Origin: Dehalococcoidia bacterium
Lineage (GTDB): Bacteria > Chloroflexota > Dehalococcoidia > GIF9 > AB-539-J10
Length of the DNA stretch: 64,000 nucleotides
Assembly: GCA_030611085.1 (NCBI GenBank)
Contig: JAUWQI010000002.1
Coordinates: forward strand, 37,961 to 101,960
Direction of reading: 5' to 3'
Made by a program: the position numbers and the translations under genes. The notes under the pieces are model-generated. The model was given only the letters and a program-made list of their open reading frames with translations, was not told where the DNA came from and made no database searches. Positions 1 to 64,000 of this stretch are shown in pieces. The stretch's first letter is position 1, and every line of letters begins with the position of its first letter.

Positions 1-2146
1 ATTTTATAGAACGCCCTGTTTCAGTTCCTCTTTTGCCAAAGAAGACACAAGCGGGGACATTGAACAGTGGCTCTACCTTTTCCAAATCCCAGACCTCTTC
101 AAAGCCAAGGTTGAGGGAGAAATAGGAGCGGCGGAAATTATAATGCTGGTCGGAAGAGAATACACTTCTAGGCAGGACAAAGCCGATAATTCCCCCAGCT
201 TTAAGGTAAAGGTCGGCAGTCCTAAGGAAGAAGAGCGTTGCCAGTTCCATATGGGTTATGAGCTCTGCTTTGCCAGTGAGGAGTCTATATTCCTCTACGA
301 TTTGCCGCTTGAGAAATTTCTGGTATTCACCCTTCTCCACATACCTATAAGAGAGCCAGGGCGGGTTGCCCAGAACTACATCGAAGTTGCCCTTAAGGAA
401 CAAGGGTTTATACAGATTCTTGAGAATGAATGCCCAGATGGTATCTCGCTTTTCTTCTATGAGTTCTTTCATTGCCTCAGCTAGATTGTAAAGGGCGAGG
501 GAAAGAGTCTTATCAGAGGCTATTTTAGGGGATGCCTTTCCCAAGAAGTTAAGAAATGTTTTCTCGTCTCCGCCTTCCCTGCCGGCGAAACTTCGAGCAA
601 ATTCCTTTGATGCTTCAATAGCCTCATCGTAAAGCTGGGGGTCGTGGATAAGAATTTCGGGGATTATGACTCGCTTACCATCGATTTCCAACTTGAAACC
701 TGGCAACGGTGCACCCATCTCCATTTGTCCCTCCATCTGGGGAAGTTTTATGGAATCAGCAAGATAAACGGGAAGCGAGATAGGCTTTCTTCTCTTCTTG
801 AAGAGATCGCCCAGTGCGAGTAAGTAATTGGTCTTGGAGATGATTACTGCTAAGGGATGAATATCTATGCCTACCACATTTTCCAGAATATGTTCCAGTG
901 TTTCCTTGGAATTTCCCAAAGTATCTCTCTTGTGCTTTATGGTCAAATAAAGGAAAGTTCCCGAGCCACAGGCGGGGTCGAGAACAGAGTATCGGGAATT
1001 CTCATCCAGCGCTTTCTCCACCATGCGTTGGGCAAGCCAATCAGGGGTGTAATATTCTCCCAAATCATGGCGTGCTTCAGGGTCAACAAGCTCTTGATAA
1101 AGCGCCTTCAAAACATCCTCGGAAAGCTGCTTCAAGTTGTATTTTAAAAGCAGACTGAGGAGCTTTTTAGAAATATCAAGCCCGATAGCCTCTGCTCCCT
1201 CTCGGGCAATCCAAGAGAAGAAGTCCTCTTCAAGAAAGTTAGCGATGCGCTGTCCTCGGAAGAACTCGCCGTTCAATATGTTAGATATTTCCTCGCTCGA
1301 AGGAATTAAACTTCTCTCAGTAAGCCGTGCCCAGGCAATCAACTTGGCCAGCGTTGCCAGATAAGTATGTCTGAGAAATAGGTCTTTGCTTCCAATGATG
1401 CTTCCATAGGTAACACGGAGATATCTTTCCCAGTTTTCGTAGATTACTTGGAAATCGCTTCTATCTTCCACTTGTTTCAGAGCGTCCTTTAACAATCGGA
1501 AGGAAAAGAGGAAAGCAGGACTTCGCATGCCGAAGTCTCGCGTAAATTCCTCTGTTCGCGGTGGGAGTATTCTTTCCCTGAAGAAATACCTATCCAGCCA
1601 GAAATATGCTTGATAGGGCTCTGCGGTTGATAGCTTAAGTTCGTCAATCTTCTCCAAAAGAATGTCTTCTGGGAGCAAGGGCTCAGTTAAAGACTTTTCG
1701 GTTCTTGGTGAGAATATCTGGAAATTTATCCCATCCGCTGCCACGCATAGGTAGTTTATTTTTCTCTCCTCTTCTTCAGACCAAAGACAGGCGATATATC
1801 TTTGAAGCTGCTCTTTGGCTTCTGAGAGCGTCTTATTCAAATCTTTCTCAAATTCGATTACCATGTTTCCATAGAGGTTATCCACCCTTCCTTTCAACAC
1901 GATATCCTTTTGCTTGCTCTTCACATATTTTTCGACACCGCTGAGGTAATCCTCAACAAATCTTGTATTCACATCTCCGAATATATCTTTTAGAAGTATG
2001 AGGAATCTCTGGGTTTTGGCTGATTCCGAGCCCAAGCGAGAAACTTCTTCAACATAATCCTTGAAAATCGCAGCCCTTTGGACTTCAAAGAGATCAGGAG
2101 TTCGTGATGGTTTTTCAGGAATTTTAGATGGTTCTCTTCTCCTCAT
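1..2146 (-). CDS. Type IIG/IIL-like fused restriction-modification enzyme (PD-ExK-like N-terminal motif + gamma-class N6-adenine DNA methyltransferase); C-terminal part lies outside the window
   Basis: Absent from the ORF track (no stop in window). Manual translation of the minus strand from ATG 2146-2144 stays open to base 1. Motifs read directly: GRVDNLYGNMVIEFEKDL..AKEQLQRY (MmeI-like nuclease motif order), GEYYTPDWLA, motif I VLDPACGSGTFLY (about 960-1000), motif IV VVLGNPPWLSYRY (about 345-385). Confidence 0.75.
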   Translation of the reverse strand, partial: MRRREPSKIPEKPSRTPDLFEVQRAAIFKDYVEEVSRLGSESAKTQRFLILLKDIFGDVNTRFVEDYLSGVEKYVKSKQKDIVLKGRVDNLYGNMVIEFEKDLNKTLSEAKEQLQRYIACLWSEEEERKINYLCVAADGINFQIFSPRTEKSLTEPLLPEDILLEKIDELKLSTAEPYQAYFWLDRYFFRERILPPRTEEFTRDFGMRSPAFLFSFRLLKDALKQVEDRSDFQVIYENWERYLRVTYGSIIGSKDLFLRHTYLATLAKLIAWARLTERSLIPSSEEISNILNGEFFRGQRIANFLEEDFFSWIAREGAEAIGLDISKKLLSLLLKYNLKQLSEDVLKALYQELVDPEARHDLGEYYTPDWLAQRMVEKALDENSRYSVLDPACGSGTFLYLTIKHKRDTLGNSKETLEHILENVVGIDIHPLAVIISKTNYLLALGDLFKKRRKPISLPVYLADSIKLPQMEGQMEMGAPLPGFKLEIDGKRVIIPEILIHDPQLYDEAIEASKEFARSFAGREGGDEKTFLNFLGKASPKIASDKTLSLALYNLAEAMKELIEEKRDTIWAFILKNLYKPLFLKGNFDVVLGNPPWLSYRYVEKGEYQKFLKRQIVEEYRLLTGKAELITHMELATLFFLRTADLYLKAGGIIGFVLPRSVFSSDQHYNFRRSYFSLNLGFEEVWDLEKVEPLFNVPACVFFGKRGTETGRSIK

Positions 2147-2433
2147 TTAAGTTCTCCACGAATAACCCGCCGGGCGATTTCAAAGGCGGCGGCGATGCGG
2201 ATGATTTTAACATCAGCGATGCCTTTTATATCTAAGAGCTTTTCTAGGGGCTGGTTTGCCATGCCTTTGAAGCCGCCGAACTTTTGTAAAATCTCCTCGG
2301 CAATCTTTTCTGCGGGCTTGCCAGGGATGCCAGGGGCGATGAGAATAGAGAGCAGTTCGGCATCGGTTAGCGTTTCTGCGCCAAGTTCTCGGAGCTTACC
2401 GCCGGGGTGATGCCATCGCTGAGACTTGTTCAT
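2143..2433 (-). CDS. RadC N-terminal helix-hairpin-helix domain protein lacking the JAB/MPN domain
   Basis: 96 aa; LTDAELLSILIAPGIPGKPAEKIAEEILQKFGGFKGMANQPLEKLLDIKGIADVKIIRIAAAFEIARR matches the usual first ~95 residues of RadC/UPF0758. Stop TGA overlaps the downstream ATG (ATGA, 2146-2143). Confidence 0.6.
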   Translation of the reverse strand: MNKSQRWHHPGGKLRELGAETLTDAELLSILIAPGIPGKPAEKIAEEILQKFGGFKGMANQPLEKLLDIKGIADVKIIRIAAAFEIARRVIRGELK

Positions 2434-2444
2434 TTTAGTTTCGG

Positions 2445-2473
2445 ATTATATTATCGCAGGGTTTTCTTAGCAA
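2445..2473 (-). promoter_or_regulatory. Sigma70-like promoter TTGCTA-N17-TATAAT for the RadC-N/R-M operon
   Basis: Read on the minus strand. The -10 ends 11 nt before ATG 2433 and there is no SD, so the transcript would be nearly leaderless. Confidence 0.45.
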
Positions 2474-2555
2474 TGCTATCTTATCTATTTGAGTGGGCTT
2501 ACTGCTTCCCCAAAATGGCTTAAAGATATGCTGGGTGCCGGGGATTGTTTATTTT

Positions 2556-2642
2556 GTCGCTCTGAGCGATGAGATTCTTCGGTCGCTTTGCTCCCTCAGA
2601 ATGACAGGGGAAGCGAAGAGCTCAGAATGACGAAGGGATTGC
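2556..2642. repeat. R1 repeat (composite)
   Basis: Units gagattcttcggtcgctttgctccctcagaatgac and gaagagctcagaatgac; family core GTCATTCTGAGC..AGCGAAGAATCT / GTCATTGCGAG..GAAGCAATC. Confidence 0.8.
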
Positions 2643-2665
2643 TACACAGTCTCCCTTACAGAAAT

Positions 2666-2695
2666 TTGCTTGAGTGCCCCCAAGAGTGTTATATT
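2666..2695 (+). promoter_or_regulatory. Candidate promoter TTGCTT-N18-TATATT upstream of the citrate-synthase-like gene
   Basis: Consensus-like hexamers about 30 nt upstream of ATG 2728, which has an AAAGGTGA RBS. Confidence 0.3.
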
Positions 2696-2727
2696 TCATC
2701 AATTATTTTTTGTCAAAGGTGAAATAG

Positions 2728-3960
2728 ATGCCCAAGGTTTATTTTATAGATGTTACAAATCGCGACGGCGTTCAAACTGCGCGTCTTGGCCTGTCTAAAC
2801 TGGAAAAGACTATGATAAATGTGTATCTCAGTGAGATGGGCGTCTTTCAGTCTGAATTCGGTTTCCCTACGACAAGGCACGAATCCCTTTATCTTCAAGC
2901 TAACTTAGAGCTAGCTAAAATGGGGGTGTTACAGCCTATTCGTTTGGAAGGGTGGATAAGGGCAACTGTTGGCGATGTGGAAACAGCTTTCAGTCTCGTT
3001 CCTGATATTAAGCATCTTAATCTATCCATCTCTACATCGGACCAGATGCTTAGCAGCAAGTTGAAGAAGGGGAGAGAGGACATAACAAAAATGATGATTG
3101 ATGCTGTGGAAGCTGCTCGAGCTCATGGGGCTGAAAGCATAGGTGTAAATGCTGAAGATGCCTCTAGAACAGGCCTGGAATTCTTAATTAAATTTGCCTC
3201 GGCAGCTAAGGAACACGGCGTCCAGAGGTTTAGATACTGTGATACTCTTGGCTATGACAACCCTTTTACTATCTATGAAACCGTCAAATCCCTGGCGGAG
3301 AATGTAGGAATTCCTATTGAGCCTCATTGTCATGGCGACCTGGGGATGGCTGTTGCTAATTCCGTTGCCGCGGCAAAAGGAGCCATAGATGGTGGGCAGG
3401 ATGCTTATATTAATACCACAATCAATGGGATTGGGGAGCGAGCGGGCAATGCCGACCTTGTAGCAACGGTCCTGGCCATTACTAAATCTAAAGGGTTTGC
3501 CGAAAAATATGAGCTAGGAGCCCCGATTGACTTGACAAAGGCATGGAAAATAAGCAAATTTGCCAGTTATGCCTTTGGAATTCCTATTCCCATAAACCAT
3601 CCCGGTGTTGGAGCTAATGCCTTTGCTCACGCCTCTGGCATTCACGCTGACGGTGTATTGAAAGACCCCGAGAACTATGAACTATATGGTTTCAACGAAT
3701 TAGGTAGGGGTGAGCCAGAGACTGTTGAGAGCGGCAGAGAAATATGCTCCGGGGAGTATAGTGGGATAGCTGGTTTCAGACATATAATGGGGCAGATGGA
3801 GGTATCCTTCAAGGACGCCGACGAGGCACGGGAAGTCCTGGAACTGGAAAGATATGCTAATGTTGAGGCACAAAAACCGCTCGTTGAGGACGAACTGCTC
3901 TTTATCGCCAAGTATCCTCAGATTGCAAGAAAGCTCCTAACGCTGACGCCGCTAGAATAA
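2728..3960 (+). CDS. Homocitrate/isopropylmalate/citramalate synthase family enzyme without C-terminal regulatory domain; candidate Re-face citrate synthase
   Basis: 410 aa. N-terminus YFIDVTNRDGVQ and later HCHGDLGMAVANS, INGIGERAGNA are DRE-TIM HMGL-like motifs. The gene lies next to aconitase-type and isocitrate dehydrogenase genes. Confidence 0.75.
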   Translation: MPKVYFIDVTNRDGVQTARLGLSKLEKTMINVYLSEMGVFQSEFGFPTTRHESLYLQANLELAKMGVLQPIRLEGWIRATVGDVETAFSLVPDIKHLNLSISTSDQMLSSKLKKGREDITKMMIDAVEAARAHGAESIGVNAEDASRTGLEFLIKFASAAKEHGVQRFRYCDTLGYDNPFTIYETVKSLAENVGIPIEPHCHGDLGMAVANSVAAAKGAIDGGQDAYINTTINGIGERAGNADLVATVLAITKSKGFAEKYELGAPIDLTKAWKISKFASYAFGIPIPINHPGVGANAFAHASGIHADGVLKDPENYELYGFNELGRGEPETVESGREICSGEYSGIAGFRHIMGQMEVSFKDADEAREVLELERYANVEAQKPLVEDELLFIAKYPQIARKLLTLTPLE

Positions 3961-3969
3961 TTTGTGGAA

Positions 3970-4008
3970 ATTCACCCTCACCTTAATCCTCTCCCTTCAA
4001 GGGAGAGG
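3970..4008. repeat. R2 repeat (hairpin cctctccc/gggagagg)
   Basis: attcaccctcaccttaatcctctcccttcaagggagagg. Confidence 0.8.
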
Positions 4009-4019
4009 AGACAGAAAAA

Positions 4020-5270
4020 ATGGGCAAGACTTTAGCTGAGAAGATTTTAGGTTATAAATCACCAGATGCTCACACGGGTGACATCATCGTTGGCGACCTG
4101 GACTTGGTGTTTGTCCAGGATACTACTGGACCCTTGGTTGTAAGGCAATTCAAGGAGAGCGGTTTCCATACTATAGCTAAGCCGCAGAAAGCAATAATCT
4201 TTCTCGACCATGCTGCCCCTAGCCCTAATCGGGAGCTTTCCAATGACCATATGCTTTTGCGTCGCTTTGCCAAGGAGAATGGCAGTTCCATTTTTAGAAT
4301 AGGTGACGGGATATGTCATCAGTTAGTGGCTGAAGGCTTTGCTGCTCCTGGAGATGTCATCATTGGCTCAGATTCCCATACTGTTACTGCTGGAGCTTTA
4401 GGTGCTTTTGCCACCGGCATGGGCTCTAGCGATACCGCAGTAGCTTTAGCCTTAGGCAAGACATGGCTTCGCGTACCTGAGAGCTTTCTTATCAATTTAG
4501 TGGGTACTTTTCCTAAAGGAGTTACGGGTAAAGATTTGATTTTATACCTCATAGGTCAGCTTGGGGCTGATGGCGCTACTTACAAGGCTCTAGAATTTAG
4601 CGGAGAAGCTTTAGCTCATATAACTATGTCACAACGCCTCACTATAGCCAATATGGCGGTGGAGGCTGGAGCTAAAGTTGGTTTATTCCCCAGTGACGAG
4701 GTTACCAAAGACTTTTTGGCAGCCCAACGCCGGGAAGAAAGTTATAAACCAATCTATCCTGATGCTGATGCAGATTACGAACGAGTCATATCTCTGAATT
4801 TAAACCAGCTTGAACCAATGGTCTCCCTTCCTCATACTGTAGATAATGTCCTCCCAGTGGGAAAAGTAAAAGGGGTTAAAATCCAGCAAGCATTCATTGG
4901 CACCTGCACAAACGGTCGTCTTGAAGATCTGGCTATGGCTGCCAGCATTCTCCGAGGCAAGAAAGTTCATTCTGATGTCAGATTGCTTGTAGCGCCGGCT
5001 TCACGGCAGGTGCTCATGCAAGCCATTGAGTTGGGATATATTCAGAGCTTAATTGAAGCAGGGGCAGCTATTCTACCTCCAGGTTGTGCTGCCTGTCTTG
5101 GTCTGCACCAGGGAATATTAGGAGATGGCGAAGTCTGCCTTTCCACTGCCAACCGCAACTTTAAGGGTAGAATGGGCAATCCTGAAGCTATGATATACTT
5201 GGCCAGTCCTGCTACGGCTGCTGCTTCGGCTATAAAAGGCGAGATTACTGACCCCAGGGAAGTTATGTAA
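4020..5270 (+). CDS. Aconitase-family hydro-lyase large subunit (LeuC/HacA type); candidate aconitase
   Basis: 416 aa; DHAAPSP, GSDSHT, FIGTCTNGRLEDL, NRNFKGRMG motifs. Confidence 0.85.
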   Translation: MGKTLAEKILGYKSPDAHTGDIIVGDLDLVFVQDTTGPLVVRQFKESGFHTIAKPQKAIIFLDHAAPSPNRELSNDHMLLRRFAKENGSSIFRIGDGICHQLVAEGFAAPGDVIIGSDSHTVTAGALGAFATGMGSSDTAVALALGKTWLRVPESFLINLVGTFPKGVTGKDLILYLIGQLGADGATYKALEFSGEALAHITMSQRLTIANMAVEAGAKVGLFPSDEVTKDFLAAQRREESYKPIYPDADADYERVISLNLNQLEPMVSLPHTVDNVLPVGKVKGVKIQQAFIGTCTNGRLEDLAMAASILRGKKVHSDVRLLVAPASRQVLMQAIELGYIQSLIEAGAAILPPGCAACLGLHQGILGDGEVCLSTANRNFKGRMGNPEAMIYLASPATAAASAIKGEITDPREVM

Positions 5271-5340
5271 AAGTAAAAATGCAGAAGGCAAAAATAAAAA
5301 GGGTTTACATTTTGATTTGTCATTTTGATTTTTAATTTTC
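5268..5340. repeat. R4-like AT-rich repeat
   Basis: aaaagtaaaaatgcagaaggcaaaaataaaaagggtttacattttgatttgtcattttgatttttaattttc; weaker member. Confidence 0.4.
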
Positions 5341-5398
5341 TGTAGTAGTTGCCTGATTTATCAGGCTTAATGTAGCGCGGGAGCTCGTCTCCCGCAAA
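5341..5398. repeat. R3 repeat (R3a gtagttgcctgatttatcaggc + R3b palindrome gcgggag..ctcccgc)
   Basis: tgtagtagttgcctgatttatcaggcttaatgtagcgcgggagctcgtctcccgcaaagg. Confidence 0.75.
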
Positions 5399-5401
5399 GG
5401 G

Positions 5402-5941
5402 ATGAAGATGCCTTATTCAGTGCTCAAAGGCAAAGCTATTAAGCTAGGTGACGGTGTTTCCACGGATGATATTATCTCTGGCAGGTTTGCTCATTTAAGG
5501 AGCAACTTACCTGAGCTTGCCAGGCACACCTTAGAGGATGCTATGCCTTCATTCGTCTCCAGAGTGAAGCCCGGTGATTTCCTGGTTGCCGGCAAGAACT
5601 TTGGCTTAGGCTCTAGCAGGGAGCATGCTCCCGTGGTAGTCAAGATGTCGGGAATAAGCGCTATTTTAGCTAAATCGGTAGCTCGTATTTTCTTTAGAAA
5701 TGCCATAAATCAAGGAATGCCGGTGTTAGTATGTGACACCGATAAAATTAGCGATAATGACGATTTGGAGATAGATTTAACTAATGGAGTGGTTGCTAAC
5801 TTGACTTCCGGCGTCAAGATAGACTGTGGCAAGATGTCGCCATTAGCCATTTCTATCCTCAAAGAAGGTGGGCTCATCCCCTATATAAAAAAGCACAAGG
5901 ATTTCGTCATCACACATTCCTCTGAACCCTATACCTATTAA
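5402..5941 (+). CDS. Aconitase-family hydro-lyase small subunit (LeuD/HacB type)
   Basis: 179 aa; GKNFGLGSSREHAP and ARIFFRNAINQG swivel-domain motifs. Confidence 0.8.
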   Translation: MKMPYSVLKGKAIKLGDGVSTDDIISGRFAHLRSNLPELARHTLEDAMPSFVSRVKPGDFLVAGKNFGLGSSREHAPVVVKMSGISAILAKSVARIFFRNAINQGMPVLVCDTDKISDNDDLEIDLTNGVVANLTSGVKIDCGKMSPLAISILKEGGLIPYIKKHKDFVITHSSEPYTY

Positions 5942-5972
5942 CAAAGTTATACTATATGTGGTATCGTAATAA

Positions 5973-6235
5973 ATGAGCCAACTTGATAAACTAATAGAGA
6001 AATTCTTAAGAAAGCCGCCGGAGGTTTTATTTGAGGATGTGGCTAAAGTCTTGCAAGTATTTGGTTACGAAGAACGCCCTTCCGGAGGAGGTAGTCATCA
6101 TTTTTTGCAAAGCCAGGTCACCGAGGCAAAACTGTTCCGACAATAAAAGGGCGGCGTGTAAAAAGACGCTATGTGCGCATGATCATCGATAATTTGGAAT
6201 TGGAGGAATGGTATGAGAAACGACATGGAGCGTAA
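5973..6235 (+). pseudogene. hicA: hicA-family toxin gene interrupted by a frameshift in a T6 run (6101-6106)
   Basis: Frame 1 gives MSQLDKLIEKFLRKPPEVLFEDVAKVLQVFGYEERPSGGGSHHFLQ.. with a stop at 6144. The other frame continues FAKPGHRGKTVPTIKGRRVKRRYVRMIIDNLELEEWYEKRHGA* to 6235. Adding one T restores an 87-aa HicA-like protein. Confidence 0.6.
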
Positions 6236-6893
6236 AGACCTAAAATTCTACTTAAGCTTGCATTACCCAATTACTATACATATTGACCCTGAGGGTGGTT
6301 ATGTAGCTGAGATTGAGGAATTGCCTGGGTGCATGACCCAAGCCGAGACTCTTGACGAGGCTTTTAGAGCCATTGAGGATGCCCGACAGGTATGGATCAA
6401 GGGAACTTATGAAATGGCTCAAGATATTTCCTTGCCTAGAGAAATGGAAGAGCATAGTGGGAAGTTTATGGTGCGGATTCCACGAAGCCTTCACCGCAAT
6501 CTAGTTCGTGCTGCTAAGCGTGAAGGGGTAAGCTTGAATCAGTATGTTGCTAGCTTATTGGCGGCCGGGGTTCAAAGAGATGTTATTCTTTCTTCGGCCC
6601 AATCTGTTTCTCAACCGCAGATTGCGGAACAAATATTACAGCAATTTCAGGAGCTCTCCAGGGGGAAGGAAACAGCAACTTTTATTTCACCACTCACCCC
6701 CCGAGAAGTAGAGATACTTGATTATATGGCTCGGGGCTACCTCAATAAACAGATAGCCGATGCGTTAGACGTCAGCGAGCAGACCATCAAAAATCATGTA
6801 ACCTCTATCCTCCGTAAGCTCAACGCCAACGCTCGCACTCAGGCAGTGGTGGGAGCCGTGAAGAAGAGCGGCGTGCGATGCTTGATAGCGTAA
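6213..6893 (+). CDS. HicB-like antitoxin (UPF0150 fold + ribbon-helix-helix) fused to a C-terminal LuxR/GerE-type HTH
   Basis: 226 aa; YPITIHIDPEGGYVAEIEELPGCMTQAETLDEA (HicB N-domain), FMVRIPRSLHRNLVRAAKREGVSLNQYVASLLA (RHH), LTPREVEILDYMARGYLNKQIADALDVSEQTIKNHVTSILRKLNANARTQAV (LuxR HTH). Confidence 0.7.
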   Translation: MRNDMERKDLKFYLSLHYPITIHIDPEGGYVAEIEELPGCMTQAETLDEAFRAIEDARQVWIKGTYEMAQDISLPREMEEHSGKFMVRIPRSLHRNLVRAAKREGVSLNQYVASLLAAGVQRDVILSSAQSVSQPQIAEQILQQFQELSRGKETATFISPLTPREVEILDYMARGYLNKQIADALDVSEQTIKNHVTSILRKLNANARTQAVVGAVKKSGVRCLIA

Positions 6894-6958
6894 TTACGGA
6901 AAGTTGCTTATTGAGGCTCTAAGGAGATACCGAATGTGAAAAACAGTATAAGGATTTC

Positions 6959-7018
6959 GTCATTGCGGTGAGCCGAAGCCCTGACTCTGAACGCAGTGAA
7001 GAGGAAGGGGAAGCGAAA
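6959..7018. repeat. R1 repeat
   Basis: gtcattgcggtgagccgaagccctgactctgaacgcagtgaag.. Confidence 0.7.
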
Positions 7019-7040
7019 CAACAGTAAATAAAAGATTAAA

Positions 7041-8120
7041 ATGCAGCACAAAGTAACTTTTATCCCCGGTGACGGTGTAGGTCCTGAGATAGCCAGTGCA
7101 ACCCAGAGGGTATTGGAGGCAACTGGAGTCCAATTCCAGTGGGATGAGGTCATCATAGGTGAAAAGGCACAGGATATGTTTGGCACACCACTTCCCGAAC
7201 ACGCCTTGGAATCTATAAAGAAAAACAGGGTGGCTCTTAAAGCGCCAGTGACCACTCCCATGGGTAGTGGTTTTAGAAGCGTTAATGTAGCTTTGAGGCA
7301 AAACTTGGACCTTTATACTTGCCTTCGCCCCTATAAGATTTATCCTGGAGTGCATACACCATACAAAGATGTGGATATAGTTGTGGTGAGAGAGAATACC
7401 GAGGACCTGTATGCTGGCATTGAATTTGCCAAGGATAATCCACGGACAGCAGAGCTGCTTGATTTTGTCTTCACCGCCACTGGAAAACAGGTGAAGAAGG
7501 ATTCCGCCGTGAGCCTGAAAGTGATATCTCAGGCGGCAAGTGAGAGAATCGTTAAATTTGCCTTTGACTACGCACGGCAAAATGCCAGGAAGAAGGTAAC
7601 AGCGGTTCATAAGTCTAATATACTCAAATTTTCTGATGGGCTTTTCCTGGACGCCGCTCGCCAGGTAGCTAAGGAATACACCGATATAGAGTTTACAGAT
7701 GTAGTCGTGGATGCGTTGTGTATGCAGTTAGTAAGAAGGCCGGAGCAATTTGATGTTCTTGTTTTGCCAAACTTCTATGGGGATTTTATCTCTGACCTTT
7801 GTGCCGGACTAGTGGGTGGTTTAGGAATAGCGCCCGGAGCCAATATAGGTGACAATATAGCCATTTTCGAACCTACTCATGGGAGCGCCCCTAAATATGC
7901 GGGGCAAAACAAAGTGAACCCCATGGCAATGATGCTCTCCAGTGTGATGATGCTTCGCTATCTAGGAGAGCAGGACAGCGCTACCAAGCTAGAGAAAGCC
8001 ATAGCCGAAGTCATCGCTGAGGGTAAAAATGTTACTTATGACTTAAAGCTTGACCGAAATGATAGCACCGCGGTAGGCACCAGCCAGGTAGCTGATGCCG
8101 TAATAGAGAAACTAGGATGA
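7041..8120 (+). CDS. icd: Isocitrate dehydrogenase
   Basis: 359 aa; TTPMGSGFRSVNVALRQNLDLYTCLRP closely follows the E. coli-type IDH segment [23 protein letters not shown]; also VRENTEDLYAGIEF and EPTHGSAPKYAG. Confidence 0.8.
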   Translation: MQHKVTFIPGDGVGPEIASATQRVLEATGVQFQWDEVIIGEKAQDMFGTPLPEHALESIKKNRVALKAPVTTPMGSGFRSVNVALRQNLDLYTCLRPYKIYPGVHTPYKDVDIVVVRENTEDLYAGIEFAKDNPRTAELLDFVFTATGKQVKKDSAVSLKVISQAASERIVKFAFDYARQNARKKVTAVHKSNILKFSDGLFLDAARQVAKEYTDIEFTDVVVDALCMQLVRRPEQFDVLVLPNFYGDFISDLCAGLVGGLGIAPGANIGDNIAIFEPTHGSAPKYAGQNKVNPMAMMLSSVMMLRYLGEQDSATKLEKAIAEVIAEGKNVTYDLKLDRNDSTAVGTSQVADAVIEKLG

Positions 8121-8125
8121 GGAAT

Positions 8126-8193
8126 GTCATTGCGGCAACTAAGATTCTTCGCTTGTCATTGCGAGGCTGACGAAGTGAAGCCGAAGCAATCTC
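8126..8193. repeat. R1 repeat (two units)
   Basis: gtcattgcggcaactaagattcttcgcttgtcattgcgaggctgacgaagtgaagccgaagcaatctc. Confidence 0.8.
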
Positions 8194-8210
8194 CAATCCA
8201 ATAAAGGTGA

Positions 8211-8233
8211 GTAGTTGCCTGATTTCTCAGGCT
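8211..8233. repeat. R3a repeat
   Basis: gtagttgcctgatttctcaggct. Confidence 0.75.
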
Positions 8234-8306
8234 CAATTTCGGTTACTTTTATGTGATTTAACAATCCTCTCTTTGGTTACATATCAGGATGACTTAATTG
8301 GCGACC

Positions 8307-8335
8307 TTGACAAAAAGTAAAAACAGCTATATATC
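8307..8335 (+). promoter_or_regulatory. Candidate promoter TTGACA-N17-TATATC upstream of the mutase genes
   Basis: Perfect -35 hexamer, 17-nt spacer and an AT-rich -10, about 65 nt upstream of ATG 8400. Confidence 0.4.
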
Positions 8336-8399
8336 TTTAACAAGGTAGGATATCCTTCCAGCTCAAGCGAGGATGTGGAAGGAAGAGAGGAGAGTTGAT

Positions 8400-10079
8400 A
8401 TGGAGAATATCGATAAGATTGTTGAAGAAGAAAGAAAGTGGAAGCAAAGAAATAAGATAGGTGTGCCACCCAAGTCACCACCAGTCAAGACCGACTTTGA
8501 TACAGAGGTGGATGCGGTTTATACGCCTGCGAGTATTAAGGACAAGGATTATCTTAAAGACATTGGCTTTCCCGGGGAATATCCTTTCACCAGAGGTCCT
8601 TACCCTGAGATGTCCCGCCACAGACCCTGGAGGTATAGCGTATTTACTGGGTTTGATACCCCCGCGGAGACCAATAAAAGGTGGAAGTTCCTATATGAGG
8701 CAGGTCAGCCTGTCTTCAATTGTGTCTATGACCTGCCCAGCCTCATGGGATTAGACCCTGATGACCCCTTATGCGAAGGAGAGGTAGGCAGAGTTGGTAT
8801 CCCAATCTGTAGCGCGGCTGATATTGAGACGGTGTTCCAAGATTTGCCCATGGGAAAAGTCCCTTTCTTTGGAAACAATGAAACCATGGCGCCAATAATT
8901 GTGGCATTCTATATTGCTGCAGCAAAGAAAAGGGGAATCGCTGAGGCTAACCTGCCTGGCAATATCTCCAATGACCCTCTAAGTACAGCGGCATCAAAGA
9001 GCACGGTGGTTTTCCCTGTGAGGCATAGCTTTCGCTTTGCTTGCGATCTTATAGAATATGCCTGTAAAAACATGCCCCATTTTTATCCTACCAATGTCAA
9101 GGGGATAAACATGAGTGAGGGCGGAGCCAGCATGGTTCAAGAGATGGGCTTTAGTTTCTCCCACGCTTGCTGTTATATCGAGGAATGCTTAAGAAGAGGC
9201 CTGAATCCCGATGATGTGGCTCTAGGAATCACCTTCTTCCTCGGGACAACGCCTCATCTCTTTGAAGAGGTGGCTAAGTATCGTGCTTCCAGAAGGTTAT
9301 GGGCAAGGCTAATGAAGGAGAAATACGGAGTTAAAAACCCTCGTGCCATGGCTCTTAAGTTTACCGCCTTTGCTTGCCCTATATGGTTCCAGTTTGAAGA
9401 GCCCGAACTCAATCTGGTAAGAGGTACTATACAAGGCTTGGCTCAGGCCCTTGGAGGTTGTCAAGCCACACCTCATCCCTGTCATGATGAAGTTTTTGCT
9501 ATTCCCACCGAACACAGTCAGAATTTAGCCCTGGGAACACAGCAGATTCTGGCAGAGGAAACCAACATAACAAAGACAGTGGACCCCCTGGGGGGTTCTT
9601 ATTATGTGGAGTGGTTAACTGACCTGATGGAGAAGAAGATTATCGAGGTGATGGATGGGGTAGAAGCTCATGGGGGTGCCCTTGACGCTTTGGAGTCGGG
9701 ATATACCAAGCGGGAGATTATGAACTATTACGCTAAAATAATAAGGGATATCGAGAGCGGAGAACGGGTGATCGTTCGGCGGAACAAATATCAAGTAAAG
9801 CAGGAACAGGACCCCAGAGAGATGCTTACACTGCACACTCCAAACGAGGCGGCAGTAAGAAGATATATAGAGGATGTGAAAAGATTAAAGAGGGAAAGGG
9901 ATAACTCCCGAGTGGAGACTTGCCTTGCCCGATTGAAGGATGCGGCGAAGGGTGAAGAGAATCTAATGCCTTACCTCATTGAAGGTGCTGAAGCTTATGC
10001 TACTTTAGGGGAAATGGTTAAAGCGCTGAAGGAAGTCTTTGGCGAGTTTAAGCCTCCAGCATTTGTCCCGATTATATAA
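8400..10079 (+). CDS. Methylmalonyl-CoA mutase-family catalytic (large) subunit, strongly divergent active-site segments
   Basis: ORF track starts at 8373; I prefer ATG 8400, preceded by GGAGAG. FPGEYPFTRGPYP, EGEVGRVGI, AKYRASRRLWARLMKEKYG, DPLGGSYYVEWLTD are mutase family motifs. Confidence 0.8.
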   Translation: MENIDKIVEEERKWKQRNKIGVPPKSPPVKTDFDTEVDAVYTPASIKDKDYLKDIGFPGEYPFTRGPYPEMSRHRPWRYSVFTGFDTPAETNKRWKFLYEAGQPVFNCVYDLPSLMGLDPDDPLCEGEVGRVGIPICSAADIETVFQDLPMGKVPFFGNNETMAPIIVAFYIAAAKKRGIAEANLPGNISNDPLSTAASKSTVVFPVRHSFRFACDLIEYACKNMPHFYPTNVKGINMSEGGASMVQEMGFSFSHACCYIEECLRRGLNPDDVALGITFFLGTTPHLFEEVAKYRASRRLWARLMKEKYGVKNPRAMALKFTAFACPIWFQFEEPELNLVRGTIQGLAQALGGCQATPHPCHDEVFAIPTEHSQNLALGTQQILAEETNITKTVDPLGGSYYVEWLTDLMEKKIIEVMDGVEAHGGALDALESGYTKREIMNYYAKIIRDIESGERVIVRRNKYQVKQEQDPREMLTLHTPNEAAVRRYIEDVKRLKRERDNSRVETCLARLKDAAKGEENLMPYLIEGAEAYATLGEMVKALKEVFGEFKPPAFVPII

Positions 10080-10118
10080 CTGACAAGCTCATTTTTTCGT
10101 GAAGGGAGGTTATAACCA

Positions 10119-10523
10119 ATGTCTGAAAAAAAGATAAGAGTGCTTATGACTAAACCTGGACTGGATGGTCATGAGATAGGAGCAGTCGTTGTGGCTAGAG
10201 GATTGCGGGATGCTGGTATGGAAGTAATTTATACCGGCCTTTTCCAAACTCCGGAGAAGATAGTGGCTACTGCTATTCAGGAGGATGTGGATGTCATTGG
10301 CTGTAGTATCTATTCCGGTGCCCATCAGGTGCTTATGAGGAAAATAAACAAAATCATCAAGGAAAAGGTAGGCAGTGATAAAAAATTTCTGGTACTAGTA
10401 GGAGGGCCCATCGTTCCTGCAGATATACCAAAACTGAAGAAGGTAGGAGTCGATGAGGTATTCTCAAGTCGCGCCAGGATGGAGGATATAGTGAAGTTTA
10501 TAGAGGAGCATGTTCCAGAGTAG
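10119..10523 (+). CDS. Cobalamin (B12)-binding small subunit of acyl-CoA mutase
   Basis: 134 aa; DxHxxG motif in KPGLDGHEIGAVVVARGLRDAGMEV, plus VGGPIVP. Confidence 0.85.
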   Translation: MSEKKIRVLMTKPGLDGHEIGAVVVARGLRDAGMEVIYTGLFQTPEKIVATAIQEDVDVIGCSIYSGAHQVLMRKINKIIKEKVGSDKKFLVLVGGPIVPADIPKLKKVGVDEVFSSRARMEDIVKFIEEHVPE

Positions 10524-10636
10524 GCAGTAGTTTCAACCTCCTTCTTAATAGAAGCTCCCTTAGCAACTTCGCGAATGGGCGGAAGGTCTGTTCTTTGGGG
10601 CAATCTTAATGTTACTCATTCCGCTGCAAATGTTAT

Positions 10637-11527
10637 CTAGGATTGCAGTGAAGTAATTTCTTTAGCTGCTGCCACTACATTGTATAAAAGCATGGCTACC
10701 GTCATAGGTCCCACTCCGCCGGGAACTGGTGTTATCGCTTCGGCTTTCTCCTTAACAGCATCAAAATCTACATCACCTACTAATCGGTAACCTTTAGGTG
10801 CAGTAGGGTCTGTCACACGATTAATGCCTACATCTATAACCACTGCTCCTGGCTTAACCATGTCAGCAGTTATTGCCCTAGGACTGCCCATAGATGCCAC
10901 TAAAATATCAGCTTGCCTGGTGATAGAAGTCAAATCCCTTGTCTTAGTATGGCAAAGAGTCACAGTGGCATTAGCTCCTTCCTTCTTTTGCATTAACATA
11001 GCTGCCAAAGGCTTGCCCACAATGTTACTTCGACCGCAAATAACTACATGTTTGCCCTCAGGGTCATATCCGCTCTTGAGCAGAAGTCGCTGAATGCCAT
11101 GAGCGGTGCAAGGTAACAAATAAGGTTCACCTTTAAGCATTTTGCCCATATTCACGGGGTGAAAGGCATCTACATCCTTTTCTGGGGAAATTCGATTAGT
11201 TACCCTTTCCTCAGAGACATACTCAGGCAAGGGCAACTGCACCAAAATGCCATGGAATTTCGAGTTCCTGTTAAGTGAATCAACAATCCGTAAAATCTCT
11301 TCCTCAGGAGCGTCTGACGGCAACTGTATTGTCTCTTCATAAATACCTATTCGCGCGCAGGCTTTTCCCTTGCCTTTGACATAGGAAACAGAGGCTGGGT
11401 CTTCTCCCACCAGCACTACTCCTAGCCCCGGGTTTATCCCTCTTTCCTTTAATTGCCTTATATCAACATCGAGTTCGTCGTAAATCTCTTGGGCTAGCTT
11501 ATTGCCATCAATTATCTTAGCTGTCAT
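10637..11527 (-). CDS. folD: Bifunctional methylenetetrahydrofolate dehydrogenase/cyclohydrolase
   Basis: IIDGNKLA.., VLVGEDPASVSYVKGKGKAC, VICGRSNIVGKPLA, PVPGGVGPMTVAMLL. The ORF-track GTG at 11536 lies in a repeat; ATG 11527-11525 with a GAGGTG RBS is the likely start. Confidence 0.9.
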   Translation of the reverse strand: MTAKIIDGNKLAQEIYDELDVDIRQLKERGINPGLGVVLVGEDPASVSYVKGKGKACARIGIYEETIQLPSDAPEEEILRIVDSLNRNSKFHGILVQLPLPEYVSEERVTNRISPEKDVDAFHPVNMGKMLKGEPYLLPCTAHGIQRLLLKSGYDPEGKHVVICGRSNIVGKPLAAMLMQKKEGANATVTLCHTKTRDLTSITRQADILVASMGSPRAITADMVKPGAVVIDVGINRVTDPTAPKGYRLVGDVDFDAVKEKAEAITPVPGGVGPMTVAMLLYNVVAAAKEITSLQS

Positions 11528-11708
11528 TGCGAGCACCTCTGTTAGCTGCGAGCCCTATAGAGCGGGGACTTGTCCCCCGCAGCGCTCTCTTATTTACCCA
11601 TAGTTTACCAACTTATAAAGTGTTCAGCCACTCCTTATGTCACCCCCTTTTCGTCACTGCAGTGAGCCAAAGTTGCGAGCGAGCCGCCGCAACCGAGGCG
11701 TGGCAATC
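11523..11708. repeat. Composite repeat region (R1 unit, R3b palindrome, degenerate R1)
   Basis: gtcattgcgagc at 11523, gcggggacttgtcccccgc at ~11567, gtcactgcagtgagcc..gcgtggcaatc at 11653-11708. Confidence 0.65.
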
Positions 11709-11737
11709 TTGATTTAGCAATAACAATAATGCATAAT
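11709..11737 (+). promoter_or_regulatory. Candidate promoter TTGATT-N17-CATAAT
   Basis: Consensus-like hexamers 60 nt upstream of ATG 11798. Confidence 0.3.
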
Positions 11738-11797
11738 TCTTGTAAAGAATCAGCGCTCAGTGGTTAGCTGAAATAATAGCCCTGGGGGTATTTACTC

Positions 11798-13216
11798 ATG
11801 GATATAGTAGCTCAAATGAAAAAGTTTATGGAGCCTAAATCTGTGGCTCTCATCGGTGTATCACGCTCAGCCATGACAATACGCGAAGCACCTTTTGATC
11901 TGTTAGCAAATCTGATTAACTGCGGTTACCAGGGCAAGATTTACCCCGTACATCCCCAAGCTACCAAAATTCGAGGACTGAAAACCTACGCAAGCATAGC
12001 AGACGCACCCGCAAATATCGATTTAGCCGTGATAAACCTGCCCCGGAATATGGTTCCCCGGATAGTTAAAGAATGCGTCAATAAAGGCATCAAAGCTATA
12101 ACTATAGTAACGCAGGGCTTCGCTGATGCCGATGATGACAAGGGGAAACAGCTACAAAAGGAGATTGCTAGTGCCATCAGTGGGACTGATACTAGGATAT
12201 TGGGTCCCAATACTTTTGGTACAGCCAACGCTTACATTAATTTTAGCTCCGCCTTTGTTGCTATACAAATGGAGAGAATGCCAATTGGTTTTATATGTCA
12301 GACCGGAGTCTTCTTCTCAACAAGTTTTGCCGACTTGAAATTGATAGGAAAGGGTATTGATTTAGGCAATGGTTGTGATGTTAATTTCGCTGATGGCTTA
12401 AAATACTTCGAACAAGATACCGAAACAAAAGTGGTGGGGTTACATATTGAAGGCATGAGAGACGCTTCACAGTTTGTAACACAAGTTAAGCAAGTAGCTC
12501 GTAGGAAGCCAATAGTTGTTCTCAAGACAGGGAGGAGCGAGCGAGCTGCCCAAGCAGCTCAGTCCCACACAGGCTCCTTGGTGGGCAAGGATGAAATCTG
12601 GAGTGCATCTCTCAAGCAGGCTGGAGTAACCAGAGTTGATGATATAGAAGAACTCAGCGACACAATAAAGGCTTTCTATATACTGCCTCCAATGAAAGGC
12701 AGAAGAATAGGTATCGTTACTCACTCTGGTGGGTTTGGCATCATGGGAGTAGACGCTTGCCATAAGTTTAATTTAAAGATAGCCAAACTATCGCCAGCAA
12801 CTACCAAGCGACTGAGTGTTTTACTTCCCTCGTGGCAAAATGTCGGCAATCCCCTGGATATATGGCCAGCAATAATGGTAGCAAAGAAAGCGTCGCTGTC
12901 TGAAGCTCAAGAGATAGCGACACAAACTCTCCTCGATGACCCTGGAGTAGATGCTGTTCTATGTATACTTGGCGCTTTTGCGTCTCCCACTGGTATGGGT
13001 CTCAATCAGACGATAGAAAGAGCCATAGATTCACATCCAAGTAAGCCTCTAGTCCTCTATTTTTATGGACCGCTTGCTCGTGAAGCCAAAGATAAATTAG
13101 AAGAAACAGGCAAAACGCTAGTTTTCTCCAGCCCTGATAGGGCTATTAGAGCTTTAGGGCATTTGGCAGACTATTCTGAGTTTCACACAAAATCTCAGAA
13201 TATCCCTCTCCCTTGA
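11798..13216 (+). CDS. ADP-forming acyl/acetyl-CoA synthetase alpha-type subunit (CoA-binding + ligase-CoA domains), paralog 1
   Basis: 472 aa; SVALIGVS, ILGPNTFG, phosphohistidine segment AAQAAQSHTGSLVG. The last residues (..NIPLP*) are read from an R2 repeat. Confidence 0.75.
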   Translation: MDIVAQMKKFMEPKSVALIGVSRSAMTIREAPFDLLANLINCGYQGKIYPVHPQATKIRGLKTYASIADAPANIDLAVINLPRNMVPRIVKECVNKGIKAITIVTQGFADADDDKGKQLQKEIASAISGTDTRILGPNTFGTANAYINFSSAFVAIQMERMPIGFICQTGVFFSTSFADLKLIGKGIDLGNGCDVNFADGLKYFEQDTETKVVGLHIEGMRDASQFVTQVKQVARRKPIVVLKTGRSERAAQAAQSHTGSLVGKDEIWSASLKQAGVTRVDDIEELSDTIKAFYILPPMKGRRIGIVTHSGGFGIMGVDACHKFNLKIAKLSPATTKRLSVLLPSWQNVGNPLDIWPAIMVAKKASLSEAQEIATQTLLDDPGVDAVLCILGAFASPTGMGLNQTIERAIDSHPSKPLVLYFYGPLAREAKDKLEETGKTLVFSSPDRAIRALGHLADYSEFHTKSQNIPLP

Positions 13217-13240
13217 ATGGAGCGGTTAGGTGAGGATGAG
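13202..13240. repeat. R2 repeat (degenerate, inverted orientation)
   Basis: atccctctcccttgaatggagcggttaggtgaggatgag; overlaps the stop of the 11798-13216 gene. Confidence 0.6.
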
Positions 13241-13293
13241 CACTGGTTTTCTTCCAAACTTGGCAGTTTGCACAAGAAGGGCCATTTAGCTTG

Positions 13294-13974
13294 TTATCCT
13301 TCTAGGATTATCCTGGCATCTACAGCTACAGCCTTATCTTTGTAGGCAAATGTGGGATTGAGGTCAAGCTCTTTTATCTGGGGGTTTTGCTCTACAAACT
13401 GAGATACCTTAACTATCAGATCTTCCAGTGCAGAGATGCTGGCTGGCTCCTGGCCTCTATATCCCTCCAGTATGGGATATCCCTTTATTTCCTTGATCAT
13501 CTCTCTAGCATCTCTTTTGGTAACCGGGACTATTCTGAAAGAAACATCTTTTAACACCTCTACCAGCACACCACCAAGCCCAAACATGAGCACGGGACCG
13601 AATTGAGGGTCTTGGCTCATACCAACAATTACCTCTACTCCTGGTGGAGCCATAGGTTGCACCGATACACCCTGAATTATGGACTGGGGGTATTCTTGTT
13701 TGATAGATGACATGATTCCGCTATAGGCTTTACCTACTTGAGTAGCATTGGTTAGTCCTAATCTAACGCCGCCAGAATCGCTCTTGTGAACCACATCAGG
13801 GGAAATTATTTTCAACGCCACCGGGAAGCCCATTCCCTTGCTTATGGAAATAGCCTCCTTTTTATTTCTAGCTAGCTTGGTGTCAATAACGGGTATTCCC
13901 GCCCGTTTGAGAAGCTCCTTGGATTCAACCTCGGTTAACACCTTTCGGCGATTTAGAACCTGACCCCTTGCCAT
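13294..13974 (-). CDS. ADP-forming acyl/acetyl-CoA synthetase beta subunit (ATP-grasp domain)
   Basis: 226 aa; LTEVESKELLKRAGIPV, FPVALKIISPDVVHKSDSGGVRLGL, ELDLNP. Confidence 0.75.
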   Translation of the reverse strand: MARGQVLNRRKVLTEVESKELLKRAGIPVIDTKLARNKKEAISISKGMGFPVALKIISPDVVHKSDSGGVRLGLTNATQVGKAYSGIMSSIKQEYPQSIIQGVSVQPMAPPGVEVIVGMSQDPQFGPVLMFGLGGVLVEVLKDVSFRIVPVTKRDAREMIKEIKGYPILEGYRGQEPASISALEDLIVKVSQFVEQNPQIKELDLNPTFAYKDKAVAVDARIILEG

Positions 13975-14092
13975 TGCTTCTTTCCTCCTTTAGCTAGCAT
14001 AGTTATTTTAACTGCCCATCTTAATCTATTATTTGGTTTCTGTCTAGAAAAGTTTGATGTATGTCGTAAAGCAATGATAAAATAGCCGCTAA

Positions 14093-15659
14093 TTGCTGTC
14101 ATTGCGAGCTTTCGCTTCCTACCGTTCTGAGCATGTGAGCCGAAGCCCTGAACAAAGTGAAGGGGAAGAATCTCGCTGCACTAAGGGCAGGCTCGGCGAA
14201 GCAATCCCAATTAACATAAAGGGGGAAGAGATTAAATCAGATTTAGATAGCATCTTTAATTCCAAGTCAGTAGCAGTTGTAGGAGTTTCTACTAAAGGCG
14301 CAAAGCTACAGTTCGGAGGGTTAAACTTTGTAGATGCTTTATTGCGCTGTGACTTTAAGGGCAATATCTACCCTGTAAATCCTAGAGGTGGGGAAATCCT
14401 GGGATTAAAGGCTTATCCTAGCCTCAAGGATATTCCCGAGCCAGTTGACTATGTTATTTGTAGCATTCCAGCTCCTCAAATACCACAATTGATTCAGGAT
14501 TGCATCGTTAAGAAAGTAAAGACGCTGCATATATATACTGGCGGATTTTCTGAGAGTGGTACTAAGAAAGGCAAACAATTAGAGGAAGAGATTTCCTCCT
14601 TAGCTCGTCAAAACGGGATTCGCATCATTGGCCCCAATTGTGTGGGGATATATTGTCCTAAATCGGGGCTGTCCTTTAATGGTGATTCCCCCCACGGAAA
14701 GTGGTTCAGTAGCTGTTATTTGCCAGAGTGGTAGCAACTCTAATTACCTGGTTGCGGAGGGAGCTAGAAGAGGCATTCGATTCAGCAAGTTTATTTCCTA
14801 TGGCAATGCCTGCGATATAAATGAGAGCGATTTAATGGAATATTTAGCTGGTGACCAGGATACAAAAATAATACTTGCCTACATCGAGGGAGTTAAGGAC
14901 GGACGGCGATTCAGCCGAGTATTAAAGGAGGCAGCTAGAGTAAAACCTGTGATAGTGCTTAAAGGGGGGATTGGCGAGGCCGGGGCTAGAGCCGCTGCAT
15001 CGCACACTGGCGCTCTAGTTGGGGCAGACGAAGTGTGGGATGCGATTTTGTGCCAGGCTGGAGTCATAAGAGTTTACAGTTTAGAGGAGCTTGTGGATAT
15101 GGCAGTGACCTTTTCCTACTTGCCTTTACCTTCAGAGAGGGGAGTGGGCATTGTCGGCGTTGGCGGGGGAGCTACAGTTCTGGCTACCGATGATTGTACT
15201 AATGCTGGGCTGCTTGTGCCGCGCTTCCCCATAGCAATTCAGGATAAATTAAAGAGCTATCTGGAAAAAGGTAGCTTAGGGGTTGGTCTGAGTAATCCCG
15301 TAGACCTATCAGACCAAGGCTGGGATATATTTTGCGCTTGTACCAAGATAATGCTTGATTATGACAAAATTGGTCTATTGGTAGCTCATTTGCCTGCGGG
15401 CATCTGGCCGCCTAAGCAAATTCCCGGACTTTTTGCTATCGTTAAGGAAATCGTTAGAGCTCACAAAGAATCAAGTAAGCCAATGGCAGTGGTGCTTGGG
15501 CATCCAGTTACTACCACAGCCTGGCACGCAGTTCTCGAATGCGAGCGACAGTGTCTTGAAAATGGTTTGCCTGTTTACCACTCTTTAAGTAACGCAGCTA
15601 AGGCTATCGCCCGCTTTCTTGATTATCATGAACATAGGTTTGCAAGGGGATGGAGTTAG
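14093..15659 (+). pseudogene. ADP-forming acyl-CoA synthetase alpha-type paralog 2, frameshifted in a C6 run (14688-14693)
   Basis: Two overlapping ORFs (14093-14734 and 14628-15659) together align along paralog 3. Removing one C gives ..CPKSGLSFNGDSPTESGSVAVICQSG.. The first ~120 nt of the ORF are R1 repeat, so the true start is uncertain (near 14215-14240). Confidence 0.6.
14098..14208. repeat. R1 repeat (composite)
   Basis: gtcattgcgagc..gttctgagc..gaacaaagtgaaggggaagaatctc..ggcgaagcaatc. Confidence 0.8.
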
Positions 15660-17137
15660 CATTGATGCACCAAGCCTCTTTTTGCCAGCAGGAGAGCATG
15701 GAAGCAAATCGCGAGTGGGATTACATCTTTAACCCCCAATCAGTAGCAATCGTTGGAATTTCTGCCAGAAAAACGACTTTACCTAGCGTGGGGGAACGGT
15801 ATCTCGATGCTTTGCTCGACCACGGATTTAAAGGCAAGGTTTATCTTGTAAATCCTAAAGGTGGGAAAATTTTGGGCTTAAAAATATATGCCCACATTAA
15901 AGATATCCCTGAACCAATTGATTATGTCATATCATGTGTCCCAGCCCCTGCAACACCACAGTTAATCAAGGATTGCACAGCTAAAGGAGTCAAAGTCATT
16001 CAGCTCTTTACTTCTGGCTTTTCTGAGACTGGCACAGAGGCAGGTAGGCGATTGGAAAAAGAGATTTGCTCGTTAGCTCACCAAGGTGGGATTCGAATTA
16101 TCGGCCCAAATTGTATGGGAGTATATTGTCCTAAGACAAACTTTGCTTACCGGGCTGGTTTCGCCAAGGAGAGTGGCTCAGTAGCTTTTATTTGTCAGAG
16201 TGGAGGTCATACCACTTACTTGATTCGGGAGGCAACCAAGCGAGGAATTCGATTCAGCAAGGTAGTCTCCTATGGTAATGCTGCCGATATGAATGAAAGC
16301 GACCTGCTCAACTATCTGGCGGTTGATCCAGATACAGAAATAATACTTGCCTACATCGAGGGGGTTAAGAATGGGAAGAGATTCAGCCAGGCTTTGAAAG
16401 AAACGGCTAAAATAAAGCCAGTCATAGTGCTCAAAGGTGGGGTCACCGAAACCGGGGCCAGGGCAGCAGCCTCACACACTGGGGCTTTAGTTGGTTCAGA
16501 CAGGGTATGGGACGGACTTCTACACCAAGCCGGCGCTATAAGGGTTTACAGCCTTGAGGAGATGATAGATATGGCACTGAGCTTTTCCTATTTACCTTTA
16601 CCCCTGGGAAGAAGAATAGGCATTCTTGGTCTCGGCGGTGGAGCCACTGTTTTAGCTACAGATGCTTGTACCAACGCCGGACTTGTGGTGCCGCGCTTTC
16701 CTGAAGCAATCCATAAGAGGCTCAGCAATCTACTAGGAACTGAGGCAGGAACAATCTTAAGTAATCCTGTAGACCTTTCTACCGAAGCTTGGGAATCTGG
16801 ATTTTACAATATTCTTAATATATTAGCTAATTACGAGGAGATTGACTTAAATATAGTTCACTTCCCTTTAGCTCTTTTTGCACGCTCGCTCTCCCCTGGC
16901 AATAGTAGAGTATGGGATTCGCTCGTAGATGAGGTCATTAAGGTGCATAGAGAATCATCCAAGCCGATGATAGCAGTAATCCATTTTGCTAGTTCTAATA
17001 AAGATTATGAATGGATGTTTGAGGCTCAGAGGGAGCTTTACGAAGCCGGCATTCCTGTGTATCACTCAATAGGTAACGTCGCTAAAGCTATCAATCAATT
17101 TCTGAGCTATCATGAGCACAAACTTGCCGGAAGTTAA
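15650..17137 (+). CDS. ADP-forming acyl-CoA synthetase alpha-type paralog 3
   Basis: 495 aa; SVAIVGIS, IIGPNCMGVYCP, ARAAASHTGALVG. Highly similar to paralog 2. The start could also be ATG 15698. Confidence 0.75.
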   Translation: MELALMHQASFCQQESMEANREWDYIFNPQSVAIVGISARKTTLPSVGERYLDALLDHGFKGKVYLVNPKGGKILGLKIYAHIKDIPEPIDYVISCVPAPATPQLIKDCTAKGVKVIQLFTSGFSETGTEAGRRLEKEICSLAHQGGIRIIGPNCMGVYCPKTNFAYRAGFAKESGSVAFICQSGGHTTYLIREATKRGIRFSKVVSYGNAADMNESDLLNYLAVDPDTEIILAYIEGVKNGKRFSQALKETAKIKPVIVLKGGVTETGARAAASHTGALVGSDRVWDGLLHQAGAIRVYSLEEMIDMALSFSYLPLPLGRRIGILGLGGGATVLATDACTNAGLVVPRFPEAIHKRLSNLLGTEAGTILSNPVDLSTEAWESGFYNILNILANYEEIDLNIVHFPLALFARSLSPGNSRVWDSLVDEVIKVHRESSKPMIAVIHFASSNKDYEWMFEAQRELYEAGIPVYHSIGNVAKAINQFLSYHEHKLAGS

Positions 17138-17139
17138 GA

Positions 17140-18828
17140 CTAGCTTATCCTGCCAAACTCCTTCTCTAATTGATGCGAATTCAGGTGAATCATAGTTGGC
17201 CTACCGTGAGGACAAGCGCGTGGTTGGTGAGCTTCCTCTAGTTGCTTTATTAGCTCTCGCATCTCATCATCGCTTAGCTGCTGCCCTGCCCTGATGGCGC
17301 TATGGCAAGCGAGGGATGCTGCTATCTTCTCCTCCCATGGAGAGCGATTTTCCTTACTCGCGAGGTTGTCAAGTAACATGTTTAATATCTCAGCAATATT
17401 TGCTTTTACTATCAACGACGGCACAGCACGTATCAGATGGCTCCTACTTCCGAAGGATTCGATAGCGAAGCCAAATTGAGCTAGAATTCCTTCATTAGTT
17501 TTCAGAGTTTCCTCCTCTCTGGGGCTAAGCTCTATAGTTATGGGCTGGAGTAACCCCTGAACTTCAACTTCCCTTTGTGACCATTGGGCTAAAATTCTCT
17601 CATAAAGTATGCGTTCATGTGCCGCATGCTGGTCAATTAGGTAAAGCCCATCGGGTCCCTCAGCAATGATGTAAGTGTTGGCTAGTTGTCCTACCACACG
17701 CAGAACAGGCAATCTCATCGCAGGTAACGAAGTGATAAAAGTCGGCTCGATATCCTGTATCATCCCCAGTCTTTGCGGGGGCAGCGAAGCGAGTTCTTGC
17801 CACGAAGTAGTCGCGAAGGGCACAGTTTTAGTGGTAGCCAGAGGCGTTTTAGACAATGCTTCCTTTACTGCTTTCTCTATGCTAGAAAAAACAGCCTGCT
17901 CATGGTGAAATTTTATCTGGGCTTTGGTGGGATGGACATTAACATCAACTTCCTCGGCTGGCAGCGAGATGTTGATTATAGCCATGGGGTGCTTGCCCAC
18001 CATGAGCAAGCCATGATAGGCTTCCTCGGTGGCTCTGGTTAGCAAGGGATTGCGCACCCATCGTTGATTGACGAAGAAGCTGAGATAGTTGCGATTGGAG
18101 CGGGCTAAGGAGGGCGGACTTGCCAGACCACTGACCTGAAGGTAGGTGTTCGTCCCCGTCACCTTCAGCATCTTTTGCGCCACCTCCAGACCATATAGTT
18201 GGTTTATCACATCTCGTAAGTCACCATTGCCTGCGGTATTGAAACTGAGGTGCTCATCAAGAACTAAACTAAATCTAACCTTGGGGAAAGCCAGAGCGTA
18301 TTGGCTTACCACATGGGCGATATGGCTATTTTCCGTATTTATCGTCTTCAGAAACTTGAGGCGAGCAGGGAAATAGCGGAATAGGCGGTGTACAGTTACA
18401 GTAGTGCCTTGAGGTCTGCCACAGCTCTCCCTGCGAACTATGTCACCCTTTCTCAAACACATGTAGCTGCCAATAGCCTCTGACTTGTTTCTTGTAAAAA
18501 TTTCCGCTTCAGCCACAGCAACAATGCTGGGCAGCGCTTCACCCCGAAAGCCAAGGCTGGAAATACCTTCTAAATCGGCTAAGCTGCTAATCTTGCTCGT
18601 GGCATAACGACAGAAGGCAAGCTCTACCTCCGATGCCGGAATGCCCGCTCCATTATCGCTTACCTTAATTAGACCTATGCCACCACCTTGTGCCTCAATG
18701 CTAATTTGGCTGGCTCCAGCATCAAGGGAGTTCTCCACTAACTCCTTCACCACTGAGGCTGGTCTCTCAATCACCTCCCCAGCAGCAATCTTGGAGGCTA
18801 GCTCTGATGCTAAAACTTTGATGGGCAT
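17140..18828 (-). CDS. mutL: DNA mismatch repair protein MutL (endonuclease-type)
   Basis: 562 aa; IAAGEVIERPASVVKELVENSLDAG, GFRGEAL, DQHAAHERILYE endonuclease motif. Confidence 0.9.
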   Translation of the reverse strand: MPIKVLASELASKIAAGEVIERPASVVKELVENSLDAGASQISIEAQGGGIGLIKVSDNGAGIPASEVELAFCRYATSKISSLADLEGISSLGFRGEALPSIVAVAEAEIFTRNKSEAIGSYMCLRKGDIVRRESCGRPQGTTVTVHRLFRYFPARLKFLKTINTENSHIAHVVSQYALAFPKVRFSLVLDEHLSFNTAGNGDLRDVINQLYGLEVAQKMLKVTGTNTYLQVSGLASPPSLARSNRNYLSFFVNQRWVRNPLLTRATEEAYHGLLMVGKHPMAIINISLPAEEVDVNVHPTKAQIKFHHEQAVFSSIEKAVKEALSKTPLATTKTVPFATTSWQELASLPPQRLGMIQDIEPTFITSLPAMRLPVLRVVGQLANTYIIAEGPDGLYLIDQHAAHERILYERILAQWSQREVEVQGLLQPITIELSPREEETLKTNEGILAQFGFAIESFGSRSHLIRAVPSLIVKANIAEILNMLLDNLASKENRSPWEEKIAASLACHSAIRAGQQLSDDEMRELIKQLEEAHQPRACPHGRPTMIHLNSHQLEKEFGRIS

Positions 18829-18872
18829 TTGAATTATATTTTACACGCTTTCGTGTATCCTGTCAATGGCTA

Positions 18873-21107
18873 TCAAGGAAAGTCTAAATATTTTTCAATT
18901 TTCTCCAATTTTGCCAGGCTGAGCAGAAGTTTCTTAACACCTTCTCGTTCAAAGGCTACAGTTACAACTTGATCTCCTTTATCAGGAGAGCAATTCATCA
19001 CTATGCCATCGCCAAATTTCGGGTGGTAAACCCAATCTCCAACCTTCAGGTCTAAAAGAGATTCTTCCCCTTCACTTCGTTCAGGGTCAGAATGACAAGA
19101 AGTGTTGTTAAACAACCTCGCCTTATTGAAGTGAGACGAAGACTGTGAATAAGCCGGGGCTGGTGAAGCTAGGCTTTCCTCCCATAGTCCCTTGGTAGTT
19201 ACTAGATGTGGTGAGATGTCCTTAAGAAAGCGGGACGGTGGATTTGCTGAGCTAGTGCCAAATAAGCTGCGGCGACGGCTGCGCAGGAGATAGAGTCGTT
19301 TCTTAGCCCGAGTCACCCCAACATAGCAAAGACGACGTTCTTCCTCCATTTCCGCTGGGTCATCAAAAGATTTCCTGTGAGGTAGAATTCCTTCTTCCAT
19401 GCCAACGATAAAAACCACAGGAAACTCCAAGCCTTTAGCTTGATGCAAGGTAATCAGAGTCACGGCATCAGCTTTTTCATCTAATTCATCTACGTCCGAT
19501 ACTAAACTGACCTGTTCCAAAAAGGTGGCTAAAGCCTCTTTGGGATTAAGCTCATCGTTTTCCCTGGCAACACTTTTTAGCTCCATCACATTTTCCCACC
19601 TCTCTTCTCCCCCCTCCTTCTCCAGAATATATTCCCTGTATCTGGTGCGCCCCAATATCTCCTCTATTAGCTCAGCAGGCGATAGCTGGCGACTCTGGGC
19701 AATAAGCTCGTGGATGAGAACAGAAAATCCCGCTAAGACCTGATTGATGTGTGGAGAAAGAACTTTTTCCTCTACTACTACCTGTTCTAAAGCCTCGTAT
19801 AGGGAAGTATCCTGCGCCCTTGCCCAAGCTCGAAGCTGACTCAAGGTGCGTCTCCCAATGCCCCGTCCAGGCACATTTATCACTCGAATCAGGCTAACGT
19901 TGTCTTGTGGGTTATGAATAAACCTGAGGTAAGCAATGATATCCTTAACCTCTCGCCGTTGGTAAAAGCGAGTGCCACCAATAAGCCGATAAGGCACACC
20001 ATACCTCATAAAGGTTTCCTCTAGCATCCGTGACTGGGCATTAACCCGATACATCACAGCGCAATCTTTGAGCGATATTTTGTCCTGGCTAACCAGCTTC
20101 TCTACCTCGTTGACCACGGATTGGGCTTCTTCCTCCTCACTGTAACTTTCTATAATGGAGACTTTAGAGCCAGCTTCATTTTCAGTCCATAGCTCTTTTG
20201 GCTTGCGCTGCACATTTGCCGAGATAATATCCGAGGCTACTTCTAGAATAGTCTTGGTGGAACGGTAGTTTTGCTCTAAGAGCACTACTTTGGCTTCAGG
20301 ATAATCCTTTTCAAAGCTCAAGATGTTGCGTAAATCGGCAAATCTCCAAGAATAAATGGATTGGTCTGGGTCGCCAACCACGCAAATATTGTGATATTTC
20401 TCTGCTAGCTGCTTCATAAGCATATACTGGGTAATATTAGTATCCTGAAACTCATCGACTAAGATATGAACATAACGTGACTGGTATCGGCTAAGAATTT
20501 GGGGATGATCATTAAATAATTGCACCGTTTTCATTAGCAAGTCATCGAAATCCACCGCCTCACTTTGAGTGAGCAACTCCTGGTACCTTTGGTAAACCCG
20601 GTGCACTATTTCCTCAAAATAACTACCAATCCGCTGAGCATAAGCATGGGGGCTGGTGAGACAACTTTTGGCAGCGCCGATAGCTGAGTGTAGAGCGCGG
20701 GGAGCATACTGCTTGGGGTCGAGATTCAATTCCTCTAGAGCCTGCTTTATTAAGTTTAACTGGTCCTCTTCATCATAAATAACAAAGCTTGGCTCTAAGC
20801 CTATGGCATTGCCCTCGCGGCGGAGAATTCGAGCACAGATGGCATGAAAGGTGCCCAAGGTTAAAGCCTCCACTGCCTGACCCAGGAGTTGTTCTAACCT
20901 TTCCTTCATTTCGCGGGCGGCTTTATTAGTGAAAGTGACTGCCATGATGCTGTAGGGATTAACGCCACAGACTTTAATCAGATAAGCAATTCGGTGAGCA
21001 ATCACTCTGGTCTTGCCACTGCCAGGGCCAGCTAAAATAAGCACAGGCCCTTCAATAGTTTCTCCGGCTTTTCTCTGAGCGGGATTAAGCGTAGCTAGAA
21101 TATCCAT
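18873..21107 (-). CDS. pcrA: ATP-dependent DNA helicase PcrA/UvrD (SF1)
   Basis: 744 aa; AGPGSGKTRV, VDEFQDTN, LEQNYRS, VTLITLHQAKGLEFPVVF, YVGVTRAKKRL, C-terminal GDWVYHPKFGDG. Contains an in-frame R1 repeat unit. Confidence 0.9.
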   Translation of the reverse strand: MDILATLNPAQRKAGETIEGPVLILAGPGSGKTRVIAHRIAYLIKVCGVNPYSIMAVTFTNKAAREMKERLEQLLGQAVEALTLGTFHAICARILRREGNAIGLEPSFVIYDEEDQLNLIKQALEELNLDPKQYAPRALHSAIGAAKSCLTSPHAYAQRIGSYFEEIVHRVYQRYQELLTQSEAVDFDDLLMKTVQLFNDHPQILSRYQSRYVHILVDEFQDTNITQYMLMKQLAEKYHNICVVGDPDQSIYSWRFADLRNILSFEKDYPEAKVVLLEQNYRSTKTILEVASDIISANVQRKPKELWTENEAGSKVSIIESYSEEEEAQSVVNEVEKLVSQDKISLKDCAVMYRVNAQSRMLEETFMRYGVPYRLIGGTRFYQRREVKDIIAYLRFIHNPQDNVSLIRVINVPGRGIGRRTLSQLRAWARAQDTSLYEALEQVVVEEKVLSPHINQVLAGFSVLIHELIAQSRQLSPAELIEEILGRTRYREYILEKEGGEERWENVMELKSVARENDELNPKEALATFLEQVSLVSDVDELDEKADAVTLITLHQAKGLEFPVVFIVGMEEGILPHRKSFDDPAEMEEERRLCYVGVTRAKKRLYLLRSRRRSLFGTSSANPPSRFLKDISPHLVTTKGLWEESLASPAPAYSQSSSHFNKARLFNNTSCHSDPERSEGEESLLDLKVGDWVYHPKFGDGIVMNCSPDKGDQVVTVAFEREGVKKLLLSLAKLEKIEKYLDFP
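19058..19097. repeat. R1 unit inside pcrA coding sequence
   Basis: gagattcttccccttcacttcgttcagggtcagaatgaca; translated in frame as ..CHSDPERSEGEESL.. Confidence 0.75.
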
Positions 21108-21140
21108 GGGGGCTCAAGGATTATTATAGCATTGAACGGC

Positions 21141-21190
21141 GTGCTGCGTCTGGGACGCTGAGACCAGGGGTTCAAGTCCTCTCGCCTCGA
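21141..21190 (+). other. tRNA 3'-half-like fragment (long-variable-arm-like hairpin + T-arm + 3' acceptor strand) with no matching 5' half
   Basis: gcgtc-tgg-gacgc hairpin, then aggggTTCAAGTcctct (T-arm) and cgcctcg-a. No cgaggcg 5' acceptor strand or D-arm upstream. Confidence 0.35.
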
Positions 21191-21233
21191 TTAGCAGGTC
21201 TCAATACTAATAATGAGTGAAACGCCTCTTACA

Positions 21234-21263
21234 TTGACGAGCCAGCATGTTTATGCTAAAAAT
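21234..21263 (+). promoter_or_regulatory. Candidate promoter TTGACG-N17-TAAAAAT upstream of asd
   Basis: Consensus-like hexamers about 105 nt upstream of ATG 21369. Confidence 0.35.
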
Positions 21264-21368
21264 TACGCTTTCTAAGACTTAAAACAGGTGTGGTCAACCA
21301 CTTTAGATGCTAGAATTGGTAGTCCCCAACTGGCATTAATATTTAAAAAGGCGGAGAGGAGAGAAACT

Positions 21369-22448
21369 ATGGTAAAAGCTGCAATCGTAGGAGCCACAGG
21401 CATTGTTGGTCAGCAGTTCATCGTTGCCCTGAAAAATCACCCCTGGATTGGAATCGCAGCGCTTGCTGCCTCCGAGAGGTCAGCAGGGCGCAGCTATAAA
21501 GAGGCAATAACCGAGGCTTCTTCTGGAGCCCTGCGCTGGTTTTGCCAGGAGCCTCCCATAGAAGAAGTTATGGAAATGTCGGTCCAGAACGCCACCGAAT
21601 TGGATATCTCCGCTATAGACCTTGTCTTCTCTGCCATAGAGTCCGACACGGCGAAGATTCTTGAACCTAAATTTGCCGTAGACAAGCCGGTTATAAGCAC
21701 CGCTTCAGCCTTTCGTTACGATGATGATGTGCCCATTTTAATTCCAGGTATCAACTCTGAGCACGCTAAGCTACTCGAAGTGCAGAGAAAATCGCGAGGA
21801 TGGAAGGGCTTCATTACACCTATTCCTAACTGTACCACCATAGGATTGGCGATAACGCTGAAACCAATTTATGAAGCCTTTGGACTGAACGCTGTCATAA
21901 TGACTTCGATGCAGGCTATGTCGGGCGCGGGGAGAAGCCCTGGAGTATTAGGTCTCGATATCCTGGACAATGTCATTCCCTTTATTCCGGGGGAGGAAGA
22001 AAAGACGCAGAGGGAAACACAGAAAATCCTGGGCGACCTTGAAGGCTCCTCAATCAGCACTGCAAGATTCAGCGTAAGCAGCACCTGTACCCGTGTTAAT
22101 GTACGGGAGGGACATACGGAATCGGTCTTCGTCTCTACCCGAAAAGCTTGCGCGGTGGAAGATGTGGCAAGGGCGATGAAAGAATACCGCGGCTCATCCC
22201 GTGAAGCCGAGCTGCCTTCGGCTCCAAAGCACATGATACTAGTGCTAGACGACCCGTTCAGGCCTCAGCCACGACTTGATCGTGATACCGATGATGGCAT
22301 GGCCACCGTGGTCGGTAGAATCAGGAAGGACACTGTTTTAGAAAACGGCATCAAATATCTCCTGGTGTCTCACAATACCAAGATGGGAGCTGCTAAGGGC
22401 GCAGTTCTTGTAGCGGAGCTCCTTATCAGGGATGGATATATCTCCTAG
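21369..22448 (+). CDS. asd: Aspartate-semialdehyde dehydrogenase (archaeal-like type)
   Basis: MVKAAIVGATGIVGQQF, active-site IPNCTT, SGAGRSPG. The ORF-track start (21288) is upstream of a good RBS (GGAGAGGAG) and ATG 21369. Confidence 0.85.
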   Translation: MVKAAIVGATGIVGQQFIVALKNHPWIGIAALAASERSAGRSYKEAITEASSGALRWFCQEPPIEEVMEMSVQNATELDISAIDLVFSAIESDTAKILEPKFAVDKPVISTASAFRYDDDVPILIPGINSEHAKLLEVQRKSRGWKGFITPIPNCTTIGLAITLKPIYEAFGLNAVIMTSMQAMSGAGRSPGVLGLDILDNVIPFIPGEEEKTQRETQKILGDLEGSSISTARFSVSSTCTRVNVREGHTESVFVSTRKACAVEDVARAMKEYRGSSREAELPSAPKHMILVLDDPFRPQPRLDRDTDDGMATVVGRIRKDTVLENGIKYLLVSHNTKMGAAKGAVLVAELLIRDGYIS

Positions 22449-22567
22449 GTGCCGATTGAAACTATCCAAAACCGCAATTTCTTCCAGTGTGTGTGGCAGC
22501 CAGCATTTCAGTCTTTAGTCACCAGTCGATAGTTTCGAGTCAAAGGAGCTTATTTATGCCACTTTTT

Positions 22568-22614
22568 GAGGTTGCTTCGCTTCGCTCGCAATAACAATGA
22601 AGGGGTTGCAATGA
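22568..22614. repeat. R1 repeat (degenerate)
   Basis: gaggttgcttcgcttcgctcgcaataac..ggggttgcaatgat. Confidence 0.55.
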
Positions 22615-22689
22615 TGTTTCCCGGCAGTTTATTTTAATAGCCTTGGGTGAGTGAAGAGCACTCAGATGATAGCTAACATCTGATGAGAA

Positions 22690-23115
22690 TCAGACTGTTC
22701 CCCTAGTTTTGTGGCGTCTTTTCTCGGCTGTCTTTAATCTGACTAAGGAACGACGCAGAGCAGCCTCAGCAGCAGCGGCATCTCCCCCCAGCGGCCCCGC
22801 TTTTAAGGTTTCTTCGGCACGGCGCTTGGACTCCTCAGCACGCTCTACATTAAGCTCCTCTGCACGCTCACAGGCATCAGCCAAAATAATTACCTTATCA
22901 GGACGTACCTCAAGAAAGCCACCACTTATTGCTAGATACTCCACTTCATTATCCTTTTTGATAAGCAGGTCCCCAGATTGGAGCATAGTCATCAACGGAG
23001 CATGATGAGGGAGAATTCCCAGTTGTCCCTCTACCCCCCAAGCAACAACCTCACTAATATCCTCGGAGTAAACCATTCTTTCAGCGGTAACAATCTCAAG
23101 CCTTAATGTAGCCAT
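22690..23115 (-). CDS. atpC: F1 ATP synthase epsilon subunit
   Basis: 141 aa; [11 protein letters not shown].., [11 protein letters not shown]; last gene of the atp operon. Confidence 0.9.
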
Positions 23116-23123
23116 AACCTCAC

Positions 23124-23250
23124 CTAACTTAAACTCTAAATTCGAATATCTAAATCCTAAACAAATTCCAAATTCAAAACCTTCATGTTTTGGTCATTAT
23201 TGCTTCGATATTGTTTCGAGTTTCGTATTTCGTGCTTAGGATTTCCCCTT
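23124..23250. repeat. R4 AT-rich long imperfect hairpin between atpD and atpC
   Basis: ..aattcgaatatctaaatcctaaacaaattccaaattcaaaacc ttcat gttttggtcatt..tttcgtgcttaggattt. Confidence 0.8.
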
Positions 23251-23252
23251 TT

Positions 23253-24650
<1,398 letters not shown>

Positions 24651-24659
24651 TTAACCTCC

Positions 24660-25523
24660 TTAAGCTGCAGCTGCGGCTTCCGCGCCTCCGCTGATATCGC
24701 AAATTTCCTTGGTAATAGTTTCCTGTCGGATTTTGTTTAGAGTCAAGGTTAAATCTTGAATAACGTCCCTGGCGTTATCACTGGCATTGCGCATAGCTAC
24801 CATTCGTGCCGATTGCTCGCTAGCAATAAGCTCAAGGACAGCGTGATACACTTGCATCTCCACATATCGAGGTAATAAGTCATTCAAGACAGTATCGGGG
24901 TCAGGCTCCCAAATATATTCCCCTGTCTGAGTTGGGAGTACTTCCGGAGGCTTGATGGGGAGCAATACCTTCATTGTGGGTTGCTGCACCATGGTGGTAA
25001 CAAAGTGAGGATAAGCAAGATATACTAAGTCAGCTTCTCCATTACTATAATCATCAATAACTACTCGTGAGATGGGCAAGGTCTCTAGCAGGGTAGGTCG
25101 GTCGCTGATTCTGCTAAACTCAGCACGGATATTTTGCCCACTACGGAGCATAAAAGCCCGCGCCTTTCGTCCCACGGTAACGACCGTAATGGGCACATTT
25201 TGCTTCAAAATAAACCTGGCAACAAGACGGTTTAAATTAGCATTCAGCCCGCCGCATAATCCACGGTCGGTGGCGATATGCACTATAGCTATTTTCTTAA
25301 CCTCTCGCTTCTGTAACAATGAAGGGATACCTCCATTGACACGAGGTTGGATTGCCAAGTCTGCAATTATCTGGCTTATTTTCTCAGTGTAAGGCCGCCC
25401 TGCCATTGCTTGGTCTTGAGCCCGCTTCATCTTGGCAGTGGCAATCATCTCCATTGCCTTACAAATCTTGGCAGTGCCTTCAACACTAGTTATACGCCGA
25501 CGAAGAATCTGAGTGCTAGCCAT
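24660..25523 (-). CDS. atpG: F1 ATP synthase gamma subunit
   Basis: 287 aa; RRITSVEGTAKICKAMEMIATAKM, TDRGLCGG, ITKEICDISGGAEA. Confidence 0.9.
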   Translation of the reverse strand: MASTQILRRRITSVEGTAKICKAMEMIATAKMKRAQDQAMAGRPYTEKISQIIADLAIQPRVNGGIPSLLQKREVKKIAIVHIATDRGLCGGLNANLNRLVARFILKQNVPITVVTVGRKARAFMLRSGQNIRAEFSRISDRPTLLETLPISRVVIDDYSNGEADLVYLAYPHFVTTMVQQPTMKVLLPIKPPEVLPTQTGEYIWEPDPDTVLNDLLPRYVEMQVYHAVLELIASEQSARMVAMRNASDNARDVIQDLTLTLNKIRQETITKEICDISGGAEAAAAA

Positions 25524-25530
25524 TGTCTTT

Positions 25531-25627
25531 AATTAACTGAAAATCCTAAATACTAATTTCTAAACTCTAAACAAATTCAAAATTCAAATTCCTAATTATT
25601 TAGGATTTAGATATTAGTGCTTAGTAT
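25531..25627. repeat. R4 AT-rich hairpin between atpA and atpG
   Basis: aaatcctaaatactaatttctaaactctaaacaaattcaaaattcaaattcctaatt..ttagtgcttagtatttag; 33 nt identical (inverted) to the 60757 copy. Confidence 0.85.
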
Positions 25628-27139
25628 TTAGTATGTGCTGCCTCCTTTGAATTCCTTTGCGGCTGAGGTCAAAGTTTCCTCAGTCTCTGGCGTTATCTCC
25701 ATATCTTCATTGATTTTCTGTTCTATTTCGGGGTGGCTGGTTTCCATGAATCTATGAAAATTTTCCTCCCAAACAATAACTTTCTCTACAGGCACATCGT
25801 CAAGGTAGCCATTAGTTACGGCGAAGAGGATCGATACTTGCTTCCCCAAGGACATAGGAGAATATTGAGGCTGCTTTAGCACCTCAGTAATACGGCGGCC
25901 TCGCTCCAACTGGTCTTTGGTAGCCTTATCTAATTCTTCAGCACCAAACTTGGCAAAAGCTTCAAGCTCCCGAAACTGAGCTAATTCCAACCTTAGCTTG
26001 CCCGCTACTTGTCTCATGGCTTTCCTTTGAGCTGAGCCACCAACTCGGCTCACCGATAATCCTACATTTACTGCGGGGCGAATGCCAGCATTAAATAAAT
26101 CAGGCTCGAGGTAAATTTGCCCATCGGTAATGGAAATCACATTTGTGGGGATGTAAGCCGACATGTCCCCAGCTTGAGTTTCAATAATGGGTAAAGCGGT
26201 GAGTGAGCCACCACCGTACTCCGGAGCTAACCTGGCTGCCCTTTCTAAAAGCCGACTATGCAAGTAGAAGATATCACCGGGGTAAGCTTCTCTACCTGGT
26301 GGACGGCGAAGTAACAAAGAAAGCTGGCGATAAGCCCAAGCATGCCTATAAAGGTCATCATAGATAATCAAGGCATCTTTTCCCTGCTCCATAAATTCCT
26401 CGCCCATAGCGCAGCCAGAATAAGGAGCGATATATTGCAATGGCGCAGGGTCAGCAGCATCAGCAGCCACCACAATGGTGTGCTCCATGGCTCCGTATTT
26501 TTCCAAAGTGCCCACTACCTGAGCTACCCTGGAGGTTCTTTGTCCGATAGCGACATAAATACAGATAAGGTCGCCACCTTTCTGAGCGATTATAGTATCG
26601 ATGGGAATAGCTGATTTACCGGTAAAACGGTCACCGATGATAAGTTCACGCTGGCCTCGTCCAATAGGAATCATACTATCTATAGCTTTAATGCCTGTCA
26701 GCACAGGTGTATCTACAGGTTGTCTTGCCACCACATTTGGTGCCACACGCTCCACAGGACGGGTCTTCTCCGTCTTGATTGGTCCCTTACCATCACGGGG
26801 GCGTCCCAAAGGGTCAACTACCCTTCCAATAAGAGCATCACCTACAGGAACTTCAATCACTCTCCCTGTTGACCTTACTTCATCCCCTTCCTTAATCTGG
26901 CTGCAATCACCGAGAATGACAGCACCAACATTATCCTCCTCCAAATTAAGAGCCAAGCCCATGATATCGTGGGGGAATTGTAATAGCTCATTATATTCTG
27001 CAGCGCCGAGCCCATGAACTCGGGCAATGCCATCTCCTACCTCCACCACCGTGCCCACATTGGCTATAGCCACAGCAGCGCCAAAATGCTCTATTTCCTC
27101 TTTGATTACAGAAACAATATCCTGACTTCGAGTTGCCAT
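25628..27139 (-). CDS. atpA: F1 ATP synthase alpha subunit
   Basis: 503 aa; GDRFTGKS Walker [26 protein letters not shown]. Confidence 0.95.
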
Positions 27140-27160
27140 CTTAACCTCCTATTTCCTAAT

Positions 27161-27300
27161 GTCATTGCGAGCCCTTCGCTCCCTGTCATTCTGAGTGTAG
27201 CGAAGAATCTCATAATGCTCAGGACAGGCTCCGCGAAGCAATCCCACAAAAGGGAAAATCAAACAAGAGATTGCTTCGGCACTTTGTGCCTCGCAATGAC
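27161..27300. repeat. R1 repeat (composite, four units) between atpH and atpA
   Basis: gtcattgcgagcccttcgctccctgtcattctgagtgtagcgaagaatctc..ccgcgaagcaatccc..gagattgcttcggc..cctcgcaatgac. Confidence 0.85.
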
Positions 27301-27318
27301 AAAAAGTATCAATGCTCA

Positions 27319-27858
27319 TTACCTCCTAACTCCAACTAATCTCTTTCTCAAAGATTCTAGCCTATTGCGTATGCTGCCATCGATAAGGGTATCACCAATC
27401 TTAGCTCTAAATCCTCCGATTACCGAGGGGTCAACCTGGGCGTCAATAACAACCTTGCGTCCAATCATTTCCCCAAGCCTGCGGGAGATTCTCTCTTTAT
27501 CCGCATTATCCAGAGGCAAGGCAGTAACCACTTCAGCACGCGCAATGCCATGGTGGGCGTCTAACAATAAGTCATACTGCCGTGATACATCCCCGGCGAT
27601 TCTCAACCTGCCCCGGCTCATCAGAAGGCAGGCTAGATTCAGAGCCAAAGGATTTACTTCTCCCAATCGTTCCTCTAAAAGGCTCCTCTTAGTATCAAAG
27701 GGAAGTTTAGGATTCTCCAGTAATGTCATAAGCTTTGCATCTGACACAGCGCCAGCAATCTTCCCCAAGCTAATTTGCCAGCTCTCGAGCTCGTTTTTCT
27801 CCAATGCCAGCTCGAAAGCCGCTTGAGCATATCTTTTACCTGAGCTTATTCTCGCCAT
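27319..27858 (-). CDS. atpH: F1 ATP synthase delta (OSCP) subunit
   Basis: 179 aa; RYAQAAFELA.., IGGFRAKIGDTLIDGSIRNRLESL. Confidence 0.85.
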   Translation of the reverse strand: MARISSGKRYAQAAFELALEKNELESWQISLGKIAGAVSDAKLMTLLENPKLPFDTKRSLLEERLGEVNPLALNLACLLMSRGRLRIAGDVSRQYDLLLDAHHGIARAEVVTALPLDNADKERISRRLGEMIGRKVVIDAQVDPSVIGGFRAKIGDTLIDGSIRNRLESLRKRLVGVRR

Positions 27859-27903
27859 CTTAACCTAGTTATCAGCTAACTGCTGAGTGCTGTGAGCTAT
27901 ACT
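27859..27903. repeat. R5 repeat
   Basis: agttatcagctaactgctgagtgctgtgagc resembles 35805-35830 tagtcatcagctagctgctgacc. Confidence 0.5.
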
Positions 27904-28401
27904 TTAATTTTTCTTAAAGGTGGCACTTTCCTCTAGTGCTTCCTCAATGAGCCGCCGATGTCTTTCTTTATCCAGAGTTTCATTAATCACTTTCTCGGCA
28001 GCCAAAATAGAGGTATCCACAAATTCCTTGCGTAAATCGTCAATTGCTTTATCACGCTCTCGCTCCACTTCAACGCGAGTTCGCTCAACAATAACTTGAG
28101 CCTCCTGCCTTGCTTCCTGCCTCGCCTCCTCCTTAAGCCTGTCTCCAATTTGAGCAGCTTGACTAATTACAGCCTGCCCTTCCTCGCGTGCCTTGCTAAT
28201 CTGCTCCTGTACTGCTACTTTAGCACCCTCATATTCCTGCTTCGTAGCCTCAGCTTGCTCCATACCTTGCTTTATCCTATTGGCCCGCTCATCGAGCATC
28301 TTCCGAATTGGCTTGTAACCAAAGAAAGTGAGCAAACCAAGCAGAATAAGAAAGCTAACAAGCTGACCAACAAAAAGCGGTAAATCTAATCCTAGTCCCA
28401 T
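27904..28401 (-). CDS. atpF: Fo ATP synthase b subunit
   Basis: 165 aa; N-terminal TM helix then a long charged coiled coil (PIRKMLDERANRIKQGMEQAE..). Confidence 0.85.
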   Translation of the reverse strand: MGLGLDLPLFVGQLVSFLILLGLLTFFGYKPIRKMLDERANRIKQGMEQAEATKQEYEGAKVAVQEQISKAREEGQAVISQAAQIGDRLKEEARQEARQEAQVIVERTRVEVERERDKAIDDLRKEFVDTSILAAEKVINETLDKERHRRLIEEALEESATFKKN

Positions 28402-28433
28402 AATCCTATTACCTCCTCCTTTCTAGAGGCAAA

Positions 28434-28679
<246 letters not shown>

Positions 28680-28686
28680 TTAATTT

Positions 28687-29625
28687 TTAAGTTGTTTCCT
28701 CCTCTGCCTCAGGCATCACTGCCACTATGAGAAAACACAAAGTCAACCCACCAAATATCATTGCCTGCACAAAGCCAAGGAATGCCTCCAGTCCATAAAA
28801 TATGGAGGGAACAATCCATGGAATGATGTAAATCATTACCAGAGTCAATATCATTCCCGCTGTCATATTACCAAAAAGACGGAAGGTAAAGCTGATCATA
28901 CGAATTAGCTCGCTTATTCCTTCTAATAAACCAGTAAAAATTGCTATTAGCCCCATAGCTATGCCGCTAAATCCAGGCTTAATCTTGCCGGTAAACAACT
29001 GTTTGAAGCCTTGACCTAACGGCACAAAGTTAAAGAACTTTCTCAAATATGGAGTGCCCTTTGTCTTAAATCCCCAATACTCAACAAAAAAGAAAGATAC
29101 CACAGCAAGCATTAAAGGAACATTAATATCGGTATTGGCGTTGCGCAAAAGAGGCATGCCATTCATCTTAATGGTCTCAAAACCGGGTATAAGATTAATC
29201 CAGGCATTAGCTAAAACAAATAAGAAGATGGTAACACACACAGGGAAAAACCTCCGGCCATTTTCCTTGCCTGCAGGGTCCTCAATAAAATCTGCTGCTG
29301 CGTCATAAAAGAATTCTACTAAGTTCTGAAGGCCTTTAGGAACTAACTTCATCTTGCGGGTGGCAGCAAAAAATAGCCCAAATAACACCAATATGCTTAT
29401 CCATGACGTAATCAAGGTGTTGGTGATAGGAAGGCCGGGGAAAGGATGTTCTGCAGGTAACTCAGGATGAGGTGCATGAACAGCAAAAATGCTCAGTGGT
29501 TCATCGCCCCTTATCATTGCCCCCACACTGCCACCGATGAAACTGATTACAGCTGCAGCTAAACCGACGATGCCAACAATAATCCATATATTTAAGGAGC
29601 AGCCTAAAAGCTTCTTCTGAGCCAT
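28687..29625 (-). CDS. atpB: Fo ATP synthase a subunit
   Basis: 312 aa polytopic; ISFTFRLFGNMTAG (essential Arg region). Confidence 0.9.
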   Translation of the reverse strand: MAQKKLLGCSLNIWIIVGIVGLAAAVISFIGGSVGAMIRGDEPLSIFAVHAPHPELPAEHPFPGLPITNTLITSWISILVLFGLFFAATRKMKLVPKGLQNLVEFFYDAAADFIEDPAGKENGRRFFPVCVTIFLFVLANAWINLIPGFETIKMNGMPLLRNANTDINVPLMLAVVSFFFVEYWGFKTKGTPYLRKFFNFVPLGQGFKQLFTGKIKPGFSGIAMGLIAIFTGLLEGISELIRMISFTFRLFGNMTAGMILTLVMIYIIPWIVPSIFYGLEAFLGFVQAMIFGGLTLCFLIVAVMPEAEEETT

Positions 29626-29942
29626 TATTTTGGTTCTTTATCCTTCTTCCGACTCGGAGAAGTCAAATTTGAAAGTATCCTCGCTGGTCCACGAAGTCGC
29701 TCTTCTTTTTCCTCCCTTTTAGCTTCCTCTAAGAATGGCTTAACCATGTGGTAAACTCCATAAACCATAATCAATGTACCCACGCCAAGGCCGATAAGAG
29801 TAAATAGTGGGAATGCGTGGGATGCTCTTTTGTCAAACCAAAAACCTATACCAGTTGGTATTAAAAGGCTGAAAGCCACATAAAAGCCAACAATAAGCAA
29901 TTGCATAGCTGCGGGCCATTTTTTCACTAAAGCTCCTGTCAT
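29625..29942 (-). CDS. AtpZ/AtpI-like small membrane protein preceding atpB
   Basis: 105 aa, two TM helices, position upstream of atpB with a 1-nt overlap. Confidence 0.55.
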   Translation of the reverse strand: MTGALVKKWPAAMQLLIVGFYVAFSLLIPTGIGFWFDKRASHAFPLFTLIGLGVGTLIMVYGVYHMVKPFLEEAKREEKEERLRGPARILSNLTSPSRKKDKEPK

Positions 29943-29948
29943 AACTTG

Positions 29949-30470
29949 CTAAGATTTGCGTTTCTTAAAATCTTCCAGGTCAAGCGTATTTACGAAATCT
30001 TTATACGCTGACAAGCCCTTCAGTTCCTGCTCATCAACTTTGCCTTCAGAAACAGGTTTGCCTCCCTCCTCCTCAAGTATAATGCCTGCTTTGTCTAACA
30101 CTGATTCTTCAGCATATATTGGTACTCCTGCTCTCACTGCTAAAGCTAAAGCATCGCTGGGGCGGGAATCAACCTCCACCTCCGCACCATCAACACTAAG
30201 AGAAAGCTTGGCATAAAAGGTATCGTTTTGAAGCTCATTTACTACAATATAGCTAACTGAAGCTCCCAAAGTAGTAATCACAGATTGCAACAAATCATGA
30301 GTTAAGGGGCGAGACAGTTCGACATTTTGTAACTTTACTGCAATAGCATCTGCCTCAGCCGGACCAATCCAAATGGGCAAATAACGATCGGCCTCCTTTT
30401 CCTTCAGGATTACCACCCTCTGATAATTCATCAAGCTTACTCGAATACTATCAATTGTCATCTCTATCAT
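29949..30470 (-). CDS. Bifunctional nuclease (DUF151/BFN) domain protein
   Basis: 173 aa; RYLPIWIGPAEADAIAVKL, RPLTHDLL, DSRPSDALALAVRAGVPIY. Confidence 0.7.
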   Translation of the reverse strand: MIEMTIDSIRVSLMNYQRVVILKEKEADRYLPIWIGPAEADAIAVKLQNVELSRPLTHDLLQSVITTLGASVSYIVVNELQNDTFYAKLSLSVDGAEVEVDSRPSDALALAVRAGVPIYAEESVLDKAGIILEEEGGKPVSEGKVDEQELKGLSAYKDFVNTLDLEDFKKRKS

Positions 30471-30612
30471 GGCACTACCTCCCTCTACACCAAGCAGCTA
30501 TTTTACATCTATAATCCTGGCCAGTCAATAAGTTTAAGTTAACCATTTTAGCGAAATTCAAATTTCTTTTCAACTGCTGCTCATAAATTAAGATTGTTTA
30601 GCAACCCTATTT

Positions 30613-30672
30613 GTCATTCTGAGCCCTATGGGCGAAGAATCTCTTTAGACTCTTCGCTCCGCTCAGAGTGAC
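30613..30672. repeat. R1 repeat (inverted pair)
   Basis: gtcattctgagccctatgggcgaagaatctctttagactcttcgctccgctcagagtgac. Confidence 0.85.
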
Positions 30673-30761
30673 ACTTATTCAACTAGTTAATAGACACTCT
30701 CGCTCATAAATTGCGTGGATTTCTGAGGTGGACACTTCTAAGTAGATGGGAAGAATTATTC

Positions 30762-30838
30762 TGGCGCGCCTAGAGGGATTCGAACCCACGACCCCCGGTT
30801 CCGAAGACCGGTGCTCTTGTCCGCTGAGCTACAGGCGC
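30762..30838 (-). tRNA. tRNA-Arg (anticodon TCG), CCA encoded
   Basis: Manual cloverleaf: acceptor gcgcctg/taggcgc, anticodon arm ccggt-cTTCGga-accgg, GGTTCGAATCC T-loop (one U-U in the T-stem). Confidence 0.85.
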
Positions 30839-30844
30839 AAAAAG

Positions 30845-30918
30845 GGTGAACGGTGGGATTTGAACCCACGATCTCCAGGGCCACAACCTGGCGCCTTAAC
30901 CACTGGGCTACGCTCACC
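30845..30918 (-). tRNA. tRNA-His (anticodon GTG) with encoded G-1, no CCA
   Basis: Acceptor gtgagcg/cgttcac with extra 5' G opposite C73; anticodon arm ccagg-ttGTGgc-cctgg; T-arm gtggg-ttcaaat-cccac. Confidence 0.85.
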
Positions 30919-30930
30919 ACAAACATAAAC

Positions 30931-30959
30931 ATTATACTGGGAATTGCTGCCACTTTCAA
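30931..30959 (-). promoter_or_regulatory. Promoter TTGAAA-N17-TATAAT for the tRNA-His/tRNA-Arg pair
   Basis: Perfect -10, near-perfect -35, 17-nt spacer; the -10 ends 12 nt before the tRNA-His 5' end. Confidence 0.55.
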
Positions 30960-31159
30960 TGCCAAGCTCAAAATAATTGAATTAGAAGGTTTTTATAGCA
31001 TATACTAATGTCTATTTTTAAGGATGGTTAGCATTATGGTAAAAGGTTTTGGATAGCCGGAACTAACATGGCTCAAGTCGTTAAAGCTGGCCAGGTAAAG
31101 GAGGAACTATGCATGAGACCCACAATGCTTGGCAAGGGAAGTTGAAAAAAGGCAAGGTA

Positions 31160-31789
31160 ATGCTGGCTATTATGTTGGTAGTAGCCATGAGCCTCACCTC
31201 TTGTGGTTCTGCATATAAAAATGTAACTGCTACTGAGGCGCAGCAGCTTATTCATGAAAACAGCGACCTAATCGTATTAGATGTAAGGACCCAGGCGGAG
31301 TATGATTCCGGTTATATTCCTAGTGCTCTATTGGTTCCTGTGGACGAGCTAGCTGATAGGCTTGGAGAGCTCGATGAAACAAAGCCCATCTTGGTTTATA
31401 GTCAAAGCGGGATTCGTAGCGCCCAAGCCAGCCAAATGTTGGTAGATAATGAGTTCTCCCGAGTACATAATTTGGAAGGTGGCATAATCGCCTGGCAAAA
31501 AGCGGGAGCAGCAGTCAATCATCTGCCGATTATAAAGAGCTTGACTGCCAAACCAAGCAAGGTCAAGCCCACTCATGAGTGCACTATTGAGTGTGTTGCC
31601 CAAGACTCTGATGGGAATGAGTTAAGCTATGCATGGTCAGCCAGTGAAGGCAATATTCCTGGTGAGGACGCTGCTATTACTTGGACCGCTCCTGATAAGG
31701 AGAGTAATTATGACATCACCGTTGTGGTCACAGATGGTAGAGGCGGGGAAGCTACCAAAACCGTGCAAGTTAAGGTAGGGCATGGCTGA
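31160..31789 (+). CDS. Rhodanese-domain lipoprotein with C-terminal Ig/PKD-like domain; active-site Cys replaced by Ser
   Basis: Lipobox LTSCGS; LVLDVRTQAEYDSGYIPSAL, ILVYSQSGIRS (normally CxxGxRS), then SASEGNI..ITWTAP..YDITVVVTDGRGGEATKTVQVKV. Confidence 0.7.
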   Translation: MLAIMLVVAMSLTSCGSAYKNVTATEAQQLIHENSDLIVLDVRTQAEYDSGYIPSALLVPVDELADRLGELDETKPILVYSQSGIRSAQASQMLVDNEFSRVHNLEGGIIAWQKAGAAVNHLPIIKSLTAKPSKVKPTHECTIECVAQDSDGNELSYAWSASEGNIPGEDAAITWTAPDKESNYDITVVVTDGRGGEATKTVQVKVGHG

Positions 31790-31901
31790 GGTTACAAATA
31801 GAACACTCTGTATGAGTGGAGGAGTAATCTGATTTTAGCTGAGGACTTAGTGTTTCATGAGAAAGGAATGTTAGGGTATAATTCCGTAAAAGGAGGGCAA
31901 C

Positions 31902-32348
31902 GTGGCAAAAGTATTAGTCGTTTACCATTCTCATACAGGAAATACTGAGGAGATGGCTAAGGCAGTGAGGCAGGGAGCGAAATCAGTGGCTGGAGTTGAG
32001 ACTAGCTTAAAGAAGGCAACGGAAGCCAATGCTGATGACCTTCTTGGTTGTGACGCCGTGGGCTTTGGCTCGCCTACTTGCTTTGGCTATATGGCTGGAG
32101 GACTGAAGGACTTCTTTGACCGAATTTATGGAAATGCTCGCGGCAAGGTCAATGAGAAGCCTTATACTGCCTTCAGCAGTGCAGGAAGGGGAGGCAAGGA
32201 AGCCATAGAGAGCATTGATAAAATATGTGCTACCTTCAAGCTGAAGCAGCTAGCTGAGGGTGTGGTGGCTACCGGCAAACCAACTCCTGAGGTCTTAGCC
32301 CAATGTCAGGAACTAGGTAAGAAGCTAGCTACGGCCGAGTCTTCATAA
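31902..32348 (+). CDS. Flavodoxin-like (WrbA-type) FMN protein
   Basis: 148 aa, GTG start after AAAGGAGGG; VLVVYHSHTGNTEEMAKAV, GFGSPTCFGYMAG. Confidence 0.75.
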   Translation: MAKVLVVYHSHTGNTEEMAKAVRQGAKSVAGVETSLKKATEANADDLLGCDAVGFGSPTCFGYMAGGLKDFFDRIYGNARGKVNEKPYTAFSSAGRGGKEAIESIDKICATFKLKQLAEGVVATGKPTPEVLAQCQELGKKLATAESS

Positions 32349-32362
32349 GGCATGGTTGAACC

Positions 32363-33091
32363 TTAACCAAGAGGCACAATTTTTACCTTGCCCCAGACTC
32401 CGATTTTGTCATTTTTGATAATGACTATGCCGTATAGCCCTTCTGTGTTTTGAGCCTTCTCAATTGCCTTGGGAATATCCTCTACATCCTTGACTGTATT
32501 ACCTATAGCGGTGGCTGCAGCATCGGCTAAAGATGTGGAGGGGGAAAGAACGATAACGGCGTCGGCAGAGCCCAAGCTTAAGGAGTCCCCTATGGTTGCT
32601 GAAGAGGTGCATATGCCTAAAGGCGTTTCTTCAGGCTTAATTTCCAGGGCAATTTTCCCTGTGAAGGGCGATTTTTCTCCAGCATAGACGCCCACCAACC
32701 TTTCTTCGGCTATTTTCAGGAATATATCGCCGCCGTTTTCCACGATTACCTCCGGTGAGAAAGAGAGTAAATCTTTACCTACAGCTTCAGCAATGGCGCC
32801 AGCTACTGCTGACATGGGACCAATGCTGGTTACCCACGATACCTTAGCCATATCCTTAACAATGGCTGGGGCTTCTGCTTCAGTCTGGTAAGGCTCTAGT
32901 GTAGTTAGAAAGAGGGGGTGATGCGCAATGTATTTCTCCAAAGAGGAACGGTGTTTTAGCACAGATTTGAGGGCTTTGTCTTTGAGATTGCGGCTAGCTC
33001 GGATATATAAGTCTGTTTGCTTTACTACTATGTTAAAGGAAACTAAATCGCCATCCTTAATCCAGTGGCGGTAAACTCTTGGCTCATACAT
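32363..33091 (-). CDS. UPF0280 / COG2122 (ApbE-like) protein
   Basis: 242 aa; GPMSAVAGAIAEAVGKDLL..VIVENGGDIFL. The gene lies next to the COG1900 and NIL-ferredoxin genes. Confidence 0.6.
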   Translation of the reverse strand: MYEPRVYRHWIKDGDLVSFNIVVKQTDLYIRASRNLKDKALKSVLKHRSSLEKYIAHHPLFLTTLEPYQTEAEAPAIVKDMAKVSWVTSIGPMSAVAGAIAEAVGKDLLSFSPEVIVENGGDIFLKIAEERLVGVYAGEKSPFTGKIALEIKPEETPLGICTSSATIGDSLSLGSADAVIVLSPSTSLADAAATAIGNTVKDVEDIPKAIEKAQNTEGLYGIVIIKNDKIGVWGKVKIVPLG

Positions 33092-33092
33092 A

Positions 33093-33117
33093 GATTCTTC
33101 GCTTCGCTCAGAATGAC
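33093..33117. repeat. R1 single unit abutting the COG2122 gene start codon
   Basis: gattcttcgcttcgctcagaatgac. Confidence 0.75.
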
Positions 33118-33140
33118 AAAATGAAAGGCAGCCCTTATAT

Positions 33141-33551
33141 TTAGAAATACAATTTCATGGCCCGGGGAGGGCAAGCCTTTACACATAGCCCGCAGACAAC
33201 GCATTTGTTGTGGTCGAAAAGTACCCTTCTTGTTTTGGGCTCTAAGGAGAAAGCGCCAGTGGGACAAATGTTAATACAAGCTCCGCAGTGAGTGCACCGG
33301 GCTTCATCACGAATCACATCCTGTGATAAAGATTGAATTTTAACCCCAGTCTCGGTGAGATATCGGATGCCTTTATCATAATTTTCCTGCTCGCCAGATA
33401 GCTCCATGACCAGTAATCCTTCCTCTCCTGGTGATACCGAAGCTTTCAGGATATTGAAGCTGAGGTCAAAGTCCTTGACCAGGCGGTAAACAACTGGCTG
33501 CCCCGTCATATTAGGCGGGAAATGGAGCACTATTCTTCTGGAAATATCCAT
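33141..33551 (-). CDS. NIL domain + 2x[4Fe-4S] ferredoxin protein
   Basis: 136 aa; N-terminal NIL-like PVVYRLVKDFDLSFNILKA, then CTHCGACINICP and CVVCGLCVKACP. Confidence 0.75.
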   Translation of the reverse strand: MDISRRIVLHFPPNMTGQPVVYRLVKDFDLSFNILKASVSPGEEGLLVMELSGEQENYDKGIRYLTETGVKIQSLSQDVIRDEARCTHCGACINICPTGAFSLEPKTRRVLFDHNKCVVCGLCVKACPPRAMKLYF

Positions 33552-33595
33552 TCTGCTATTCCTTTATCAAATTCTTCAGCAACCACGCTTATAAG

Positions 33596-33670
33596 CTCTG
33601 AGCCCTCGCTTCCTGTCATTCTGAGCGCAGCGAAGAATCTAGAGACCCTTCGCTAGGGCTCAGGGTGACA
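33596..33670. repeat. R1 repeat (inverted pair)
   Basis: ctgtcattctgagcgcagcgaagaatctagagacccttcgctagggctcagggtgac; 39 nt identical to the 34918 copy. Confidence 0.9.
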
Positions 33671-33677
33671 GCTAAAC

Positions 33678-34886
33678 TTACTCCTTTATCGGCCTTTCCT
33701 TAAGTGGCTTGAAGGTTATCCCCGATTCTATTCCTGGTAAGGGAGCCACCGGCTCAGTGAGCAAAAACTCGCCTCTTTCTATCCAGCCTTTCAAAATATT
33801 GGCAATTTCTGCTGCTTTGGGGTAGCTGGACAGGGAAGCCGTAGGCACATCTTTCCCCTGAAGCTTTATATGACCGCTTTTGAGTTCAGCGTAGCTAACC
33901 TCTCCTAAAACATCCGGCTTCCTTTGGGGATAGTCCTCGGAATAATCCACAATGGGGGCGAAGATATCAGCATCGCTCACTATGGTATACTGCAAAATCT
34001 CTTCATTTAGTATAGGGATGGGGATGCCTATACCCACAGCTAGCGTGCAGCCATAACCAAGCATGCTTATTCCCACCAGCCACCCCGGCTTCATCTGTTT
34101 CAGGTCACCGATGAGCGAAAGGGTTCCTGCTGTTTCCCTGGGCACGCCATCTTTTGTTCGCGAAACATCGGGATTATGCTGTGTGCCATGCCAGGCAACA
34201 TAGCCAATTTCACCACCAAGAAATACCCTGGTCCCTATGCCTATAGTTTTGTAATAAGGGTCGTTGAGTAGAGGTGAAAGTTGCCCCGAGGTACAATAGT
34301 TGGCATTGCCTAGTTTTGGCTTTAACACTCCCATGTAGGTATAAATCATCTTATCTGATAAATTCACGCCAACATCATAGTTTTGATAGGCGTTTCTAAC
34401 ATTAAATAAGATAGCGTTATTGATGTCTTTGAGATTTACCCAGGTTTCTAGCTTTTTCCTGGGATAGCAATCTGTGCCATAAGCAGCAGCTACTAGCTTG
34501 AGGTCTTTTCCTGCTACCAGTTCCTCAATGACGTGTCCGCCACCATAGTTGAATTCGCCGGGATAGAATCTATTTCTAGGGTCATCCTCAGGAAGGGCAG
34601 TTGCCCCGAGGAAGACATCCACAGCAGCCAGCCCAGTATAGACCGGGATATCGTTGAGGTAAACCTTGCCCCCCCCAAGCTTTATTCTTGGTTTGGAGTG
34701 TCCAAAATTAAGAAACACACCTGAGGAGCACATCGGGCTGAAGGTGCCAGTAGTAACCACATCGATTTCCTCTGCTGCCTTGTGTACGCCCTTTTCCCTG
34801 GCGATGCCAATTACTTCCTCAGCAGTGACTACTACCGCCTTTCCTTTCTTAATTTTCTCGTTTATTTCAGCGATTGTTTTTGACAT
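33678..34886 (-). CDS. COG1900 (DUF39) homocysteine biosynthesis protein
   Basis: 402 aa; KTIAEINEKIKKGKAVVVTAEEV, IDVVTTGTFSPMCSSGVFLNFGH. Confidence 0.75.
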   Translation of the reverse strand: MSKTIAEINEKIKKGKAVVVTAEEVIGIAREKGVHKAAEEIDVVTTGTFSPMCSSGVFLNFGHSKPRIKLGGGKVYLNDIPVYTGLAAVDVFLGATALPEDDPRNRFYPGEFNYGGGHVIEELVAGKDLKLVAAAYGTDCYPRKKLETWVNLKDINNAILFNVRNAYQNYDVGVNLSDKMIYTYMGVLKPKLGNANYCTSGQLSPLLNDPYYKTIGIGTRVFLGGEIGYVAWHGTQHNPDVSRTKDGVPRETAGTLSLIGDLKQMKPGWLVGISMLGYGCTLAVGIGIPIPILNEEILQYTIVSDADIFAPIVDYSEDYPQRKPDVLGEVSYAELKSGHIKLQGKDVPTASLSSYPKAAEIANILKGWIERGEFLLTEPVAPLPGIESGITFKPLKERPIKE

Positions 34887-34917
34887 AGTATTCTAACTGC
34901 CAACTATCAACTGTCAT
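34887..34917. repeat. R5-like repeat
   Basis: ctaactgccaactatcaactgtcatc; weak member. Confidence 0.35.
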
Positions 34918-34975
34918 CTGTCATTCTGAGCGCAGCGAAGAATCTAGAGACCCTTCACTATCATTCAGGGTGACA
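34918..34975. repeat. R1 repeat (inverted pair)
   Basis: ctgtcattctgagcgcagcgaagaatctagagacccttcactatcattcagggtgac. Confidence 0.9.
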
Positions 34976-35000
34976 ATTAAGCTTCTTTGACATAATAATT

Positions 35001-35792
35001 CTAACTTTGTTTCAGCAATGCTATAGCCAGTTGAGCTGCCTTCTTGCCAGATAAGAGCATGCCACCGAATATCGGTCCCATCCTCGGAGAACCGAAAGCG
35101 GCGCTGGCTGCCATACCAGCGACTATCAATCCAGGATAGACCTCCTTGGTATTTTCGGAAACCTTCTTTTCACCCATTTCAGCCCACATCGAGCTTTCCC
35201 CGACTATCTTCCCAGTCGGCGTTCTTAGTTTTCCTCCTACTTTCTCACTGACCAGGCGACAAATCTCGCAATCATGTCCTGTAGCATCTACCACTAGCTT
35301 TGCTCTTATGGCTAAAGGGTCAATATGTAAGTTTGCCATAGAGACAGGGCTCCAGTTTAGCACCAAGCCACTAACTCTATCATTTTCCCTGATGACTATA
35401 TCCTCGACACTGAGCAAGTTAAATATCCTGGCTCCCGCTTTTACAGTTTGAGAGCAAAGTGTTGATGCTAACTCTATGGCATTGGTGACATAGTAGCCTT
35501 TTTGGTATTGGGTGGTGGCAATGCCAAATTCATCCAGCATTCTTTTACCCTCAGCTTGAACTACAACTTTATTAAACATCATGCCACCCCCCCATATTCC
35601 CCCACCAATGCTCAGTTTTCTTTCAAAGATGGCAGTTTTCACCTTTTCCTTCGCCAGGTAGTAGGCGGCGGTCAGTCCCGCTGGCCCAGCGCCTACTATA
35701 GCTACATCGACCTCAGTGGCATCAAGCAAGTCCTTTATGTAGCTCTCAGTTATGGCTTTAGAAATAATGACTTCGTCCATTGTTTCCCTCAT
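35001..35792 (-). CDS. thi4: Thi4-type thiazole synthase
   Basis: 263 aa; VDVAIVGAGPAGLTAAYYLA, ERKLSIGGGIWGGGMMF, VVDATGHD. Confidence 0.85.
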   Translation of the reverse strand: MRETMDEVIISKAITESYIKDLLDATEVDVAIVGAGPAGLTAAYYLAKEKVKTAIFERKLSIGGGIWGGGMMFNKVVVQAEGKRMLDEFGIATTQYQKGYYVTNAIELASTLCSQTVKAGARIFNLLSVEDIVIRENDRVSGLVLNWSPVSMANLHIDPLAIRAKLVVDATGHDCEICRLVSEKVGGKLRTPTGKIVGESSMWAEMGEKKVSENTKEVYPGLIVAGMAASAAFGSPRMGPIFGGMLLSGKKAAQLAIALLKQS

Positions 35793-35893
35793 TTCTTAGT
35801 TATTAGTCATCAGCTAGCTGCTGACCACTTAGGTAGTATACTCCTTTCAGAGACTAACTTTCTAGTCATGAGGATTCCTAGTCATTGTCAGTT
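35793..35893. repeat. R5 repeat cluster between mtnA and thi4
   Basis: Reiterated tagtca/gactag words: ttagtcatcagctagctgctgacc .. ctagtcatgaggattcctagtcattgtcag. Confidence 0.5.
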
Positions 35894-36922
35894 TCAACAG
35901 ACAATAACCCTTAGTCCTTCTGTGTAGGGCCCCCTTATTATGCCCTCCTCAGTGATGATAGCGCTTATGTAGTTATAGGGAGTGATGTCAAAAGCAGGAT
36001 TGGCTGCTTTTATGCCTTTCGGGGCAATGGGCACTCCGTGAATATGAGTTACTTCTTCAGGATTCCGCTCCTCTATGGGAATTTTTGCCCCTGAACTTAG
36101 GGAAAGGTCAATGGTGCTGATAGGAGCAGCTACATAAAAGGGGATGTTATTCTCCTTAGCCAATACTGCCAGAGTATAGGTGCCAATCTTATTGGCAACA
36201 TCACCATTGCCAGCAATCCTATCAGCGCCAACGATGATACAATTGATTTTGCCCTGATTCATAAAATAGCCCGCCATAGAATCAGTAATCAAAGTTACTG
36301 AGATATCAGCTTGCTGTAGTTCCCACACAGTGAGACTGGCTCCTTGAAGAAGAGGGCGAGTCTCCGTAGCAATTACGCTTAATCGCTTTCCTTGTTCTTT
36401 GGCAGCTTTGATTACACCTAAAGCAGTGCCATACCCTGCAGTGGCTAAAGGGCCAGCATTGCAATGAGTAAGAATAGTAAAGCCATCTTCGATAAGATCA
36501 GCTCCTAATTGGCTGAGACGCCTGGTTGCTTCTATTTCTTCCTGGTAGATTTGCTTTGCCTCATCGATAACTCTCCTTTTTATTTCAGGAATGCTGTCAC
36601 CTATAGCTGCCTCCTTTATTCTGTTAATAGCCTGGAAGAGGTTGACAGCAGTGGGCCTGGTAGCAGCAAAAGTTTGCATTATTTGCTCTAGCTTAACGAG
36701 GAATTCCTCCTTATTCGCTGTGGTTATATCCTGTGCTCCTAGAGCTATCCCATAAGCAGCAGCAATGCCTATAACTGGCGCCCCCCGAATTTTCATCTCC
36801 GTAATAGCTAAAGCCACATCGCGGTAATCGCTCAAGTCAATAAAGCTTTGCTCCCAGGGAAGCTTGCTCTGGTCCAGTATCCTTAGCCTGTTGCCAAGCC
36901 ATTCTATTGCTTCAAGTGCCAT
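35894..36922 (-). CDS. mtnA: Methylthioribose-1-phosphate isomerase (eIF-2B family)
   Basis: 342 aa; LRILDQSKLP, IRGAPVIGIAAAYG, THCNAGPLATAGYGTALGVI, GADRIAGNGDVANKIGTY. Confidence 0.85.
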   Translation of the reverse strand: MALEAIEWLGNRLRILDQSKLPWEQSFIDLSDYRDVALAITEMKIRGAPVIGIAAAYGIALGAQDITTANKEEFLVKLEQIMQTFAATRPTAVNLFQAINRIKEAAIGDSIPEIKRRVIDEAKQIYQEEIEATRRLSQLGADLIEDGFTILTHCNAGPLATAGYGTALGVIKAAKEQGKRLSVIATETRPLLQGASLTVWELQQADISVTLITDSMAGYFMNQGKINCIIVGADRIAGNGDVANKIGTYTLAVLAKENNIPFYVAAPISTIDLSLSSGAKIPIEERNPEEVTHIHGVPIAPKGIKAANPAFDITPYNYISAIITEEGIIRGPYTEGLRVIVC

Positions 36923-36936
36923 TGCTTGATAGTATA

Positions 36937-38058
36937 ATGGATATTATGGAAAAAAGGGAAACAATTGAGCAGATAGATTCTTGTAACGAGTGTGGGTTTT
37001 GCCTTGATGTTTGCCAGACCTATGAGGTGACCCAGAATGAGGCGTTTTCTCCCGTAGGCAGGCTTAAAACAGCCAAAAATGTATTCCAAGGAGGTGAACT
37101 TTCCACGGAGGCAATAGATGGCATCTATAACTGCATAAAATGTGCTCGTTGTCATGTTGTATGTCCCCAGGGAATAGATATCGTAAGCGTGGTGCGTAAG
37201 GCACAAGCTGAGCTAATGCGTCAGGGAATAGGACCATTAGAGAATCCAAATCGCATAATGGCAGGAATACAAAAGCTGGATAACGCATTTAATGGCGACC
37301 CGACTAAGAAATGGGATTGGCTACCGGGGGAGTTCCCCCAAAGGGAGTCAGATACTTTACTTTACATTGGTTGCTCAGCGTCTTTTGCATATCCACAGGC
37401 TGCCATATCATCCTACCTGCTGCTTAAAGAATTAGGCGTTGATTTTATGATGTTACAGGATGAAAGCTGCTGTGGATATTTCTATTACTACATGGGAAGG
37501 GAGGATTTAGCTCGGGAGAAATCCGAGCAAAATGTGGAAAAATTTAAGCGCCACGGCATAAAAAGGATAATTACCATTTGTGCTGGCTGTTATCATAATT
37601 TCAAATATTGGTATCCCGAATTGTTAGAACCCTTAGATTTCGAGATTGTTCATATATCTCAGTTGTTGCCTGCCTTGCTAAAAGAGAGGAGGGAAATTCT
37701 AAAGAAGGATGGGAGAGAAATAACTTACCATGACCCTTGTGGCTTAGGTAGGTTAGGAGGTATTTACGATGAGCCCAGAGAAGCGCTTCGTTTATGCGGA
37801 GTTAATTTGGTTGAAGCGGAGCACAACAGGGAACTTGGTCCCTGTTGTGGAGCGCTGATCATTAACAACTTCAGAGATTTAGGCGCAAAGGTAGCAGGCG
37901 ATTTCCTGAACAAAGTTAAGACAACCGATATAGTCACTTCTTGTTCTTTCTGCCTCTTTGGTTTAAATTATGGCAACAGGAAGACAGGGAAGGATAAAAA
38001 GATACAATATTTAAGTGAGGTTGTCCTGGATTCTCTAAAACCCTCTTCACCGAGCTAG
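36937..38058 (+). CDS. (Fe-S)-binding CCG-domain oxidoreductase (HdrD/GlcF/GlpC-like)
   Basis: CNECGFCLDVCQ and CIKCARCHVVCP ferredoxin motifs plus two Cys-rich CCG-type regions (ESCCGY, GPCCGA). The ORF-track start 36907 (TTG) overlaps the divergent mtnA; ATG 36937 is preferred. Confidence 0.7.
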   Translation: MDIMEKRETIEQIDSCNECGFCLDVCQTYEVTQNEAFSPVGRLKTAKNVFQGGELSTEAIDGIYNCIKCARCHVVCPQGIDIVSVVRKAQAELMRQGIGPLENPNRIMAGIQKLDNAFNGDPTKKWDWLPGEFPQRESDTLLYIGCSASFAYPQAAISSYLLLKELGVDFMMLQDESCCGYFYYYMGREDLAREKSEQNVEKFKRHGIKRIITICAGCYHNFKYWYPELLEPLDFEIVHISQLLPALLKERREILKKDGREITYHDPCGLGRLGGIYDEPREALRLCGVNLVEAEHNRELGPCCGALIINNFRDLGAKVAGDFLNKVKTTDIVTSCSFCLFGLNYGNRKTGKDKKIQYLSEVVLDSLKPSSPS

Positions 38059-38076
38059 CTTAATAGGAGGCTTAGT

Positions 38077-38105
38077 TTTACAAGTAGGTCGTTCTGGGCT
38101 AAAAT
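38077..38105 (+). promoter_or_regulatory. Promoter TTTACA-N17-TAAAAT for tRNA-Val(CAC)
   Basis: The -10 ends 12 nt before the tRNA 5' end. Confidence 0.5.
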
Positions 38106-38117
38106 AGCTATGGATTT

Positions 38118-38193
38118 GGGCGATTAGCTCAGTGGTGAGAGCGCTTGCTTCACACGCAAGAGGTCACTGGTTCAAATCCAGTATCGCCCACCA
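38118..38193 (+). tRNA. tRNA-Val (anticodon CAC), CCA encoded
   Basis: gggcgat acceptor, anticodon arm cttgc-ttCACac-gcaag, GGTTCAAATCC. Confidence 0.9.
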
Positions 38194-38225
38194 TAAACTA
38201 TATAATAATACAGGGAGGCTAATAA

Positions 38226-38603
38226 ATGGCTGAAGACAGAGGTGGCTTACTTAGTGCTGGCGGAATCCTGAGTATAATAGTGGGAGCTTCTGAACTAATC
38301 GGAGGGGGAGCATTAGTAGCCCTATTTGCCATGGATATCGCAGTTCCCCCATTCCCGGGTTTCCCAGGCTTTGGAGTTGGCCTTAGTATGGCTCTAGTCA
38401 CAACTCGGCTGATTATTGTAGGAGCTGCCCTTGTTGTGCTGGGCATAGTAGCTATAGCTGGTGGCATATCGGCTATAAGAAGGAGCAGTTTGGGATTATC
38501 TTTAGCGGGAGCTATTTGTGCCCTTCTTCCCATCAATGTCCTGGGAATACTGGCGGTTATTTTTGTCTCCCTGGCAAAGGGAGAATTTGAGGCGGAAGAA
38601 TAA
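38226..38603 (+). CDS. Small hydrophobic membrane protein (about 4 TM) embedded in the tRNA cluster
   Basis: 125 aa, Gly/Ala/Ile/Leu-rich TM segments, AGGGAGG RBS about 9 nt upstream of the ATG. No family recognised. Confidence 0.5.
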   Translation: MAEDRGGLLSAGGILSIIVGASELIGGGALVALFAMDIAVPPFPGFPGFGVGLSMALVTTRLIIVGAALVVLGIVAIAGGISAIRRSSLGLSLAGAICALLPINVLGILAVIFVSLAKGEFEAEE

Positions 38604-38605
38604 AA

Positions 38606-38691
38606 GCCGAAGTGGCGGAAAGGCAGACGCGCTACGTTCAGGGCGTAGTGTCCTTAAGGACGTGAGGGTTCAAATCCCTCCTTCGGCACCA
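38606..38691 (+). tRNA. tRNA-Leu (anticodon CAG), long variable arm, CCA encoded
   Basis: Close to E. coli tRNA-Leu(CAG) architecture: gccgaag acceptor, ctacg-ttCAGgg-cgtag, variable arm tgtccttaaggacg. Confidence 0.85.
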
Positions 38692-38692
38692 T

Positions 38693-38769
38693 GCGCCTGT
38701 GGCTCAGTAGGATAGAGCGCAGCCCTGCGGAGGCTGAGGTCGCGGGTTCGAATCCCGCCAGGCGTACCA
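38693..38769 (+). tRNA. tRNA-Arg (anticodon GCG), CCA encoded
   Basis: Acceptor gcgcctg/caggcgt, anticodon arm cagcc-ctGCGga-ggctg, GGTTCGAATCC. Confidence 0.8.
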
Positions 38770-38770
38770 T

Positions 38771-38843
38771 GGGCGGTTAGCTCAGTGGTTAGAGCACCAG
38801 TTTTACACACTGGGGGTCAGAGGTTCAAGTCCTCTACCGCCCA
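38771..38843 (+). tRNA. tRNA-Val (anticodon TAC), no CCA
   Basis: gggcggt acceptor, ccagt-ttTACac-actgg, GGTTCAAGTCC. Confidence 0.85.
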
Positions 38844-39066
38844 CTTTTAGCTGAGTTCAGGCCATTCGTTGTAGCTGCCGAAGGTAACCTTCTATGTAAT
38901 CTTTGACCTCATTTGCTGGTTGGTAAATAGGGGTGTGATATCTCGGCACTACCAATGATATAAACATTTTCCCAGATGCGAAAAGGCCTGGACATCTGCT
39001 ATTTTTGCGGTTGCGGAGAGCTATTCACGAGATTTGAGAGGGCACAAGCGGGCAGCCGGGACGCCA

Positions 39067-39342
39067 TTACTTCTTGAGGCCACCAATGAAATCATCAACT
39101 TCCATAGCAGCCATGGTCATAGTTTGAAGCGTGCCTCTCGAACCCAGGGCTATCGCCACTTTGGACACCGCTTCATTACTGGGAGCTTCCAAAATGTTTA
39201 TGAAGTCATACGGTCCTAGAAGACCATACTGAGCCAGAATCTTCGCCCCCATTGCCTCTACTTCCTTGATTCTTCCTGGGTTTTCCTTGATGGTCTTTCT
39301 TCCTTCATCAGTAAGGGTTGTTAGCATTACAAATTTAGCCAT
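39067..39342 (-). CDS. GYD-domain protein
   Basis: MAKFVMLTTLTDEGRKTIKENP..; GGAGGAGG RBS 6 nt before ATG 39342 (the ORF-track GTG 39357 lies inside the RBS). Confidence 0.7.
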   Translation of the reverse strand: MAKFVMLTTLTDEGRKTIKENPGRIKEVEAMGAKILAQYGLLGPYDFINILEAPSNEAVSKVAIALGSRGTLQTMTMAAMEVDDFIGGLKK

Positions 39343-39464
39343 TTGAACCTCCTCCACATTTATATTTATTTGAAAAGCTCAGCCTAAGCCCGCTTGTACC
39401 TCCAATTGACATAGCTAGATTTCTGGCTTCTTGTAAAAATTATAGCACGTAAACTCTAGCTAGC

Positions 39465-39938
39465 TCAATCAAAAGACACCCTTTCCTCTAAAAGCTCCCT
39501 TTCCCTGGCTCTCATTCGCTTTTCCTCTTCTGGTTGCTCGTGGTCATAGCCTAGAAGGTGAAGTATCCCATGGATAATCAGCAGTGCCAGCTCTTTATCA
39601 ATGGAATGTCCTTGTTCCTTGGCTTGCTCCACCGCTTGAGGGTAAGAGATGATTACCTCTCCGAGACGAAGTACGCCATCGGGAGGGAGGGCGAAGGAAG
39701 AATCGGCTTCCTTTTGAGGAAGCATATAAAACGCAAGCACATCCGTAGGCTCATCCACACTGCGGTAATCCCGATTGAGCCTTTGCACCGTCTCGGAATC
39801 GGTGAAAACCAGGCTCACTTCATAGGGAGGAGCTACACCTTCAGCCCTAAGAACCTGCTGAGCTACCTTTCTCACCCAGTCCTCATCAACTAAACCCCGA
39901 AATTTTTCCTCAACAGAAAGTCCAATTTCTTCTAACAT
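39465..39938 (-). CDS. ybeY: Endoribonuclease YbeY (rRNA maturation)
   Basis: 157 aa; HGILHLLGYDH zinc motif, TDVLAF. Confidence 0.9.
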   Translation of the reverse strand: MLEEIGLSVEEKFRGLVDEDWVRKVAQQVLRAEGVAPPYEVSLVFTDSETVQRLNRDYRSVDEPTDVLAFYMLPQKEADSSFALPPDGVLRLGEVIISYPQAVEQAKEQGHSIDKELALLIIHGILHLLGYDHEQPEEEKRMRARERELLEERVSFD

Positions 39939-40063
39939 GGCAAAATCTTATCTTAAGTATACACGACACTGTAGCCAAGGGAGCAAGGTCTCCCAAAGGG
40001 GAAGAGGGCATAAGCCTGTATCGTATATACTATGTTATATGAAGTGGCGTCTTTATTTGTCCT

Positions 40064-40585
40064 TCACTTGAATGGAGGTATATCAACGGGTAAGCCAACT
40101 CTCATAAAGAATCTCGCGAAAGCTTGGGATAAATGTTCTCTATACGGGGGCAATAAGCGTAGCCTTCTTCCCCTTTTTCTAGCTAACTCGAGAGTAGAAT
40201 CAAAAGGGACGCTATATACAGAACGAAAATCGACTACTAGATAGTCTGTCTTAAATCCATCGATTTCACATTTGTTTAATAGATGATACCCAGGCAAATA
40301 ACCTCGCCTCAAGGCTTCTTTCCCCTCTCTACTTCTATAATAGGAGTTCTCTTCTTCGAATTCCTCTAGTGACCACAGAGGACAAACCAGAACTAAATCT
40401 ATTTTTCTTTGCTCAAGGTCACATGATTGACTCATGACAACAACATCGTATTCGATAACATCTGCAGAGACCTTCCCAGGTTCTATTGCCAGAGGTGGAA
40501 TCACCACTGGGCACGAATTAATGAAATCTCCCTGTAGAAGAGTTTCCTTGCCATCCACAATTATATACCACGGATATTCTTCCAT
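40064..40585 (-). CDS. Hypothetical protein (173 aa), third gene of the AT-rich cassette
   Basis: Clean ORF co-directional with the two upstream genes. Segments VVVMSQSCDLEQ, GYLPGYHLL and a basic tail ARKRGRRLRLLPPYREHL. No family recognised. Confidence 0.6.
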   Translation of the reverse strand: MEEYPWYIIVDGKETLLQGDFINSCPVVIPPLAIEPGKVSADVIEYDVVVMSQSCDLEQRKIDLVLVCPLWSLEEFEEENSYYRSREGKEALRRGYLPGYHLLNKCEIDGFKTDYLVVDFRSVYSVPFDSTLELARKRGRRLRLLPPYREHLSQAFARFFMRVGLPVDIPPFK

Positions 40586-40615
40586 GCTTTTCGCCTTTTT
40601 GATAGTGTATTAAGC

Positions 40616-41017
40616 CTAAATCCATTCTAGCTCAACAAACCTGGGCTCTGCTTTTTTGATACTCTTTACTTCTAACTCTATAGCATACCGCCTTCTTGGG
40701 GGCATCCGAACAACAAAATCATGTTCTAACATCTCATTTATTATATCTTCTTCCGACAGTACTTCGGTTACGTAGGTTTCACTCATCGGCTCAAAATAAG
40801 GATGCACCGAAGATAAATCAATTTCGAATGATGGCAGCAAGCTTCGATAGAAAAAAGGTTGCCTAGGCAATTCCTGTCTTATTGAAACAAAGAAGGGCCA
40901 ATCCAACATTTCACTTATATTATCAGTTTCTTCTTTCCTCGAGCTCCCTGTGAATGCATGTGGGGTTGGATACTCTTTAGTCATTATATTCGGAGATGTT
41001 ATTTTATCTAACAACAT
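40616..41017 (-). CDS. Hypothetical protein (133 aa), second gene of the cassette
   Basis: ATG overlaps the upstream stop (TAATG at 41019-41015). Acidic/aromatic composition, no recognisable motif. Confidence 0.55.
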   Translation of the reverse strand: MLLDKITSPNIMTKEYPTPHAFTGSSRKEETDNISEMLDWPFFVSIRQELPRQPFFYRSLLPSFEIDLSSVHPYFEPMSETYVTEVLSEEDIINEMLEHDFVVRMPPRRRYAIELEVKSIKKAEPRFVELEWI

Positions 41018-41790
41018 TATTCAAACCTCCTTGACAATTCCCCTTCTATTAGTTTAAAGAACCAGTCATCCGTCAAATTGTGTGCCTCTTTTGCCCAATC
41101 AGCAATCTCGTTTTGAACCTTGGGCACATCTTCCGAAACAGATTCAACCATTGTTTCCCATATTAAAGCATCAGATTCTTTCCTTTTACCTCGGACAAAT
41201 CTTAGATGGATTGCTCCTTTAGGTTCTGCAGAGGCAAAAGAGAACCTCAAATCGAGACCTAAAGGAGACTTTTCTACTCTTGTATCTTCAAATAGTTTCT
41301 GGTATAACTTTATCTCCATCTTCACTTGCTCTTTTAAAAAAGTGAATATGTCATCTTTTTCAAAATCAAAAGCAATAGCGTCAATATAACGTAACAACAA
41401 TCTATTAACTGTCAGATTGCTTTTCGATTCGGGATATACTTCAAAGAGGATATTGAAAGTTTGAATGATTCTTTTTTCAAAGTCTTCCCATATATATCCA
41501 TCTGTATCGTTAACAGTAATAATTCCAGGTCCTATTTGAACAAGTGGCCATTTATCTTTACCTTTTCTAAACCGATGCTGCACTATATAGCCTGCAATTT
41601 CATCTGGCATAGTGGCTGCAGGTAATTGCTCATGGAAAGGATACTCATCGTTGAGCTTGTCATATAATCTGCCGATGAGTAATTTGTAGTGAGGGTCTAC
41701 TTTTATGCCAGGTGCAGATTCTTGGAGATTCCACCTCAACTCGAATATAGCCTCTACGAGAGGTTTATTTTTTAAGATTTTCTTCGTCAT
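41017..41790 (-). CDS. TIGR04255-like uncharacterised protein (257 aa), first gene of the cassette
   Basis: KNKPLVEAIFELRW near the N-terminus and LLLRYIDAI mid-protein are what I recall for family TIGR04255. GGAGG RBS 7 nt before the ATG. Confidence 0.5.
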   Translation of the reverse strand: MTKKILKNKPLVEAIFELRWNLQESAPGIKVDPHYKLLIGRLYDKLNDEYPFHEQLPAATMPDEIAGYIVQHRFRKGKDKWPLVQIGPGIITVNDTDGYIWEDFEKRIIQTFNILFEVYPESKSNLTVNRLLLRYIDAIAFDFEKDDIFTFLKEQVKMEIKLYQKLFEDTRVEKSPLGLDLRFSFASAEPKGAIHLRFVRGKRKESDALIWETMVESVSEDVPKVQNEIADWAKEAHNLTDDWFFKLIEGELSRRFE

Positions 41791-41906
41791 CTTCTAACCT
41801 CCATATCCTTTCTAAAAGCACCATTTCATATAACTCCAGTATATACCAAATTTCCTTTCGCTCCTAGAAGGGTGCCAACTTTTAATTTCTTCCTTGCTAC
41901 ATCAAC

Positions 41907-41935
41907 ATTATACTTCTTTGACTGTTTTTGTTGAA
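41907..41935 (-). promoter_or_regulatory. Candidate promoter TTCAAC-N17-TATAAT for the three-gene cassette
   Basis: Perfect -10 and a 17-nt spacer, about 115 nt upstream of ATG 41790. Confidence 0.35.
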
Positions 41936-42002
41936 GCCTTTAAATAGGATATTTAATTTAGGGCATTTAATTGTCACCTCAAACGGCAATGAAGGGTATC
42001 TA

Positions 42003-42058
42003 GCTTGCTTCGCTTCCCCTTCACTAAGTTCAGGGCTTTGGCTCACCGCAATGACAGG
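42003..42058. repeat. R1 repeat
   Basis: gcttgcttcgcttccccttcactaagttcagggctttggctcaccgcaatgacagg. Confidence 0.75.
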
Positions 42059-42116
42059 CGAGATTACCAATCATGCAGACTTTATATGTTGTTGAATAGC
42101 TAGTAAAATAACACTG

Positions 42117-44666
42117 ATGGCAGTAACACCTCTCAGGCGGCAGTATCTCAGGGTTAAGCAGAGGTATCCCGAGGCAATAGTCTTCTTTCGGCTGGGGGAT
42201 TTTTATGAGACCTTCGATGAGGATGCCAAGGTCGCTTCTAAGGAACTAGACATCGTTTTAACCTCCCGTGGGATGGACGAGGGGCATAAAGTGCCCATGG
42301 CGGGAATACCTCACCATGCTCTGGATAACTATCTGTCTAAGCTCATCACTCGAGGCCATAAAGTAGCCATTTGTGAGCAACTCAGCCCTCCGGGCAAAGG
42401 GCTGGTGGATAGGGATGTCATTCGAGTGGTGACGCCGGGGACGGTGGTTGAGCCTAACCTGCTTGAGAGCAAGAAGAATAACTATCTGGTCAGCCTGGTT
42501 GTTGAAGATGAGAAAGCAGGGATTGCTTATATTGATATAACCACGAGTGAGTTTGCTACCACTCAGCTTCCTGGCGACCAAATTCTCCCCGAATTGGAGC
42601 GACTTCAGCCCAGCGAGCTTCTCATCCCAGAGAATGTTGATGACCAGAGTCAATTGCCCTTTACTATCACCAAGCTTGATGATTACTGGTTTGATTTAGA
42701 GACAGCCCAGGAAACCTTGCTGGAACATTTCAGCGTGGCTACTCTGGAAGGCTATGGCTGCGCCCGTTTGCCTTTGGCTATAAGGGCTGCCGGCTCATTA
42801 GTCCATTATCTCACCGAAACCCAAAAGGCAGCTTTGCTTCAGTTGACTACCCTTGCTACCTACTCCACGGATTCCTTCATGATTCTCGATGGCCAGACAT
42901 GTCGTAATCTGGAGCTTTTTCAAGGCGGTAGGTGGGGAGAGACCGATAACTCCCTCCTCTCTATTATTGACTTAACCAGGACAGCTATGGGTGGCAGGCT
43001 AATTAAAAATTGGCTAGGACATCCTCTCCTCGATATCGCCGAGCTGAATAAAAGGCAAGAATCGGTTGATTGGTTTTATCACAATAGTCTGGCTCGCCAG
43101 AAAGTTATGTCCCTTTTAGCCGATGTCGCTGATTTAGAGCGGTTGGTCAACCGGGTGGGAAGTGGCAAAGTTATGCCCCGAGAACTGATAACGCTTCAGG
43201 AGAGCTTGGAGAAAATACCTGAGCTAAGGGAGGTAATGGAAGTCGGGAGCTTTGTAGATTGGCTGAGAGGTGAACTGAAACCCTGCCCTGATATTGTGGA
43301 GGTAATTGCGCAAGCCATCGCTGATGAGCCGGGAAATTTGGAGCAAGGTGGTGTAATAAGGGAAGGTTTCTCCACTGAACTGGATGAGCTTCGCCGTAGC
43401 TCAAAGGAGACAAAACAATATCTAGCCAGTCTGGAGCACAGAGAAAGGCAGCGCACGGGGATTAAATCCTTAAAAGTAGGCTACAACCGGGTATTTGGCT
43501 ATTATATTGAGGTATCCCGGGCTAATCTTAGCCTGGTTCCCTCCGACTATATTCGTAAGCAGACTTTAGCCGAGGCGGAAAGATTCTTCACCCCCGAACT
43601 CAAAGAATATGAATCTTCCATTCTAGCTTCACAAGAGAGAATTGCAGAATTGGAAACCGCCATCTTCCGCCAGGTTTGTCAGCAGATAAGCGCTGCTGGC
43701 GAGCAGATTTTGGCCACCGCCAGAACCATTGCTCAAATTGATGCTTTTTGCAGCCTTGCTGAAGTAGCAACAAAGTATAATTATGTTAAGCCAACGCTGA
43801 ACACGGAAGATGTCATAGAAATTAAAGGAGGACGCCACCCCGTGGTGGAGAGAAGCATAGGCAGCGATAGCTTCGTTCCTAACGATACTTATCTATGTAA
43901 CGAGGATAATCAACTCATCATACTCACAGGCCCCAATATGTCAGGAAAGTCTACCTATCTCAGGCAGGTAGCCTTAATTATTCTGCTCGCTCAGATTGGA
44001 AGCTTTGTTCCCGCCGATTCAGCGAATATCGGGGTTGTTGACCGCATCTTCACTCGAATCGGAGCCCAGGAGGATTTAGCTGCAGGTCAGTCCACTTTTA
44101 TGGTGGAGATGACCGAGACAGCAAACATTTTGCATAATGCCACTTCCCACTCTTTTATTATCTTAGATGAGATTGGGCGAGGTACAAGCACCTATGACGG
44201 GCTTTCCATCGCCTGGGCGGTAGCTGAATTCATCCATAGCTCACCCAAGCTCGGAGCGAAGACCCTTTTTGCCACTCATTACCACGAATTGGTGGATTTG
44301 GCCAATGCCTTGCCTCGGGTAAAAAACTTTAATGTAGCTGTGGCTGAGGAGGGAGATAAAGTTATCTTCTTACATAAAATTATCCCCGGAGGTGCTGATA
44401 GAAGCTACGGCATTCATGTAGCTCAGCTAGCTGGTTTGCCCAGGTCGGTAATTAGTCGAGCTCAGGAAGTTTTAGCCGAATTAGAAGGCCAGGCTTCCAG
44501 GAAAGGCAAAGTCTCTCGGCAGAAAGCCCGGTTTCAGCAGCTTCCACTTTTACCCAAAGACTCCTTATTGGCTGATGAGATTGCCAAACTCGATGTGGAT
44601 TCCCTGTCTCCTCTGGAGGCTATTACCAAGCTTTATCAGCTCAAGCAAATGACGCAGGAGAGATAA
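42117..44666 (+). CDS. mutS: DNA mismatch repair protein MutS
   Basis: 849 aa; TPLRRQY, FFRLGDFYETF, GPNMSGKSTYLRQ Walker A, ILDEIGRGTSTYDG, THYHEL. Confidence 0.95.
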   Translation: MAVTPLRRQYLRVKQRYPEAIVFFRLGDFYETFDEDAKVASKELDIVLTSRGMDEGHKVPMAGIPHHALDNYLSKLITRGHKVAICEQLSPPGKGLVDRDVIRVVTPGTVVEPNLLESKKNNYLVSLVVEDEKAGIAYIDITTSEFATTQLPGDQILPELERLQPSELLIPENVDDQSQLPFTITKLDDYWFDLETAQETLLEHFSVATLEGYGCARLPLAIRAAGSLVHYLTETQKAALLQLTTLATYSTDSFMILDGQTCRNLELFQGGRWGETDNSLLSIIDLTRTAMGGRLIKNWLGHPLLDIAELNKRQESVDWFYHNSLARQKVMSLLADVADLERLVNRVGSGKVMPRELITLQESLEKIPELREVMEVGSFVDWLRGELKPCPDIVEVIAQAIADEPGNLEQGGVIREGFSTELDELRRSSKETKQYLASLEHRERQRTGIKSLKVGYNRVFGYYIEVSRANLSLVPSDYIRKQTLAEAERFFTPELKEYESSILASQERIAELETAIFRQVCQQISAAGEQILATARTIAQIDAFCSLAEVATKYNYVKPTLNTEDVIEIKGGRHPVVERSIGSDSFVPNDTYLCNEDNQLIILTGPNMSGKSTYLRQVALIILLAQIGSFVPADSANIGVVDRIFTRIGAQEDLAAGQSTFMVEMTETANILHNATSHSFIILDEIGRGTSTYDGLSIAWAVAEFIHSSPKLGAKTLFATHYHELVDLANALPRVKNFNVAVAEEGDKVIFLHKIIPGGADRSYGIHVAQLAGLPRSVISRAQEVLAELEGQASRKGKVSRQKARFQQLPLLPKDSLLADEIAKLDVDSLSPLEAITKLYQLKQMTQER

Positions 44667-44680
44667 AAGGGAAAACCTAG

Positions 44681-45730
44681 CTATATTTCCCCCTTCTTAT
44701 TCTCAAAATATCTATTTATAGCAGCTGGTGGATAGATTCCTCTATCAGTGATAATGGCATCTATAAATTTTGGAGGAGTGCTGTCAAAAGCAGGGTAGAA
44801 GCCTTTAACGCCCTCAGGGGCAATTCTTTCACCTGGCCCGCAAAGCAATTCTTCAGGATTGCGAATTTCTATCTCAGCATCCTTATATGTCAATGTTTTG
44901 GAATCCGGCCCCGCACCGAAGCAATAAAAGGGGATATTATGCTCATGAGCAGCAATGGCAATTTGATAAGTCCCTATCTTGTTAGTGACCCCTCCGTCCA
45001 TAGATACTCGATCAGCCCCAACAAAGACCTTGTTTATCAATCCTTGTTGCATGCAGTAAGCAGGCATGTTATCTGCTATAAGGGTAACATCAAATCCACC
45101 TTGCTTTAGAACAAAAGAAGTTAGACGCGCCCCTTGCATATATGGCCTGGTCTCAGTGCAAAAAAATTTCACTTTCTTGCCCTCTTCTCTTGCGTAATAA
45201 CCTGTGAAATATATTATTGGCCCAGCATAACAATGGGTTAAAACTGTGTCGTTATCCCTTACCAGTTGCGATGCATACTGGCCTACCTTTCGATAACTTT
45301 CCTCCATCTTATCAACCCGTGTAATCACTGCCCTTTTAATTACTTCGAAGGGCTCCTCCCCTGTTTCTATAGCATTATTTGCTTCTGCACCTAATCTATC
45401 GACGAAATAATGGAGTGACGATTGTGTCGGTCTCGTGTCCTTTATTCTTTCAATTGCCTTGGTAAGATAAGCTCGCATTGCTTTTTTATCCTTATCCCTT
45501 GCCTCATAAGCGGCTATAAGGATTCCATATCCTCCAGCAATGGAAACCCCTTCACTTTGAGTAACCATCTTTTCTATGGCGATTGCAACTCCTTCGTAGT
45601 TATGACACCGGTAATATTCCACTCTTCTGGGTAGCAATCGTCGATCTAATATCACAACCTGCCCCTTTTCTTCATCGAAAAATATGTTCTTATGAAGATC
45701 AATTAGAATAGGTACTTTATCTCCAGGCAT
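44681..45730 (-). CDS. eIF-2B/MtnA-family isomerase paralog (divergent; substrate unknown)
   Basis: 349 aa; THCYAGP, CTETRPYMQGARLT, GADRVSMDGGVTNKIGTY; but the N-terminal segment is VTQSEGVSIAGGYG instead of IRGAP.IG.AAAYG. Confidence 0.7.
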   Translation of the reverse strand: MPGDKVPILIDLHKNIFFDEEKGQVVILDRRLLPRRVEYYRCHNYEGVAIAIEKMVTQSEGVSIAGGYGILIAAYEARDKDKKAMRAYLTKAIERIKDTRPTQSSLHYFVDRLGAEANNAIETGEEPFEVIKRAVITRVDKMEESYRKVGQYASQLVRDNDTVLTHCYAGPIIYFTGYYAREEGKKVKFFCTETRPYMQGARLTSFVLKQGGFDVTLIADNMPAYCMQQGLINKVFVGADRVSMDGGVTNKIGTYQIAIAAHEHNIPFYCFGAGPDSKTLTYKDAEIEIRNPEELLCGPGERIAPEGVKGFYPAFDSTPPKFIDAIITDRGIYPPAAINRYFENKKGEI

Positions 45731-45966
45731 AATTCTATTTACCCCCTTGAATCAATTCGCTTAAACTCTTAGTAAATTATAAAGTATCTTGAGCCCTTAC
45801 TAAAATTTGTGTTAATCACTGAGTAGCATCACACTAAAGCCATTCTTATTTCCACAAAGAACGAAACAAAATGGGAGAGGAATTCCAGGGGCTAATTTAG
45901 ATTAGAAAAGAAAAGGCTGTTTTTGCTATAATTACCGTGGAATCTTATTCCTTGTAGCAAAGAAAA

Positions 45967-46644
45967 ATGGCTAAAGATTACTATCAGATTTTGGGTGTGC
46001 CGAGGAACGCCTCGAAAGAGAAGATTAAGAAAGCCTATAGAAAGCTGGCGATGCAATATCACCCTGATAGAAATCCTGGGAAAGGAAAATGGGCTAACGA
46101 GAAATTCAAAGAGATAAATGAGGCCTACGGAGTTCTTGGCGACCCTGAGAAAAGAAAACAATATAACCAATTTGGCACGGTGGGCAACATTGGCGACATC
46201 TTCGGCAGCCCCTCCACCAGAACCACCTTCGAAGATATGATGAAGGATTTTGGCGGAGCCGGGTTAGGATTCGACTTTCTTGATGGCATATTTGGCGATT
46301 CCTTGAAGGGCAGAGGTTTCTCTTTTAAGCGATTTAGCCAGGGCTTTGGCGGTGCTCCAGGAGTAAGATTCGAGACTTTCCCCAGCGGCGGAATCAATCT
46401 CGATGAGATATTCGGCCGTAGCGCGGAGGCTAGTCCCCCACCTCAGGGTATCCGTTATGTGCTTACTATTACTCCTCAAGAGGCTTCGCAAGGAACAAAG
46501 AAAATATTAACTAGAAAGGGAAAGAGGTTAGCGGTAAAGATTCCTGCAGGAGTAAGAACAGGCAGCGTGGTGAAGTTGAGCAATGCTCGCCAGATAACCG
46601 ATGGTATGCCAGGAGACATCCTGATTCAAATTGCAGTTAAGTAG
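45967..46644 (+). CDS. J-domain protein (short DnaJ/CbpA-like, no zinc finger)
   Basis: 225 aa; [35 protein letters not shown]-rich linker, short C-terminal beta domain. Confidence 0.8.
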
Positions 46645-46663
46645 TATATAATATTATGGCTAC

Positions 46664-46713
46664 TCCCTCACTTAGCCTCTCCCTTGAAGGGAGAGGATTG
46701 AGGTGAGGGTGAA
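46664..46713. repeat. R2 repeat (inverted orientation)
   Basis: ccctcacttagcctctcccttgaagggagaggattgaggtgagggtgaat. Confidence 0.8.
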
Positions 46714-46722
46714 TTGAGAATT

Positions 46723-47691
46723 ATGAAAAAGATTGCTGTTTTAACTAGCGGTGGTGATGCTCCGGGGATGAACGCTTGCATCAGGGCCATCGTTCGTTGT
46801 GCTGCCAGTCACAAGCTGGAAGTAATGGGAATCCGGCGGGGGTATGCTGGTTTGCTGGAAGGGGACTTTGTAAAATTGGGACCCAGGTCGGTAGCTAATA
46901 TTATCCACCGTGGGGGAACTTTTCTGGAAACAGCTCGTTGTGAGGAAATGAAGACAGCAGAAGGTATAAAGAAAGCAGTTGAAGTTTTGCAACGGGAAGG
47001 CGTTGAAGAATTAATAACCATAGGTGGAGATGGCACCTTCCGTGGTGCGGTAGCCTTAGCTGAAGCGGGAGACACAAAGGTAATCGGCGTCCCCGGCACC
47101 ATAGATAACGATGTCTATGGCACTGACTATGCTATTGGCTTCGATACCGCCACAAATACAGCTTTAGATGCCATAGATAAGATTAGGGATACCGCGGGGT
47201 CTTTACAACGCCCCTTCTTTATTGAGGTTATGGGAAAGGACAGGGGATTCATCGCTTTGGATGTAGGGATTGCCGGTGGAGCCGAGGACATCCTGATTCC
47301 AGAAACAGAGACGAAAATAGAAGAGCTTTGCCTTAGCATAAAGCGAAACTTCAAGAAAGGTAAAAAATGCAGTATTGTGATAGTTGCTGAAGGAGATGAA
47401 GCGGGAGGCGTTTTTCAGATTGCTCAGGAAGTATGGGAGCGATTGAGGTTGGATTACCGTATTTGTGTCTTGGGGCATATACAAAGAGGCGGCTCACCCA
47501 CAGCTAGAGATAGGATTTTGGCCAGCAAGTTAGGAGCGGCAGCCGTGGATGCTTTAGCTGGTGGCAAGTCAGGCTACATGGTGGGAGAACTAAAAGGTGA
47601 ACTAGCCCTTACTCCTCTAAGAGACGCATGGGAGAAGAGGAAGGAATTAGACAACAACTTGTTACAGTTAATGAAGGTATTGTCGGCATGA
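46723..47691 (+). CDS. pfkA: ATP-dependent 6-phosphofructokinase
   Basis: MKKIAVLTSGGDAPGMNACIRAIVR, IGGDGTFRGA, GVPGTIDNDV, LGHIQRGGSPTARDR. Confidence 0.9.
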   Translation: MKKIAVLTSGGDAPGMNACIRAIVRCAASHKLEVMGIRRGYAGLLEGDFVKLGPRSVANIIHRGGTFLETARCEEMKTAEGIKKAVEVLQREGVEELITIGGDGTFRGAVALAEAGDTKVIGVPGTIDNDVYGTDYAIGFDTATNTALDAIDKIRDTAGSLQRPFFIEVMGKDRGFIALDVGIAGGAEDILIPETETKIEELCLSIKRNFKKGKKCSIVIVAEGDEAGGVFQIAQEVWERLRLDYRICVLGHIQRGGSPTARDRILASKLGAAAVDALAGGKSGYMVGELKGELALTPLRDAWEKRKELDNNLLQLMKVLSA

Positions 47692-47777
47692 GCCCTTCGC
47701 TCCCTCTGTCATTCTGAGCGAAGCGAAGAATCTCGTGGCGCTCAGAATAAACCATGTAGTGAGCGAAGCGAATCTAT
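47691..47777. repeat. R1 repeat (composite) between pfkA and the aldolase gene
   Basis: agcccttcgctccctctgtcattctgagcgaagcgaagaatctcgtggcgctcagaataa..gagcgaagcgaatc. Confidence 0.85.
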
Positions 47778-47787
47778 CCGCGAAAAA

Positions 47788-48759
47788 ATGAAAAAGCTAT
47801 CTATAGGCAAAATAAGAGGCTTGCAGCAACTAGCCAATGATAAGGGCATCATGACGATGTGCGCCCTGGACCACCGAGGCTCGCTCAAGAAAATGCTTGG
47901 TAGAAAACACCCCGCCAGCTATCAAGACATGGTGGATTTTAAGCTGGACTTGTGTCGAATTTTAGCTCCTCATGCTAGCGCTATTCTTCTCGACCCCATT
48001 TATGGAGCCGGTCAGGCAGTTGCTGCTGGCGTTCTCCCTAAAGCCACTGGATTGCTCGTGAGTCTGGAGAAAAGTGGCTATTCAGGGGAAGCAGAGGCAC
48101 GAATCACTGAATTGCTGCCCGATTGGAATGTTAAAAAGATAAAGAAAATGGGGGCGACGGCGGCTAAGCTCTTGCTCTATTATCGCCCCGATAGCGATGT
48201 TGCCCAAAGGCAATTGAACACAGTGAAAAAGCTGACTGAGGATTGCCTCACAGAAGATATACCCTTTGTGGTTGAGCCAATGAGTTATAAAGTAGGAGAA
48301 GCAGAAAGCAATCCTCAAAACTTTGCCAAAGTGAAGCCACAGCTAGTTATTGAAACAGCAAGGCAAATCACAGCCCTTCCCATTGATGTGCTCAAGGCAG
48401 AATTTCCCGCCGACCTTGAATATGAAAGAGACGAGAGCCAATTATTGGATTTCTGCCATCAGCTTGATGAGGCAAGTCAAGTTCCCTGGGTTATCTTGAG
48501 CGCTGGAGTCAGTTTTGAGCTATTCTATAGACAGGTGGAGATAGCCTGCCAGGCAGGAGCTTCTGGCTTCTTAGCCGGGCGTGCCTTGTGGCAGGAAGCA
48601 ACACAGGCTAGCTCTAGACAAGAACGATTAAAATTCTTGGAGACCACTGTGGTTGAGAGGCTCGAAAACCTAACTAAAGTAGCCAATAAATATGCTACTC
48701 CCTGGCACACTAAACTTGAAGCTAGCCAGGTAGATGAGAACTGGTATCGGGCTTACTGA
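47788..48759 (+). CDS. Class I aldolase of the LacD/tagatose-bisphosphate aldolase family (likely FBP aldolase role next to pfkA)
   Basis: 323 aa; MCALDHRGSLKKML resembles LacD ALAFDQRGALKQMM; KAEFP later. Confidence 0.65.
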   Translation: MKKLSIGKIRGLQQLANDKGIMTMCALDHRGSLKKMLGRKHPASYQDMVDFKLDLCRILAPHASAILLDPIYGAGQAVAAGVLPKATGLLVSLEKSGYSGEAEARITELLPDWNVKKIKKMGATAAKLLLYYRPDSDVAQRQLNTVKKLTEDCLTEDIPFVVEPMSYKVGEAESNPQNFAKVKPQLVIETARQITALPIDVLKAEFPADLEYERDESQLLDFCHQLDEASQVPWVILSAGVSFELFYRQVEIACQAGASGFLAGRALWQEATQASSRQERLKFLETTVVERLENLTKVANKYATPWHTKLEASQVDENWYRAY

Positions 48760-48854
48760 GTTAAAAGCACGCCTTTAAGGTTACGCATTATAGCGGTATG
48801 TGTAATACCCCTAGTAACTCTTACTGGAAGAAAATTTCTCCTAGTCTGCTTGCC

Positions 48855-48884
48855 TTGACTTCCCTAATTGTCGGGGGATAGAGT
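48855..48884 (+). promoter_or_regulatory. Candidate promoter TTGACT-N18-TAGAGT; would give a leaderless or near-leaderless HEAT-gene mRNA
   Basis: The -10-like hexamer ends 7 nt before ATG 48892; no SD in between. Confidence 0.25.
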
Positions 48885-48891
48885 ACGCAGG

Positions 48892-49347
48892 ATGGGGTTA
48901 TTTAAGCCAAATGTTGAGAAAATGAGAGCCGAGGATGATGTTGAAGGCTTGATAAAGGCGCTGGGGAGGAATGATGACATTCGAGTTGCGGGAGTAGTGG
49001 AAGATGCTCTTGGAGAGATAGGGCACAGAACCACTGAACCTTTCATTGAAGCTCTGAGAGATAAGGATTCTGGTGTCCGTAGTGGAGCTGCCTGGATTCT
49101 TGGGAATATCAAAGATGCCAGGGCCCAAGAACCACTCATTGAAGCTCTAAAGGATAAGGATAAAGATGTTAGATGGCTAGCAGTAACGGCTCTCGGAGAT
49201 ATCGGAGATGAGAGGGCAATAGGCCCTATCAGCATGGTTCCCACTGATGATGACGAATTCCTTAAGGAAATGGTAGCGGAGGCGCTTAAACAAATAAGGA
49301 GTAGATATCAAGAGATAAAAGGAGGGAGATTACAAGATGGCAACTAA
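48892..49347 (+). CDS. HEAT-repeat (PBS-lyase HEAT-like) protein
   Basis: Repeated ~31-aa units: EDALGEIGHRTTEPFIEALRDKDSGVRSGAAWILGNIKDARAQEPLIEALKDKDKDVRWLAVTALGDIGDERAIGPI. The ORF-track start 48868 is a TTG. Confidence 0.7.
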   Translation: MGLFKPNVEKMRAEDDVEGLIKALGRNDDIRVAGVVEDALGEIGHRTTEPFIEALRDKDSGVRSGAAWILGNIKDARAQEPLIEALKDKDKDVRWLAVTALGDIGDERAIGPISMVPTDDDEFLKEMVAEALKQIRSRYQEIKGGRLQDGN

Positions 49348-50062
49348 AGAAGATTTCCAAAAGGCTCCGACTAAGGTCATAGTTTTCAGTCCATGTTCTG
49401 ACAGTAAAAGTGATAAGCTAGAAATCACCCGTGGTTTTAAGACACCAGAAGCCTACCTAGAAAGCCATGAGCTTCTCGAAAAGCTGAGGAACACGCGGAA
49501 GCATATTCTTGAGGAACTCGGAGCGCAAAAGGGAAATAAGGCAACTTATGCTTTAGACCTTTATACCGGGCGTGCTTACGCAGAGATGAGAAGCAGTGGC
49601 AGTTATGATCGGTTGAAACAAAGATTATTAAGTGGAGATGAAATTCAGTGGTTTTTCCTTTCAGGCGCCTATGGTGTCATAAATGCACTCGAAAAGGCTT
49701 TGAGATATGAGGCTACCTTTAATAGGAGCATTGCGAATAAAAACAAAATTCCTTGGACCGCCGACATATGGCGTAAAACAGGCTTGTCTAGGATGTGCGA
49801 TGAAATTATTCAGTGGTTTAATCTATCGTTTGTATACATTTTCGGTAGCAGAGATTACACAGATTTCATCAAAGGCACAAATTTTTGGAATGGGGGCGAT
49901 ATTAAAGGTGTCAAAATGTTTGAGAGTACCGGGCAGAATGGAACCAACTGGCTTTCGCCGCGGCTGAACCACTTGGCTGAAGCGATTCTCAGAGGTAATT
50001 TGGATAATTTTAACTCTAGATATCCGAAGAGGTTTTATAAACAAGGAGAGTGTGGTAACTAG
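49337..50062 (+). CDS. Hypothetical protein with YaaA(DUF328)/DUF6884-like motif order
   Basis: 241 aa; GGAGGG RBS; VIVFSPCSDSKSD .. ALDLYTGRAYAEM .. WFFLSGAYGVINALEKALRYEATF. The family assignment is from memory of motif order only. Confidence 0.45.
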   Translation: MATKEDFQKAPTKVIVFSPCSDSKSDKLEITRGFKTPEAYLESHELLEKLRNTRKHILEELGAQKGNKATYALDLYTGRAYAEMRSSGSYDRLKQRLLSGDEIQWFFLSGAYGVINALEKALRYEATFNRSIANKNKIPWTADIWRKTGLSRMCDEIIQWFNLSFVYIFGSRDYTDFIKGTNFWNGGDIKGVKMFESTGQNGTNWLSPRLNHLAEAILRGNLDNFNSRYPKRFYKQGECGN

Positions 50063-51345
50063 TGAGGATAGAAGTAACTGGAGCCCGAGATAGTCTCCTG
50101 TTTCATTGGCCTGAGGGTGCCGAAGAATATAGTCCAGTTATCAAGGTCGGGGTGTCAGGCTTCAACTATGCTAAGCCTCCTAAGCTATATATAGCCTATG
50201 GTTACCGAAAAGTGTTTGGAGCCCTACGCAGGCGTATCTTGGTTTTCAGAAATGAAGCCGATGTCCTTGCTGAGTTTGTCGGTGCGGATAGTTGGGCACA
50301 GGATAAGCGAGTTGCTACATTCCTCCGGAGGGATGGAAGCAAAAGCTATCTTCGTGTGGATGACCCTCTCCCTTCCCGTTACAAGGTGTTTAATGTAGTT
50401 CGTTCACAGTCTGTCGTTACAGGGCCATACGCTCCTCAGTGCTTTGCTGCCATCGTTGATGAAGCAGATTTGCCTTTGCTAGCAGCAGTTGCCATAGCAA
50501 GAGAGCAGGGAGAGGCTCCTGACATGGCAGAGACAATCCCTATCGTTAAGCCAACTACTGTTGATGCCATCAATCCACCGGTAGCAAGCCACGACCGCAG
50601 CCGAGATGCGGTACAAGCTCTTCTCGATTATCGCAGTAAACAAGAGACTGGAGGCTCTTTCACTGGCGGTAATAAAGAAGCGGACGAATTTTTACGCCAG
50701 AATCCTTTTGCATTCCTGATGGCAGCCTCAATTGACAGAGGAGCACTTGCCGAGGCAGTGTGGGAAATTCCCTTTCTTCTGAATAAGAAGCTTGGGCAGC
50801 TTGACCCCAAATTACTATCTCAAATGAGATTAGAGCAGCTAGAGGAGGTCTTACGTTCGCTGGATAGGAAACCACGCTTTCCGAGACAATCAGCCCAAAC
50901 GATAATTTCTCTTTCTGGATTGGTGTTCAATCAATTTCATGGGAACGCAGCCAATATATGGGAGGATAAAAAGCCATCGAATATCGTGCAAACTCTAGAG
51001 CAAATTTGGGGCGTTGGCCCCGGCATTGCTCACATGATAGTTCGTATTCTGGTAGATGAATTTGGCTACGATCCTGGCCCAGAAGGATTGAGACAAATTG
51101 ATGTCAAGCCTGATACACATATTATAAGAGTATTCTGTAGAACAGGACTTACTCAGAATAGGAGTGGGAAGGCCTGTGTAGAGGCTGCGCGACAACTATA
51201 CCCAGAGTTTCCTGGATTACTAGATTGGCCAGCTTGGGAAATTGGACGAACTTGGTGCCATGAGCATAGTCCAGAATGCGTGAAATGTCCTCTCTACAAT
51301 ATTTGTCCGACGATTGACATTCGGATAAAGGAAAGGCAAAGTTGA
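50062..51345 (+). CDS. Two-domain protein: unknown ~200-aa N-terminal domain + HhH-GPD DNA-glycosylase-like domain with EndoIII/MutY-type 4Fe-4S cluster loop
   Basis: 427 aa, GTG start in a TAGTG overlap. HhH LEQIWGVGPGIAHMIV, DPGPEGLRQIDVKPDTHIIRV (Gly/Pro loop + Asp), CHEHSPECVKCPLYNIC = C-X6-C-X2-C-X5-C. Confidence 0.7.
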   Translation: MRIEVTGARDSLLFHWPEGAEEYSPVIKVGVSGFNYAKPPKLYIAYGYRKVFGALRRRILVFRNEADVLAEFVGADSWAQDKRVATFLRRDGSKSYLRVDDPLPSRYKVFNVVRSQSVVTGPYAPQCFAAIVDEADLPLLAAVAIAREQGEAPDMAETIPIVKPTTVDAINPPVASHDRSRDAVQALLDYRSKQETGGSFTGGNKEADEFLRQNPFAFLMAASIDRGALAEAVWEIPFLLNKKLGQLDPKLLSQMRLEQLEEVLRSLDRKPRFPRQSAQTIISLSGLVFNQFHGNAANIWEDKKPSNIVQTLEQIWGVGPGIAHMIVRILVDEFGYDPGPEGLRQIDVKPDTHIIRVFCRTGLTQNRSGKACVEAARQLYPEFPGLLDWPAWEIGRTWCHEHSPECVKCPLYNICPTIDIRIKERQS

Positions 51346-51511
51346 GGAGTATGTCCAGTACGACAGAAGTCCATAACATGTATAGGGTCACAGAAGCTCG
51401 ATTTGTTACCTCATTGCACAATCGTCCAAAATGTTTATCCTTAATAAAAAGTGCTTCTCAGGCACTGAGGCACCAAGTAATAACTCTGACTTCTAGCGAC
51501 TTCAGCATTTT

Positions 51512-52149
51512 TTACCATGATTTAACATGTTTTGCGATGGCATTTATCGCCTCGAATGTCTCTAAAGAAGGCAAAGAGTAGCCAGTTCTTATCCTGGCGT
51601 ATTCCTGTTTCGGCTCAGGAAAAATCCAAATACTCCCTTTTAAATCTTTAAGATTAGATTGTAATAGTCTATCTTCCAGACCATAGTCGAAATTAAGGCT
51701 CTCTGCCTTTGAGATTGATCCGCGGAGTCTGTCCTGAGCGAGATTCTTCGGTCGCTTCGCTTCCTCAGAATGACAGGAAGCGAAGGGCTCGCAATAACAG
51801 GGGGAGGTATTCGCTTCCCTATCATGTTTGGGGTCTCCACTAAATAATCCATAAAGTAATTTGTTCCATATTGGCTAGCTACGCCGATAACATTTATGGA
51901 ATCTATATTTCTATCCTTCAGCTCAATAATTCCCATAGATTTCTCGCCCGAAGCGCGTTTCAGGCCTATCTTTTCCTGCTCGACTCCAGCTTCTACCGCA
52001 TATGCCTTCACTCCCATTTCCTGAAGATGCTGGCAAAGCTCCTCGCCTTTTGGGGACTACTTCTTCTTTCTTTTGCGCAGGGTCAATATCCCACTAGCCA
52101 CTACAGCGGCAAATACGAAGCCGAGTAAGTTACTCCAGTCCCAGTCCAT
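51512..52149 (-). pseudogene. Decayed membrane-anchored gene: in-frame TAG, R1 repeat insertion and frame change
   Basis: Minus strand: MDWDWSNLLGFVFAAVVASGILTLRKRKKK-TAG-SPKGEELCQHLQEMGVKAYAVEAG..MDYLVETPNMIGKRIPP, then R1 (51717-51800). The reading then continues in another frame: ISKAESLNFDYGLEDRLLQSNLKDLKGSIWIFPEPKQEYARIRTGYSLPSLETFEAINAIAKHVKSW*. Confidence 0.4.
51717..51800. repeat. R1 repeat (composite) inside the decayed ORF
   Basis: ctgtcctgagcgagattcttcggtcgcttcgcttcctcagaatgacaggaagcgaagggctcgcaataac. Confidence 0.85.
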
Positions 52150-52154
52150 ATAGC

Positions 52155-52403
52155 CTAAATTTTCTCTATTTCAAACCTGTAATCTTCGATCACGGGATTA
52201 GCTAGCAACTTCTTACACATCTCATTGACTTGCTGTTGTGCAATACTTGAGTCGTTTTCCTCTAGCTTAACTTCCATATACTTACCAGCACGGACACTTG
52301 TCACCTCGGCGAAACCCAAATTATGCAACGCTCCCTTTATGGTCAAGCCCTGGGGGTCGTTAACCGTGGGTTTTAAAGTGATATAAATTTTAGCTAGATA
52401 CAT
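52155..52403 (-). CDS. purS: Phosphoribosylformylglycinamidine synthase subunit PurS
   Basis: 82 aa; ITLKPTVNDPQGLTIKGALHNLGF, LANPVIEDYRFEI. Confidence 0.85.
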   Translation of the reverse strand: MYLAKIYITLKPTVNDPQGLTIKGALHNLGFAEVTSVRAGKYMEVKLEENDSSIAQQQVNEMCKKLLANPVIEDYRFEIEKI

Positions 52404-52421
52404 TTTGAAACTCCTTTCAAT

Positions 52422-52640
52422 TCATAGCAGTTCAAGGAATTCTTTTACCGAGAGCTCTGCTACTCGAATTATGCTCCTCAGCGTCCCAGGGTCTAACTCC
52501 TTATGCTTGGGAACAGTTACTGGATTTCGTCCTAGACATCTTAACCTCACATGATCTCCCTTAGTCCGAGCCACATAATACCCTAAACGCTCTAAAGCCT
52601 TTATGCATTCGTCCCCAGAAATAATCGGCAGTTTTGCCAT
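52422..52640 (-). CDS. hicA: HicA-family mRNA interferase toxin
   Basis: 72 aa; ISGDECIKALERLGYYVARTKGDHVRL..TVPKHKELDPGTLRSIIR. Confidence 0.8.
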   Translation of the reverse strand: MAKLPIISGDECIKALERLGYYVARTKGDHVRLRCLGRNPVTVPKHKELDPGTLRSIIRVAELSVKEFLELL

Positions 52641-52852
52641 CAGGCAGCCACTTCAATCTGTTCAATAGTGTACTCGTTGTTAAGTATCCATCCCTCTTCT
52701 TCTGCACTCTCCAAACACAACTCAGCGGCTTCCTTGATGTTAGCCAACGCCTCTTTTACAGTTTTCCCTTGAGAGATGCAACCAGGCAGGACAGGCACTT
52801 CAGCTACAATATATCCTGCCTCACCTGGTCTTAGAACTACTGGTAACTTCAT
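52640..52852 (-). CDS. hicB: HicB-family antitoxin (UPF0150, single domain)
   Basis: 70 aa; GYIVAEVPVLPGCISQGKTVKEALANIKEAAELCLE; 1-nt overlap with hicA. Confidence 0.8.
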   Translation of the reverse strand: MKLPVVLRPGEAGYIVAEVPVLPGCISQGKTVKEALANIKEAAELCLESAEEEGWILNNEYTIEQIEVAA

Positions 52853-52974
52853 ATTCAGAGCCTCCTACAAGAAATTTACGCCATTCATCTCTACTAATCA
52901 ACACTTATGCTTAAATCGCATACTTCGTATTTCCCTCGCAAACCAACACTCTACAAGCTGTCTAAAAATACCCT

Positions 52975-53030
52975 CGTAGGGGAGGGACTTGTCCCCTCCC
53001 AATTTGCGGGAGCCTGCAAGAGACTCCCCC
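52975..53030. repeat. R3b palindromic repeat
   Basis: cgtaggggagggacttgtcccctcccaatttgcgggagcctgcaagagactccc. Confidence 0.65.
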
Positions 53031-53064
53031 CACAGAAATTTTTGGACTCCCGCTCCACATCTAA

Positions 53065-53988
53065 TCAAAGTGATTTTGAGACATTTAGCTGATAACCAGT
53101 AAGCAGCTTATATATTTTATTATATCGCTGTGCCGTGGATTCAACTAGATGGGGTGGCAACATAGGTGCTGGAGGTTCTTTATCCCATCCTTGACTTAAA
53201 AGCCAGTCACGGACTGGCTGCTTATCTAAGCTGGGCTGTGAACCACCAACCTTGTATTGGCTAGCATCCCAGAAGCGGCTCGAGTCGGGAGTTAATAGTT
53301 CGTCAATAAGGGCTAATTCGCCATTAATGAAGCCAAACTCAAACTTGGTATCAGCAATTATTACGCCTTTAGTTTTAGCGTAATCTCGAGCATAGCGGTA
53401 AATAAGCAAGCTTTTTTCTTCTAACTCTCCAATCAGGTCTTTAATGCCAAGTTTCCTTATGTCTTGAGCGTTCAGAGGACGATCGTGCTCCGTGTCGCTT
53501 TTGGTAGTGGGGGTAAATATAGGTTGAGGCAATTCTTGACTTTCCTTCATTCCCGATGGTAAATCAATACTGCCGACTTTCCCAGTCTCTTTATACTCTG
53601 CCCATGCCGAGCCAGACAAATAGCCCCGAACGATACATTCTACAGGGATACGCTCAGCCTTAGCTACAAGCATAGAGCGATTTATAAGGTAGTCAGGTAA
53701 CTCTCCAGAATGCCCCGAGAGATTCTTCACTTCGTTCAGAATGACATTGCCATCAATCACCTTAATAAAATGACTGGGAATAATATGGGCTGTTTTCTCA
53801 AACCAGAAGGCTGAAAGTTGATTAAGAACCTTTCCTTTGCCAGGGATACCACAGGGTAGAACAAAATCGAAGGCAGAGATGCGGTCAGCAGACACTATAA
53901 GAAGCTTATCACCTAAATCATAAACATCTCTCACCTTACCCCGTCGAAATAGGGGAAAGGGTAAATCAGTCTCTAACAAAGCAGGCAT
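53065..53988 (-). CDS. purC: SAICAR synthetase (long form)
   Basis: 307 aa; RGKVRDVYDLGDKLLIVSADRISAFD, IPVECIVRGYLSGS, IIADTKFEFG, TPDSSRFW. Carries an in-frame R1 repeat unit. Confidence 0.9.
   Translation of the reverse strand: MPALLETDLPFPLFRRGKVRDVYDLGDKLLIVSADRISAFDFVLPCGIPGKGKVLNQLSAFWFEKTAHIIPSHFIKVIDGNVILNEVKNLSGHSGELPDYLINRSMLVAKAERIPVECIVRGYLSGSAWAEYKETGKVGSIDLPSGMKESQELPQPIFTPTTKSDTEHDRPLNAQDIRKLGIKDLIGELEEKSLLIYRYARDYAKTKGVIIADTKFEFGFINGELALIDELLTPDSSRFWDASQYKVGGSQPSLDKQPVRDWLLSQGWDKEPPAPMLPPHLVESTAQRYNKIYKLLTGYQLNVSKSL
53717..53750. repeat. R1 unit inside purC coding sequence
   Basis: gagagattcttcacttcgttcagaatgacattgc; translated in frame as ..GNVILNEVKNLSG.. Confidence 0.75.
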
Positions 53989-54000
53989 ATTTTAGCTGTG

Positions 54001-55344
54001 CTAAAGGGCACGGGGAGCTAACTTCTCCACTCGTTGCCCAAGCTCCTTCAATTCAGTTAATCCCAAACGCTCAAAAATGGTATCTATATATTTTAGGTAG
54101 TAATTATAATCAAATAGCGATTCTATCTCAGATTCAGATAGATGAGCCAACATTTGGTGGTCTGCCTTAAGCAAGCTTAGAAAGTCTGCTCTCTCATGCC
54201 ACGCCTTCATAGCATTATCTTGCACCATCTTGTAGGCTTCTTCTCGGCTTAAGCCTTTGTCTATCAATGCAAGAAGCACTCTTTGAGAAAAGATTAACCC
54301 CTGGGTAAGCTCAAGATTATGACGCATATTTTCAGGATAAACCTTAAGCCCTTTCATTATGGAGGTGAATATGGATAGGGCATAATCCAGGACGAGGCAA
54401 GAGTCAGGCAGAATAATTCGCTCGGTAGAGGAATGGCTAATATCACGCTCACCCCATAAGGCAATGTTTTCCATAGAGGTTGAAGCATAACCTCTTATTA
54501 ACCGGGCAATCCCGCAAATACGTTCGCAGAGCTCGGGATTCCGCTTATGGGGCATTGCTGAAGAACCAGTTTGCCCTGCTTGGAAAGGTTCCTCCAGTTC
54601 GAGAATTTCAGTTCGCTGGAGGCTTCTTATCTCGGTGGCGAATTTCTCCAGGGAACCGGCAATTATAGCTAAAGTGGTCATGAACTGGGCATGGCGGTCA
54701 CGCTGGATTATCTGGCTTGATATCGGAGCTGGCGAGAGACCCAATTTGCCGCAAGCGATTTTCTCCACTTGAGGAGGCACAGTAGCATAAGTGCCTACTG
54801 CCCCTGATATCTTTCCTACAGAGATGGCTCTTTTAGCCTCAGCTAACCTTTCAGCGTTGCGCTTCATCTCCTCGACCCATAGGGCGAGTTTTAAACCAAA
54901 AGTGGTCGGCTCGGCATGAATACCGTGGGTTCGCCCCATCATAATGGTATACTTATACTCTATAGCTTTATTCTCTAAGACGGAGATAAGTTCAGCAACA
55001 TCTTGTGCCAGGATACCAGATGCTTCTTTTAGTTGGAGACTCAGGGCGGTATCCATAACATCTGAAGAAGTAATCCCAAGGTGGATGAAGCGAGACTCTT
55101 CATTCAGGCTTTCAGCCACAGAGCTAGTAAAGGCTGTCATATCATGATGGGTCACCTTTAGAATTTCAGCGATACGGTCTAAGTTGTAACTGGCTTTCCT
55201 TATCTTGGACATAGCCTCTGGGGGAATCTCGCCCAGCTCAGTCCAGCCTTCACAAGCAGCTATCTCTACCCTGAGCCACTGGTCAAACTTATTCTCCTCT
55301 GCCCATATTCTCTTCATCTGCGGTCGTGAATAACGCTCAATCAT
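54001..55344 (-). CDS. purB: Adenylosuccinate lyase
   Basis: 447 aa; RYSRPQM, GITSSDV, GRTHGIHAEPTTFG, GSSAMPHKRNP. Confidence 0.9.
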   Translation of the reverse strand: MIERYSRPQMKRIWAEENKFDQWLRVEIAACEGWTELGEIPPEAMSKIRKASYNLDRIAEILKVTHHDMTAFTSSVAESLNEESRFIHLGITSSDVMDTALSLQLKEASGILAQDVAELISVLENKAIEYKYTIMMGRTHGIHAEPTTFGLKLALWVEEMKRNAERLAEAKRAISVGKISGAVGTYATVPPQVEKIACGKLGLSPAPISSQIIQRDRHAQFMTTLAIIAGSLEKFATEIRSLQRTEILELEEPFQAGQTGSSAMPHKRNPELCERICGIARLIRGYASTSMENIALWGERDISHSSTERIILPDSCLVLDYALSIFTSIMKGLKVYPENMRHNLELTQGLIFSQRVLLALIDKGLSREEAYKMVQDNAMKAWHERADFLSLLKADHQMLAHLSESEIESLFDYNYYLKYIDTIFERLGLTELKELGQRVEKLAPRAL

Positions 55345-55346
55345 GT

Positions 55347-55805
55347 TTAACCTCTTGCTAACTCCTCTTTATATCTTTGATAGGCTTCCTTTACTTCTTT
55401 CTGTTCAGTGCCTAAAATCTGGGCGGCAAGCAAGGCAGCGTTTTTTGCGCCGCTTGTGCCAATGCCCATGCAAGCTACAGGAACTCCAGCAGGCATCTGA
55501 GCTATAGACAGCAAGGCATCTACACCCTTCAACTCGCTAGTGGGCAAGGGAACGCCAATTACGGGTAGCGTCGTCCAGCTAGCCAGGATGCCAGGGAGAT
55601 GAGCAGCACCACCGGCAGCAGCAATGATAACCTTAAAGCCCTGTTCTTCTGCTTTCAGACCATATTTCCTGAGCTTCTCTGGGTTTCTATGACCTGAGAT
55701 AACGGAGAGTTCATAATCAATGCCTAGCTGCTTTAACATATCCAGCGCTGGCTGTATTAAGTCGGTATCTGTTTTACTCCCTATAACTACACTTACTAAT
55801 GCCAT
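55347..55805 (-). CDS. purE: N5-carboxyaminoimidazole ribonucleotide mutase
   Basis: 152 aa; VVIGSKTD, SGHRNP, IIAAAGGAAHLPG, PVIGVP. Confidence 0.9.
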   Translation of the reverse strand: MALVSVVIGSKTDTDLIQPALDMLKQLGIDYELSVISGHRNPEKLRKYGLKAEEQGFKVIIAAAGGAAHLPGILASWTTLPVIGVPLPTSELKGVDALLSIAQMPAGVPVACMGIGTSGAKNAALLAAQILGTEQKEVKEAYQRYKEELARG

Positions 55806-55810
55806 CTAAG

Positions 55811-55952
55811 AAACTCCTAATTATAAAATTCTAATATCTAAGCTCTAAATCCCAAACAAATTCTAAATTCCAAATTCAAATACCAAAACTCATTTTGTTT
55901 TGAATTTTGGTCATTAGTGCTTTGATATTGTTTAGTATTTCGAATTTCGTGC
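55811..55952. repeat. R4 AT-rich long hairpin between purD and purE
   Basis: ctctaaatcccaaacaaattctaaattccaaattcaaataccaaaac tcatttt gttttgaattttggtcatt..cgtgctcaggatttagag. Confidence 0.85.
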
Positions 55953-57236
55953 TCAGGATTTAGAGTTTATCCCTTTTATCTCCCTTAAGGCAATATCCTT
56001 CCTATAATAACAGCCTTCAAAGTGAATGCTGGGTAAGTTGCGGTAAACTTTTCCTTGCGCTTCAGCCATATCTTTACCAGTGCTTGCTACGGTAAGCACT
56101 CGACCACCATTGGTATAGATTATGCCATCATTCCCCAATTTAGTTCCAGCATGGAAAATTACCACATCCTTATCCACCTTATCTAGACCTTTTATAGGAA
56201 AGCCTGTTTTGTAGCTTCCAGGGTAGCCTGCTGAAGCCATAACTACTCCAACGCAGGCATCGCTGCTCCACTCTATTTTTAGCTGGTCAAGATTGCCTTG
56301 AATCACCGCCAAGAGTATATCCACCAGGTCGGTTTTGAGAAGAGGTAAAACAGCTTGAGTTTCGGGGTCACCGAAGCGAGCATTGAATTCCAGCACCAGT
56401 GGCTCTCCATTAACAATCATTAACCCGGCATAAAGCACTCCCTTGTAAGGCATTCCTTCATTAGCCATCGCCCTTACTGTTGGCAGCAAAATGGTGTTGG
56501 TCGCCTTTTCTATAAGTTCAGCAGAGAAAAATCCCGGGGGACAATAGCTTCCCATGCCACCGGTGTTAGGTCCCTGGTCACCATCCCCGGTTTTCTTATA
56601 ATCACAGGCGGGAAGCATAGGCGAGACTGTTTCGCCATCGGTGAAAGCTATGAGGCTTACCTCTCGACCAGTAAGGCATTCATCAATTATCACTTTATCC
56701 CCGGCAGAGCCAAAGATTTTTGCCTCCATAATATCGCTGAGAGCCTTGTTAGCCTCCACCATAGAATTAGCAATAATCACGCCTTTGCCTGCAGCCAAAC
56801 CATCCGCTTTAACGACAACGGGCGGTTTTTGTTGCCCAAGATACTTGCGAGCCTCAGAATAAGAAGAGAAAACGGCTCCTTTAGGATAGGGAATGCCATA
56901 TTTCTCCATCAAGTTTTGGGCAAAAACCTTGCTCGATTCTATTTGAGTCGCTGCTTTAGTGGAGCCAAAGATGGGAATGCCTAAGCTATTAAAATAATCT
57001 ACTATGCCCGAAGCCAACGGCGACTCAGGACCAACGAGAACAAGGTCAATGTTTTTCTCTTTGGCAACTTTGCCTAAGGCTTCTATATCCGTAGGGCGTA
57101 TATTTAAATTTTCCGCTATAGCTGCTGTGCCAGCATTCCCTGGAGCGACAAAAACCTTATCTACCCTGGGACTTTGGGCAATCTTCCAGGCTAAGGTATG
57201 CTCCCTGCCCCCACCACCAATAACTAATATCTTCAA
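55953..57236 (-). CDS. purD: Phosphoribosylamine-glycine ligase
   Basis: KILVIGGGGREHTLAWKI.., ATP-grasp motifs. Likely TTG start at 57236 after AAGGAG (5-nt spacer), overlapping the upstream stop (TTGA). The ORF-track GTG 57263 is less likely. Confidence 0.9.
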   Translation of the reverse strand: MKILVIGGGGREHTLAWKIAQSPRVDKVFVAPGNAGTAAIAENLNIRPTDIEALGKVAKEKNIDLVLVGPESPLASGIVDYFNSLGIPIFGSTKAATQIESSKVFAQNLMEKYGIPYPKGAVFSSYSEARKYLGQQKPPVVVKADGLAAGKGVIIANSMVEANKALSDIMEAKIFGSAGDKVIIDECLTGREVSLIAFTDGETVSPMLPACDYKKTGDGDQGPNTGGMGSYCPPGFFSAELIEKATNTILLPTVRAMANEGMPYKGVLYAGLMIVNGEPLVLEFNARFGDPETQAVLPLLKTDLVDILLAVIQGNLDQLKIEWSSDACVGVVMASAGYPGSYKTGFPIKGLDKVDKDVVIFHAGTKLGNDGIIYTNGGRVLTVASTGKDMAEAQGKVYRNLPSIHFEGCYYRKDIALREIKGINSKS

Positions 57237-57610
57237 AGGCTGCTCCTTTGCGACGACCAACACTCGTGAACTTTGTGTAGCTCGTCAATGAAGAATTCCG
57301 AGTCATTATCTCCCTTGCAAAGACCTAAAGTGCGAGCTAAATCAAAGAACGGCTTAGCCGGCATTCCGCTCTGTTTATGCACCGCTACTACTGAAAGCAT
57401 CGGGCGGCCTTGCTCATGTTCATAGCGGCAGATTTCCTCAAGCGGCGGCCCCAACCGACGCCGATTCAAGTGAACCGATTTAGCCAACTCGCTGTAAGCA
57501 ATTTTACTTCTTGCTCGCGCTATCTCTTTGAGCTTTTCATACAAAGCTTGATGCACAGTATGCCCCTTTCCTGAACTTACTACGCCTGGTATAGCGCATA
57601 CAGTAGCCAC
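57233..57610 (-). CDS. Hypothetical protein, possible winged-helix DNA-binding fold
   Basis: 125 aa, GTG start 8 nt after AGGAG. IAYSELAKSV..LGPPLEEICRYEHEQGRPMLSVVAVHKQSGMP resembles the Atl/MGMT-like wHTH pattern without the PCHR motif. Weak call. Confidence 0.4.
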   Translation of the reverse strand: MATVCAIPGVVSSGKGHTVHQALYEKLKEIARARSKIAYSELAKSVHLNRRRLGPPLEEICRYEHEQGRPMLSVVAVHKQSGMPAKPFFDLARTLGLCKGDNDSEFFIDELHKVHECWSSQRSSL

Positions 57611-57717
57611 GAGTGAAACTCCTATAACACTTGGGGCTTAGCCTGAGGCTTCTTTTTCTTGTGCTTGCCCCGGTTCTTTTTTACGCCTTTTAGTTTAACT
57701 CTATTTGCCATAGCTTT

Positions 57718-57978
57718 TTATAAATTTTCCTCTTTGAATTTCTCAGCCTGAACAGGGTCGAGGTTCTGAATTAGTTTAAGCAACTCGGCGACATGCTCCT
57801 TCTCCTCTCCGATGATATGCTCCAGTGTAGTCACAGCCTCTTCACTTTCCATGCTTTCTATGTGCTCCTGATACTGGTTTATAGCTTGCAATTCACCTAC
57901 CAAATCCTCGCGGAGCATCTCCAAATCGTCTTCTATATCCAGTTGTTCGTCATCTCTTTCTTCCAAAGGATAATCCAT
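57718..57978 (-). CDS. Small ferritin-like protein resembling encapsulated ferritin (EncFtn)
   Basis: 86 aa; LVGELQAINQYQEHIE and IIGEEKEHVAELLKLIQNLDP parallel EncFtn segments LEAVDLYNQR and DEEKEHAAMLLEWIRR.DP (from memory). Confidence 0.5.
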   Translation of the reverse strand: MDYPLEERDDEQLDIEDDLEMLREDLVGELQAINQYQEHIESMESEEAVTTLEHIIGEEKEHVAELLKLIQNLDPVQAEKFKEENL

Positions 57979-58039
57979 TTTCTTTCCCTCCTTAATATTT
58001 ATTTGAGGCTGTTTATAGTTAACCGCAAAACTTACTATA

Positions 58040-58078
58040 ATTCACCCTCACCTTAATTCTCTCCCATCAAGGGAGAGG
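58040..58078. repeat. R2 repeat
   Basis: attcaccctcaccttaattctctcccatcaagggagagg. Confidence 0.8.
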
Positions 58079-58170
58079 AACTTTATGAGAACTTATGCAG
58101 GATACTATAATTTTGGTTTTCCGTTCAATTTTAGGTTTAGGCAATTTGGAAAGTCTTCACCCCCAAATTT

Positions 58171-58222
58171 GTAGTTGCCTGATTTATCAGGCTCTTATTG
58201 CCCAATAAATTGGGCAACTACA
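58171..58222. repeat. R3a repeat, hairpin form
   Basis: gtagttgcctgatttatcaggctcttattgcccaataaattgggcaactac (ends are inverted repeats). Confidence 0.75.
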
Positions 58223-58238
58223 TTTTTAACATCCTTAT

Positions 58239-59918
58239 TCACTCCCATTCTATCGTTGACGGCGGCTTACTGGTAATATCATAAACTACACGGTTCACAT
58301 TAGGCACTTCGTTAACTATGCGGTCAGATATTCTCGCCAAGAGGTCATAAGATAGGCGCGCCCAATCAGCAGTCATGGCATCGTCGCTAGTTATCGCTCT
58401 GATTGCTATCAAATAGCCATAGGTCCTGAAGTCTCCCATCACGCCAACGCTCTTGACATCGGTAAGCACAGCAAAGCTCTGCCACAGTTGGCGATAAAGC
58501 CTGGCTCTTTTAGTCTCGTTCATCACAATCCAGTCAGCAGAACGAAGTATCTCCAGCTTCTCCTGGGTCACTTCGCCAATAATGCGGATAGCCAATCCCG
58601 GTCCAGGGAAGGGTTGTCGCCAGACCATGTCTTCAGGCAGACCCAGTGCTAATCCTACCTCTCTAACCTCGTCCTTAAACAAATAGCGCAGTGGCTCAAC
58701 AAGGGTGAACTTCATGTTGCTTGGTAGACCGCCGACATTGTGGTGGCTCTTTATTTTGGCAGCTACTTTAGTTTGGGTGGAAGCGCTTTCAATGACATCG
58801 GGATAAAGAGTACCCTGGGCTAAAAAGTCAACCTTGCCTAATTTAGCTGCTTCTTCCTCAAAGACCTCGATAAATTCATTCCCTATAAGGTGGCGTTTCT
58901 CCTCTGGGTCAGTCACCCCCTGAAGTCGTTCCAGGAATCTATCCGCAGCATCTACATAAACTATGTCCATCTTGAGATTGCGCTTGAAGACTTTAAGCAC
59001 TCTCTCTGGTTCCTCGCGACGGAGTAAGCCGTTGTTGATAAAAAGGCAAGTTAGCTTATTGCCGACAGCACGGTCAATGAGAGTGGCGGTTACTGCCGAA
59101 TCAACTCCCCCGGAGAGAGCACAAACAACCCTCCCGTTGCCTACTTGCCTTTTTATTTCATCTATGCTCTCTGCAATGAAATTGGCAGAAGTCCAGTTGC
59201 CCTGGCAGCCACATACTTGAAGTACGAAGTTTTGAAATATAACTTTCCCCTGAGGCGTGTGAACTACTTCGGGGTGAAACTGTAACCCGAAAACACTGCT
59301 GTCGTTACCTATGACGGCAAGCGGTGCGTTTTCAGTGTAAGCCAAAGCCTCGAAATCAGGAGGCATTTCCATTATTTGGTCACCGTGGCTCATCCATACA
59401 GGGAAAGAAGGGGGGAGACCAGCGAAAAGAGGGCAATCCTCGGCACTTATATGTAAGATAGCATGGCCATATTCATGTTTTGCTCCTGAGGATACTTGAC
59501 CACCCAACTGAAAAACAATAGCTTGCATTCCATAGCAAATGCCCATTACGGGCAGATGGCTCTCGTAAATGTAAGGTAAAGGCAAATGAGCACCAGCATC
59601 ATAAACACTGGATGGACCTCCCGAGAGGATAACGCCTTTGGGGTTGAGCGAAGCTATCTTATCCCAGGGCGTGTCATAGGACACAAGCTCGCAATAAACA
59701 TGGCATTCCCGCACACGCCTGGCGATGAGCATGCTATATTGAGAGCCAAAGTCAATCACTACTATAGTCTCACGCTCGCCTGGTGGCTTAGGTTCAACCA
59801 CAGCTTGCTCGCCACGCAACTCCTTCGCCAGCTCTAGATAAGTGGAAACTTCTATGTCATCGCTAGTAGCAATTCTGTGACTCTCTAACTCGCTTCCCAT
59901 TTCAGAGTAGCTTATCAT
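58239..59918 (-). CDS. guaA: GMP synthase (glutamine-hydrolysing)
   Basis: 559 aa; [37 protein letters not shown]-terminal PPSTIEWE. About 50-aa N-terminal extension, so the start is uncertain. Confidence 0.95.
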
Positions 59919-59963
59919 CGTGATATACTAGCGTCAAGAAACAATAAATGTTGGTGTTTGTTT

Positions 59964-60110
59964 GTCACCCTGAACGAAGTGAAGGGTCTCTTGGTTCTTC
60001 GTGGAGTTTATCCTGAGCCGTATGAGATTCTTCTGTCGCTTTGCTCCCTCAGAATGACACAAAGTGAAGGACTCAGAATGACAAGATACGAAGGGCTTAG
60101 AATAACAGCA
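59964..60110. repeat. R1 repeat (composite) ending in a 24-nt tandem array (60048-60110)
   Basis: gtcaccctgaacgaagtgaagggtctc .. gagattcttctgtcgctttgctccctcagaatgac .. ctcagaatgacaagatacgaaggg cttagaataac. Confidence 0.85.
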
Positions 60111-60128
60111 AGCTTGGTAAATCCTCTC

Positions 60129-60758
60129 ATGGACGCTTCACAGGAACAGGTGGAGAAAGGAGTTAAAATTCTTAGAGAAGGCGGGGTAATTGCTTTCCCC
60201 ACCGATACAGTTTATGGTTTGGGAGCTGATGCCTTCAATCCTGAGGCTGTGGCGAGGATTTATGCAATAAAGAACCGCCCTGAAACTATGTCTTTCCCTT
60301 TGCTTATTGCTGATATATCTCAATTGACCGCTGTAGCTGAACCAACATCCGAAATCGCCTGGTTTTTGGCGAGGCATTTTTGGCCTGGAGGGTTGACCTT
60401 AGTTTTACCCAGAGCAGCCTCATTGCCCCTCTATCTTGCTGAAGGCTCTACCGTAGGGGTGCGTATCCCCAACCACTCTATCTGCCTGACTCTTATTAAA
60501 CACCTGGGAAGACCAATAATCGGCACCAGCGCTAACCTAAGCGGCAAGGCAAGCAGTTTAACTGCTAACGAAGTAAAACAACAATTGGAAGACAAAGTCG
60601 ACCTCATTATCGATGGAGGTCAATGCCCTGGAGGCAATGAGTCAACCATAGTGGATATTACCGGTGGAGTTCCTATAATTTTGCGTCCAGGTATCATACC
60701 CCAAAATGAAATTGAGGAAGCCCTTAAGAAATACAATGGAGGAAGCACCAAATACTAA
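60129..60758 (+). CDS. tsaC: L-threonylcarbamoyladenylate synthase (YrdC/Sua5 domain)
   Basis: GGVIAFPTDTVYGLGADAFNPEAVARIYAIKNRP, GTSANLSG. The ORF-track start 59958 reads through R1 repeats; ATG 60129 (MDASQEQ..) is preferred. Confidence 0.8.
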   Translation: MDASQEQVEKGVKILREGGVIAFPTDTVYGLGADAFNPEAVARIYAIKNRPETMSFPLLIADISQLTAVAEPTSEIAWFLARHFWPGGLTLVLPRAASLPLYLAEGSTVGVRIPNHSICLTLIKHLGRPIIGTSANLSGKASSLTANEVKQQLEDKVDLIIDGGQCPGGNESTIVDITGGVPIILRPGIIPQNEIEEALKKYNGGSTKY

Positions 60759-60833
60759 TATCTAAATCCTAAAAATTAGGAATTTGAATTTTGAATTTGT
60801 TTAGAGCTTAGAAATTAGTATTTAGGATTTAAG
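60757..60833. repeat. R4 AT-rich repeat between tsaC and rpiB
   Basis: aattaggaatttgaattttgaatttgtttagag is the reverse complement of 25560-25592. Confidence 0.85.
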
Positions 60834-60836
60834 TTG

Positions 60837-61280
60837 ATGCGTATTGCACTAGGTTGTGACCACCGTGGCGTTGGAATAAAACAGGCAATTATGGAACTTC
60901 TCCCAAAGCTAAATCATACTTATCGCGATTTTGGTTGCTATACTTCCGAATCAGTGGATTATCCCGACATCGCCCAGAAAGTGGGGGGAGCAATAACTTC
61001 AGGCGATTTTGGCCAGGGCATTCTAATATGCAGCACTGGCATAGGCATGAGCATTGCGGCTAACAAGATAAGAGGTATAAGAGCAGCTTTATGCCACGAT
61101 ACCTTTACAGCACAACGAGCTCGCCGGCACAATGATGCCAACATTTTGTGTCTTAGAGGAGAAAATATCGAGGTTGACTCAGCCTTGGAAATCGTCAAAA
61201 CCTACCTGTCTACTAGCTTCGAAGGCGGCAGGCATATCCCAAGACTAGATAAAATAAAAACTCTAGAAACAAATTTTTAG
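60837..61280 (+). CDS. rpiB: Ribose-5-phosphate isomerase B
   Basis: MRIALGCDHRG, ILICSTGIGMSIAANK, RRHNDANIL. Confidence 0.9.
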   Translation: MRIALGCDHRGVGIKQAIMELLPKLNHTYRDFGCYTSESVDYPDIAQKVGGAITSGDFGQGILICSTGIGMSIAANKIRGIRAALCHDTFTAQRARRHNDANILCLRGENIEVDSALEIVKTYLSTSFEGGRHIPRLDKIKTLETNF

Positions 61281-61452
61281 CAAGTTTGGATCGTTGAGGA
61301 TAGAACCGAAGCAACTGAGAGTCCCATAATTTTGGTCGCTAAGTTGATTTGAACAATCTAATAAGGGGAAATTCAATTTTATAAACACCCGCCTTATTTC
61401 ATGGTGCATTATAGGCCAAAAGAAGGCAGGTTTTACTCTGCCCTAAAAATAC

Positions 61453-64000
<2,548 letters not shown>

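Follow-up and report, generated by a model that had tools for sequence, protein, structure and literature searches.

The described systems most similar to the locus reported here are the toxin-antitoxin operons MazEF, PemIK (Kid-Kis) and CcdAB, which it resembles in having a small upstream antitoxin-like gene coupled to a gene for a protein with a predicted MazF/CcdB barrel. The likeness extends to MazE itself, as the C-terminal segment of the upstream protein appears to be a putative toxin-binding part. The locus lies between ybeY and mutS in the window (the whole 64,000-nucleotide stretch of Dehalococcoidia DNA that was analysed) and encodes three proteins, termed P1, P2 and P3. Its P2-P3 gene pair has the adjacent, co-directional, coupled and co-occurring small genes of type II toxin-antitoxin systems, together with their patchy, transfer-driven distribution and, on cyanobacterial P2 proteins, a RelB-like N-terminus. 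Unlike MazEF, PemIK and CcdAB, however, it has no detectable sequence similarity to these systems, P3 is around 60 aa longer with other invariant residues, there is usually a third gene (TIGR04255), identity is around 70% across domains, and P2 of the window carries no recognisable DNA-binding domain.

Two further systems combine toxin and antitoxin with additional components. The TAC systems (toxin, antitoxin, SecB-like chaperone) also have three co-transcribed genes and an extra protein that co-varies with an extension of the antitoxin. P1, however, is predicted to be a TBP-like tandem-domain protein rather than SecB-like, it is encoded first rather than last, and the extension is N- rather than C-terminal. 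RnlA-RnlB and LsoA-LsoB provide an analogy only, in that a tandem pair of TBP-like domains occurs together with an RNase effector, which in the case of P3 is putative. In the RnlA toxin the two TBP-like domains bind its RNA substrate, with the first one needed for substrate binding (PMC8266594). These domains are fused to a HEPN RNase in RnlA, whereas here they would form a separate protein beside one of MazF fold, and RnlA is not among the Foldseek matches of P1. A type III toxin-antitoxin system (ToxIN / CptIN) was considered and rejected, as positions 39400–42200 contain no tandem repeats and gave no Rfam match.

As a unit of transfer, the locus is reminiscent of mobile insertion cassettes (MICs) and TIMEs, which likewise have inverted repeats at their limits, cargo inside and no transposase. 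It differs in that no target-site duplication is seen and the repeats are common to bacterial and archaeal copies, and we know of no cognate insertion sequence for them. Of the hallmarks of an insertion sequence, terminal inverted repeats were found, while an encoded transposase and a target-site duplication were not. Integron cassettes, in which toxin-antitoxin cargo is common, are similar in placing promoter-less cargo behind a resident promoter at a site that takes alternative cargo, but here there is no integrase, no 3' attC (the repeats lie at opposite ends) and no array. Among phage protein families, phrog_5464 (a phage P1 homologue) and phrog_4575 (P3, weakly) are counterparts of the trio proteins; both lack a functional annotation, and to our knowledge their linkage has not been described before. 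On balance, and with somewhat better than even confidence, we read the region as a horizontally mobile three-gene toxin-antitoxin-like conflict module in a ybeY-mutS hot spot.

Gene layout, composition and insertion site

The cassette is approximately 1.8 kb long, and the ORF call (40064–41790) agrees exactly with the original prediction of three same-strand genes (Table 1). Other details of that prediction are also reproduced: P1 and P2 share one base at the TAATG junction, P2 and P3 are spaced by 30 nt, and the GGAGG ribosome-binding site seen in the sequence is kept in an 11-element alignment. P1, P2 and P3 are under purifying selection (dN/dS 0.08–0.40) and are therefore real genes. The suspected foreign composition is upheld by windowed G+C and by GC3. 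G+C is 38.4% in the cassette against 45.7% in the window and 48% in ybeY and mutS, which ranks in the lowest 0.6% among 1801-nt windows, and GC3 of the trio is 0.34–0.37 against 0.446 +/- 0.043 for 40 long ORFs. The flanks are core genes as described (YbeY matches PF02130), tRNAs lie nearby at 38118–38844, and the examined window neighbourhood contains no integrase or transposase close to the cassette.

Table 1. Features of the ybeY-mutS cassette, in window coordinates.
Feature	Coordinates	Strand	Details
P1 gene	41017..41790	minus	257 aa; ORF call
P2 gene	40616..41017	minus	133 aa; ORF call; start overlaps P1 stop (TAATG)
P3 gene	40064..40585	minus	173 aa; ORF call
P2 C-terminal motif	40619..40750	minus	residues 90-133; E-H-D-f-v-V-R-M-P-P-x-R-R-Y-x-I-x-L-x-V-K-x-I-K-K-A-x-P-R-f-V-E
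P3 C-terminal segment	40067..40165	minus	residues 141-173; RxRLLPPYREHLSQAFARFFMRVGLPVDIPPFK; nearly invariant
GGAGG ribosome-binding site	41798..41802	minus	7 nt 5' of P1 ATG, in conserved leader
Promoter-like site	41907..41934	minus	TCAACA-N16-TATAAT; 10/12 matches; points towards cassette
Left terminal inverted-repeat arm	41813..41834		coding strand GTTATATGAAATGGTGCTTTTA; 45 to 24 nt 5' of P1 ATG
Right terminal inverted-repeat arm	40034..40055		coding strand TAAAGACGCCACTTCATATAAC; 9 to 30 nt 3' of P3 stop
3' tail outside right arm	39962..40033		absent from empty site; short G+C hairpins

In the close relative L120, ybeY and mutS are separated by only around 76 nt and the cassette is absent, with MutS 79%, YbeY 77% and GYD 81% identical to the proteins of the window. 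This empty site shows that the trio was acquired horizontally, in line with the original prediction, and copies of the cassette that are 70–87% identical in DNA sequence turn up in unrelated surroundings in both bacteria and archaea. Two other relatives hold different cargo at the ybeY-mutS site, one of which is a HepT (PF01934) and MNT (PF01909) toxin-antitoxin pair. In L098, a 436-aa gene occupies the same site as different cargo behind a related left repeat arm and leader. The ybeY-mutS intergenic region is best explained as an insertion hot spot. A trio fixed in synteny between ybeY and mutS with normal composition is not what was found, given the empty site, the other cargo and the low G+C.

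The neighbours of cassettes elsewhere are mostly housekeeping proteins (187 Pfam families among 145 proteins) and differ in every genome. The suggestion that such cassettes sit in defence islands finds no support in this survey. The same data bear on whether the trio could be a lineage-specific housekeeping operon tied to ybeY (RNA maturation) or mutS (repair), as its position next to ybeY, its shared direction and a probable shared promoter might imply. With the L120 site empty, different cargo in other relatives, neighbours that change in every genome, a foreign composition and further copies in phages, this explanation is effectively refuted.

The unit had also been credited with a promoter of its own. 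A promoter-like site does exist, but the part of the claim that assigned it to the unit does not stand. The segment in which it lies (41838–41945, around 100 nt) has homologous counterparts in L097 (twice), L098 and L099, all of which lack the trio, and the site is therefore host sequence. Promoter-like matches are not enriched here: 6 occur, and shuffled sequence would give 6.8. The site is probably a resident divergent (ybeY-side) promoter that would now drive the trio.

The three proteins and their variants in other genomes

P1 is a member of TIGR04255 as proposed, with a full-length NCBIfam match well above the cutoff (E = 1.9e-39, 136 bits against a curated cutoff of 30, profile positions 2–252 of 252). 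The divergent P1 proteins of L048, L057, L059, L066, L070 and L078 also pass this cutoff, divergent TIGR04255 proteins remain upstream of divergent P2-P3 pairs, and a P1 homologue from a phage contig matches phrog_5464 (E = 1e-37). P1 evolves under a dN/dS of 0.08–0.18. Its AF2 model (pLDDT 85.5, pTM 0.84) has a predicted tandem (pseudo-dimeric) TBP-like / helix-grip fold, and Foldseek against the PDB returns TATA-binding proteins, AdoMet decarboxylase and Bet v1/START proteins (E ~1e-3, probability 0.9–0.97). The Foldseek TM-scores of P1 to TBP are low, at 0.22–0.36, which counts against our best reading, and searches of PDB sequences with P1 as a single sequence or a profile gave no match. 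None of the three proteins matches a PADLOC-DB v2 defence HMM at E <= 1, and none has a transposase-like match in Pfam, NCBIfam or PHROGs.

P2 is the least constrained of the trio (dN/dS 0.11–0.40) and has no Pfam, NCBIfam or PADLOC family at E <= 1; searches of PHROGs and, by sequence and profile, of the PDB were also empty. Its constant feature is a C-terminal motif of around 40 aa, which occurs directly upstream of P3 in 55 of the 77 P3 loci having sufficient upstream sequence, regardless of the remaining P2 sequence, with a gap from motif gene to P3 of -28 to +46 nt. In other loci the P2 N-terminus is exchanged for a RelB-like, RES or TPR domain. The RelB-like antitoxin domain (PF18506, E = 1e-9) is carried by P2 proteins of cyanobacterial copies, and a word-indexed profile search with the motif yielded 22 matches and confirmed the RelB-like fusions but brought out no broader set of fusions. 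P2 proteins linked to TIGR04255 bear an N-terminal extension of around 85 aa that is absent from two-gene versions. From this pattern we infer that the motif may be a segment that docks onto P3. As P2 is upstream of and coupled to P3, is the fastest-evolving protein and combines a constant C-terminus with a varying N-terminus, it appears to be a modular, antitoxin-like adaptor with a putative neutralising role. Counting against an antitoxin is the lack of a recognisable DNA-binding domain in the window P2 in Pfam and NCBIfam searches, and in L033 the P2 motif is joined to a RES toxin domain, which is awkward for P2 as a simple antitoxin.

P3 gave no match at E <= 1 in Pfam (PemK included), NCBIfam or PADLOC and matches phrog_4575 weakly (E = 2.6e-4). 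Comparison with a five-sequence MazF alignment in hhalign was not significant (probability 0.8%), searches of PDB sequences with a single sequence and a profile returned nothing relevant, and an exact look-up of the window P3 in the contig index found no identical copy. The earlier description of P2 and P3 as orphans therefore holds in that neither belongs to a Pfam, NCBIfam or PADLOC family, but not for P3 in the wider sense, since clustering of its homologues gives over 6000 groups at 90% identity and 2211 at 50%. P3 identity is 69–92% across phyla and domains, and the level of around 70% between bacteria and archaea is unusually high for a toxin and counts against a toxin reading.

The alignment used for AF2 modelling of P3 was shallow in diversity, and the best model reached a pLDDT of 75 with the other four at around 41. 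MazF/Kid-type toxins account for 23 of the best 25 Foldseek PDB matches of this model, with CptN at rank 23 and CcdB at rank 46. The toxin matches have E-values of 2e-3 to 0.15 and probabilities of at least 0.82 for one confident AF2 model in five, and TM-scores are 0.34–0.45 by query and 0.49–0.63 by target. In a BFVD search PemK-like phage proteins rank first. With moderate confidence, the model points to a MazF/PemK/Kid/CcdB-like SH3-like barrel. C55, D56, E150, Q154 and R162 are invariant, and the catalytic Arg/Thr of MazF are not evidently conserved. The columns of the P3 C-terminal segment are invariant or nearly so in 121 sequences and in 44 diverse ones. Here dN/dS is 0.008–0.13 with ordinary synonymous divergence (pS 0.18–0.66), so the constraint acts on the protein and not on the DNA.

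The cassette family is present in at least 567 species genomes of bacteria and archaea, its range including Asgard archaea, methanogens, anammox bacteria, Chloroflexota, Planctomycetota, cyanobacteria and some phages. Copies on phage contigs adjoin terminase/portal or endolysin genes; tblastn searches with P3 gave no match in PLSDB plasmids or GenBank phages. The expected co-occurrence of the trio is borne out, with a TIGR04255-like gene present at 43 of the same 77 loci alongside the P2 motif count given above. The first gene is variable and may be replaced by a ThsB-like TIR protein (L060, E = 5e-25) or be missing. A two-gene form consisting of P3 and a P2 of 70–96 aa is kept across Methanothrix species and also occurs in Planctomycetes. 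P3 is considered the functional core because these minimal pairs are retained across Methanothrix.

These variants also raise the question of polarity. P3 and the P2 C-terminal peptide might instead be a conserved regulatory or sensor switch, with the real effector being the partner that varies between loci (TIGR04255 in the window, TIR or RES in others). Effector domains do occupy the first-gene slot (TIR in L060) or the P2 N-terminus (RES in L033), and the conservation of P3 far exceeds that of typical toxins, reaching a level often seen in hub or regulator proteins. However, the two-gene versions, whose P2 has little beyond the motif, are kept with no other candidate effector, the predicted fold of P3 is that of a toxin family, and TIGR04255 lacks a catalytic signature and has a predicted TBP-like / helix-grip fold, typically a binding fold. 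We regard this opposite arrangement as fairly unlikely. The toxin-antitoxin or abortive-infection reading first offered for the locus is instead strengthened by the modelled fold of P3, the antitoxin-like P2, the TIR and RES partners and the HepT-MNT pair at the same site.

Terminal inverted repeats and movement of the unit

The cassette is flanked by two arms of 22 nt that are 82% complementary in a repeat search (score 30, null maximum 24). They were absent from the earlier reading of this DNA. Their outer 10 bp, GTTATATGAA, are nearly invariant left and right, and the left arm is at the same place in L086, L011, L012, L029, L030 and L007. Of the 21 pairs formed by seven copies, 11 have homology that starts 0–2 nt from the left arm and 12 have homology that stops 1 nt past the right arm, with the caveat that blast alignments tend to end at conserved blocks. 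On the left side of the window, host sequence restarts around 8 nt from the arm. On the ybeY side, around 72 nt beyond the right arm are also missing from the empty site, and this 3' tail is shared with the L007 element to 39977 (homology between window and L007 ends 57 nt past the arm). Both arms are found in only around 7 of some 25 close copies, and in more distant ones the repeats differ or are lacking. Comparison of copies shows a repeat-delimited unit of 1.8 kb, apparently mobile, with the 22-bp inverted repeats as its bounds.

Several candidate repeats were set aside. A seeming extra left arm in L023 falls within the coding sequence of a 700-aa gene and is a chance match. An outer second inverted repeat noticed by eye is unsupported, as part of it, GTATATAC...AAATTT, is common to relatives without the trio. 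Scanning viral contigs for the arms gave 18 single matches and no paired ones, which by estimate rather than computation is about chance level.

The arms could be true transposon or recombination termini, either of a passenger mobilised in trans by an unlinked transposase or with one trio protein as a new end-binding/transposition protein. This possibility concerns movement and is compatible with toxin-antitoxin cargo. It would account for copy homology that begins and ends at the arms, for a near-invariant outer block in arms that otherwise differ at a fixed position with no compensation, for the prompt return of host sequence on the left and for the related left arm and leader before different cargo in L098; no integrase or transposase recurs beside cassettes among the 145 neighbouring proteins. 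However, six elements lack direct repeats next to their arms, so that no target-site duplication is seen, the paired arms are confined to a minority of close copies, blast alignments end at conserved blocks naturally, and the tail past the right arm is absent from the empty site as well. Moreover, no trio protein resembles a known transposase, and transposition machinery would hardly be expected to occur in two-gene, TIR and RES variants. As an account of the repeats it is possible but doubtful.

Alternatively, the repeats may work at the RNA or regulatory level, as a long-range 5'/3' mRNA stem (stabilising or processing) or as paired autoregulatory operators. Both arms are inside the likely transcript at the distances given in Table 1, and toxin-antitoxin operons are commonly autoregulated via palindromes. 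The arms vary independently of one another: substitutions in one arm find no compensation in the other and break pairing. At position 11, 5 of 7 elements have A in the left arm and G in the right, a recurring A-C mismatch in the putative stem. An RNA helix is disfavoured by this lack of covariation. The RNA or operator alternative further leaves unexplained why DNA homology stops at the arms, there is no Rfam family match, and the repeats are conserved in bacteria as well as in archaea, although the two process double-stranded RNA differently. It is quite improbable, and on the sequence evidence the arms behave as protein-recognised termini rather than as an RNA helix.

A broader proposal is that there is an unrecognised class of repeat-bounded cassettes that cross between bacteria and archaea with no linked integrase, to which the trio would belong and perhaps also other cargo, for instance the 436-aa gene of L098. 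The conserved termini of such cassettes (22–35 bp, core GTTATATGAA) would be recognised by a recombinase encoded elsewhere or by proteins of the cassette itself, such as the TBP-like P1 on TATA-like arms, and the toxin-antitoxin-like cargo would secure retention. We put this forward as unlikely.

Model for the module and its significance

In the toxin-antitoxin-like model that we favour, P3 would be the effector, a MazF/PemK/CcdB-type barrel that is most likely RNA-targeting or otherwise growth-arresting, and its near-invariant C-terminal helix may contact a universally conserved target or form the active surface. P2 would be the neutralising adaptor, docking on P3 through its conserved C-terminal peptide, and its variable N-terminus may link the P2-P3 pair to a third partner. 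In the window this partner would be P1, a putative nucleic-acid- or ligand-binding sensor or regulator, a role for which the TBP-like domains of RnlA are the precedent (PMC8266594). If P2 were lost or sequestered, for example upon infection or cassette loss, P3 would be freed. Transfer would occur as the 1.8-kb unit between the 22-bp inverted repeats, with expression here from the resident host promoter. The analysis shows the genes and how they are coupled, their insertion, the spread across domains, the co-occurrence of the trio, the predicted folds and the unit between the repeats. For this module we infer, rather than observe, toxicity, neutralisation, binding partners, target and any anti-phage role.

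The P3 family is very large and yet is without annotation. If the model is correct, P3 would constitute a new MazF-fold effector family, the P2 motif a portable docking peptide of around 40 aa, and the locus the first functional context for TIGR04255. The module would join a toxin-antitoxin core to TIR and RES effectors combinatorially, and the degree of P3 identity across both prokaryotic domains points to a universally conserved target. The repeat-delimited unit may also provide a concrete handle on how toxin-antitoxin cassettes move among genomes.

An insertion between ybeY and mutS

The three minus-strand ORFs of the original prediction (P1, P2 and P3) were found again at the same lengths and with the same sites, namely a one-base P1/P2 overlap (TAATG), a P2-P3 spacing of 30 nt and a GGAGG 7 nt ahead of the P1 ATG. 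Its account of the surroundings also held, as Pfam supports the identity of YbeY and four tRNAs lie 1.2 kb from the cassette. P1 is a TIGR04255 protein over its full length, as had been proposed (136 bits; cutoff 30), and P2 and P3 have no match in Pfam, NCBIfam or PADLOC. The AT-rich, foreign composition is borne out by a G+C of 38.4% in the cassette versus 45.7% in the window and 48% in ybeY and mutS, a rank in the lowest 0.6% among windows of equal length, and a GC3 of 0.34-0.37 versus 0.446 +/- 0.043 in 40 long ORFs. Against related cassettes the three genes have dN/dS values of 0.08-0.18 (P1), 0.11-0.40 (P2) and 0.11-0.21 (P3), and they are therefore real and under constraint. Compared with the L086 cassette from another genome, dS is uneven along window 40064-41790 (P1 0.61, P2 0.29, P3 0.25), which suggests recombination between cassettes and thus a mosaic origin.

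Close relatives were recovered by a metagenome scan with the window MutS as query, and the trio is an insertion into a variable ybeY-mutS hot spot that takes differing cargo in the lineage (relatives of window 39939-42116). In contig L120, whose MutS, YbeY and GYD protein are 79%, 77% and 81% identical to those of the window, ybeY and mutS are divergent neighbours only ~76 nt apart. Relative L097 (MutS 83%) carries a HepT ribonuclease (PF01934), an MNT nucleotidyltransferase (PF01909) and a second nucleotidyltransferase upstream of mutS, HepT and MNT being a known toxin-antitoxin pair; L098 (MutS 82%) has 436-aa and 72-aa genes of no known family between ybeY and mutS, and L099 has ~1 kb upstream of mutS without an ORF above 61 aa. 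The empty site and the other cargo in L097 and L098 uphold the horizontal acquisition originally proposed. A promoter of the cassette's own had been proposed too, and a TCAACA-N16-TATAAT promoter-like site does exist just beyond the cassette limit, but the enclosing segment has homologues in L097 (in two copies), L098 and L099, so that the site is resident host sequence now facing the cassette.

Several further features mark the region. In a second inverted repeat, which may be due to chance, one arm falls in the cassette leader and ribosome-binding region and the other in host sequence immediately upstream of the promoter-like site. Direct repeats flanking the L097 HepT-MNT insertion (105 nt at 87%, 33 nt at 94%, 19 nt at 84%) duplicate the promoter segment and the mutS 5' end, as if the insertion had copied its target or had used an attachment site within the 5' region of mutS for integration. 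A hydrophobic Gly/Ala-rich ORF without Pfam match, also called in the near-identical contig L087, is flanked by tRNA genes, and two IF-2B/MtnA-family paralogues each lie ~3 kb from one cassette end.

Coordinates of the cassette, its surroundings and compared loci (window positions unless a locus is named)
Feature	Position	Strand	Remark
P1	41017..41790	minus	257-aa ORF
P2	40616..41017	minus	133-aa ORF
P3	40064..40585	minus	173-aa ORF
Left arm	41813-41834		22 nt, 82% complementary to right arm
Right arm	40034-40055		22 nt, 82% complementary to left arm
Segment with promoter-like site	41838-41945
Second inverted repeat	41794-41819 and 41936-41961		26 nt, 73% complementary
Gly/Ala-rich ORF	38226-38603		125 aa
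tRNA-Val	38118-38193
tRNA-Leu/Arg/Val cluster	38606-38844
IF-2B/MtnA-family paralogues	35894-36922 and 44681-45730	minus	342 and 349 aa
L120 empty site	L120:4880-5010
L097 cargo	L097:1-2100
L097 direct repeats	L097:535-759 and L097:1794-2088
L098 cargo	L098:150-2010
L098 leader	L098:1800-1880	minus
L001 cassette			flanked by APH-like kinase and AAA kinase
L086 cassette	L086:2540-4249		adjoins ispG
L010 two-gene version	L010:4866-6836		within fatty-acid synthesis operon, from sequence motifs only
L006 inverted repeat	L006:3565-3588 and L006:5450-5473		24 nt, 4 mismatches
L092 phage trio	L092:3382-9278
L033 RES-domain protein	L033:367-1488		373 aa
L047 TPR protein	L047:5006-5980		324 aa
L060 TIR protein	L060:1776-2453		ThsB-like

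Inverted repeats at the cassette ends

Flank alignments of cassettes from different genomes contain two conserved blocks. One, with consensus GTTATATGAAATGGCGCCTTTA, precedes the P1 ATG at 24-45 nt; the other, whose consensus reads GTTATATGAAGTGGCG... as reverse complement, follows the P3 stop at 9-30 nt. The arm pair of the window scores 30 versus a maximum of 24 in 100 shuffles, and both arms are present in seven elements: the window, L086, L011 (Methanosarcinales), L012 (Aenigmatarchaeota), L029 (Syntrophoarchaeum), L030 and, more weakly, L007. All-against-all blastn of these elements with 500-nt flanks (21 pairs) placed the start of homology 0-2 nt from the left arm's first base in 11 pairs and 11-18 nt outside it in five more, and its end 1 nt past the right arm's last base in 12 of the 21; no target-site duplication is visible at the arms. 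That the repeats are transposition or recombination termini, a question separate from the cargo, is possible if rather doubtful. Across the seven elements the outer ten bases of both arms are nearly invariant, five elements have A at position 11 of the left arm and G there in the right arm, and no compensatory arm-to-arm changes occur, which together argue for protein-recognised termini or operators and against an RNA helix; regulatory or RNA elements are a quite improbable explanation of the repeats.

On the ybeY side, ~72 nt outside the right arm are also absent from the empty site, and part of this tail is common to L007. In L098 the unrelated 436-aa gene is preceded by a leader, GGAAATTTGGTATAC-TAAA-GTTGTGCGAAATTTAG...GATATTGAGG-ATG, that resembles the trio's left arm and ribosome-binding region with GATATTGAGG-N8-ATG spacing, so the 5' end may, judged from sequence, be shared between cassettes with different cargo. 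Cassettes more distant from the window have other repeats or none. The copy in L006 lacks the usual right arm and is flanked instead by another inverted repeat of greater length, located 107 nt ahead of P1 and 32 nt beyond P3; L037, L009 and L041 have flanking repeats of their own at similar positions.

A fixed P2-P3 pair with changing partners

As a unit, the trio is widespread, occurs in both bacteria and archaea and moves horizontally. Homologues of P3 form more than 6000 clusters at 90% identity, the best 120 of which (69-92% identical) come from Omnitrophota, Nitrospirota, Thermoplasmatota, Asgard archaea and others; an exhaustive search gave 2211 clusters at 50% identity, the best 150 being mostly stand-alone proteins of ~165-220 aa. 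Counting one genome per species, P3 is encoded in at least 567 genomes, including Promethearchaeum syntrophicum MK-D1, Methanothrix, Kuenenia, Oscillatoria PCC 10802, Chloroflexota and Planctomycetota. The neighbourhood differs in each case compared, and these variable contexts together with the empty site effectively exclude a housekeeping role. The L010 version, from a Nitrospirota genome, consists of a 106-aa P2-like protein and P3 between genes that appear, from motifs, to be fabG and acpP; its left arm is recognisable (GTTATCTGAAATTGCA) and the right arm absent.

Among 145 genes flanking 37 loci no integrase or transposase recurs. A defence-island context is not supported, as toxin-antitoxin and defence genes are few among these neighbours and none of their 187 Pfam families is enriched. 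P3 was not found in PLSDB plasmids or GenBank phages. Divergent versions occur in six IMG/VR contigs, one directly ahead of terminase and portal genes, one near a tail-tip protein and endolysin and another near a large serine integrase. In phage contig L092 a divergent trio (phrog_5464/TIGR04255-like protein, 97-aa ORF, 185-aa P3-like protein) lies immediately upstream of large terminase and portal genes.

Co-occurrence of the genes was confirmed by an HMM survey of 77 P3 loci, each with 1.4 kb or more of sequence upstream. A TIGR04255-like gene lies 300-470 nt upstream of P3 in 43 of them, always leaving P2-sized room, and the P2 C-terminal motif is recognisable directly before P3 in 55; in L048, L057, L059, L066, L070 and L078 the first position is held by TIGR04255 proteins beyond tblastn reach. 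What stays constant in P2 is the stretch of ~40 residues at its C-terminus, E-[HY]-D-x-x-V-[RK]-M-P-P-x-[KR]-x-Y-x-V-x-x-x-V-K-x-I-x-K-A-x-P-x-I-V-x-P-E. The variable part of P2 in cyanobacteria is a RelB-like antitoxin domain (PF18506, E = 1e-9); elsewhere the motif ends a RES-domain protein in one Chloroflexia genome (L033) and a TPR protein in one Planctomycetes genome (L047). Methanothrix P2 (70-96 aa) has almost nothing besides the motif, and several Methanothrix loci appear syntenic because they share downstream ORFs. A TIR protein (E = 5e-25) occupies the first-gene slot in L060. The P2 C-terminus and P3 are thus an invariant pair with an interchangeable third partner, a combinatorial arrangement that toxin-antitoxin and conflict systems typically show.

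Predicted folds and a candidate conflict module

The best AlphaFold2 model of P3 has a pLDDT of 75 and pTM of 0.67, and confidence is moderate at best because the other four models reach ~41. Of its 25 best PDB matches (probability 0.82-1.0, E = 2e-3 to 0.15, TM ~0.44 by query and ~0.6 by target), MazF/Kid-type toxins account for 23 and CptN (type III) for one; CcdB ranks 46th, and three of the four top matches among predicted viral structures are 'PemK-like protein'. Alignment with MazF by hhalign gave a probability of 0.8%, and a profile search of PDB sequences gave no match, so that a MazF/CcdB-like fold is likely from the models and membership of that family unproven. The final 33 residues of P3 (RLLPPYREHLSQAFARFFMRVGLPVDIPPFK) hardly vary, even between proteins with 50% overall identity (dN/dS 0.008-0.13); synonymous sites vary normally (pS 0.18-0.66), so the constraint is on the protein. 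The P1 model is good (pLDDT 85.5, pTM 0.84) and resembles a duplicated TBP-like/helix-grip fold, with similarity to TATA-binding proteins, AdoMet decarboxylase and Bet v1/START proteins at low TM (0.22-0.36). RnlA, a toxin-antitoxin/anti-phage RNase with tandem TBP-like domains, the first of which is required for substrate binding (PMC8266594), offers a precedent near P1 by analogy, not as a match.

Three points speak against P3 as effector: it resembles no toxin in sequence, its conservation is unusual, and it occurs with RES and TIR partners, which allow a reversed polarity with P3 as switch and the variable partner as effector. The persistence of minimal P2-P3 pairs and the toxin-like predicted fold argue instead for P3 as effector and make the reversal unlikely. 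The three proteins are all absent from PADLOC v2, the phage homologues belong to PHROGs without assigned function, and in the literature library searched no paper mentions TIGR04255. Horizontally mobile toxin-antitoxin-like systems are a known kind; for the family, its three-part architecture, its putative portable docking peptide and the unit bounded by repeats there appears to be no earlier description. On balance we lean towards a mobile tripartite toxin-antitoxin-like conflict module, in which P3 would act as effector, the P2 C-terminal peptide would neutralise it, P1 would be a binding, sensor or regulator subunit tethered via the P2 N-terminus, and the whole cassette would be expressed in the window from the resident promoter.

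What the first reader, a model, noticed from the sequence alone, without database searches (positions are those of the whole stretch)
48855..51345. HEAT-repeat / YaaA-DUF6884-like / novel-domain HhH-GPD iron-sulfur glycosylase operon
Seen in the sequence:
- Three tightly packed plus-strand genes lie in a convergent gap between the aldolase gene and the pur operon.
- Gene 2 overlaps gene 1 by 11 nt and has a GGAGGG RBS.
- Gene 3 starts at a GTG inside a TAGTG stop/start overlap.

The C-terminal ~225 aa of gene 3 carry three DNA-glycosylase hallmarks:
- a helix-hairpin-helix (LEQIWGVGPGIAHMIV)
- a Gly/Pro loop followed by Asp (DPGPEGLRQIDVKPDTHIIRV)
- an exact C-X6-C-X2-C-X5-C (CHEHSPECVKCPLYNIC)

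Established knowledge: this combination defines HhH-GPD glycosylases with the EndoIII/MutY 4Fe-4S cluster loop. The HhH lysine of bifunctional EndoIII is not present here (GVGPGIA), so the protein would be monofunctional or binding-only.

The N-terminal ~200 aa of gene 3 have no motif I recognise. Gene 2 shows the motif order SPCSDSK .. LDLYTG .. LSGAYGV..RYE. I associate that order with YaaA (DUF328) and DUF6884-type proteins, which are themselves poorly understood DNA-associated proteins. Gene 1 is a short HEAT-repeat scaffold. Gene 2 is visibly more AT-rich than gene 3.

Inference: this may be a dedicated DNA base-surveillance or modification module. Glycosylase-based antiviral defence has been described recently, but not with this architecture as far as I know.
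Basis: partly seen in the sequence, partly recalled or inferred. Interest (0 to 1): 0.7.

Follow-up and report, generated by a model that had tools for sequence, protein, structure and literature searches.

The report
HEAT–DUF6884–FeS glycosylase base-excision cassette
Three tightly packed genes encode a small HEAT-repeat protein, a YaaA-like DNA-binding protein (DUF6884) and an iron-sulfur DNA glycosylase with an extra domain that matches no known family. The last two are neighbours or fused in many bacteria and archaea and sit in anti-phage islands in this branch, so they probably form an undescribed system that cuts unusual bases out of foreign or damaged DNA.

Summary
Three plus-strand genes are present: g1 (48892-49347), g2 (49337-50062) and g3 (50062-51345).

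- **g1** is a HEAT_2 protein (E 2e-30).
- **g2** is a divergent DUF6884/YaaA-superfamily protein. It carries both DUF6884 signature motifs, and its only significant PDB fold match is E. coli YaaA.
- **g3** has two domains. The N-terminal domain (NTD) is beta-rich and has no Pfam, PDB or Foldseek match. The C-terminal domain is an EndoIII-like HhH-GPD/[4Fe-4S] domain that keeps the catalytic Asp and four Cys but has Gly in place of the lyase Lys.

The g2-g3 link is real. DUF6884 is the only recurrent neighbour of this glycosylase family (fused or within two genes in 22 of 80 species). All pairwise fusions and one triple fusion (DUF6884-NTD-HhH-GPD) exist. g2-type proteins otherwise pair with AGOG glycosylases or GIY-YIG nucleases.

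Close g3 relatives lie in defence islands, often followed by a PD-(D/E)XK "REase-ARP" nuclease. The nearest relative keeps the HEAT-DUF6884-g3 order in a different genomic site, but with a swapped DUF6884 gene.

Best reading: a mobile two-component base-excision module, probably anti-foreign-DNA; a repair role is not excluded. It is a new variant of a known kind, and its function is untested.

The parts
48832..48891 (+). Conserved upstream region of g1. It contains a promoter-like site, TTGACT-18 nt-TAGAGT, at 48855-48884.
   Evidence: Nucleotide similarity to HEAT-led cassettes in other contigs (L174, L181, L182) begins at 48832-48839. The promoter-like match comes, but such matches are no more frequent here than in shuffles, so this part is tentative.
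48892..49347 (+). g1: a 151-aa HEAT-repeat protein (PBS-lyase-type HEAT repeats). It is the conserved leading gene of the cassette.
   Evidence: - Pfam HEAT_2 E 2.1e-30 and HEAT_PBS E 4e-16.
- Start at ATG 48892 according to gene callers.
- About 40 protein clusters at 64-88% identity.
- 81% identical to the HEAT gene in front of the DUF6884 + g3 homologues in L174.
- The same HEAT gene precedes a frameshifted DUF6884 plus a GIY-YIG nuclease in L178-L180.
49337..50062 (+). g2: a 241-aa DUF6884/YaaA-superfamily protein with the 'cantaloupe' alpha/beta fold. It is a putative DNA-binding, base-flipping subunit with conserved Cys20-x3-Lys24 and Leu108-Ser-Gly-x2-Gly113.
   Evidence: - PF21818 E 6.7e-5 and PF03883 E 2.8e-4, both below the gathering scores.
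- 40-sequence family alignment with invariant C20, K24, L108, S109, G110, G113, E119 and Y124.
- AlphaFold model pLDDT 93.1.
- Foldseek top hit YaaA 5caj: E 5.6e-5, probability 1.0, TM 0.51.
49323..50095 (.). Swapped segment. This is the block with no nucleotide similarity to the nearest relative (L174). It spans the last 8 codons of g1, all of g2 and the first 11 codons of g3.
   Evidence: - blastn of the window against L174 gives 85% identity over 48839-49322 and 83% over 50096-51412, with nothing in between.
- Protein identities to L174 are g1 81%, g2 44% and g3 77%.
- g2 G+C is 0.419, against 0.456 for g1 and 0.474 for g3.
50062..50511 (+). g3 N-terminal domain (NTD), aa 1-150. It is a beta-rich domain that matches no described family. 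I propose it is a DNA or modified-base reader module.
   Evidence: - Invariant residues include F14, H15, W16, R56, R57, R58, E71, F72, Y96, R98 and Y107.
- AlphaFold pLDDT 83, pTM 0.80.
- No PDB or BFVD fold match: best E 0.87 and 0.19.
- No Pfam hit or PDB profile hit.
- 110 representative clusters carry the domain. Most are stand-alone proteins or HTH_17 fusions.
- It is also fused to DUF6884, to HhH-GPD, to a McrB-type AAA_5 domain and, weakly, to an SfsA-like nuclease.
50617..51345 (+). g3 C-terminal domain, aa 186-427. It is an EndoIII-like HhH-GPD DNA glycosylase domain with a [4Fe-4S] cluster loop. The catalytic Asp351 is kept. The EndoIII lyase Lys is replaced by Gly321.
   Evidence: - TIGR03252 E 3e-14, nth E 1.7e-4, mutY E 9e-3.
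- Alignment to EndoIII 1orn over aa 209-426.
- Family profile against the PDB: EndoIII E 1.5e-8 and MutY E 1.8e-7.
- Census of 80 species: Asp in 78/80, each Cys in 78-79/80, and Lys 52 versus Gly 28 at the lyase position.

Best explanation
g2 and g3 form a two-component DNA base-excision module. g1 (HEAT) is a lineage-specific accessory or leader gene. The three travel together as a small mobile cassette.

**Proposed mechanism (inferred, not shown).**
1. The YaaA-like DUF6884 protein binds duplex DNA and flips a non-canonical base, or engages the resulting abasic site, in its conserved Cys/Lys pocket.
2. g3 is brought to the same DNA by its N-terminal reader-like domain.
3. g3 removes the base with its EndoIII-type Asp. 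Because it lacks the lyase Lys, it acts as a monofunctional glycosylase and leaves an abasic site.
4. The abasic site is processed to a strand break by one of three agents: DUF6884, host AP endonucleases, or, in many relatives, an adjacent PD-(D/E)XK 'REase-ARP' nuclease.

**Proposed target.** In the branch that includes the window's g3, the likely target is foreign DNA carrying modified bases. That would make the module a modification-dependent (type IV-like) restriction system that works by base excision.

**Status of the steps.**
- Shown: domain identities, conservation of catalytic residues, the gene-fusion and co-occurrence network, the defence-island contexts of close relatives, and the cassette mosaicism.
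- Inferred: substrate, order of action, physical interaction and the defence phenotype.
For: **1. Functional linkage of DUF6884 with the glycosylase family**
- In 80 species-level loci chosen by the glycosylase domain, DUF6884 is the only neighbour family that recurs: 6 fused, 14 adjacent and 2 within two genes. All other neighbours are singletons.
- In the reverse direction, 14 of 36 g2-family loci with adequate flanks have this glycosylase immediately adjacent.
- Fusions exist in every combination:
  - DUF6884-HhH-GPD: P0030, P0035, P0089
  - NTD-DUF6884 and DUF6884-NTD: P0154, P0168, P0173, P0235
  - DUF7669-DUF6884-NTD-HhH-GPD in one 698-aa protein: P0215

**2. The alternative partners of g2-type DUF6884 proteins are all DNA-incision enzymes**
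- GIY-YIG nucleases, 24 loci. The identification rests on hhalign probability 99.8 to a GIY_YIG_3 protein and on one member passing the PF20815 threshold.
- AGOG glycosylases, 7 loci.
- A second HhH-GPD-like family, 6 loci.

**3. The active site is under selection**
- Asp 78/80 and each Cys 78-79/80.
- Variants without the Lys are paired with DUF6884 more often than variants with it: 13/28 versus 9/52, Fisher p 0.008, not corrected for phylogeny.

**4. Precedent within the superfamily**
- DpdC (DUF328/DUF6884) converts preQ0 to ADG on duplex DNA in vitro (PMC10164549, PMC12839542, PMC11888242).
- B. subtilis YfjM (DUF6884) is enriched on abasic-site and ribonucleotide lesions (PMC10220248, PMC11701544).

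**5. Defence context of close g3 relatives (57-77% identity)**
- L005, L007 and L008 sit beside an OLD+UvrD (Gabija-like) pair, CBASS genes, an MmeI-type R-M gene, Dam+DUF87 and an integrase. In each, g3 is followed by REase-ARP/PDDEXK_13.
- L176 is followed by REase-ARP.
- L177 reads wHTH-DUF6884 | g3 | ADP-ribosylglycohydrolase | REase-ARP | Dam methyltransferase.
- L154 lies next to a DNA methyltransferase-like gene and 435-aa and 761-aa ORFs that I read as McrC/McrB-like from their sequences only (no HMM run).
- L012 lies beside a WYL regulator, a putative VapBC-type toxin-antitoxin pair (called by eye, not HMM-checked), PDDEXK_4, and an OGG-like (PF21790) protein plus a Cas4-like nuclease.
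- The NTD is also fused to a McrB-type AAA_5 domain (P0153).

**6. Mobility**
- L174 keeps HEAT | DUF6884 | g3 but has different flanking genes and a replaced DUF6884 gene.
- The HEAT+DUF6884+GIY-YIG block in L178/L179 interrupts a comM-like Mg-chelatase gene.
Against: - **No experiment.** No substrate, interaction or phenotype is known for any member.
- **The window's own context is not a defence island.** The genes lie between an aldolase gene and the pur operon. The only accessory neighbour is a HicAB pair. The REase-ARP nuclease seen in relatives is absent.
- **The wider family has mixed or housekeeping neighbours.**
  - EutA, transaldolase, CinA and pol III delta' appear around the pairs.
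  - The fusion protein P0089 sits among mla, holA and pil genes.
  - Several g2-type pairs lie between neighbours I identified by eye as aminoacyl-tRNA-synthetase genes. This fits repair as well as defence.
- **PADLOC gives no significant hit** for g3 and only weak ones for g2: PDC-M57A E 2e-3 and DpdC E 0.03.
- **Most glycosylase family members stand alone.** 58 of the 80 have no DUF6884 within two genes.
- **The NTD reader role is inferred** from domain architectures only, and the model has no structural analogue.
- **Methods caveat.** The context statistics use my own ORF calls and ad hoc HMMs. The sequences are not phylogenetically independent.
Confidence: 0.45

Rival explanations
1. An accessory base-excision REPAIR module. 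g3 removes an endogenous lesion (oxidised, alkylated or deaminated base). The DUF6884 protein binds, shields or processes the abasic product, or recognises the lesion. The role would be protection of the host genome, not immunity.
For: - YfjM (DUF6884) is pulled down on abasic-site and ribonucleotide lesions (PMC10220248). YaaA is a peroxide-stress DNA-binding protein (PMC11701544).
- g2-type proteins also pair with AGOG, an 8-oxoG glycosylase family.
- Most of the glycosylase family keeps the full EndoIII Lys+Asp dyad: 52 of 80.
- Many pairs and fusions sit among housekeeping genes.
- The window locus lies between metabolic genes.
- The module is nearly absent from viral contigs: 10 distant stand-alone hits for the glycosylase and none for g2 or the NTD.
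Against: - Distribution is sporadic and rare, unlike core repair genes: the pattern-limited scan kept 154 relatives among 185,579 species genomes.
- The close relatives of this g3 are embedded in defence islands next to restriction-type nucleases, methyltransferases, an OLD+UvrD (Gabija-like) pair and CBASS genes.
- The NTD is fused to a McrB-type AAA_5 domain.
- The cassette is mobile and mosaic, with a swapped middle gene.
Confidence: 0.3
2. A modify-and-excise (R-M-like or toxin-like) pair. The DUF6884 protein is an enzyme that chemically alters a base in DNA, as DpdC does. The alteration either marks self DNA so that g3 spares it, or creates the lesion that g3 then excises.
For: - DpdC, a DUF328/DUF6884 member, is a proven enzyme acting on a base in duplex DNA within an R-M-type system (PMC10164549).
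- g2 has an invariant Cys/Lys/Ser/Glu/Tyr constellation that suggests catalysis.
- Restriction glycosylases paired with a modification enzyme are known (PMC10273834).
- Dam-type methyltransferases occur next to several g3 relatives.
Against: - g2 matches DpdC only at E 0.03. No DpdA/DpdB or preQ0 genes were seen in the annotated part of the window, 46-54 kb.
- No cofactor-binding domain was detected in g2.
- Single-polypeptide DUF6884-glycosylase fusions fit cooperation on one substrate more simply than antagonistic self/non-self marking.
- Many glycosylase family members lack any DUF6884 partner.
Confidence: 0.1
3. The three genes are adjacent by accident of insertion and have no joint function. 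g1 would be an unrelated resident HEAT gene, and g2 and g3 independent accessory genes.
For: - The g1 family is highly conserved (64-88% identity) and is found in front of different downstream genes.
- The 11-nt g1/g2 overlap coincides with a recombination junction. It may therefore be a by-product of the swap, not evolved coupling.
- No g1 homologue lies next to any of the other g2- or g3-centred loci scanned.
Against: - g2/g3: multiple independent fusions and recurrent adjacency in many phyla. Start/stop overlap also occurs in L113 and L154.
- g1: HEAT precedes DUF6884 + g3 again in L174, at a different genomic site. It precedes a frameshifted DUF6884 + GIY-YIG in L178-L180.
Confidence: 0.05

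Closest known systems
Endonuclease III (Nth) / MutY: HhH-GPD glycosylases with a [4Fe-4S] cluster loop
   Same: - The helix-hairpin-helix, the Gly/Pro loop with catalytic Asp, and the C-X6-C-X2-C-X5-C loop all align.
- These are the only PDB families hit by the family profile.
   Different: - Well below the nth, mutY and Pfam HhH-GPD cut-offs.
- Gly replaces the EndoIII lyase Lys.
- The conserved N-terminal half carries a distinct D225-R226 motif. D225 is conserved in 70 and R226 in 69 of the 80 homologues.
- It has an extra 150-aa N-terminal domain.
- Distribution is sporadic rather than universal.
- It has a dedicated DUF6884 partner.
END nucleases (inactivated EndoIII/OGG sensor fused to PLD, PD-DExK or McrB; preprint PMC12191111)
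   Same: - An EndoIII-superfamily module is used in defence islands, apparently to recognise non-canonical bases.
- It is associated with PD-(D/E)XK nucleases. McrB-type GTPases are in the same domain network.
- An OGG-like PF21790 protein plus a nuclease lies right beside the L012 homologue.
   Different: - END domains have lost the catalytic residues. Here the Asp and the FeS ligands are almost invariant, so excision rather than sensing alone is expected.
- No nuclease is fused, and none is adjacent in the window.
- The recurrent partner is DUF6884, which does not occur in the text of the END preprint (full-text search).
DpdC (DUF328/DUF6884 member of the Dpd 7-deazaguanine R-M system)
   Same: It belongs to the same YaaA-like superfamily as g2. 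It is a proven enzyme acting on a base within duplex DNA in a defence system (PMC10164549, PMC12839542, PMC11888242).
   Different: - g2 matches the DpdC model only at E 0.03.
- No dpdA/dpdB or preQ0 genes were seen nearby.
- g2's partner is a glycosylase, not a transglycosylase.
E. coli YaaA (5caj) and B. subtilis YfjM
   Same: - Same fold: Foldseek probability 1.0.
- CxxxK and LSAxxG-type motifs are present (PMC11701544).
- Both bind DNA, and YfjM binds lesions (PMC10220248).
   Different: - 12% identity to YaaA.
- g2 forms a separate ~225-aa subfamily of its own.
- It is encoded with a glycosylase or GIY-YIG partner rather than alone.
Glycosylase-based antiviral defence (Brig1, 5hmC glycosylase) and restriction glycosylases (R.PabI family)
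   Same: The concept is the same: base excision from foreign DNA as the restriction step (PMC11611026, PMC13160076, PMC10273834).
   Different: - The protein folds are different. From my own knowledge, Brig1 belongs to the uracil-DNA-glycosylase superfamily and R.PabI has the HALFPIPE fold.
- Those are single-protein systems or have methyltransferase partners. None has a DUF6884 partner, an FeS cluster or the NTD.

Membership tests
HhH-GPD superfamily (EndoIII/MutY-type, with FeS cluster loop) | Helix-hairpin-helix followed by a Gly/Pro-rich loop and a catalytic Asp | tested here: met
   GVGPGIAHM and DVKPD351THIIRV align to the EndoIII HhH and the VDTH Asp. Asp is kept in 78/80 homologues.
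HhH-GPD superfamily (EndoIII/MutY-type, with FeS cluster loop) | C-X6-C-X2-C-X5-C [4Fe-4S] ligand loop | tested here: met
   C399, C406, C409 and C415 are present and align to the EndoIII cluster loop. Each Cys is kept in 78-79/80 homologues. Cluster binding itself was not tested.
HhH-GPD superfamily (EndoIII/MutY-type, with FeS cluster loop) | Significant profile similarity to solved family members | tested here: met
   Family profile against the PDB: EndoIII E 1.5e-8, MutY E 1.8e-7, and 1orn over nearly the full domain at E 2.4e-7. No other families were hit.
HhH-GPD superfamily (EndoIII/MutY-type, with FeS cluster loop) | Pfam PF00730 gathering score | tested here: not met
   13.6 bits against a cut-off of 26.2. 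Some homologues carry a precomputed PF00730 hit.
Endonuclease III (nth, TIGR01083) orthologue | Equivalog score and the lyase Lys (E. coli K120) | tested here: not met
   21.3 bits against a cut-off of 211.7. Gly321 occupies the Lys position.
TIGR03252 (uncharacterised HhH-GPD-type repair protein) | NCBIfam cut-off of 136.5 bits | tested here: not met
   53 bits, covering only aa 204-338. It is related but not a member.
DUF6884 (PF21818) | Pfam gathering score | tested here: not met
   23.5 bits against a cut-off of 30. Several g2-family homologues do carry PF21818.
DUF6884 (PF21818) | Conserved CxxxK and LSAxxG motifs (PMC11701544) | tested here: met
   C20-SDS-K24 and L108-S-G-AY-G113 are invariant in 40 family members. 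The third motif residue is Gly instead of Ala.
YaaA/DUF328-DUF6884 superfamily | 'Cantaloupe' alpha/beta fold | tested here: met
   A model with pLDDT 93 gives YaaA 5caj as the only significant PDB hit: E 5.6e-5, probability 1.0, TM 0.51/0.48.
YaaA (PF03883 / NF002543) | Family cut-offs | tested here: not met
   20.9 bits against 29.6 for PF03883, and 13.6 against 204 for NF002543.
DpdC / Dpd system | Significant DpdC model match plus dpdA/dpdB neighbours | tested here: not met
   PADLOC DpdC E 0.029. No TGT-like or ParB-like genes were seen in the annotated part of the window, 46-54 kb.
END nucleases | Catalytically inactivated EndoIII/OGG domain | tested here: not met
   The catalytic Asp is retained and almost invariant.
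END nucleases | Fusion to a nuclease or McrB effector | tested here: not met
   g3 has no nuclease domain. Relatives have an adjacent, not fused, REase-ARP nuclease. The window has none.
Anti-phage defence system (generic) | Enrichment in defence islands | tested here: inconclusive
   Met for the NTD-bearing close relatives. Not met for the window locus itself or for the wider family.
Anti-phage defence system (generic) | Protection phenotype | not testable with these tools
   This needs plaque or transformation assays.
HEAT repeat proteins (PF13646) | Pfam gathering score | tested here: met
   105.2 bits against a cut-off of 27.7.

The most novel reading that the evidence does not exclude
DUF6884/YaaA-like proteins would be the common specificity subunit of a previously unrecognised class of modular DNA base-surveillance systems. 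This subunit would flip out and inspect a base. It would be wired to interchangeable cutting partners: an FeS HhH-GPD glycosylase, an AGOG glycosylase or a GIY-YIG nuclease. In Dehalococcoidia-like lineages the system would be packaged behind a conserved HEAT gene as a mobile cassette.

The g3 N-terminal domain would be a new fold of modified-DNA reader, shared with McrB-type restriction enzymes. The window's cassette would then be a base-excision type IV restriction system with an enzymatically active EndoIII-like effector.
Probability: 0.3. Interest if true: 0.8.

Novelty: new variant of a known kind. Interest (0 to 1): 0.62.

Why it matters
- **It gives DUF6884/YaaA proteins a testable context.** This is a large and poorly understood family, and E. 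coli YaaA's molecular role is still unclear. The context found here is constant partnership with enzymes that cut DNA at a base (HhH-GPD, AGOG, GIY-YIG). That suggests concrete assays: an abasic-site or flipped-base handover to a glycosylase.
- **It could extend glycosylase-based immunity.** If the defence reading holds, EndoIII-type domains would serve in immunity as catalytically intact iron-sulfur enzymes. Known examples are Brig1 and the inactivated sensor domain of END nucleases.
- **It adds a candidate reader domain.** The module carries a widespread domain (110 representative clusters) with no structural or family assignment, which could be a new DNA-reader domain.
- **It may be useful as a tool.** An enzyme that excises a specific modified base could be used for mapping DNA modifications.

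Tried and rejected
**Tried without a result**
- Foldseek of the NTD model against the PDB and BFVD gave no match: best E 0.87 and 0.19, TM <= 0.3.
- The NTD profile against PDB sequences gave no hits.
- Pfam and NCBIfam scans of g3 and of stand-alone NTD proteins found nothing for the NTD itself. The only hits in those proteins were HTH_17/excisionase N-terminal extensions and a weak SfsA match.
- PADLOC gave no hit for g3 and only weak hits for g1 and g2.
- Viral contig scans found no g2-family or NTD relatives. They found only 10 distant stand-alone glycosylase hits, none with a DUF6884 partner.
- A search for strain variants lacking the insertion, using identical PurS, returned only the same arrangement.
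- Cluster look-up returned no source names or organism.
- Literature searches for REase-ARP, DpdC+YaaA and YaaA+ARH+EndoIII found nothing relevant. Only 4 papers mention DUF6884, and none links it to glycosylases.

**Considered and rejected**
- *g3 as an ordinary Nth/MutY orthologue.* Its scores are far below the equivalog cut-offs, and its distribution is sporadic.
- *g1 as an AlkC/AlkD-type HEAT-like glycosylase.* There is no hit to that family; g1 is a PBS-lyase-type HEAT protein.
- *The narrow g2-family HMM as a detector of DUF6884 in general.* It missed known DUF6884 fusions, so I built a broader ad hoc profile.
- *Evolved translational coupling as the explanation for the g1/g2 overlap.* The overlap sits exactly at a recombination junction.

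Full report
**1. The observation**

The three plus-strand ORFs exist as described.
- g1 runs 48868-49347 from the first TTG. Gene callers on identical metagenomic contigs start it at ATG 48892, giving 151 aa.
- g2 runs 49337-50062 (241 aa, ATG).
- g3 runs 50062-51345 (427 aa, GTG).

The junctions are also as described.
- The GGAGGG sequence 8 nt before the g2 ATG and the 11-nt g1/g2 overlap are in the sequence.
- The g2 stop and g3 start share the G of TAGTG.
- Homologues of g3 begin within a few residues of the same position.

Upstream lie PFK and a DeoC/LacD aldolase on the plus strand. Downstream, on the minus strand, lie an unknown 125-aa ORF, purS, hicA, hicB and purC. G+C is 0.456 for g1, 0.419 for g2 and 0.474 for g3, against 0.457 for the whole window.

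**2. The proteins**

*g1* is a HEAT-repeat protein: PF13646 E 2e-30, HEAT_PBS E 4e-16.

*g2* scores below the gathering thresholds for DUF6884 (23.5 bits) and YaaA (20.9 bits). Three other lines of evidence place it in that superfamily.
- A 40-member family alignment has invariant C20-x3-K24 and L108-S-G-x2-G113. These are the CxxxK and LSAxxG signatures that Pfam's curators give for DUF6884 (PMC11701544).
- Its AlphaFold model has pLDDT 93.
- E. coli YaaA (5caj) is the model's only significant PDB match: E 5.6e-5, probability 1.0.

*g3* has two domains joined by a variable linker.
- Residues 186-427 are EndoIII-like.
  - NCBIfam hits: TIGR03252 E 3e-14, nth E 1.7e-4, mutY E 9e-3.
  - The domain aligns to B. 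stearothermophilus EndoIII over the HhH, the catalytic Asp and the cluster loop.
  - A 47-sequence profile hits only EndoIII and MutY in the PDB, best E 1.5e-8.
- In 80 species-level homologues, Asp351 is kept in 78 and each cluster Cys in 78-79. The EndoIII lyase Lys position is Lys in 52 and Gly in 28, and the window's branch has Gly. The domain therefore looks like an active glycosylase. It is monofunctional in this branch, and it is not an inactivated sensor.
- Residues 1-150 (the NTD) are strongly conserved and model as a beta-rich domain with pLDDT 83 and pTM 0.80.
- The NTD has no Pfam family, no PDB sequence-profile hit and no Foldseek match in the PDB or BFVD.

**3. Are the genes linked?**

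*From the glycosylase side.* A scan of one genome per species kept 154 relatives, scattered over Chloroflexota, Planctomycetota, Acidobacteriota, Desulfobacterota, archaea and other groups. The best was a Dehalococcoidia MAG at 72% identity. I clustered the neighbours in the best 80 loci.
- The only recurrent neighbour family is DUF6884: 6 fused, 14 adjacent and 2 within two genes.
- All other neighbours are singletons.

*From the g2 side.* In 80 metagenomic loci, the immediate neighbours fall into four recurrent families:

| Neighbour family | Loci | Basis for the identification |
|---|---|---|
| This glycosylase family | 21 | Family HMM. 14 of 36 loci with adequate flanks have it immediately adjacent. 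|
| GIY-YIG nuclease family | 24 | hhalign probability 99.8 to a GIY_YIG_3 protein. One member passes PF20815. |
| AGOG glycosylases | 7 | PF09171, E 2e-21 |
| Second HhH-GPD/FeS-like family | 6 | Weak hits to the family HMM |

*Fusions.* Every pairing of the three modules also occurs as a fusion protein.
- DUF6884-HhH-GPD: P0030, P0035, P0089.
- NTD with DUF6884, in both orders: P0154, P0173, P0168, P0235.
- DUF7669-DUF6884-NTD-HhH-GPD in one chain: P0215. The order of modules matches the order of genes in the window.

*Lys-less variants.* Glycosylases without the Lys are paired with DUF6884 more often than those with it: 13/28 against 9/52, Fisher p 0.008, without phylogenetic correction.

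**4. g1 and mobility**

The nearest g3 relative with flanking sequence (L174, 77% identity) has the order HEAT | DUF7662-DUF6884 | g3, but its flanking genes differ from the window's.
- Its HEAT protein is 81% identical to g1, and its DUF6884 protein is only 44% identical to g2.
- At the DNA level, similarity covers 48839-49322 and 50096-51412. Nothing matches in between.
- The DUF6884 gene has therefore been swapped between conserved flanks. This explains g2's lower G+C. The left junction falls just before the g1 stop, so the 11-nt overlap may be a by-product of the swap.

The g1 family has about 40 close clusters at 64-88% identity. Its members precede different downstream genes.
- In L178-L180, HEAT is followed by a frameshifted DUF6884 (ad hoc profile E 4e-12) and a GIY-YIG nuclease. 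In L178/L179 this block interrupts a comM-like Mg-chelatase gene.
- In L181/L182, HEAT is followed by a zinc-ribbon protein and a 159-aa protein, among AbiE and ParE toxin-antitoxin modules.

HEAT is thus a conserved leader of small mobile cassettes. Three of the four cassette types seen contain DUF6884 plus a DNA-cutting partner.

**5. Defence or repair?**

Close NTD-bearing relatives of g3 lie in defence islands:

| Locus | Identity to g3 | Context |
|---|---|---|
| L005 | 59% | Dam methyltransferase, DUF87, OLD+UvrD (Gabija-like); g3 followed by REase-ARP/PDDEXK_13 |
| L007 | 57% | CBASS genes, Dam methyltransferase, DUF87, MmeI-type R-M gene; g3 followed by REase-ARP/PDDEXK_13 |
| L008 | 58-60% | Integrase, OLD-family nuclease; g3 followed by REase-ARP/PDDEXK_13 |
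| L176 | 70% | g3 followed by REase-ARP |
| L177 | 62% | wHTH-DUF6884 \| g3 \| ADP-ribosylglycohydrolase \| REase-ARP \| Dam methyltransferase |
| L154 | 64% | Beside a methyltransferase-like gene and ORFs I read as McrBC-like (by eye only) |
| L012 | 72% | WYL regulator, PDDEXK_4, a putative VapBC-type pair (by eye), and an OGG-like PF21790 protein plus a Cas4-like nuclease |

The OGG-like protein plus nuclease in L012 is the domain pair that occurs fused in END nucleases (PMC12191111). The NTD itself is also fused to a McrB-type AAA_5 domain (P0153) and, weakly, to an SfsA-like nuclease.

Several observations point the other way.
- The window locus has only a HicAB pair nearby.
- The wider family's neighbourhoods are heterogeneous.
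- Some g2 + glycosylase pairs lie between neighbours I identified by eye as aminoacyl-tRNA-synthetase genes.
- B. subtilis YfjM (DUF6884) binds abasic-site and ribonucleotide lesions (PMC10220248).

On the enzymatic side, DpdC, a DUF328/DUF6884 member, converts preQ0-DNA to ADG-DNA (PMC10164549, PMC12839542, PMC11888242). The superfamily therefore does contain an enzyme that acts on a base in duplex DNA.

**6. Verdict**

g2 and g3 form a self-contained two-component base-excision module. g1 is a lineage-specific leader or accessory gene.
- I put "defence by base excision" at 0.45. In that reading the module is type IV-like: the glycosylase is active, and strand breaks are completed by DUF6884, host AP endonucleases or REase-ARP.
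- I put "accessory repair" at 0.30, "modify-and-excise" at 0.10 and "no joint function" at 0.05.

Nothing in the searchable literature describes the DUF6884-glycosylase pairing or the NTD. Glycosylase-based and EndoIII-domain-based defence are both already known. I therefore rate the finding a new variant of a known kind, with interest about 0.6.

**7. Limits**
- Context statistics rest on my own ORF calling and ad hoc HMMs.
- The locus retrieval tool finds only relatives that match short conserved patterns.
- Many metagenomic contigs are short.
- The sequences are not phylogenetically independent.
- No biochemical or phenotypic data exist for any member.

Noticed in passing
window 52422-52852 (-): A HicA/HicB toxin-antitoxin pair sits between purS (52155-52403) and purC (53065-53988), apparently inserted inside the pur operon.
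   Followed up: partly
window 51640-52017 (-): A 125-aa ORF between g3 and purS has no Pfam hit. It is also called as a gene on independent contigs of the same organism. Its function is unknown.
   Followed up: partly
L178 800-5300 and L179 (HEAT homologue loci): A block of about 3 kb interrupts a comM-like Mg-chelatase gene, splitting ChlI from Mg_chelatase_C. The block contains HEAT, a frameshifted DUF6884, a GIY-YIG nuclease and an HTH gene. It may be a small integrase-less mobile element or a homing-endonuclease-type cassette.
   Followed up: partly
L005 1-3671 and L007 3885-7999: A conserved triad lies directly upstream of the g3 homologue in two defence islands: a Dam-type methyltransferase (D12), a DUF87 (HerA-like) ATPase and an unknown 430-aa protein. 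In L005 an OLD+UvrD+RNase_H_2 block is inserted between the triad and g3. The triad may be a separate system or an extended one.
   Followed up: no
L012 6918-9145: An OGG-like PF21790 protein (E 4.6e-37) lies next to a Cas4-like PD-(D/E)XK nuclease. These are the two domains that are fused in END nucleases, here as separate genes. They sit immediately upstream of the DUF6884 + g3 homologue pair.
   Followed up: partly
L177 2811-4615: An ADP-ribosylglycohydrolase, split into 156-aa and 104-aa ORFs, lies between the g3 homologue and the REase-ARP nuclease. One more ARH gene occurs near a wider-family pair. This hints at a link to ADP-ribosylated DNA or nucleotides.
   Followed up: no
80 species loci L012-L091 (glycosylase family): The EndoIII lyase-Lys position is Lys in 52 and Gly in 28 homologues. 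The Gly variants are paired with DUF6884 more often: 13/28 versus 9/52, p 0.008 uncorrected. DUF6884 might supply the missing abasic-site chemistry.
   Followed up: partly
P0038 (364 aa homologue): One relative fuses a MazG-like nucleotide pyrophosphohydrolase domain (PF12643) to the same glycosylase module. P0057 and P0062 carry long unknown C-terminal extensions. The glycosylase module is highly modular.
   Followed up: no
window 30762-30917 and 38118-38844: Two tRNA clusters: Arg-His on the minus strand, and Val, Leu, Arg, Val on the plus strand. Neither is adjacent to the cassette, so there is no tRNA-linked integration signature for it.
   Followed up: no
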